Shown: positions 1 to 32,000, counted from the first letter of the stretch. The stretch: 32,000 nucleotides of DNA from Paramicrosporidium saccamoebae KSL3 (GCA_002794465.1 MTSL01000101.1:72987-104986), one strand, 5' to 3'. The notes: generated by a model from the letters alone, not told the origin. A program made the numbers and translations.

Positions 1-14
1 ACCAGGCTGGACTG

Positions 15-148
15 TGGGACCGCTATCTGGGTCGGGCTCACCAATGACAAGCGGACGCCGTTCAGCAGGTCCTGTTGATGGGTGAACTTACTGGGACCGC
101 TATCTGGGTGGGGCTCACCAATAATAAGTGGATGCTGTTTAACAGGCC
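15..148 (-). repeat. Tandem duplication of a 57-nt exon-like unit (copies 92-148 and 15-71) separated by a 20-nt GT-AG spacer (72-91)
   Basis: Two near-identical units 77 nt apart. On the minus strand they read GLLNSIHLLLVSPTQIAVP and DLLNGVRLSLVSPTQIAVP; the spacer is GTAAGTTCACCCATCAACAG. Any host gene runs off the left edge of the window. Confidence 0.6.
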
Positions 149-317
149 CTTTTACTAAAAAGCGTACCGTCTCTCCAGTAGGAAATCACTCTCGACGTCC
201 GGTGGGTTTATGGAATAAATATTGTGATTTGAACTATCAGTAGGCACTGTTTCACCCATATTCTCAAAATACCCCCCCCCATAAACATGATATACTCTCA
301 TGCGCCTGTCGCATTTA

Positions 318-1196
318 TTATGCATTGGTTCTAAAAAAAGTCGACAATTTTTCATAAACGAGAAATGTTATACATGTACCGGGAAGCACCCTGATCGTAC
401 TCGGGGCAATTCCCTTATAGAAGCCAGCGATGCCCTCATTGCGGAACGTCTTGGTGATGACGTCACCCAGTGACACAAATTGTCCCCCAGACATTTGTAA
501 TCTACATCGTGCTACTTGATAAGGATATGTTACAGTTGACGCTGTCACCTTTGCCACCGATGACATTAGGAGATACTCGGGTACTGAGGGCAACTTTCCC
601 GACGACATTTCCCGGTACTTTCCCTTTAGCGATTCGTAGGCCAAGAACTGGACGGCTCCATGAGACGTTCCTATCAATCCTGGGATCAATCCACGATACA
701 ATCCCAACACTCCCTCAGTCATTACAGTCCTGCGCAAACAATCAGCCAGACCTGTGTAGATTTGCGGTCCAGGTTGACAGAGTCGCGTCTTGGCAAGCCA
801 GATGGGATTCGTAGCTAGCACAGTAAGCATCCCTGCAGAGCCTGCTGAGATAAAGTATTGCCAGCCGGCGAGGGGAGGCTCCCATCGATGTTGAATCCAG
901 CGGTAGAGCAAAAAATACAGCCCCCAAGACAAAGTTGACCCCGTAAAATTTGCCGAAAAGCCTCTGTACAAACCCTTAACGCCTCCGGTATGATAAATGC
1001 GTTTCATTTCACGTGCGACGGCAAATTTGGCACGATTGTCACTGGTGGTGGTCGCTTGGAAGCGAGTCTTGAGTAGGTCGAGGGGATGCAGAATGAGAGT
1101 AGCGGTGCCACCCGCTGCAAATCCAGACGCTAGCTGGTCTAACAGCGGCCAGCCCTCTACAAGATATCCTTTGGCCTTGTGGACTTCAAACGTCAT
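318..1196 (-). CDS. FLX1: Mitochondrial carrier, folate/FAD transporter (SLC25A32/FLX1-like)
   Basis: Three carrier signature motifs: HPLDLLKTRFQ, NPIWLAKTRLC, YPYQVARCRLQ. First ATG at 1196. Subfamily assignment rests on recalled similarity. Confidence 0.8.
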   Translation of the reverse strand: MTFEVHKAKGYLVEGWPLLDQLASGFAAGGTATLILHPLDLLKTRFQATTTSDNRAKFAVAREMKRIYHTGGVKGLYRGFSANFTGSTLSWGLYFLLYRWIQHRWEPPLAGWQYFISAGSAGMLTVLATNPIWLAKTRLCQPGPQIYTGLADCLRRTVMTEGVLGLYRGLIPGLIGTSHGAVQFLAYESLKGKYREMSSGKLPSVPEYLLMSSVAKVTASTVTYPYQVARCRLQMSGGQFVSLGDVITKTFRNEGIAGFYKGIAPSTIRVLPGTCITFLVYEKLSTFFRTNA

Positions 1197-1277
1197 ACGC
1201 ACAGCAGAAGGAGAATTCCAAATTTGGGAAGTATAAAACTACACCAATCAGGGATCAGTTTATTTGTTTGAATTAAG

Positions 1278-2637
1278 ATGAAATGGGGTTTGATTCTAAT
1301 CCTTTCCGTCTCTGCCATCAGTTTCGCTGTGTTTCGGAAACTACAGGATACTGACCTTTGCTTTGGCAGATGGACGGGAGCACATAAATCACTCTCAATG
1401 ACGTGTTCGCAGCACGGAGCCTGTAACGAGGGATTAGACGCTGTCCGTGAGGTACAATCTCAATTATACTTGAAATTAGATTGCCCTTCACCAATGGAAA
1501 GCTTGCAGTAGCGCAGAAATCTCAATTAATCGGATCATGGGCATTTCCTCCATGCTGGATACATTAATCCTTGTGGACATTATGGACACTTTCCAGTCAG
1601 CGTTAAAGGAGTTTACTATGCTTGTACAGGCAGATCCTTTGCCTCATACAGCCCTGACACTCTATGAGGCAGCAGAGATGTTGCGGAACATGTTGGGTGC
1701 CTACTCGCTTTCTGGGGACGGACTATTTGTCACACAAGCTCAGATTTTGGGACAACAAATCATTGATCATCTGGCCACTAATCCCATGGTACCTGAGAAG
1801 GTGCCCAAGATTGATCTGGATTTGCGATATCTTGCGGGTCTTACAGGCAGTTCAGGCTTTAATGCGGCTGCTGCACAAATTGCCAAGATTTCGTTTAGCG
1901 GCGAAGAAAAGACCGATATTAGAGATTTGGAGACGGGCCTCCGTAATTCCTTAGTGCAATACCACATTGTCAGTGACCAGTTACGGCATCAGGCCATGCT
2001 CTTGATAAAAGATTATCAGGCGAATAAGAATGAAAATGTACCTCTCCCTTGGGACTTGGTGGCTAAAATTTAGATTTGCAAAATCCTCGGCCTAGTAGGA
2101 CCGTCATTGCTGTACACTGACGAACAAACCAGCCAAGAAATGCTAGAAATTTGTGAATTCTGCGTGGATCAATTCACTGGCAAAGACCTAAGCGATGGAC
2201 TTGGAGAGGGATTGCTCAGGCTATGGACTTACACCAAAGACTTGAGGTATCGTCAGTTAGGGATAAAAGTTCTCGAGCATGTAAAAGGTCGATGGATGCA
2301 GTCTGTCGGGTTTTCCACCATCGATGGCCAGCCGGTCAACATGGACACCATCTCTGAGCTCATCAAATCGCTCTATCTACTCTTTGGCACCGACGACCTA
2401 CTAGGGGCTGATTTTTGGATCTTTAGCAAGGCAGGCCATCCGTACCCCAGATCCCTAGACGGGGTCCCCAACAATGGGGTGCCGTTCCCATGCAAGCCCA
2501 GTACTCCTGAAGAAATGACGGGGCTGGTAGATGGTCGGAGAAGGAGAAGAGCGCAGCTTTCCGATCCAAATTCCACAGCCAACAAGATGATAGTTCGACG
2601 AAAACGTCAAATTCGGGTCCCCATACTGCCGCAATAA
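1278..2637 (+). CDS. GH47 alpha-1,2-mannosidase-like type II membrane protein with degenerate catalytic residues; join(1278..1451,1480..2037,2074..2637)
   Basis: Removing GT-AG introns 1452-1479 (28 nt) and 2038-2073 (36 nt) joins three ORFs in frame. N-terminal hydrophobic anchor, then GH47-like segments SMLDTLILVD, LGAYSLSGDGLF, LRLWTYTKDLRYRQLG, ELIKSLYLLF and WIFSKAGHP. Confidence 0.75.
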
Positions 2638-2663
2638 TAAAGACGCTGATCTCCAGGGTTGTC

Positions 2664-3117
2664 ATGTCGAGTAAGGAAAAGGTGACGCAGAGTTTGGAGG
2701 ATATTGCATCACGAGTGGACGCATTAGAGAAAGTCTTACAGCCGTTTCTACAACAGCCACTGGCAGAAACTCTTGGAGAGCTTGGGCCACTTGAGGGTGC
2801 CAAAGTTCAGGCTTCGGTTGCCTACTGTATGGAGACTCTTTTATATCGTATTATCTAACCGTCGGAAATGTGATTTTATAGTTCATATGAGACTACAGGG
2901 AGGAGTGAGCGGAAACCATCTCATACACAAAGACCTTGACAGGGTGAAAAGCTACCTCGACAAGGTAAAGCAGGCCGAGGCAGATTTTTCCCGAAAAGAG
3001 CAGGTGCGAGTGAATACAGATGCGGCTGGCCGTTTTATCCGCAACGCATTAGGGAGAGTCCCTGCTGAGGGAGTCAGCATGAACACTGATGGAGCACAGG
3101 ACGAGAAGATGCTATAA
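2664..3117 (+). CDS. LRP1: C1D/Rrp47 (Lrp1) nuclear exosome cofactor; join(2664..2847,2882..3117)
   Basis: A 34-nt intron (2848-2881) joins ...VAYCMETLLYL to HMRLQGGVSGNHLIHKDLDRVKSYLDKVK, matching the Sas10/Utp3/C1D pattern. Confidence 0.8.
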
Positions 3118-3153
3118 ATAGAGTAAACCAAGAATTTATTATTGTTTTGTCAA

Positions 3154-4125
3154 ATGGCACGCGGGTCGAGCAGTGGTAAAAAGAAGAAGAAAGGCTCGCC
3201 TTCAAAGTTAAAAGGACGGACTAGAATATCCAAGGGCTCACCAACGGGCCACCTACCCTATATTCCGAAACCAAGTCAAGTAAAAATCGCCTACGTCGGT
3301 ACATTGGATCCCGAAGCAAATGCGCATCTCAAAGACTATGTGCCTCCGAGTGACCGTCCGGTGCGGGTGTACTCGGACGGAATCTACGACATGTTTCACT
3401 ATGGACATGCAAGGGCATTGGAGCAGGTGAAGAGGCTATTTCCGAATGTGCATCTTATTGTGGGAGTGTGCAATGACGCACTGACCTACTCAATGAAGGG
3501 GAGAACGGTGATGGATGGAAACGAGCGAGCCGAGTCACTGAGACATTGTCGGTGGGTGGATGAGGTAGTGGAGAATGCTCCGTGGGTTATTGACGGGGAT
3601 TTTATCAAAAGACACCAAATTGACTTTGTGGCCCATGACGACATTCCCTATGCAAGCGAAGACTCTGACGACGTCTACAGCTTTATCAAGAAACAGGGAA
3701 AGTTTATTGCGACACAGCGAACTGCAGGAATATCGACAAGCGACCTTATCACGCGGATTGTCCGTGATTACGACTCGTATGTCCGTCGAAATCTGCAACG
3801 TGGAGCCACTCCCCGGGATCTCAATCTGTCCTTTCTCAAACAGGGCGAGATTAAGATGGAACAGCTTCGAGGAAAGCTTCAGAAGCGTCTTCGAGAAGAA
3901 GAGCTGAACATTAAGAACAATTGGGAAAGCACACGAGACGAGCTTGTGGATATGCTGCAGCAATGGGAGTCAAAGTCCCAAGAGCTGATTCAGGAGTTCT
4001 CCAATTTGTTTGATGTACGTAAATATTTCGAGTCTATCAGCCCCTCGCGGCGCCGTGAGGGCGGTAGACCGAGCCTTCGAAGAAAGTTCCTCGCTGCCTT
4101 TACCGGCAAAGAGGACGATCAGTAG
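3154..4125 (+). CDS. PCT1: Choline-phosphate cytidylyltransferase
   Basis: [24 protein letters not shown] (HxGH motif), [34 protein letters not shown]. First ATG at 3154. Confidence 0.95.
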
Positions 4126-4310
4126 CTGATTATTGCCAAATACATGAGTGTTTATTAGAGTTTGTAGTGTATCGTGAGAGAGGATATCCCGCCAGAGGAT
4201 TTGGTGAGAGACAAATACAGCCGCCGCGAGCTGTGGCTACTTTTGAGCAGAAGGAAACTTGGTCATTATCAAGTTGTAAACCATATTAATATGTGGCCGG
4301 ATCCATCACC

Positions 4311-4442
4311 ATACATTGAGTGACTCTGGCTGTTGTAAGATTTAAGCCATTGTCAACCAACTGTACATCGGCCAATCTCCCACTATATACATTGAGAGCC
4401 TCTGATTGCTATCGGAGAGTTTAAGCCATTCTCAATCAACCT
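4311..4442. repeat. Imperfect intergenic tandem duplication, period 76 nt
   Basis: ATACATTGAG...TTTAAGCCATTGTCAACCAAC at 4311 recurs as ATACATTGAG...TTTAAGCCATTCTCAATCAAC at 4387. Confidence 0.65.
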
Positions 4443-4477
4443 CAAATCCATCAGCTCACCACTGCACAAATGTTTAT

Positions 4478-4870
4478 TCAAGCCTGCGTCTTGGAGAATA
4501 CAACGAGAATTACTGAATCCCCTCTTAGGAACATTTTGCTAATAAAGCGATCCTTGTTCGACGGTGCGCTCTTCCTGCCCTTGCCCTTCCGTCCTGCTGT
4601 CTCTGTCCACACCTCGCGAACATTCTCAAGTACCATATTAAAATGTCTATCAAACGCCTTGACGCGCGCCAGCAACTTCCTATTGTTGCGACACGAAATG
4701 AGCACTTGGGTGTGCGTTTTAACGGCAGTCGTGAGGAGCGACATGGGGCCGGTTGAGAACTCGTGCTCCTCAAGCTCCTTCAATTCAGCTTGTGTCATTT
4801 CCGACTTTGGCTTGTTTGCCAAGCTACAAAGGATTAGATACAGACATGGATATGGGGGTTACTGCGACAT
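4478..4870 (-). CDS. SMD2: Small nuclear ribonucleoprotein Sm D2; join(complement 4863..4870,4478..4823)
   Basis: [10 protein letters not shown]...[33 protein letters not shown]...[18 protein letters not shown] 39-nt intron (4824-4862) supplies the start MSH. Confidence 0.97.
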
Positions 4871-5146
4871 GATGGGTCGATGAATAGTCGTCCCTGGCTA
4901 AAACCATAGTATTGTGCTGTTTCATAAGGGCGGGCGGTATACTGGATTTCCATGCGTTCTCATAAGAACGGGTAATTTTTGCTCTGTAGTCTTTTTGTCA
5001 ATGTGCCGAGTGTAAAGGTTACAGTAAAGGCTCCATATCTCCATATCCCCATATTCCCGTATCTCTATACCTCTGGTCCATAAATAAATGTGATGCTATG
5101 ATATGATTTACTCTCTTGCACTTATTAAGAGGAGTCTACGCAGCTT

Positions 5147-8100
5147 TCAACGTCTAATAGTCATGTTCTTGACAACAAGTCGGTTAGTGCGCACGCTACT
5201 TCCATCGCTCAGAGTGATTATATTGCTTTCCACTGATTTCAGCATTTCATGCACATTGGTGTCCTCGATGTATCGGTCCAGACTGAGCTCGTAAGCCTCC
5301 TCACGGGCAACTGTGACCTCTACCTTGTTACCACGGATGCCGATTTCAACTTCCACAAGTGGTTCAGACTTGCGGCTTTGAACATTTGTTCGATCCACCT
5401 CAATGGTCGGTCCAATGAGAGTTTCCACATCGGAATTGAGTGCAGTGTGCACCAATCCTGCACCTCCGCTAGCGAGCTTGTTCACAGCTTCACGGAAGTC
5501 AGAGTTGCCACGAAAGCCAACTGAACTCGGGTCAAATGTAGGCATCGACAGGACGAAATGACAGTCGCCAAGGAATGGGGAGAGACGCGTATGCACGCGA
5601 ACGAGGACTTTGAGCATATAGCTCAGCTGAGCCTGACTAGCGTTTGTAAGGACCGATGATAGAATGAGACGGTTGGCACGTTTTTGGATGGCCGCCAAAT
5701 AGGTACTTTCATACATCAAGGCAATGTATTTCCCAAACAGCGTCTTGTGTTGCAGCCAGTCTTCGGCTGAGAGACCATTCAAGTCAATTTGCTGGACAAT
5801 AGAGAAGCTTGAAGCAACGAGATCGGTGGTGGGCAGCTGATAAACGTCTGCAACAACGGGCGCATCAAATAAGGTCGCATCTTCCCAAACACGCACGTGA
5901 TAATTGTCTTTCAGCTGTTCAATCAACTTGGGTTGAGTGATCAGCTTGGTGGCAAGAAAGGCATTTCCCTTGTCATTTGAAAGTTTCTCAAACCCGAATC
6001 GAACATCAAACTTTGAGACAAGCAAGTAATCACGGTAGATGGATGCAATGGGAGCTGAAATGGTCTCATCTTGGGAAAACGAGTTGCGTTTGACCATTCT
6101 ACCCAGATCGGCAACAAAGGTTTGGGTCATCACCCGAACATTCAAAGGCGCTTCGCTCATTAGAGTTTCGCGAGGAGTAGCGCCTGTATGGATGCGAAGC
6201 TCCACACTGTCGATATGAATACGCTTGCTTCTCAGCACTCCACTCAACAAATCGACACGGGGACTATCAGTTCGAATACCTGCCAGTCTCCTCAGCGGTG
6301 TGTTGCTAAACATGGCCTCTGCCTCATCGTCAGGAACAGGGCGAAGGAAGTGGACAAAGCTTTCTGGGGGATATTCATTCAAATTTGGCGCACAATAGGG
6401 ATCATCACTCGGTTCTTCCAAAAATGGCAGCGCCTGGGTGAAATCCTCGGTAGTAGGGGTGGATTCAGAGCTTTTCAGGTTGGACTCTGAGATGGATACG
6501 GAACTGGCGGGGGGCAGGTCCTTTGAGTAAGTATAGGTTGTCTTTGTCTTGGCTAAACGGACTCGACGAGATTTCTTGGATGGCTCGTTACTGCAGATCA
6601 CTTCACTTTCCAGGCGTGCAATTCTTCCAGCCAATTTTATCAGGTAGGCACGTCTAGCTTCGAGGGATCCGGTTTGGAATGGATTTTTTCCTTTTGCGAT
6701 AGCGTCATGAGCTTCTTTCAACTTTTGGTACTTTTTAGATAACTTTTCCAAGGAGGCATCCTCATCGCTCTCGTTCGAATCGCTATCACTGTCCTCTGGA
6801 TCTTCACTGCTGTTCTCGGAATCTTCATTACTGTTCTCTGAACCTTCATTACTGTTTTGTGAATCTTCATTACTGTTTCGTGAATCTTCATTACTGTTTC
6901 GTGAATCTTCATTACTGTTTTCTGAATCTTCACCGCTGTTATCGGAATGTTTGTCATTACTGTCCAACTCTTCACCATTGTCGCTCGAACCTTCCTTATC
7001 CTTATCTGAGTCTTCGTCACCCTTGTTCAAATCTTCATAAATCTCGGTTATTTCTTCGTCAATATCGTTCAACTCTTTATCAACCTCGTTCAGTTCTTCA
7101 ACAACTTCGTTCAATTCTTCATCGATCCCGTTCAATTCTTTGTTATTATTGCCCAAATCTTTACCACTCTCGCCTGAACCTTCCTCAGTCTTGTTTGAAC
7201 TTTTATCGTCATTGTCCAAAGCTTCATCAATTTTGTTTAAACTTTCATCGTTATTGTCTAAAGCTTCATCGATCTTGTTTAAATCTTTGTTAGTCTCGTC
7301 CAGACCTTCGGCAGTAATTTCTGAACCTCCATTAGCCTCGTTCAAAGCTTCATCAGCCTTGTGCAACTCTTCGGCATTACTGTTCAAAGCTTCACCAATC
7401 TTGTTTAACTCTTCATCAGTTTTGTTTAAATCTTTGTCATTATCATCCAAAACCACGCCAGTCTTATTCAATTCTTCGTCATGTTTGTGCAATTCCTCAC
7501 CACTCCTACCCGAGCCTTCATCAGATGCAGCATAAGCGACCAAATCGGAACTAACTTCTGAATCCTCGTCTAGCAGTCTAGGCTCCACTTGAGAGTCAGC
7601 AGGCTGCAGCTGAGCAACTTGAACAATCGAAACTATTGATACCACTTCCAGTACGGGTTCAGTAGACAAGTCAACATTCTCACTGGTAGGCTCTGCGATC
7701 GGACCATTTGCATGACTGATAACATCATTCACTATGCACCAATTAACCACATATAATACTCCAACTTACAAGCAGCAAAGAGGTGTGCTTTGGTCCCCTC
7801 ATCGCGGGGTTTGAAATAGATAACCTCTCCCGATTCACCCGCAGCTAGTACCAACTCTACTCAAGTCATAATGACAATAGATAAGTGATACGGCCTATGT
7901 GGTCGGCATCTTCAGAGAGTTTTGCGTTATGAAGAGGAATACTTCTTCCCTCTGCTCCAAAAAGTTTTTCATGAGACTATACCATGACAAAAGCTGACAA
8001 AGAGTACCAAAACGATATTGGTATCATGGAAGCTCACACTCACGTCCTCAGCCACCTGCTTGAGCTCAATTGCAGTGGATATGGCCGTGTCCGTCTTGGA

Positions 8101-8148
8101 CGCCTCTGCAGTTGCAAATGCAACAGCCGCGAGTAGGAACAGCCGCAT
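5147..8148 (-). CDS. Secreted protein A (~965 aa): signal peptide, acidic repeat stalk, C-terminal family domain; exons 8148-8008, 7976-7892, 7856-7770, 7731-5147
   Basis: GT-AG introns of 31, 35 and 38 nt join the signal-peptide ORF (MRLFLLAAVAFATAEA) to the 867-aa ORF with consistent phases. An alternative in-frame first donor after ...VAED is possible. Confidence 0.75.
6798..6944 (-). repeat. Intragenic 21-nt tandem repeat, about 7 units (NEDSRNS-type heptads)
   Basis: GAATCTTCATTACTGTT or close variants recur at 6798, 6819, 6840, 6861, 6882, 6903 and 6924. Confidence 0.9.
7030..7520 (-). repeat. Intragenic degenerate heptad repeat (xDEELNK / xDEALDN type), acidic coiled-coil-like
   Basis: The translation shows recurring DEELNK, GEALNS, DEALNE, DEALDN and DEELNE units at 7-residue spacing. 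Confidence 0.75.
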
Positions 8149-8228
8149 TGGTCTTCTCAATGGCCTAGACTACAGCCTCAGCCACATCAACTTTTAATTT
8201 AATCGATCGCCTTCCTATTATGGTATAA

Positions 8229-9307
8229 TTACAAATCTCCAATCGCCTCCAGGACCTGGCAAACCGCCTGACAGGTTACATTTACATTATGGGATAATTG
8301 TTCTGGCTTTCCCGGATGACTGTCGCCATTTAGGAGATAGAGCAGCGAAAGCCAGCTATTCACCTGGAAGTATCCAACAACAACCCCATTCGAGAGCCGC
8401 AGCTCACCGGATGACTTTTGTGGCTCAAGGGACTCGCTAGTCTTCCGACGGTGTGGATGGTGATAGATGCTGCCGAGATCACAAATCATGTCGAGCGTCT
8501 CACTGGCAAGCTCGAAACTGCGCAATCCCAGGGGCGAAGAGTCGGCAGCGACAAACACTTTCCGGGTCGTGTCAAATAGAAAGGCCTTTTCAATCTTTGA
8601 ATTCTACAAACTTAATAACCACGACAGGGCTACATTGCAGAGCATGTCTAGTAGCGTCTCTAAGGCTGGTGTTTCGGGGAGGTGGGCTTGTATGATCCTG
8701 CTGAGGGAAATGTACAAAGTGTGATCAAAGATGCTTGTCAAATGGAAATTAATCACCGGAGGATCGGGACAGATTTCCATTGCTTCCTCTCTCACCTTTT
8801 GCGTGATATCCTTGAGCACATCTATTGATTACTGTTCACTCGGTGTTGCCAACCTTGTCGTTCTTGCTCGTCCAGGGAATCGGCCTTGTGAAGGAGCACT
8901 TCGATTGGAATGTTGAGATTTGCCAGCCGAGAACGCAGGGCCAACGCACACAATTTGGTGAGGGCATTCACATAGTCATCCGTAATGTCAACCACAAAGA
9001 GGGCCGCACAGCAGCCCGCAAATAAGCTCTCGTCAAAAGGCGCCGGCGAGTGTGGTTCCAAGATGACATTGGTATCGGGCAGGTCAACCACCTTTGTTGT
9101 AAGACTCCTCTCTTCTCTACCCCCATGAGACGGCGGACTATATTACGTCATAAAAGGCAGGCACGTTTGCTCGCCACGCGCATTTTCCTGGAACACAACC
9201 CGGTCGATTGTCGTCTTTCCGCTCCTAAAATCAATTCCGCATCGACGATACTTTGCCAGTCCGGTGAGGAGGAAGCACAGCTTTCCCCTGTCCACCTGTC
9301 CCGTCAT
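8229..9307 (-). CDS. GTR2: Rag GTPase RagC/D (Gtr2)-like, divergent, 5 exons
   Basis: Spliced N-terminus MTGQVDRGKLCFLLTGLAKSGKTTIDRVVFQ (intron 9225-9251, 27 nt), then IEVLLHKAD, FHLTSIFDHTLYISLSRIIQ, KAFLFDTTRKVFVAADSSP and LRLSNG. Confidence 0.85.
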
Positions 9308-9656
9308 ACAACAAACTCAAAATACACTTTTTATTCATTCGGCCATCTTTTCCTCCTTAATCAACAAAGGCGCTCCCTCGGTCCCGCAGATTCTCGTTGA
9401 ATAGGTCGCTACTGAGCATCTTTCCGCATTCCCGCCACGCTTGTGAGCAGAATAAAATCTAGGCCTTAATTAGCAAATGACTTTTACGGGGATGGATATG
9501 ACCATAGTGCCAGTAAATGTCGTGATTGCCCTCACCAGTTCTCTGCTTAGACTCATGAAATTTTGACTTGCATCCAACTTTATTTACATCCACTCATGGC
9601 TAGCCACGACCACTCACCATAATCACCCAAGACCATTTAACATCCCTCACAATTAA

Positions 9657-10298
9657 TCACTTGTGTTTCTTTGCAAATTGATCAGCCAGCGGATGTGCAG
9701 GCGGTATCTCGATCCCGACTCTCTCACTCCTAATCTTTAACGAATCGACACCCAATTTTGCATCTCTTTTGGCCAATAACGTTCCATCGACCATCTGGTC
9801 ATTGATAAGCGAGCACATTAATTTTGGCTCTCCGTATGGCAGCTTGTCTCCTCTGTCCACCTGCCAGAAATGCCACGTCTTTCCATATGTATCTGCGAGT
9901 TTTCGCATCTCAGCCTTTTCCATAATGTTAGGTACGCGAGGCATGATGAGTAGTCCTGAGGAGACTTCGTGGGCGTGGGAATGCCAGTACTTTTTCTCCT
10001 CATCCGGCATCGCTTCGAACATGGGACGGGAGATGATGTATTCGACTCCAATGAGACGCGCAGTCTTCTCGTCGGCCGTGTCGTAGATTAGACACTGTCG
10101 CAGATCCTCGGTCAGATGGGAACAGAAATGATCGGCTATGACTTGCCGATACGGCTGCTCTGCATACCCGTGAATGCCATTGAAATGTGTCATAATGTTG
10201 TTGATAGGCTTGAATTGTTGAACAATGGAGGATGCCATTCCACTAACATCGGTTGCCAGTGTGGTTTTCGTTGTCGGATATTCTCTATCGACTGTCAT
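9657..10298 (-). CDS. DUF1264 / oil body-associated protein-like
   Basis: HFCSHLTEDLRQCLIYD, RLIGVEYIIS, EEKKYWHSHAHEVSSG, TYGKTWHFWQVDRGDKLPYGEPKLM are characteristic of DUF1264. Confidence 0.9.
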   Translation of the reverse strand: MTVDREYPTTKTTLATDVSGMASSIVQQFKPINNIMTHFNGIHGYAEQPYRQVIADHFCSHLTEDLRQCLIYDTADEKTARLIGVEYIISRPMFEAMPDEEKKYWHSHAHEVSSGLLIMPRVPNIMEKAEMRKLADTYGKTWHFWQVDRGDKLPYGEPKLMCSLINDQMVDGTLLAKRDAKLGVDSLKIRSERVGIEIPPAHPLADQFAKKHK

Positions 10299-10411
10299 TT
10301 TGGTTGCCGTACTGGAGAGCTAGGGGCTTATAAGCTACTCATTTAGGTTGAAGGTTAACTTTACTAAAATGCAGTTACTTTGTAGATGGATAGATGGATA
10401 TTGGCGCTACC

Positions 10412-11983
10412 TTACTTGCCTGGTTCTTGGGTTTCACTGTCGCAGACTATGCTGAGGCTTTGGAATGTTCCCTTTGATTTCACAAGCTGTTTCTGGATTT
10501 TAAGCGTCTCTGCAATGGCTCCAAAGGCGTCATTCCATGCACGACTATTCGGCAATTTAGACACATGATATCCATTATGGAAGTAGATGGTTAATGACGG
10601 CTTGTGCGCTGTAGTCGCAGCAATTGCAGCCGAGAGGGCCTTTAAGTTGATGGCAGCTAGACGAGCAGTGCGCATGTCCAGGAGCGGATAGAGATGTACA
10701 GACTCTATCGAGTTCTTGCCGCAGGCGTGTAAAAGAACGGCTTCGTATTGCAGCTGTACGAGACGACCAATCTTTTCACTATATTGTTGGTAGATATCTT
10801 GACATTCCTTTGGAATTTCTACACATTAGCACCACTAATAGGAGCTACTAATTCGCATAGAAAATGCTAGATCCATGGTGCTGGTGTTAGTTGCATCCGC
10901 CTCTGTCAGGTATCGTGCATCCGCTGAATCAACCTTGTGCGATTTCCGGACCTTTTCCCATATGACAATGCCGCCACTCGTCTCCAAGTCGGCGATAATC
11001 GCATCCAGCTCATTCTGCTCCAAATGTTCGCGTGTCAATGTAAGCGCATTATCGGGATGGTCTGGCAAGTGCTTGTAGGACCACTGATACGCCAAAGCAG
11101 AGTCGAAGTGGCTTCGGTCATACGCACTCAAAGTATGCCGCGAATTGAACACTCTCAGCGCCATTCCTGCCGCTGGTATGAAAGCACTTGCCGTCAGATG
11201 TCGAAGATTGATTCGGGAATAGTCCGTCGGGGTAAAGGATGGCTGTTCGAGCACCTGGAAAAGCACCCGTTTGCTGGGATCGATTTTAGCCAGCAGTTCG
11301 GGGGAGGAGAGCTGCTCCGAAACGGCATCGGTGGGGAAACGGGCAATAAATTCGCCCCGACGGGTCGACTGTGATTTAGCATGTGAGATACGAGCTTGCT
11401 CATGCCGAGTGCGTAGCTTTTTAAGAGAATAATACGACTCGATACCAGCAGTTGAGAGGGGCGAGGCAACAATCTTGTCAGGGTCCACAATATGGCCGTA
11501 GAAATCGGCTTGTGAGGCGTGGCATTTAATAACCGTATCGATCACTAAATAATAGTCAAACTCGCCATTTGGGGTACATTCACGACGAAATCTGCCGAGG
11601 TCGTCAGCCGAAGCGTGCTCTACTACCACCAACTCGTGTCCGTCCTCCGGTGGCTTGGAAAATGAAAAGACTACAGTAAGCATTAATTGTAGTGCTTACA
11701 AAAATCCCCGTCCTCGTCCTCACTGATCGGGCCAATATTGCCACTACAGTTTCAATAAAAGCCACCCCTTACAAGTTATGCTTGACCTTTGGCTAAAATG
11801 TTACAACAACCAACTTTTAGGTACCAATGCCAACTTGTCCTTTATAATGGTGGGACGGCCGGTGGTCCTCGAGCTCAAATGGAAGGTGAATTCCGGGTAC
11901 TGGTCGATCATTTCGGAGACCGAGGAAGACGACACCGTGCCATAGAGGATTGCCACCGTCACAGTTGCAAGGGGAATGTGCAT
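10412..11983 (-). CDS. Secreted protein B (~483 aa), paralog of A and C; exons 11983-11825, 11792-11773, 11743-11700, 11670-10849, 10818-10412
   Basis: Four GT-AG introns (32, 29, 29, 30 nt) join the 60-aa, 282-aa and 87-aa ORFs in one open frame. N-terminal signal-like sequence MHIPLATVTVAILYGTVSS. Confidence 0.75.
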
Positions 11984-12080
11984 TGTGGCGCAACAGCATC
12001 GATCGGCCGTTTAAATAGTCAAATCATACCATTGGTCCAATTGATCAATTAAACAATTTGGAATGTGCTTGGTCAAAATG

Positions 12081-12170
12081 TACTAATTGTGAGATAATAT
12101 GCTATATTGTGAGAGAGTACGCTATATTGTGAAAGAGTACGCTATATTGTGAAAGAGTACGATACATTAT
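12081..12170. repeat. 20-bp tandem minisatellite, about 4 copies
   Basis: GAGATAATATGCTATATTGT / GAGAGAGTACGCTATATTGT / GAAAGAGTACGCTATATTGT / GAAAGAGTACGATACATTAT at 12091, 12111, 12131 and 12151. Confidence 0.9.
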
Positions 12171-12396
12171 GTGATAGTATATCCAGAGACCAGGTGTTAA
12201 AGCCAATGTATAAAACGGGTTAAAAGTAGTGACGGGCCTTGTGCTACAAACTTCATATACAGTGAACTGGACTCTAGTCTTTATTGCCAGTACAAGCCTC
12301 GTGCATAATGGATTGAATTCTAATAGCCTTTACCACCCCCAATACAAGCTTCACTATGACTCTCAGTTCATAACATCTTTTATTAAGGCCTTCGGT

Positions 12397-13802
12397 CTAG
12401 AGACTCTCAAGAGCCGTATTAGCTGTAACCATATGCAACTGGACTCGAGTGTGCTCGTTGCGTTTTTCTGCAAAGTTTTGAAACGCATTTTCCACATAGT
12501 ATGTCTCGGTATTCTCGTTGTACGGTAACACAACGTAAATATGGGGCAAACGGTGCATCTTGGAGACATTGTAAATTGCCTTTTGCAGAGCATTCATGCA
12601 AATGGAAAAGGTGGCCTCGCCTGGATCCGAAAGGGTGCGAAGATACAGATTGCCTTGTAATTTCACGTGGACGGCCGCAAAAAGAGCCTTAACGTATTGA
12701 CCGTAGAAAAATTCGTCAATTTCGTTTTCAATACTCGCTATCGATTCAGCGTCCACTTTATGCGTATATAGACCCATACCAAAAACCACGGCGACGGAAA
12801 CCGGATTGCCTGTTTGATGCACATATTTCTTCTCCTTTGTAAAGACAGTCTGTGCTCCACTGATTATCGGTGTCGGCTGCATATTAATGTTATTCATTGC
12901 ACGACGTAGCTCCAACGACGAAATGTCTTCTTGTGTCGCATACAGGGCCGAATGGTCTCCCAGCCAAGGGAGTTCATGATTGATGCAACTTGGGACAGCC
13001 TTCTCCTCGATGAGGAGTTGTTGGTAGACGTGCGCAAGGGAAGCAAAGATTTTCATGGAAGGATGTCCATTGGAGACGGTGAGGTACAACGACCTCTGGA
13101 ACAGGCCGGGATGCAGTACCTGGAACATGCACTGCGTCGTGGCTACCTTTATAAAGTTGTCTGGCAGGAGCAGTCTATCTGCATCCTAAAATAAGTAATA
13201 GCAGATGTAGTCATACTTTATCCATGGCCCAGAGTAGAGAGACGCTCGTCTCAAACGTATTCTCACCACCAACCGAGTACGCTTGGATCAGGTCATTTTT
13301 CGCCACATATTCAAACTGACCAAGCCGATTCGAAAACTGAGAATTTAGAAACGTCATTGTTGATATTTGGCTCAATGAATATTCTCTGCCTCGATCTACT
13401 GCTGCACAAGAGTCGGTTGCTTTCAGCGCCATAGAGGGAGGTGGGTCGTCTTTGTGGAGACGAACTACAGCTTAGGGATAACACTAAGAATCATACGGTA
13501 ATCCTGATATGCCTTCAAATCAGTCTCGTCGGCTGATTCAACCATCACACACGTCGTTGAAAGCTCTGCCATGAATTCTACACGAGTTGACTACCCGTGT
13601 AAACACCAAAATTACCAAATCTGTCACTCTTATTCTCAACAATTTCTGACATTCCCAAAACATCACGAGGTTGTATATCTAGCTCCCATTGAGCCGTCCC
13701 TGGGACCAAGGGCACAGTAGTACGATTTTCATTCGTGAGCAGCGTGACTCGGAGGACTCCTGATGCTGCTACCAACCCCACTAACCCAAAAATGAGCATC
13801 AT
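12397..13802 (-). CDS. Secreted protein C (~434 aa), paralog of A and B; exons 13802-13616, 13577-13497, 13464-13217, 13185-12397
   Basis: GT-AG introns of 38, 32 and 31 nt join the 74-aa, 73-aa and 243-aa ORFs in frame. Signal peptide MMLIFGLVGLVAASG. The 3' end could extend through one more intron. Confidence 0.75.
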
Positions 13803-13818
13803 TTCGACTCGCCGGGGT

Positions 13819-14463
13819 ATGGCTGAACAGTTGGAGCGCCAGCACGTCCGTAACGTTTATGACGACATTGCGGGACACTTTAGTGCAACGCGCTACAAAG
13901 CGTGGCCGGTTGTGGACAGGTTTGTCCGAGACCGAGAAAGGGGTTCGGTGGGAGTGGATGTTGGCTGTGGGAATGGAAAGAACATGCTGATTCGAGACGA
14001 CTTGCACATTACTGGATTTGACCTGTCCATTGAGCTACTCCGGATTTGTCAAGCGCAGGGCTTTGAGACGGTACAGGGAAACATGCTTTCTCTTCCCTTC
14101 CGCACTGAATCTCAAGAATTTGTCCTTTGCATTGCAGCACTCCATCATCTTGCGAGTGAGGAACGTCGGAGACAGGCTGTGCAGGAAATGGCCCGTATTT
14201 TGACTTTGGGTGCTGAAGTATTGATATATGTTTGGGCCTTGGAACAGCCGTCCTCCTCCTCCCTGTATCGCCACCAGCTGCAATATCTCTCCGAAGACCA
14301 ACAGGACGTCCTGGTACCCTGGAAGACGGGCGATGAGACGCAATTGCGCTATTATCATCTTTTCCGCCAGGGCGAATTGGAAATGCTACTGACCGAGGCC
14401 CATCTTCATCCCGTCTACAGCGGCTATGACCGTGACAATTGGTACGTTTGTGCACGCAAATAG
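13819..14463 (+). CDS. TRM9: tRNA wobble-uridine methyltransferase (Trm9/ALKBH8 MT domain)
   Basis: LERQHVRNVYDDIAGHFSATRYKAWP, DVGCGNGKN, CIAALHHL, LIYVWALEQ, RYYHLFRQGEL, YDRDNW. An upstream in-frame ATG exists at 13792. Confidence 0.92.
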   Translation: MAEQLERQHVRNVYDDIAGHFSATRYKAWPVVDRFVRDRERGSVGVDVGCGNGKNMLIRDDLHITGFDLSIELLRICQAQGFETVQGNMLSLPFRTESQEFVLCIAALHHLASEERRRQAVQEMARILTLGAEVLIYVWALEQPSSSSLYRHQLQYLSEDQQDVLVPWKTGDETQLRYYHLFRQGELEMLLTEAHLHPVYSGYDRDNWYVCARK

Positions 14464-14464
14464 T

Positions 14465-15271
14465 TTATTTTTGCGAATCCACAAATGCAGCCCGCACCTT
14501 TCGGAGGAACGCAAAAAAGTCGCCTCCCGCATTTAGCTCATCCAGCAGCGTTGACAGTTGTGGAATCATGGGCTCACAGGACTGCACCCGGAAACGGTTG
14601 GTGGAAATGTCAATGAGAATGCTGAAACGTCGTTCCCAGTCGGCAGGATCAATGTATTTGAAGGAGAAGCGAGTTAGTCCCTCTACATATTAGTTGATGC
14701 GACAGGTGCACCAGCGACAGTATCGACATAAAGACCCATCTTTTCTTGACTCAGAATAGCAGCGAGTTGTTCCTTTAACAGACTGTTCTGTGCTTCCTGC
14801 TCTCTCTGCTCCAACACTGCGCCATAAGGAAATGTAACTATGTGTACCAGTGACTTCCCGACTAAGCTTCTCCTTCAATAAATTCACCTGGTCACGCGTC
14901 TCATTGAGTTTGCGTGCTAGCAGATTGCGCTGCGAGTCCAAGTCTTGATTGTATTTTACACCCTCCTCAAACTCTTTCTGTTCCGCCTGCAATTCTAGCG
15001 AATAAACACAATGCGCATGAATTACCCGCCACGACGCTTTGTCGTTTGTGGACCAATCCGGCAAGCTGTTTCTTCATTCCCTCCACCGCATCTACCATCA
15101 TAGTGCAACTACATTGTTACCATGTTCCTGCTCCAGCGTCCGGAGATATTCCTCCTTGTCACTGGTTAGTACGGCCCGTCTTCCCGCTAGCCAACTGCCA
15201 AACAGCGCACCAAACTCGCTTAGCTCCGTTTTCATCTCTTCAAAATGCTGCTGCAGGGCGAGAGTGTGCAT
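14465..15271 (-). CDS. SPC25: Kinetochore Ndc80-complex subunit Spc25, 5 exons
   Basis: Coiled-coil N-terminus (MHTLALQQHFEEMKTEL...) spliced through four short introns to MGLYVDTVAEGLTRFSFKYIDPADWERRFS...CEPMIPQLSTLLDELNAGGDFFAFLRKVRAAF. Confidence 0.85.
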
Positions 15272-15362
15272 GGCCGATTCAGACCGCGAGTCGGATGGTC
15301 CTGCCCATTCGGTGGAGTGTGATTTCCGTAGCATTCCCGCCCTGGAGGATCCAATCAGCGCT

Positions 15363-15812
15363 ATGAGAACCGAAGAGTTTGAGGAAGCCGTCATGCAGTT
15401 GGTGGCATGGACCCGCGAATACAATTTGGATGCCAAAAAAACTGTCAGCATTAGTGCTGTAGACATTCACAAGTGCTATGCAACCACCTCATCAGTGTAT
15501 CTCCAATTGGACAATGATGTCCAAGTGTTTTACTCACCCTCCTTCCAAGTTCCAGTCCTTTACTTTCCATATAATACCAAATCAACTGAGTTTGGAGAGG
15601 GGAAAATCAGCTACACGGAACACCCCATCACAGGACTTCCGTGTCTGTTCCTACATCCCTGCCAAACAGCCGCCGTAATGAAGGAAATGCCATTTGTTGA
15701 AAACTATCTCTGGGCCTGGCTTGCTGTATATGTCAAAGACGTCCCAGCCCTAACAATTCCAATGGAATTCTTTTCAAAATCGCCCAGGTCCATCAGTGGG
15801 GGGACGGGTTAA
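15363..15812 (+). CDS. ATG10: Autophagy E2-like conjugating enzyme Atg10
   Basis: MRTEEFEEAV start, YSPSFQVPVLYF, ISYTEHPITGLPCLFLHPCQTA (catalytic HPC), YLWAWL. An alternative in-frame ATG lies at 15270. Confidence 0.88.
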   Translation: MRTEEFEEAVMQLVAWTREYNLDAKKTVSISAVDIHKCYATTSSVYLQLDNDVQVFYSPSFQVPVLYFPYNTKSTEFGEGKISYTEHPITGLPCLFLHPCQTAAVMKEMPFVENYLWAWLAVYVKDVPALTIPMEFFSKSPRSISGGTG

Positions 15813-15962
15813 CTGTTCTTAACCAAGAATCAAAAGAATTCCATTGGAAGAAAGCTCTTACTCAATCTTGGTCTCTCTGGCAAGTCTGATGGAAGAAGTA
15901 CGTGACTCGATCCTAGTCCACAGTCTAAAGGGTACTAACTGTTATGAAACATTCGCTTATGA

Positions 15963-16180
15963 TTGGCAATCCTGATGTCACGTAGTGAGGATGATACCAC
16001 GGACTTTGTCAGACGAAAAGGGGAATTAGTTCACTGCTAATCCTAGAACAGTATGGATACACATCGCAGTCCTCAAGTGCTCGGCTAATCGATACACCTT
16101 ATCGTGCAAATACATCTTCTCCAAACTAGGGAACCATCCTCAAATACCCGACTAATCAATTCTCTGCCTCTACGTCACAC
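15963..16180. repeat. Dispersed intergenic repeat, copy 1
   Basis: Collinear similarity to 24190-24410 (same strand) and 20511-20632 (opposite strand). Confidence 0.7.
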
Positions 16181-16329
16181 TGATAAATATCCTAGAATTC
16201 ATCCCAGTCATATTGAGAATGGCACCTTTAATGGGATTATTTGATGAGATAGATTACTCTCGCTATTGCAATTCAGCAAACCCCTCAACCATCATGGGAA
16301 ATTTATGAAATCTACTCACTACCACTGCA

Positions 16330-17754
16330 TTATTGGGATTGTGTTTGGAACCCCTGAACAACCGCCTTGTCCTTCAAAAGATTAACGACAGTTAGGACTC
16401 CATTGCTGCCGGCCAAACTGACCAAATTGGGAGCATCGAAGCAGAATGCGCCACAGAATACCTTTCCCACGCCAACATCTCGGGAGGCCACACAGGCCAC
16501 CTGTCCTCGCGTATTCCACAACTTTACAGTTTTGTCAGCCGACACGGTCAACAGACAATCCGGCAAGGACGGGTTCCAATCAATTGCAGTGACGGGCTTT
16601 GGATGGGCCGCCAGGATGAACAAGGGATCACTATTCGAACCGGCCCGGGTGTCATAATATGTGACCCGACCACTCTCGTCACTGACAGCAAAACAGTGCG
16701 GCTGGTGAGGGTTCCATCGGAGACATTCGGGATCAGCGTGCAGGTTCCATGTAAGAGCATCGCTTGGCATTCGGCAGTCCAGTGACACAACTTTGTGATC
16801 ATAGCCAGCCGATGCAAAAATCGAGGCTTCTGTTGGGTTCCATTGTAGTGCTTGCACCTATGAAATAAAAAATCAACTCGACAGTAATACCTTTCCGGAA
16901 TGGTGCTCCAACGACCGCAGAGCCTTTGCCTGGCTGAGATCCCACAACTTGACTGTCGTGTCAGCCGAGCCTGAAAGCAAAAAGCTCGTATGCAGACGGT
17001 TCCAAGATAAGGTCATTACTGCATCCGTGTGCATCTCGGCATTGGTGGTGGTGGCCTTCTTGGACTTTTTGCCTTTTTTGGACTTGCCTTTTTCGGTCTG
17101 GCCCAGGACGAGGGTGGGGTAGGGGACTTCCAGGACGTCCAGGTTCCAGACTTCAATTTCGGGCTCAAAGGTACCGACAGCTGCAAAATTGCCACCCGCA
17201 CTGCCGTCGAGGGAGGTGCCAATCCATTCTGTGCACAGTGGGAATGACGGCAACATGATGTCGTGGTGGACGTACAAGTTGTCGTCCTCCTCCTCATAGA
17301 CATAGACTTCCAGACAGGAAATGTCATCTTCGGTGCGACAGGCTAGCAGGATATTGTCGGTGGGTCGGATATTCAAGTCATCCAAATCCTCCTCATCCAC
17401 CTCAGATTCCTCCTCCGGCTTGAGATATTCGTCCTCGCCCAGAGCAGCATCATCCACGTTAGACATGGCCTGCAGCAAATCTTCCTCATCCAAATCCTCT
17501 TCGTCACTATACCCCTCCAAGTTGAATCTGGCCAGATCCTCTTCCATAGTGTCCACCTTTCTAAGAAATTAGCCATGACGAAAAAGGTACGTTTCAGCGA
17601 CTTCAGTCTTTGCGAGCTTGAGCGACTCTTTGGCGTCCTCGATTTCAAATTTCGCGCGGCTCATAATGTCGGCATACTGCTCTTCGGTCATTTCGAAGCG
17701 TTCAGGCGTGGACGCCGCTGCACCTTTGCGGATCCAGGCTGTGGCCGAAATCAT
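16330..17754 (-). CDS. PWP1: Periodic tryptophan protein 1 (WD40), 3 exons
   Basis: MISATAWIRKG start, LEVYVYEEEDDNLYVHHDIMLPSFPLCTEW, AVGTFEPEIEVWNLD, HTDAVMTLSWN, LSGSADTTVKLWDL. Confidence 0.95.
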
Positions 17755-17797
17755 CCCAGACTTCTATGAACCCTGGTCGCCGGTTGACAAAGTCTGT

Positions 17798-18911
17798 TTA
17801 TACACCACTGTCGGCTACAAAGGTCCAGTGATCACGTACCTCGTGTGGTGGGGCCCATCTAGACGTTACTACGGTTTGTGGCGATACAAGTATAATAGTC
17901 TACTGGATTTGTAGGCATCGGGAAGCAGTTCTTCAATGAACTGCAATGAGAGCTTGGGCCGTCTTTGATTCGACGAGGCTGGCTTGACAAAATCAAATAT
18001 ACAATCTGGATTTCTCTGATGTCTAATGGTTTGGGAATCACCAACCTGTCGGAGTGAGCATAAAGAATGGGTCTACCTTGCGGAATATCATCAGAGTGGA
18101 ATGAGAGCATCCAAAAACGGGTCCACTCCGAGTATGGATCCGATTATTGATAGTCTTGCCAATCCAGACTGCATTTTCGACATAGTTGAAGCCCCAGGCC
18201 GTCACTACATCGACCAGATCAGCAAGATATTCAGTTTCTATCCAGATGAAGAGGAATCCCCCAGTCATGACACCAGGGAGTGATAAGGTGGCAAAAGATC
18301 CTTTGGGAGTGTTCTCCTCAGAAAACGGGGGATCCATGACCACTCCAAGCCAATCAGTAGACTCCAGGATGCGCAGATCAGGACTATTACAGAGGTTGGT
18401 GGGGAGATTCAAAGTTAATTTTTCACCAAAGCTTTGAGGATTGGAATCAATGATGAGAGCCCATGATCTGCTGAGTGGATCGGGTAAATTCAACACCATT
18501 GTGCCGCTCGGCGACCTTGGAGATTTTAGAGATTTGTCTTTGACAAGAGGCAATGACCCAACACCTCTCCGCTTAGTAGTCGGCATCCTATCGGGCTCAT
18601 CATCCGAGAGCTCTGCCTCTTCTGCGCTCTCAACCAACTCGTCTTCTGCAACATCCAACTCATATCCGTCACCCCATTGTACAGACTTTACGGTAAACGA
18701 ACTCGTCTGCACAAACACTTGATGTAATTGGGTGTCATTGAGCGGCTTGCCCGCGTCTTGTATTCGGTCGAGTTCTTCAAACTTTTTCATGATGGCACTG
18801 ATTGATTCTTCATCTTCCACATAGCCAACATAGTGTGTGGGACTATAGCATATTACAAGGAGGAGATTAAAGTTACTCAATAGTAGGTGGACGAGCACAT
18901 GCTCTCCTCAT
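17798..18911 (-). CDS. MT-A70 family adenine methyltransferase-like protein (AMT6/7, MTA9-like), 4 exons
   Basis: Spliced product: MRRACARPPTIDPTHYVGYVEDEESISAIMKKF...VVMDPPF...GFLFIWIE...WGFNYVENAVW...LMIFRKVGDSQTIRHQRNPDCIFDF...EELLP...LLYLWAPPHEVRDHWTFV. Three GT-AG introns of 34, 31 and 29 nt. Confidence 0.8.
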
Positions 18912-18989
18912 CCTGGAACAGTATATAATTTCTGCATAACCTTTCAGAGTGGGACAGGGACGAAATTATTGCCACGGGAATTGCCGCGA

Positions 18990-19075
18990 AATCACATGAA
19001 TAGATTCCTAGAATCACACGGATAGATTCCTCTTGTGGAAAATCACATGAATAGATTCCTCTTGCGGAAAATCAC
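18990..19075. repeat. 22-29 bp tandem repeat (AATCACATGAATAGATTCC core) in a divergent promoter region
   Basis: Units at 18990, 19012 and 19041, plus a partial unit at 19070, between the MT-A70 ATG (18911, minus) and the ESA1 ATG (19125, plus). Confidence 0.85.
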
Positions 19076-19124
19076 TATCAGGGCAAAATTCCATAAATGT
19101 CCACGGGCCAGGATTGTTTCTGCA

Positions 19125-20492
19125 ATGACGGCTGAAGAATTTTCACTGTCGCTGGACACGGACGGCGTTGTCCTGAAACCCGGCACCAAATTGCAGGTGC
19201 AGAACAACATTGACGGCCAACACTTTTACCACCGCGCCGAAATCATGTCCACCCGGCTGGGCGACACGGGAATGGAATATTATGTGCATTACATTGACTT
19301 TAACAAGCGTTTGGACGAATGGGTTACAGTCGGCAGAATGGACTTGTCAACGGCAGAGGTGCCGAATGTACCAGAAAAGGTGGCCAACAAGACGCCAGCG
19401 AGTAAGAAACGGAAACGGGAGAAGGAACGACGGGGACGAAAGGTGGAGAGGGAGACTTTGGAGCTGGGACGGTCACCTTCGATCCTGTCCAGCTGCTCTG
19501 ATGCACCGTCTCAATCAATGACCGAACTGAGCAAGACGCAGGAATTGGAAAAGCTGCGACGTGGTGGTTCCATGACGCAGCGTCTCGAGGAGGTGGCACG
19601 AGTGAAGAATATTGACAAAATCGAGATGGGAGCCCACGTTGTGCGCACATGGTACTTTTCATCCTATCCGCAGGAGATTTGTGGCACCACCGGTGACTCG
19701 ACCGTCTTTATCTGTGAATTCTGTCTTGGCTACTTTGGCACAAAGTCGGATTTGACACGACATTGTCAGAAATGCACTGTGCACCATCCGCCCGGGACAG
19801 AGATTTACCGTGGAGGCGGCTTTTCGTTCTGGGAATTGGACGGCCACAAACAAAAGACATATTGTCGGAATCTGTGTCTTTTGTCAAAGCTGTTTCTGGA
19901 TCACAAGACGCTCTTCTATGACGTTGATCCGTTTCTCTTCTATGTCCTGACTGAAAATGATGCCCGCGGCTGCCACTTTTTGGGCTACTTCTCCAAGGAA
20001 AAAGAGTCGGCGGACAATTATAATGTCGCCTGCATTCTCACCCTCCCCCAACACCAGCGGAAGGGCCACGGGAAGCTGCTGATCGACTTTAGTTACGAAC
20101 TGACGAAACGGGAGGGCAAGGTTGGGTCGCCGGAAAAGCCACTGTCCGATTTGGGACTTTTGTCATATCGGTCGTACTGGAGCGAGACTCTTGTGTCTCT
20201 TTTCATGCTCGAGCTGGAGAAACAGGGCCCCAATGTCTCCGATGACGCCCGCTTTTCCATCTCCATCGAGCAGCTTAGTAAGGCCACCGGCTTTACCTGC
20301 GAAGACATTATACACACCCTTCAGGCAATGGATGCGTTGCGCTACCGACGCGGCCAACACATTGTGGTGTTGTCGGAGAAACATGTGGCAGATTACGAAA
20401 AGAATCGCAAAAGACAGAGGGCAAAGATTGAGCCCAAGCTGATGCAGTGGACGCCTCCTGCCTTTACCGCCGCCCAACTGCGCTTCTTATAA
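19125..20492 (+). CDS. ESA1: MYST histone acetyltransferase Esa1/Tip60
   Basis: Tudor-knot YYVHYIDFNKRLDEWV, C2HC finger FICEFCL, YCRNLCLLSKLFLDHKTLFYDVDPF, NVACILTLPQHQRKGHGK, GSPEKPLSDLGLLSY. Confidence 0.97.
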   Translation: MTAEEFSLSLDTDGVVLKPGTKLQVQNNIDGQHFYHRAEIMSTRLGDTGMEYYVHYIDFNKRLDEWVTVGRMDLSTAEVPNVPEKVANKTPASKKRKREKERRGRKVERETLELGRSPSILSSCSDAPSQSMTELSKTQELEKLRRGGSMTQRLEEVARVKNIDKIEMGAHVVRTWYFSSYPQEICGTTGDSTVFICEFCLGYFGTKSDLTRHCQKCTVHHPPGTEIYRGGGFSFWELDGHKQKTYCRNLCLLSKLFLDHKTLFYDVDPFLFYVLTENDARGCHFLGYFSKEKESADNYNVACILTLPQHQRKGHGKLLIDFSYELTKREGKVGSPEKPLSDLGLLSYRSYWSETLVSLFMLELEKQGPNVSDDARFSISIEQLSKATGFTCEDIIHTLQAMDALRYRRGQHIVVLSEKHVADYEKNRKRQRAKIEPKLMQWTPPAFTAAQLRFL

Positions 20493-20510
20493 ACTGTAAT
20501 ATTATTTGAA

Positions 20511-20632
20511 GCAGAGGATTGATTAGTTGGGTATTTGAGCCTAGTGGGAGCTGTATCCTTGCGATTTTAAGATTAGCAGCGAACGATATCTCATCTCGCC
20601 TCTTCACGCCTGATATTCCCACTACGCGACAT
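20511..20632. repeat. Dispersed intergenic repeat, copy 3 (inverted, internally deleted)
   Basis: GCAGAGGATTGATTAGTTGGGTATTTGAG, GATTAGCAGCGAAC and CCCACTACGCGACAT match the reverse complement of copy 1 in the same order. Confidence 0.65.
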
Positions 20633-21102
20633 TATAACATGGTATTCCAACATCTCATGTCCAGTAAATTTCAGAGCGTTTTACAAGAGCTCCTTGATAA
20701 GACACCCTTTATATGATAATCCATTTTACTCTATACGTCGCAGGATTGCATGAGATTGCATTCCCTAATAAGGATCAACATGACTGATGGGTTGATTGGC
20801 ACGTCAACATAAATTAAATACGGAATATTCTTCCGAGGTAGTAGAGCCGCTTTTGAGAGAATATCAGGGGCCGCTGGCGCATTGTAAGCCAAACCCAGTC
20901 AACTTTTAGTTGATCACCCAGAGTTTTTGCAAGTCCCCTATGCATTCTGATGGACGAATCACAGATAACATATATCACGAATATCAATGCTGACACCTTA
21001 CACCCAAACAATTTATGAGGAGGCTAATAAACTTTCTTCTGGGATTATTGCTGGAGCAGACCGATGCATTGACGTTGATGATTCAGCCAGGGCGACGCAG
21101 AA

Positions 21103-21817
21103 ATGCCCGGGATGAAACGTCCTCCCACGGCTATTAGGTCGCCCCTCCCCTCCTCCAGCGAAGGGGCAGTCGACGAACACACTGACTGCTCAGAGACGTC
21201 GCCAAAACGGCTACGTACATATCCCGTCGGTGCGAGGGTACGCTTGTCTATTGTCGCCAACCATATAGGACCCATTCAATCTGGATCCAGACACTTCTAG
21301 CGACCCAAGCGATGGAGAATATGAACGAATTTCAGTTGGCTCCTCCTCAACCCGCGACTCGCGCACCTGGGTAGACAGTGACCCCGACTTGCACACTTAC
21401 ATTGTCTCTGACGACGTGGATGAGGACGAACGCTATGCCCGTCTCCTCCAACAGCAAGAGATTGCGTTGGCACGGTCATTCATGCCAGACGGTTTCTCAG
21501 AGTTGGGCGTTGAATCAGAGGGCAGTCTCGATATGAGCTACGAGGAGCTACTTGAATTACAGGAGAATCTGGGCGAGGTTAAGCAGCGTGGGATGGATGA
21601 TACAAGTATTTCGAGATTGCCGGGTGTGAAATATACAGTGGGGATGGAGGTGGGCTGTGTGGTCTGCATGACCGACTTTGCACAAGACGAATGTCTGGTG
21701 AGGCTGCCATGTATGCACCATTTCCACCAAGACTGTGCAGGAGGATGGCTTCGGGTGCGTGCCAGCTGTCCCGTCTGTCGAGAGATAGTTCCCAACCCGT
21801 CCATCAAAATTGACTGA
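21103..21817 (+). CDS. RING-H2 E3 ubiquitin ligase; join(21103..21237,21269..21817)
   Basis: MSYEELLELQENLGEVKQRG and CVVC...RLPCMHHFHQDCAGGWL...CPVC. A 31-nt intron links the upstream ORF in frame; the start codon is uncertain. Confidence 0.85.
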
Positions 21818-22058
21818 TGAGCCGATAGTATAGATTCAATGTAAATTATGTGAAGTGTTACGTGTTAAGCGTCAAGTTGTCCTAGCAGCTCACCAATGAG
21901 ATTTATATTCAACAGATCATGTAAAGTCTGTGTGGATTTTGATCCGTAACTGTACTTGGAAGATTTAGACTAATGGTCTGACATCTCTAATTAATAGATG
22001 TATATTTGTCCACCCATACCCACACATTTGCATACCCGGCCCCCTAACTAAATTCGTT

Positions 22059-22337
22059 TCATTGATCGAGGACAGCAAGGTAGCGTTTCAATAGAGTAGT
22101 GTCGTGTCTGGGGAAATCGCATCGAGGAACTTGCTTGATGAACCGATGAATGTCGTCACGCAGCTTCTGTACCGTCTCGGCCATCGCCCGGCCTTGCAGT
22201 ACCGCCTCCCTCTTCTCCTCTGTTCGTTGGACCCCATTTGCCCGTTCCACCAGTTGTGCTGCCTCCTCCAACAGTGCCACCACTCGCAACTCTAATGCGT
22301 GTCCTTCTATCCCACAATCCCCGTCTGTCGGAAACAT
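22059..22337 (-). CDS. Small helical protein, possibly Mediator Med11-like
   Basis: 92-aa ATG ORF with two amphipathic helices (LELRVVALLEEAAQLVE; MAETVQKLRDDIHRFI). The family resemblance is weak. Confidence 0.4.
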   Translation of the reverse strand: MFPTDGDCGIEGHALELRVVALLEEAAQLVERANGVQRTEEKREAVLQGRAMAETVQKLRDDIHRFIKQVPRCDFPRHDTTLLKRYLAVLDQ

Positions 22338-22340
22338 TAT

Positions 22341-22601
22341 TTAATGGGCCACCCCGGCTAATTCGGTAGGAAGAAGGAAGTTCGCAACCTTGCCACGACA
22401 GCCCGTAGCCCTCGCGGTGTGGTTGTTGCCAGAGGCGGGCCAAGGCCCGTTATAGGATGCGTAGAGTGACGCTGGACTAGGAACCGCCCCGAAATACATG
22501 AGGTGTCGGGCCCAGTCCATCGACAAGATTACCAACAATAAAATCAAACTACTGACTAGCTGGTCTAACTTTCCCAACGTAGGTGTTGCTATCCGGTCCA
22601 T
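22341..22601 (-). CDS. Small hypothetical membrane protein, faint Tom7-like resemblance
   Basis: 86-aa ATG ORF filling the gap, with a hydrophobic stretch and DWARHLMYFGAVP. May be spliced or spurious. Confidence 0.25.
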   Translation of the reverse strand: MDRIATPTLGKLDQLVSSLILLLVILSMDWARHLMYFGAVPSPASLYASYNGPWPASGNNHTARATGCRGKVANFLLPTELAGVAH

Positions 22602-22702
22602 AGTGTAGTATCATATTGTAATATTAATGTTTCACATTCATGGCTTTTATAGTGTGTGGCGGTGCCATAATGCGTAATTTCCATTTTGGGACAGCCAGGA
22701 CC

Positions 22703-23953
22703 ATGTTGACACGTCGCTGGTTCAGTGGAAAGACGCCGTCGGCATTTCTTGCGGGTGCACTGCAGTACACAGCGGGTGCACCGTCGTCATCGCGGTCCCT
22801 GGTGCAGGTCCGGGTGCGTCGTCCAGCGAGGTCACACTTGATGAGTGTCATTTGGCGACACCGAATGCGCACGGCAACGAGTCCGACTTCGGTGCATATT
22901 GTCCGCGAAAAGACGACAGTGCACGGGGAGAAGCGGATTAGTGACTCGTTCTGTGAGGTACTGTTGCCGTTCCGCACCGAAACGACGCTGTTGGAAGAGT
23001 ATGCGAGTATGCACGGGGGACTGCGGTTTGGGAAGCTGTTGGAGGACTTGGACGCGCTGGCAGCGTCGATTGCATATTTGCACTGCGACGACGCGGGACT
23101 GACGCTTGTGACGGCGGCAGTGGACCGCATTGACCTGTTGAAACAATTTGACAGCGTGGTCAGCGATATTCGCATGCGCGGCTTTGTCACATACGTGGGA
23201 ACAAGCTCAATGGAGGTGACTATGGCCGTCGACATGGACGAGGCGAACGGCTGGGAGTTGGCCGCCTTGGCCAAGTTTGTCTTTGTGGCACGCAGTCAGG
23301 ATGGAAGCACCGCCGTCAAAGTACCGCGATTAGTGTTGGAGACGGCCCGCGAGCAGGAAATATACGACTTGGGCAAGGCGCGACACAAATATCGACTGAG
23401 TCGGAGTGCGCAATCCCTTTTCCACCAGCCGCCCACCGAGACAGAGAGCATGATTCTGCATCGGCTGCTCATGCGACCGGATTCGGATGCGCATGTCTGG
23501 CCAATGCGCAGTACCGAGTTAACTTCGCTGCGTATATGTCATCCACAGGAGCGCAATATTCACAACTTTATCTTTGGAGGATATTTGATGCGTGAGGCCT
23601 TTGAATTGGCATACTCTACAGTCGCTCTGTTCACACGGGGCGCAGCCTTGACAGTGACGACGGTGGACGATGTCACCTTTGTACATCCCGTGGCTATTGG
23701 TTCCATGCTCAGTTTCTGTGCACGGATTGTCTACACGGATCAATGTCCGACCATGGCCGATCAACAACGTTTGCACGTAGAAGTGGTGGCAGATGTCATT
23801 GATCCAAAGAATGGCACACGTGTCACCACCAATACCTTTCACTACACCTTTACCCGACCCACCACCGATTTTGTTACTGTGGTGCCCGAAACTTATACCG
23901 AAGCTATGCGATATCTGGAAGGAAAACGTCGTGTCGAGTCTAAACAGGATTAA
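22703..23953 (+). CDS. Double-hotdog acyl-CoA thioesterase (ACOT9/10-like), probably mitochondrial
   Basis: GLRFGKLLEDLDALAASIAYLHC, VTAAVDRIDL, YVGTSSMEV, HPQERNIHNFIFGGYLMREAFELA, DDVTFVHPVAIGS. Arg/Ser-rich presequence-like start MLTRRWFS; upstream ATGs exist. Confidence 0.9.
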   Translation: MLTRRWFSGKTPSAFLAGALQYTAGAPSSSRSLVQVRVRRPARSHLMSVIWRHRMRTATSPTSVHIVREKTTVHGEKRISDSFCEVLLPFRTETTLLEEYASMHGGLRFGKLLEDLDALAASIAYLHCDDAGLTLVTAAVDRIDLLKQFDSVVSDIRMRGFVTYVGTSSMEVTMAVDMDEANGWELAALAKFVFVARSQDGSTAVKVPRLVLETAREQEIYDLGKARHKYRLSRSAQSLFHQPPTETESMILHRLLMRPDSDAHVWPMRSTELTSLRICHPQERNIHNFIFGGYLMREAFELAYSTVALFTRGAALTVTTVDDVTFVHPVAIGSMLSFCARIVYTDQCPTMADQQRLHVEVVADVIDPKNGTRVTTNTFHYTFTRPTTDFVTVVPETYTEAMRYLEGKRRVESKQD

Positions 23954-24189
23954 CTGTGAATTGGCAATGTTGAATTACCGAGTTGATAACAAGAGTCCAG
24001 AGTAAAGGCTCATTTATGGAGCGAATGATAGTGGAAGCGCCACGGACCAAGTCTCTACTGTTTAGTAGGCAAGAGGAGAACTCATTCACTGTCGTTTGGT
24101 GTTGATCCGACGGCCTATTTCTAGTCTCAAAAATGATATACTAGTAATCTTAAAATAATATAGATACAGGTTTCACTGTCCCAAAGAAT

Positions 24190-24410
24190 ATGGCAATCGA
24201 TCTGTCGCGTAGTGGGGATAATACCACGGCCCAGTTTAGATGAGAAGAGAATTTATTCAGTCAGTCCAACGACCCATTTATAGTCTCACAAATAACATAA
24301 CCCTCAAATGGTAAGGATCTCATTATCCTTCATCGATTGTTCTGATTATCCCTTCTCCAACCTAGGGAACTATTTCCGAAAGACATGCCAATCAGTCTTC
24401 TACGTCACAA
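24190..24410. repeat. Dispersed intergenic repeat, copy 2
   Basis: GGCAATCGATCTGTCGCGTAGTGGGGATAATACCACGG, CTTCTCCAACCTAGGGAAC and TCTACGTCACA match copy 1 collinearly. Confidence 0.7.
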
Positions 24411-24527
24411 ATCCACTTTAACACGTATGTTTGGCCTAGAGATGATGTGTTGCTGTTAAAAACATCACAGAGTGTACGGATCAAAATTTCAATTTTTAAT
24501 ACAATCTTCACACAACGAAAAACTAAA

Positions 24528-27479
24528 TTACGCCTTTCCAGTGTACTTGTACTCATCTCTATATGTTTTGATCAGATTGCGCAAGATGACTTTGGAGTCA
24601 TCGGTGGTTGCAAATCGCATCAGTCGCTCCATCGGATTGCTGTCAAAGTACTTTTCAGTGGACGGAGGCGTGTCCAAATGACGCAGCAACATGCACATGG
24701 CGGGAAGTTGCAGTAGTCGGAGATTAGCAGACAAACTACAATGGGCAAGCAGAAGCGGCGCAACATAGTAATGTTGATCGGCCTGTCGATGAGTGGCAAA
24801 GTCCAATAGCAAACGTGCCGTTCGGGGCTGCGACATCCAACGCACAAGAAGGGACAACAACACCGGCCGTCTGCGTAGCAATGCATTCCAATGGTTTTGC
24901 ATCAGTACAGACAGCAGGGAAATGACGCCCGGATCGTCGGATCGGACGAGGATGGCCAATACGACGTCAAGGATTTGAGAAAAGGTACCGAGATTAGCAC
25001 CACCACAGACCGTGCGATGATGGAGTAGTTTAATCCACGCGCCGGACTGGTTAGAGTGAGTAAGGATGAAGCGATCAACCACCGGACAGGCGAGTAATTG
25101 ACATTCCACAGATTGGATCAAAAATGCATCCAAAAGAGATATCATCCGGTCACTAAATCCTTGGGTCTCGAGAGTGGCAAGGACAGCAGAAATGTCATCA
25201 GGATTGGAGCCCCTGATGAAACGTGCCAAATCCGTTCCAGACAGCAAATTTCCCTGTAGATATTCGTCGCTAGCCTTTTGGAGATTTACATCGGCAAGAT
25301 GTCCCAGCCCTGACTCGTAAAATGCAATGCGCATCCTCCACCGTTGTGACTCTGAAAGACCGATTTGCATAGTGCAATCCCGATCGAGATGTCGACTAAT
25401 ACAGCATCCCAATCGGTAGAATTCTGGCCGGGTTGCATTCGTTGGGTTTGATGAGGTTGGTTGGGGTAAATTAGACGTATCTAGCGGACTTGCTGTATCC
25501 GTTGTATTCATTGCATCCATTACAGCCACTGTATCCAGTGTATTCTCCGCACTCGCCACGTCCATCACACTCATTGCATCTAATGATAAAAATGCCTCAA
25601 CAATGGGCTGCAATTGGGACGGAGAGAGTTTCTCAAGAATATTGACAACACTGATCATTTGATGCAGAGAAGCAGCGGCAAATTCCTGGACAAATTCAAC
25701 AGAAACGGATCCACGTTCAAAAAGTAGCAATTTGATTGGGGAAGCACCGCATCGGAACAAACGCTCCATCATGTCAACAGGAAAGGCGCCGTGAAGCAGC
25801 TTGGCCAAATGGGGTTCATGAAGGCTGTTGGATCGATCCAGTACATTTAGACAGGTCAGACAAACTTCCGCACTAGGAGTTATTGGAAGATGTTTCAAGA
25901 TGATTGGGAGATTGTCCAGATTTTCCAACAGCAGTTGATCGACATTGGGCACTGTCTCCCAAAACACGGCACTGGTTAGAATCCATTCTGGAGGGGATTT
26001 GAGGGAGAGTTGTGTTCCATGGCAAAGTAACTTGGGAAGATAGCGATACGAAATCTCCGGATCGTCCATCCGAGTGGGAATGGGGCCGTGTCCTTTGAGT
26101 GCAAGCGCCGTCTGTACTGCGGGACAGTCTACACTAAATGCGGAAATTTCTTGGTAAAGTTCAGCGTCGAGATCTGCAGTGTCCACAATCAATTGAAGTA
26201 CCCGAAACAGATCCTCCGAGGGCGGAGTAGACAGAAGGATACGGATATGCAGAGCCACTTGCTCCACATTGATAGTAGCGAATAGATTCAACCAACGCAT
26301 TGCCGTGATCGTTGGTTTCTGCACTAGCGACGCAATAATCTCTTGAGAAACCCGCGAATGGAGAGTTACGATCAGAGGACGTAGACTTTTGATCAGCTCT
26401 AATGGAATGTCTGTCTCTAAAGACTCGACAATAAACCGATCCAACTGACGGGCATCGGCCATATTCTTGACGACATTTCTAAACAGCAATTCCCAGCCCG
26501 TCTTGAAGAGGACAAAGAACCGATGCAGATGTGGCGTCATTAATCCCATATCCACCCGAAGGACACTCTCAAACACGGCTAAATCGTCACAGCATAACAA
26601 AATATCGTCAAGGGTCTTGGCGCAGACATCCCATGCCAAGTCGTTCTGCAGCGCCGATATCCGCGAATCTGCCAGAATGGAAATTAGTCGGGCCGGAGGG
26701 GTTTTTGCGACATTGTAAATCGTCTTGAACAAGGTCATTGTAGTCATTCTAAAGTCTCCTGTCGTCAGTCGGCTCCTCGCTGCCTCAATATACAACTCAA
26801 AATACAGCCCCAACGGCAGATCAGATGCCACAATGGGTGCATGATGGTCCAGGAACGCTTCTTCGCAGAGGAAAAAGTCCCTTATGACGCGTCTTATGAC
26901 TGTCTCGTCGGGAATTAGAGGAGCGAACTGGAGCATTTGATCCGCAAGTTCCCCATACACTTTACGTCGGTTATTCTGTCGGCCCATCCATGCACTGACC
27001 ATCCTACCGATTGTTGGAAATGTCCTTACGGCAGTTGGATGGGTTTTGATAGCAGCACGAAGGAGTTCGTCCATGGACTTGGTTGTCGTCCCCAATACCT
27101 CTTCATGTTCCTCCATCCATTGGAGACATTTTTGCACGTCCTCAGCGCATGCACCACGGCCAAACTCGAGATACGCCGTTAGAATGGGGATGAACGGACG
27201 TCCAAATTCGACCCGTCGTCGCTTCCCAGGTTGACTGTCCGTGAGTAAAAGATGCATCAACCTCCAGAACTGTTCATTTTGCATTACATCGGAAATCTTG
27301 TTTGAGCCCGACTTGAGGAGACGGTAAAAACTATCCAACAGCCACTCTAGTAAAAAGGTTCTCCGTGCCGGAAACACCAACGAGTCATCCTCATGCAGCT
27401 CCAAGGCTGTTCCCAGACGATCAACGAGTAGTCTTCGGGAATCCCGGATCACCTCAATACGCTCCATACACCCCGGCAT
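24528..27479 (-). CDS. URB2: Large alpha-helical protein, Urb2/Npa2 nucleolar pre-ribosomal factor-like
   Basis: 983-aa single ORF. N-terminal FPARRTFLLEWLLD and C-terminal KVILRNLIKTYRDEYKYTGKA resemble the conserved ends of Urb2 as recalled. Confidence 0.6.
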   Translation of the reverse strand: MPGCMERIEVIRDSRRLLVDRLGTALELHEDDSLVFPARRTFLLEWLLDSFYRLLKSGSNKISDVMQNEQFWRLMHLLLTDSQPGKRRRVEFGRPFIPILTAYLEFGRGACAEDVQKCLQWMEEHEEVLGTTTKSMDELLRAAIKTHPTAVRTFPTIGRMVSAWMGRQNNRRKVYGELADQMLQFAPLIPDETVIRRVIRDFFLCEEAFLDHHAPIVASDLPLGLYFELYIEAARSRLTTGDFRMTTMTLFKTIYNVAKTPPARLISILADSRISALQNDLAWDVCAKTLDDILLCCDDLAVFESVLRVDMGLMTPHLHRFFVLFKTGWELLFRNVVKNMADARQLDRFIVESLETDIPLELIKSLRPLIVTLHSRVSQEIIASLVQKPTITAMRWLNLFATINVEQVALHIRILLSTPPSEDLFRVLQLIVDTADLDAELYQEISAFSVDCPAVQTALALKGHGPIPTRMDDPEISYRYLPKLLCHGTQLSLKSPPEWILTSAVFWETVPNVDQLLLENLDNLPIILKHLPITPSAEVCLTCLNVLDRSNSLHEPHLAKLLHGAFPVDMMERLFRCGASPIKLLLFERGSVSVEFVQEFAAASLHQMISVVNILEKLSPSQLQPIVEAFLSLDAMSVMDVASAENTLDTVAVMDAMNTTDTASPLDTSNLPQPTSSNPTNATRPEFYRLGCCISRHLDRDCTMQIGLSESQRWRMRIAFYESGLGHLADVNLQKASDEYLQGNLLSGTDLARFIRGSNPDDISAVLATLETQGFSDRMISLLDAFLIQSVECQLLACPVVDRFILTHSNQSGAWIKLLHHRTVCGGANLGTFSQILDVVLAILVRSDDPGVISLLSVLMQNHWNALLRRRPVLLSLLVRWMSQPRTARLLLDFATHRQADQHYYVAPLLLAHCSLSANLRLLQLPAMCMLLRHLDTPPSTEKYFDSNPMERLMRFATTDDSKVILRNLIKTYRDEYKYTGKA

Positions 27480-27613
27480 TCATGTTGATAGGACATTTAT
27501 ATTTGTAATCTGATATTCATTGGCTGATTATTATGCTATATTGGCCCATTATATACCCATTCTGACTTGAATTGTGAATTCCATTCTTGTCTATCCTTAT
27601 CCCCTTTATCTTC

Positions 27614-28861
27614 TTACTTGAAACCTTTATCGGATCCCCGCTCTTGACAGAGGAGATAGAAATCTCGGATAATATGGGGCGATCCAAATATCACCAGTAA
27701 TTCCTCGCGCATATCAGTGAGCACATCGACGAGTTCAGTGTGATTAGTGACAGTCGGATTCTGTCCATGTTGATTGTAGAGAATACGGCAAAGCTCGTGT
27801 CGATCAGCGGGGTGGATCCACGGATAATCGTCAGACGGCTTAAAATTGACAAAACTGAACCGGAATCGTCCCGTCCCCAGAGATCGCAGCATATTCTCCA
27901 ACAAATGTGTCCCCTTGTCGCTCATTCCCAATACCAAATGCACATTCTCCGCTGAAACGCTATTCCGAAGCCATGTGCAGAGGGTAGAACCGCTGTTTTG
28001 GGCGGCGTCCAAGATGATCCGTCGATTTTGGTAGTAAAACTCTTTAAAGACGTGTGGGAGGGCCAACGAGACAAAGGTACCCAAACTGGGTCGACGAAGG
28101 GGAGCGCCATTGATCTGTTCCAATAGGGGGGAAACTAGTTGGTAGGTACGCAGGGCGAGATCCACATTGTCTTCTATCTGATGGCCTGGAATGGGTAAAA
28201 CAAAATCCTTGGCAGTCAGCTGATCCGACAAATGGCCGGACTGATAGTCTGAAGAGGCAATCGTCAAATCCATGCGGCTCAGACATGTTTGCACCGCCTC
28301 GGACTGACTGGCCGCCACGACCACAGACGCTGCTGGGCGTACTATGCCGACAATATTGGCAACAATACATTCCACGCCCGTTCCCAACAGACGCGTATGG
28401 TCCTCGGCAATATTGGTCACCACTGCGGCCAATTGTCGCCCTTGCGCATGGGCCAACAAATTGGTCGCATCAAAGGTACCACCCAGAGCCGCCTCAAGGA
28501 CGACAACATCACATTGCCATTCGCGGAACAGAAGCAGAGCCACCAAAACTGTCTTCTCATAGACTGTACAGGCGGTGGAAAATATCTCATCCATCTTGCT
28601 GACATGGCGCCACAACTCTGCATAATGGCTCGAATCCACGGGGGTTTCATTGAGCAGGATGCCGGATTGCGGAGGGGAGGAATGCACAAAGGTGCCAATA
28701 CGCAATCGACTGCCGGTGCAGAGGAGTCTGGTCAGTAGCAACGCCACCGTAGTTTTGCCATTAATGCCGCCCACATGGATGTAGTTGGGTAGGTCGTTCT
28801 GCGGGTTCTGTAGATGGTGCGCCAGTCGCAATGGCTTCTCTAGACTGAATGTGATAGTCAT
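27614..28861 (-). CDS. FolC-family dihydrofolate/folylpolyglutamate synthase-like, divergent
   Basis: IHVGGINGKTT, DVVVLEAALGGTFDATN, VTNIAEDHTRLLG, IILDAAQN, LVIFGS. The start may be 28861 or slightly upstream. Confidence 0.85.
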   Translation of the reverse strand: MTITFSLEKPLRLAHHLQNPQNDLPNYIHVGGINGKTTVALLLTRLLCTGSRLRIGTFVHSSPPQSGILLNETPVDSSHYAELWRHVSKMDEIFSTACTVYEKTVLVALLLFREWQCDVVVLEAALGGTFDATNLLAHAQGRQLAAVVTNIAEDHTRLLGTGVECIVANIVGIVRPAASVVVAASQSEAVQTCLSRMDLTIASSDYQSGHLSDQLTAKDFVLPIPGHQIEDNVDLALRTYQLVSPLLEQINGAPLRRPSLGTFVSLALPHVFKEFYYQNRRIILDAAQNSGSTLCTWLRNSVSAENVHLVLGMSDKGTHLLENMLRSLGTGRFRFSFVNFKPSDDYPWIHPADRHELCRILYNQHGQNPTVTNHTELVDVLTDMREELLVIFGSPHIIRDFYLLCQERGSDKGFK

Positions 28862-29015
28862 GGAAAGACTAATGAGACAAGCCAAAATATAAAGCCGTCA
28901 TGAAGCCAATCGCATTGACATCAGATAACCGTCATGCATTAATTAATATTCGTAAAGGTGCAGCATAAGCGACTGCCCCGGAAGGGACGTCTGTATACGC
29001 TGAAGGGCCGTCTGG

Positions 29016-29698
29016 ATGGGCGCCTTCTTTACGCGACTGTTTGAGCGCCTACGCGGCACCCGTGAGGTGCGCCTGCTGATGCTGGGCCTGGACAATGCCG
29101 GCAAAACCAGTACGCATCCTGTGGTCGAACGTGTGTGTAGCCATTCTGTACAAACTTAAATTCAACCAGACCGTGACCACCATCCCAACCGCCGGGTTCA
29201 ACGTCGAATGTCTCATCCACAAGAACATCAAGTTCCACGTGTGGGTACGGAGGGAGTGTGGCTGACGTGTAGGACGTGGGAGGACAGGACAAGATCCGGC
29301 CATTATGGCGCCACTACCACACGGGCACTAAGGCCCTCATCTTTGTGGTAGACTCACAGGACCGGGACCGGCTGCACGAGGCACGTGTTGAGCTCCACCG
29401 GATCCTGACGGCACGGGAGCTACAAGACGCGATCCTACTGGTGTTTGCCAACAAACAGGATCTGCGGCAGTCCATGACGACGCGGGAGGTGGAGGAGCGC
29501 CTGGGTTTGGACAAGTTTGCAGGCCGAGTGTGGACGGTTATGGGCAGCTGTGCCACCAGCGGCGACGGACTGATGGAAGGTCTCAACTGGCTAGCCGAGA
29601 ACATTCGGACACCACGCACCCGACCCGCTGGTCCTGATGTTTCAGATTCAGAAGGATCAACCAGTGCACCTGACCCAGTGGTTGTCTCTAGTCCATAA
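29016..29698 (+). CDS. ARF6: ADP-ribosylation factor 6-like GTPase; join(29016..29109,29141..29244,29273..29698)
   Basis: MG start, [43 protein letters not shown]. Introns of 31 and 28 nt; about 25 aa of C-terminal extension. Confidence 0.9.
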
Positions 29699-29780
29699 TG
29701 TGCCTACTACTGTGTGTCTAATATTCGGGGGGATTAACAAATGCACCCGACCCAGTAGTTGTCTCCAGTCCATAATGTGC
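29665..29780 (+). repeat. Duplication of the ARF6 3' end including the stop codon, period 77 nt
   Basis: TGCACCTGACCCAGTGGTTGTCTCTAGTCCATAATGTGC at 29665 and TGCACCCGACCCAGTAGTTGTCTCCAGTCCATAATGTGC at 29742. Confidence 0.85.
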
Positions 29781-29805
29781 GTGATTACGTGTGCCTAATA
29801 TATCT

Positions 29806-29990
29806 TTGATTTTGTCATATATTCTAGAGGTAGGATAGCATTGGCTTTGTCATAGTGAGATGGTATTGATTTTGCCATATGATGGGATATTATTGATTTT
29901 ACCATCTAATGAGCTAGTATTGACTTTGTCATATAACGAGAGGATTTTGACTTTGCCATATAATGTGATGATATTGACTGTGTCTTACAA
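29806..29990. repeat. 27-bp degenerate minisatellite upstream of the kinase gene
   Basis: The TTGAYTTTGYCATAT core recurs at 29866, 29893, 29920, 29947 and 29974, with more degenerate units at 29806 and 29841. Confidence 0.85.
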
Positions 29991-30234
29991 ATCCACCTCG
30001 AATACTCCAACCCTACTAGCAAGATCCGACTCGGTGAGAGTGGCAATTTGCCATATATTTAATAAAACACTACCCTTATGTTTCGTTTTACCCTATCTCA
30101 AGCCCAATCCCTATCTCTGTCCCTATCCCAATCCCCCAACTGGACGACCTAATAATCCCGGTTTGGATACCTCGACTGTTTATTGGACCAAACATGCCCC
30201 GGTCAACCCAAGGACACCACAGACCGACACTCAG

Positions 30235-31482
30235 ATGAACCTTTTCCAGAGGATATTAAATGCGGAAGCGTCTGATCCACCGACGAATCGAAGTAACAAC
30301 CAAGTGCATCCCGAAGCACCCCTGGCACAACCACAGCCGATGACTAAGCGGCCGGCTATGATGTTTGACCTTGATCGGGGAGAGTCCCTCGTCATGCCGT
30401 GCCGCCCACCAGCACCGGTGCACACTGTTCCAGCCAACACAACTCCTCGGCCGCCTGTGCCAACACCGTCACGAAGGGCGTTGGTTTTGGGCGCAGAACG
30501 GCGGATGACCTTCTTCCGTTTGGACGACTTTTTGTTAGTGCGGGCGTTGGGAACGGGCACATTTGGACGCGTCTTCTTAGCGCGCTATAAGACAGTGGCC
30601 AAGTACTTTGCACTAAAGAAGCTGCGAAAAGTGGATGTACATCGACTGAAACAGGTGGAACATGTGCAGAATGAACGGTCCTTACTATCGCGGCTAACCC
30701 ACCCGTTCATAGTGCGACTATATGCGGCCATGCAGGATGAACGTCATCTGTACATGCTGATGGAATATGCGCCTGGGGGAGAGTTGTTCCATTATCTGCG
30801 TCGTGCCGGTCGTTTCTCTGTTGACGCGGCCCGTTTTTATATCTCCGAGTTGGTTTTGGCTTTGGAGTATTTGCACTCCTTTGATGTTGCCTATCGCGAC
30901 TTGAAGCCTGAGAATTTGTTATTGGACAGCGAAGGACACATCAAATTGGCCGACTTTGGCTTTGCCAAGCGCGTGCCCAATCTGACTTATACTCTCTGCG
31001 GCACTCCCGAATATTTGGCACCAGAAATTATTTTGGGTCGTGGCTATGGAAAGTCGGTTGATTGGTGGGCATTGGGGATTCTCCTTTTCGAGATGCTTAC
31101 AGGAAATCCGCCCTTTAATGGTGATACGCCTACCCAGGTCTATGAACGCACCCTTTCAGGACGACTGCACTTGCCTAATCTCGACCACGCCACTGCCGAC
31201 CTCATCAGCGGACTGTTACGGCTCGATGTCACGAAGCGACTCGGCTGTCAGGAACGCGGTGCCCAGGCCGTCAAAGAGATGGAGTTTTTCCGTGGCATCT
31301 CCTGGGACGCCGTCTATCAGCGCTGTTATCGGCCGCCGATTGTTCCGCGTGTTGGCGATGTCGACTTGGCCCTTAACTTTCCCCTCGACGACAGCAAAAG
31401 TTCCATGGATGTCCACATTCCCAATGAGGACCTGATTCTCCAGGCTCAAGGCGTCAATTTTCCCGGCTTCACCCCCGCCTAG
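30235..31482 (+). CDS. cAMP-dependent protein kinase catalytic subunit / PRKX-like AGC kinase
   Basis: LGTGTFGRV, LKQVEHVQNER, YRDLKPENLLLD, DFGFAK, TYTLCGTPEYLAPE, VDWWALG. The start at MNLFQ (30235) is a best guess; the frame is open to 29860. Confidence 0.93.
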   Translation: MNLFQRILNAEASDPPTNRSNNQVHPEAPLAQPQPMTKRPAMMFDLDRGESLVMPCRPPAPVHTVPANTTPRPPVPTPSRRALVLGAERRMTFFRLDDFLLVRALGTGTFGRVFLARYKTVAKYFALKKLRKVDVHRLKQVEHVQNERSLLSRLTHPFIVRLYAAMQDERHLYMLMEYAPGGELFHYLRRAGRFSVDAARFYISELVLALEYLHSFDVAYRDLKPENLLLDSEGHIKLADFGFAKRVPNLTYTLCGTPEYLAPEIILGRGYGKSVDWWALGILLFEMLTGNPPFNGDTPTQVYERTLSGRLHLPNLDHATADLISGLLRLDVTKRLGCQERGAQAVKEMEFFRGISWDAVYQRCYRPPIVPRVGDVDLALNFPLDDSKSSMDVHIPNEDLILQAQGVNFPGFTPA

Positions 31483-31605
31483 TCGTTGCTCTGTATCAAA
31501 ACTATAGATTCGTCCGCTGAGTGGTATTTGCACTACTCTATAATAAACAGAAATTATCAAATAATGAGAGGATTTCTGCGGTGAGGGTCTGAAGTCTTGA
31601 CATTC

Positions 31606-32000
31606 TCATCTGGGATCATTTGGGTGACAAATGGGACAATTGGGGTCACGCTGGAGAGAGTGAGATTGGAGGAATGCTCCTTGGACACCATTGTAAAACC
31701 AATAATTGGCATCAGTGGTGAAGCAATTTGTTGTCAACTGTTGGGCAATTAGAACACTAATCCCTGCAATAAGTGAGGTTGTGCTGATTACGGTCGGGAC
31801 TATGGCTCGGATCGTCTCCAATATATACGGCTTGTCTATTCCATCAATCCCATATTGGGCAGCACGTTTTATGGCCATTTCTCCAAACCTGTTCAGGTGC
31901 TCTTCATCTTTAACATCAAACTCAACTGCATTTAGACGGGGCCATTCTAGGGTCAGTGTCCAGGCAACAATCTGTTCCCGATTCGTTGGCGTCCCCGTCA
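31606..32000 (-). CDS. UBA3: NEDD8-activating E1 catalytic subunit Uba3-like, 3' part only (truncated by window edge)
   Basis: TGTPTNREQIVAW...LEWP...RAAQYGIDG...AIVPTVISTTSLIAG...NYWFYNGVQGAF...RDPNCPIC parallels Uba3 TPRxPEHCIEY...QWP...RAxQYxI...IIPAVASTNAVIA...RKxNCPAC. Confidence 0.75.
   Translation of the reverse strand, partial: TGTPTNREQIVAWTLTLEWPRLNAVEFDVKDEEHLNRFGEMAIKRAAQYGIDGIDKPYILETIRAIVPTVISTTSLIAGISVLIAQQLTTNCFTTDANYWFYNGVQGAFLQSHSLQRDPNCPICHPNDPR

Follow-up and report, generated by a model that had tools for sequence, protein, structure and literature searches.

Three intron-containing genes, A, B and C, lie on the minus strand of the window, a 32,000-nt stretch of contig MTSL01000101.1 (positions 72987-104986) of Paramicrosporidium saccamoebae KSL3 (Rozellomycota), an intranuclear parasite of Saccamoeba. 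Gene A (5147..8148) translates in frame into 953 aa from exons 8148-8044, 7976-7892, 7856-7770 and 7731-5147. Gene B (10412..11983; 483 aa) comprises exons 11983-11825, 11792-11773, 11743-11700, 11670-10849 and 10818-10412, and gene C (12397..13802; 434 aa) comprises exons 13802-13616, 13577-13497, 13464-13217 and 13185-12397. Two housekeeping genes outside the A/B/C family, both on the minus strand and identified by Pfam matches, separate A from B: a Gtr1/RagA GTPase (about 8229-9400) and a DUF1264 protein (9657-10298). All spliced A, B and C models are in frame and stop-free, and the ten introns are all GT...AG and span 29-67 nt. An initial sequence-only reading had proposed three spliced minus-strand genes at these coordinates, and the in-frame models together with junction and exon conservation in relatives uphold it; its quoted motif strings were all found where it placed them, and its intron range of 29-38 nt fails for A intron 1, which measures 67 nt and for which 44- or 50-nt alternatives destroy the reading frame. 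Megablast of the MYST gene against plasmids returned no match.

Brute-force enumeration of GT-AG intron combinations proved too permissive for choosing models, so the gene models were selected by ortholog conservation instead. A exons 2 and 3 ('LFGAEGRSIPLHNAKL' and 'GEVIYF') are kept in the relatives L004 and L010, and the position of the last B intron matches that in L004 ('FTAEL|KFDVDCKDIIKNY' versus 'FSMRI|KIPKECQDIYQQY'). With a 31-nt intron, C retains 'LLLPDNFIK', a segment that the L007 ortholog conserves; the GenBank model of this gene (PSACC_01372, 352 aa) deletes this segment and also omits C's first exon. GenBank further merges B, DUF1264, RagA/Gtr1 and A into a single chimeric 1799-aa model (5147-11983), whereas DUF1264 and RagA/Gtr1 are separate ORFs at the syntenic loci of relatives. 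A, B and C are, on comparison with the relatives' sequences that back the predicted splice junctions, three separate, real genes, and the models presented here correct a serious mis-annotation consisting of a four-gene chimera and a truncated fifth gene.

Positional orthologs of all three genes are present on syntenic contigs of uncultured relatives in the order methyltransferase, C, B, DUF1264, RagA, A, SmD2 and CCT. The closest A ortholog (P0001) shares 72% identity with a dN/dS of 0.22, and the remote A homologs (P0003-P0007) are invariably located between RagA and SmD2. At the position syntenic with B, L004/L008 (tblastn 3e-65) and L007 (2e-33) have B orthologs, and a C ortholog lies at 4432-5379 of L007 (tblastn 6e-12). 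Ortholog identity is 25-37% for A, B and C versus 59-86% for the adjacent housekeeping genes. The three genes thus diverge at two to three times the rate of their neighbours, and rapid divergence is usual for parasite-surface or host-interface proteins. In several Paramicrosporidium-like lineages each gene is present in one copy, at a syntenic position and under purifying selection (dN/dS for A). The suggestion of an expanded family finds no support: three copies only were seen, each a conserved single-copy ortholog in relatives.

Searches beyond these loci yielded few sequences. An exhaustive profile search with A recovered five proteins only, none with GGGxFG, the loop motif of the uncharacterised family to which the sequence-only reading had likened the motif order; a word-indexed homolog search gave no match for B and, for C, only C's own annotation; and no confirmed loci came from scanning metagenomes with alignments of the A and B families. 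Pfam hmmscan of all pieces and the A-family members, up to E 10, detected no PARG, Macro or other relevant family. Sequence comparison thus far places A, B and C in a previously unrecognised family that is restricted to Paramicrosporidium-like rozellids and matches no Pfam model or named protein.

The N-termini of all three proteins are hydrophobic, with 10-aa Kyte-Doolittle maxima of 2.2-2.8, a measure that is a hydrophobicity heuristic only. The first exons of A (8148-8044) and B (11983-11825) encode the signal-peptide-like sequences MRLFLLAAVAFATAEA and MHIPLATVTVAILYGTVSSSS, respectively, and that of C (13802-13616) encodes the hydrophobic N-terminus MMLIFGLVGLVAASGVLRVTLL. Matching signal-peptide-like first exons are found in the A orthologs of L004, L007 and L010 and likewise in B orthologs, in agreement with the signal-peptide-like start originally ascribed to each gene. 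Beyond the N-terminus, Kyte-Doolittle analysis found no further hydrophobic 19-aa window in A, B or C. The 22-residue hydrophobic stretch of C could be a signal anchor rather than a signal peptide, and, as far as such heuristics allow, A, B and C should enter the secretory pathway via an N-terminal signal peptide or anchor.

In protein A, a small, conserved module near the N-terminus is followed by acidic heptad repeats and by a coiled coil that carries an NPFQxGSL motif; the PARG-fold domain (~320 aa) comes next, and then a conserved ~80-aa tail. Tandem Repeats Finder locates the 21-nt (7-aa) repeats of the acidic spacer at 6788..7434 on the minus strand, with ~28 heptad copies of the NSNEDSx and xELNKxD types, and D+E+N+S+K account for 68% of residues 150-440. 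In such an arrangement, the domain would be suspended from a ~300-aa acidic spacer of heptad repeats and coiled coil. The domain core, placed by the AlphaFold model and Foldseek at approximately 5390..6355 (minus strand), holds motif 1 (VRVMTQTF), motif 2 (SAPIASIYRDY), motif 3 (VRVWED) and motif 4 (YIALMYESTYLAAIQKRANRLILSSVLTNAS) of the sequence-only reading.

Comparison of family profiles revealed a relationship among the three proteins that BLASTP among A, B and C does not register as significant. hhalign scored 38.7 for B-A (P 3e-4, 222 columns), 38.4 for B-C (P 1e-4, 206 columns) and 30.6 for C-A (P 2.5e-3, 107 columns), A-C being the weakest of the three links; the probabilities stay modest, at 12-55%, with shallow profiles of 2-7 sequences. 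The alignments are long, collinear and mutually consistent and bring the motifs of the sequence-only reading into register. Column shuffling (100 shuffles per pair) gave a null of ~15 +/- 2.2 that never exceeded 22; six reversed-profile comparisons and 45 comparisons with 15 unrelated window proteins scored 9-21. With real scores of 31-39 against controls of 9-22, the shared similarity exceeds chance. In addition, hmmsearch with the A family detects B (E 4e-5) at motifs 3 and 4, and the best non-self matches of the B and C HMMs among 941 ORFs are each other's family (E 0.003-0.005). These profile data, which surpass all controls, bear out the C-terminal domain homology originally proposed: A, B and C are anciently duplicated genes, distant paralogs by profile similarity that share a C-terminal domain of about 300 aa.

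A 403-aa A query starting FVHFLRPV (residue 1 = 6355-6353; core = residues ~1-320) was modelled with AlphaFold2 at moderate confidence, with a mean pLDDT of 65.7 and a pTM of 0.72. For the greater part of residues 20-80 and 130-320 the pLDDT is 70-94; it falls below 50 at residues 83-131, the expected catalytic-loop region. In a Foldseek search of the PDB, bacterial PARGs take all of the first 13 places, and other macrodomains, mixed with leucine aminopeptidase and KaiC, come after them; E-values against T. curvata and D. radiodurans PARG range from 1e-6 to 4e-4. Most top matches in BFVD are giant-virus microbial-type PARG proteins, and the best PDB/BFVD matches have E-values of 1e-6 to 1e-8, a probability of 1.0 and a TM of ~0.55 on the target. 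The A domain is therefore predicted to adopt a macrodomain fold of the microbial-type PARG variant, and B and C, through their profile homology to A, would share it. A model of C whose alignment included A-family rows reached a pLDDT of 44 with no significant Foldseek match; those rows bias the weak matches it has to macrodomains. The macrodomain/PARG-like fold suggested at the outset is accordingly supported by modelling for A, where PARG ranks first in both PDB and BFVD, and not by the C model.

The closest structural match of the A model, microbial-type PARG (PF10021 PARG_cat_microb / DUF2263 / TIGR02452; T. curvata 3SIH, D. radiodurans 5ZDA), has the same beta-alpha order, and a weak collinear alignment to the family spans 136 columns of the C-terminal half. 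No sequence-profile relationship to A, B or C is detectable: hhalign of the three families and a merged superfamily against bacterial PARGs, profiled from 33 sequences, gave non-significant P values of 0.07-0.27, on which grounds the family was rejected as a detectable sequence member of PF10021, and the A profile matched no sequence in the PDB. Furthermore, bacterial PARGs are cytosolic, single-domain enzymes, whereas A, B and C have a predicted signal peptide and additional modules at both ends.

The signature motifs expected of such a fold are missing, as the sequence-only reading had observed. By regular expression, the PARG signature GGG-X6-8-QEE, which carries the catalytic Glu-Glu and was confirmed in PDB sequence 5ZDB, occurs in 32 of 33 bacterial PARGs and in 0/12 A/B/C-family domain sequences. 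The Gly-rich diphosphate-binding loop (LGAWGCGVF, also confirmed in 5ZDB) is present in 27/33 bacterial PARGs and again in none of the 12, and neither MacroD-type (PF01661) motif, Nx6GG[VLI]D or G[VIA][YF]G as defined in PMC6500376, matched any of them. Weak alignments set the family segment RLILS----SVLTNAS against LVLGAWGCGVFRNDP and place VVLGS----AFVNG at the same PARG position, so aligned that the family loop would be ~4 residues shorter than GAWGCGVF and glycine-free.

We consider it reasonably probable that A, B and C represent lineage-specific PARG-fold proteins that are secreted and non-catalytic. The domain has lost the PARG catalytic loop (GGG-X6-8-QEE); given this loss, together with the weaker evidence for a shortened diphosphate loop, it most likely lacks the ability to hydrolyse poly- or mono-ADP-ribose in the way known for PARG. 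It is probably a pseudoenzyme, acting as a non-catalytic binding or scaffold module. The polar residues Q79, N128, D192, E217, R254 and H256 are invariant in the A family, so that the domain may have a different activity or ligand. The proteins may end up in the spore or invasion apparatus, on the parasite surface or in the host nucleoplasm. Reader macrodomains (macroH2A, PARP9/PARP14), which appear among the secondary Foldseek matches, similarly have a macrodomain fold without hydrolase residues, but they retain the Gly-rich loops that hold ADP-ribose and that A, B and C lack, and they are modules that host-type proteins carry in the nucleus or cytosol, whereas A, B and C are predicted to be secreted. 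The DUF2362/C12orf4 Macro-like family (PMC6500376) offers a precedent for a very diverged eukaryotic family that is detectable only by profile or structure and has an uncertain catalytic status; it differs in its MacroD-like motifs, broad eukaryotic distribution and absence of a secretion signal, and Pfam scans found no similarity of it to A, B or C.

Alternatively, A, B and C may be structural proteins of the spore wall or polar-filament invasion apparatus, with the PARG-derived fold merely a scaffold. The signal-peptide-like starts, the acidic heptad repeats and coiled coil of A, the rapid divergence and the loss of ligand-binding loops all fit this explanation, and signal peptides, fast divergence, clustering and long acidic repeats recall the polar tube and spore wall proteins of microsporidia, in which ptp1 and ptp2 likewise lie next to each other. 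However, no known polar tube or spore wall family is similar in Pfam scans, and the conserved part of the proteins is the globular domain rather than the repeats. We regard a structural role as rather unlikely, and it is compatible with secreted, non-catalytic PARG-fold proteins rather than exclusive of them.

We consider it quite unlikely that the proteins act as secreted effectors in the host nucleus, where a remodelled pocket would bind or process ligands of the ADP-ribose type (PAR, MAR, O-acetyl-ADP-ribose or ADP-ribosylated nucleic acid). The PARG-like fold of the A model and the predicted secretory signal are in line with this, as is the growth of the parasite within the host nucleus given in the title of PMC5701793, and the invariant polar residues of the A family would fit a remodelled pocket. 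These residues are not common to B and C, though, and both the GGG-X6-8-QEE signature and the Gly-rich diphosphate loop are missing in 12/12 sequences. A literature search on secreted macrodomains in microsporidia and on the Paramicrosporidium secretome found nothing relevant, and any part that the proteins may play in ADP-ribose signalling of the host is speculative. Still less probable is its most specific form, in which a PARG-derived pseudoenzyme trio, secreted into the host nucleus, would bind, mask or sequester poly/mono-ADP-ribose or a related nucleotide-sugar mark via the remodelled pocket and so interfere with chromatin or DNA-damage signalling. Finally, it is highly improbable that B and/or C are unrelated to A, with motifs arising from chance and similar secondary structure and a PARG-like fold in A alone: the negative BLASTP, the hhalign probabilities of 12-55% with an A-C P of only 2.5e-3 and the failed C model (pLDDT 44) would agree with this, but all three pair scores top every shuffle, reversed profile and unrelated-protein comparison, the long, collinear alignments agree with one another, the B and C HMMs match reciprocally, and the three genes are neighbours on the same strand.

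It would be unusual for the microbial-type PARG macrodomain fold, modelled for A and inferred for B and C, to end up in the secretory pathway with both its catalytic and its ligand-binding loops gone. The parasite inhabits the nucleus of its host, the site of ADP-ribosylation signalling, which makes the family a concrete, testable candidate for host manipulation; were the trio indeed to act there, it would constitute a new class of eukaryotic-parasite effectors built on a microbial PARG fold. Alternatively, the family may represent a novel part of the invasion apparatus of early microsporidia.

Public gene calls across this stretch are misleading. Paramicrosporidium saccamoebae, a member of the Rozellomycota that parasitises amoebae from within their nuclei (PMC5701793), has a gene-dense genome with very short introns. 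Genes A (8148-5147, 953 aa), B (11983-10412, 483 aa) and C (13802-12397, 434 aa) lie on the minus strand, with window positions equal to MTSL01000101.1 record positions minus 72986 (assembly GCA_002794465.1). A and B form the two ends of a 1799-aa GenBank model (11983-5147, minus) bearing DUF1264 and Gtr1/RagA matches. Because DUF1264 (a complete Pfam domain, 9660-10298, minus) and Gtr1/RagA (a Pfam fragment, 8825-9091, minus) stand as separate ORFs in related contigs, this model is a chimera of four genes: B, the DUF1264 protein, Gtr1/RagA and A. The 352-aa model of gene C, PSACC_01372 (12397-13572, minus), misses the signal-peptide exon and cuts out conserved residues in two longer introns.

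All ten introns of A, B and C are bounded by GT...AG, with acceptors of the TAG or CAG type. Listing every GT-AG pair does not by itself decide between gene models, so comparative evidence from relatives was used. The exon structures of B and C proposed by the sequence-only reading translate in frame with zero stops. The last B intron occupies the same codon position in the ortholog on L004, a syntenic contig of an uncultured relative, and removal of the 29-nt B intron (11699-11671) restores a conserved 'G.IG.I...F.F.FS' that is unbroken in L004. The 31-nt C intron retains 'LLLPDNFIK', a stretch spliced out of the GenBank model and conserved in the L007 ortholog as 'ALLKLDTFIYK'. A also translates in frame as a spliced gene, with three introns (8043-7977, 67 nt; 7891-7857, 35 nt; 7769-7732, 38 nt; minus), the first of which exceeds the 29-38 nt originally given; a first intron of 44 or 50 nt would throw A out of frame. 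Both L004 and L010 conserve exons 2 and 3 of A ('LFGAEGRSIPLHNAKL' and 'GEVIYF').

At the N-terminus of each protein is a short hydrophobic segment (A, MRLFLLAAVAFATAEA; B, MHIPLATVTVAILYGTVSSSS; C, MMLIFGLVGLVAASGVLRVTLL), and no further 19-residue hydrophobic window was found in any of them. A like ATG-initiated exon lies upstream of every A homolog with enough 5' sequence (L004 9705, L007 9504 and L010 1782) and of both B orthologs, with a candidate upstream of the C ortholog (L007 3670). These signal-peptide-like starts provide heuristic evidence for secretion; the hydrophobic segment of C has the length for a possible signal anchor. C exon 1 (13802-13616, minus) overlaps the upstream part of the methyltransferase open frame (GTG 13735), a gene whose annotated start is ATG 13792 (plus). 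Either these two divergent genes thus share ~11 nt of 5' sequence, or one start codon has been miscalled.

A further bears an acidic spacer of ~28 heptad repeats (NSNEDSx and xELNKxD), encoded by 21-nt tandem repeats in two arrays of ~8 and ~20 copies (6788-7434, minus), a coiled coil in which an NPFQxGSL motif is conserved, and a C-terminal tail that is likewise conserved. The spacer is variable, since its sequence and length differ in orthologs. Between A and SmD2, shortly after the A stop codon, is an 8-nt tandem repeat (5031-5073; CTCCATAT x 5.4). The C-B intergenic region (12086-12179) contains 4.7 tandem copies of a 20-nt unit with a ACTCTTTCACAATATAGC core, ~100-200 nt upstream of the B ATG; this unit, found nowhere else in the window (zero expected by chance), is a candidate promoter or other regulatory element for B.

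A word-indexed search found a sole close ortholog of the C-terminal 403 aa of A, P0001 from a JGI metagenome (72% identity), with a dN/dS of 0.22 between the two (Nei-Gojobori, 450 codons). When 1.84 billion representative proteins were searched exhaustively with a profile, four more homologs emerged, P0003-P0006 (E 3e-36 to 5e-20), each of them unnamed and from a metagenome or Logan assembly. Their contigs display the conserved order methyltransferase - [C] - B - DUF1264 - RagA - A homolog - SmD2 - cytidylyltransferase - mitochondrial carrier. At the expected syntenic spot, tblastn located B orthologs in L004/L008, with a summed E of 3e-65, and in L007 (2e-33), and a C ortholog in L007 (E 6e-12), and detected none for C in L004; loss of C in one lineage is possible. 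Neighbouring genes share 59-86% identity with relatives (SmD2 85%, CCT 78%, DUF1264 63-78%, methyltransferase 59-68%), and A, B and C share 33%, 33-37% and 25%, respectively; the three are conserved yet fast-evolving. In L004/L008, a methyltransferase - Atg-like (Autophagy_act_C) - WD40 block is inverted (L004 1-5300 against window 13735-18800) and contains an extra Spc25 gene. L007 follows the window order, C included, and the two arrangements point to a rearrangement in one lineage.

BLASTP among A, B and C gave no match. The A-family HMM (seven sequences) matched B at 8.5 bits (E 4e-5, single target), exactly on motifs 3 and 4 of the four short motifs from which a shared C-terminal domain had been proposed, and C over motif 4 (E 0.04). 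Aligning profiles of the A, B and C ortholog alignments with hhalign scored 38.7 for B-A (P 2.9e-4, 222 columns), 38.4 for B-C (P 1.2e-4, 206 columns) and 30.6 for C-A (P 2.5e-3, 107 columns), with the proposed motif pairings recurring collinearly. Controls scored at most 22: column shuffles gave 14-15.5 +/- 2.2 (maximum 22, 100 shuffles per pair), reversed profiles 12.6-19.3, and 15 unrelated window proteins 9-21 over short alignments. Among 941 six-frame ORFs from the window and four loci, the B HMM found a C ortholog as its best non-self match (E 0.003) and the C HMM the last exons of B orthologs (E 0.005-0.12). From these profile comparisons, we conclude that A, B and C share a common C-terminal domain. 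B and C, which additionally share an N-terminal VVVEH/VMVES segment, are nearest to each other, the A-C link being the weakest.

The AlphaFold2 model of the C-terminal 403 residues of A, built with a seven-sequence alignment, has a mean pLDDT of 65.7 and a pTM of 0.72, reaching pLDDT 70-94 over most of residues 20-80 and 130-320, but is poorly defined at residues 83-131 and over the final 80. Foldseek against the PDB placed bacterial poly(ADP-ribose) glycohydrolases (PARGs) at ranks 1-13 (T. curvata 3SIH, E 1e-6; D. radiodurans 5ZD*), after which came PARP14, macroH2A, SauMacro and further macrodomains, mixed with entries of similar E-value for leucine aminopeptidase and KaiC. Against BFVD (E 1e-8 to 1e-4), most best matches were giant-virus proteins, either unnamed or named microbial-type PARG, DUF2263 or TIGR02452. 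The suggested macrodomain/PARG-like fold is thus supported for A. The model of C (pLDDT 44), built with A-family rows, gave weak macrodomain matches (E 0.06-0.2, ~90 residues at ~3 Å) that are neither significant nor independent of those rows.

At the sequence level, no relation of A, B or C to PARG was detectable: Pfam scans of the three and of A-family members gave no PARG match, an A-profile search of PDB sequences gave none, and hhalign against a profile of 33 non-redundant PARGs, drawn from 80 retrieved bacterial loci, was not significant (A family P 0.09, B 0.27, C 0.18). Membership in PF10021 was rejected on these sequence-defined tests, though the predicted fold of A matches. A merged 12-sequence superfamily aligned with the PARG profile collinearly and in a structurally sensible manner (P 0.067, 136 columns), placing 'YIALMYESTYLAAIQKRANRLILS----SVLTNAS' on '...LVLGAWGCGVFRNDP' and 'HFVLSMP' on 'VVFAV'. 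Two hallmark PARG segments, AALNFASAKNPGGGFLGGAQAQEEDLCRGSGLY and HLVLGAWGCGVFRNDP, were confirmed in 5ZDB. The predicted loss of canonical motifs was borne out, with GGG, QEE, GGG-X6-8-QEE, Nx6GG[VLI]D and G[VIA][YF]G present in 0/12 family sequences and the PARG signature in 32/33 bacterial PARGs. This loop loss argues against canonical ADP-ribose chemistry.

We found no literature on the A/B/C family. The three could be structural components of a spore or invasion apparatus, a reading that is not decisively favoured. Nor is a reading of them as enzymes whose active site would be new. The A family has invariant polar residues (Q79, N128, D192, E217, R254, H256), which B and C do not share. 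Effectors binding ADP-ribose-type marks in the host nucleus would, if real, be much more interesting, and have a low probability. The best-supported reading is a conserved, lineage-specific trio of secretory-pathway proteins on a PARG-derived domain from which the known elements for catalysis and diphosphate binding would have disappeared, making it a pseudoenzyme or scaffold.
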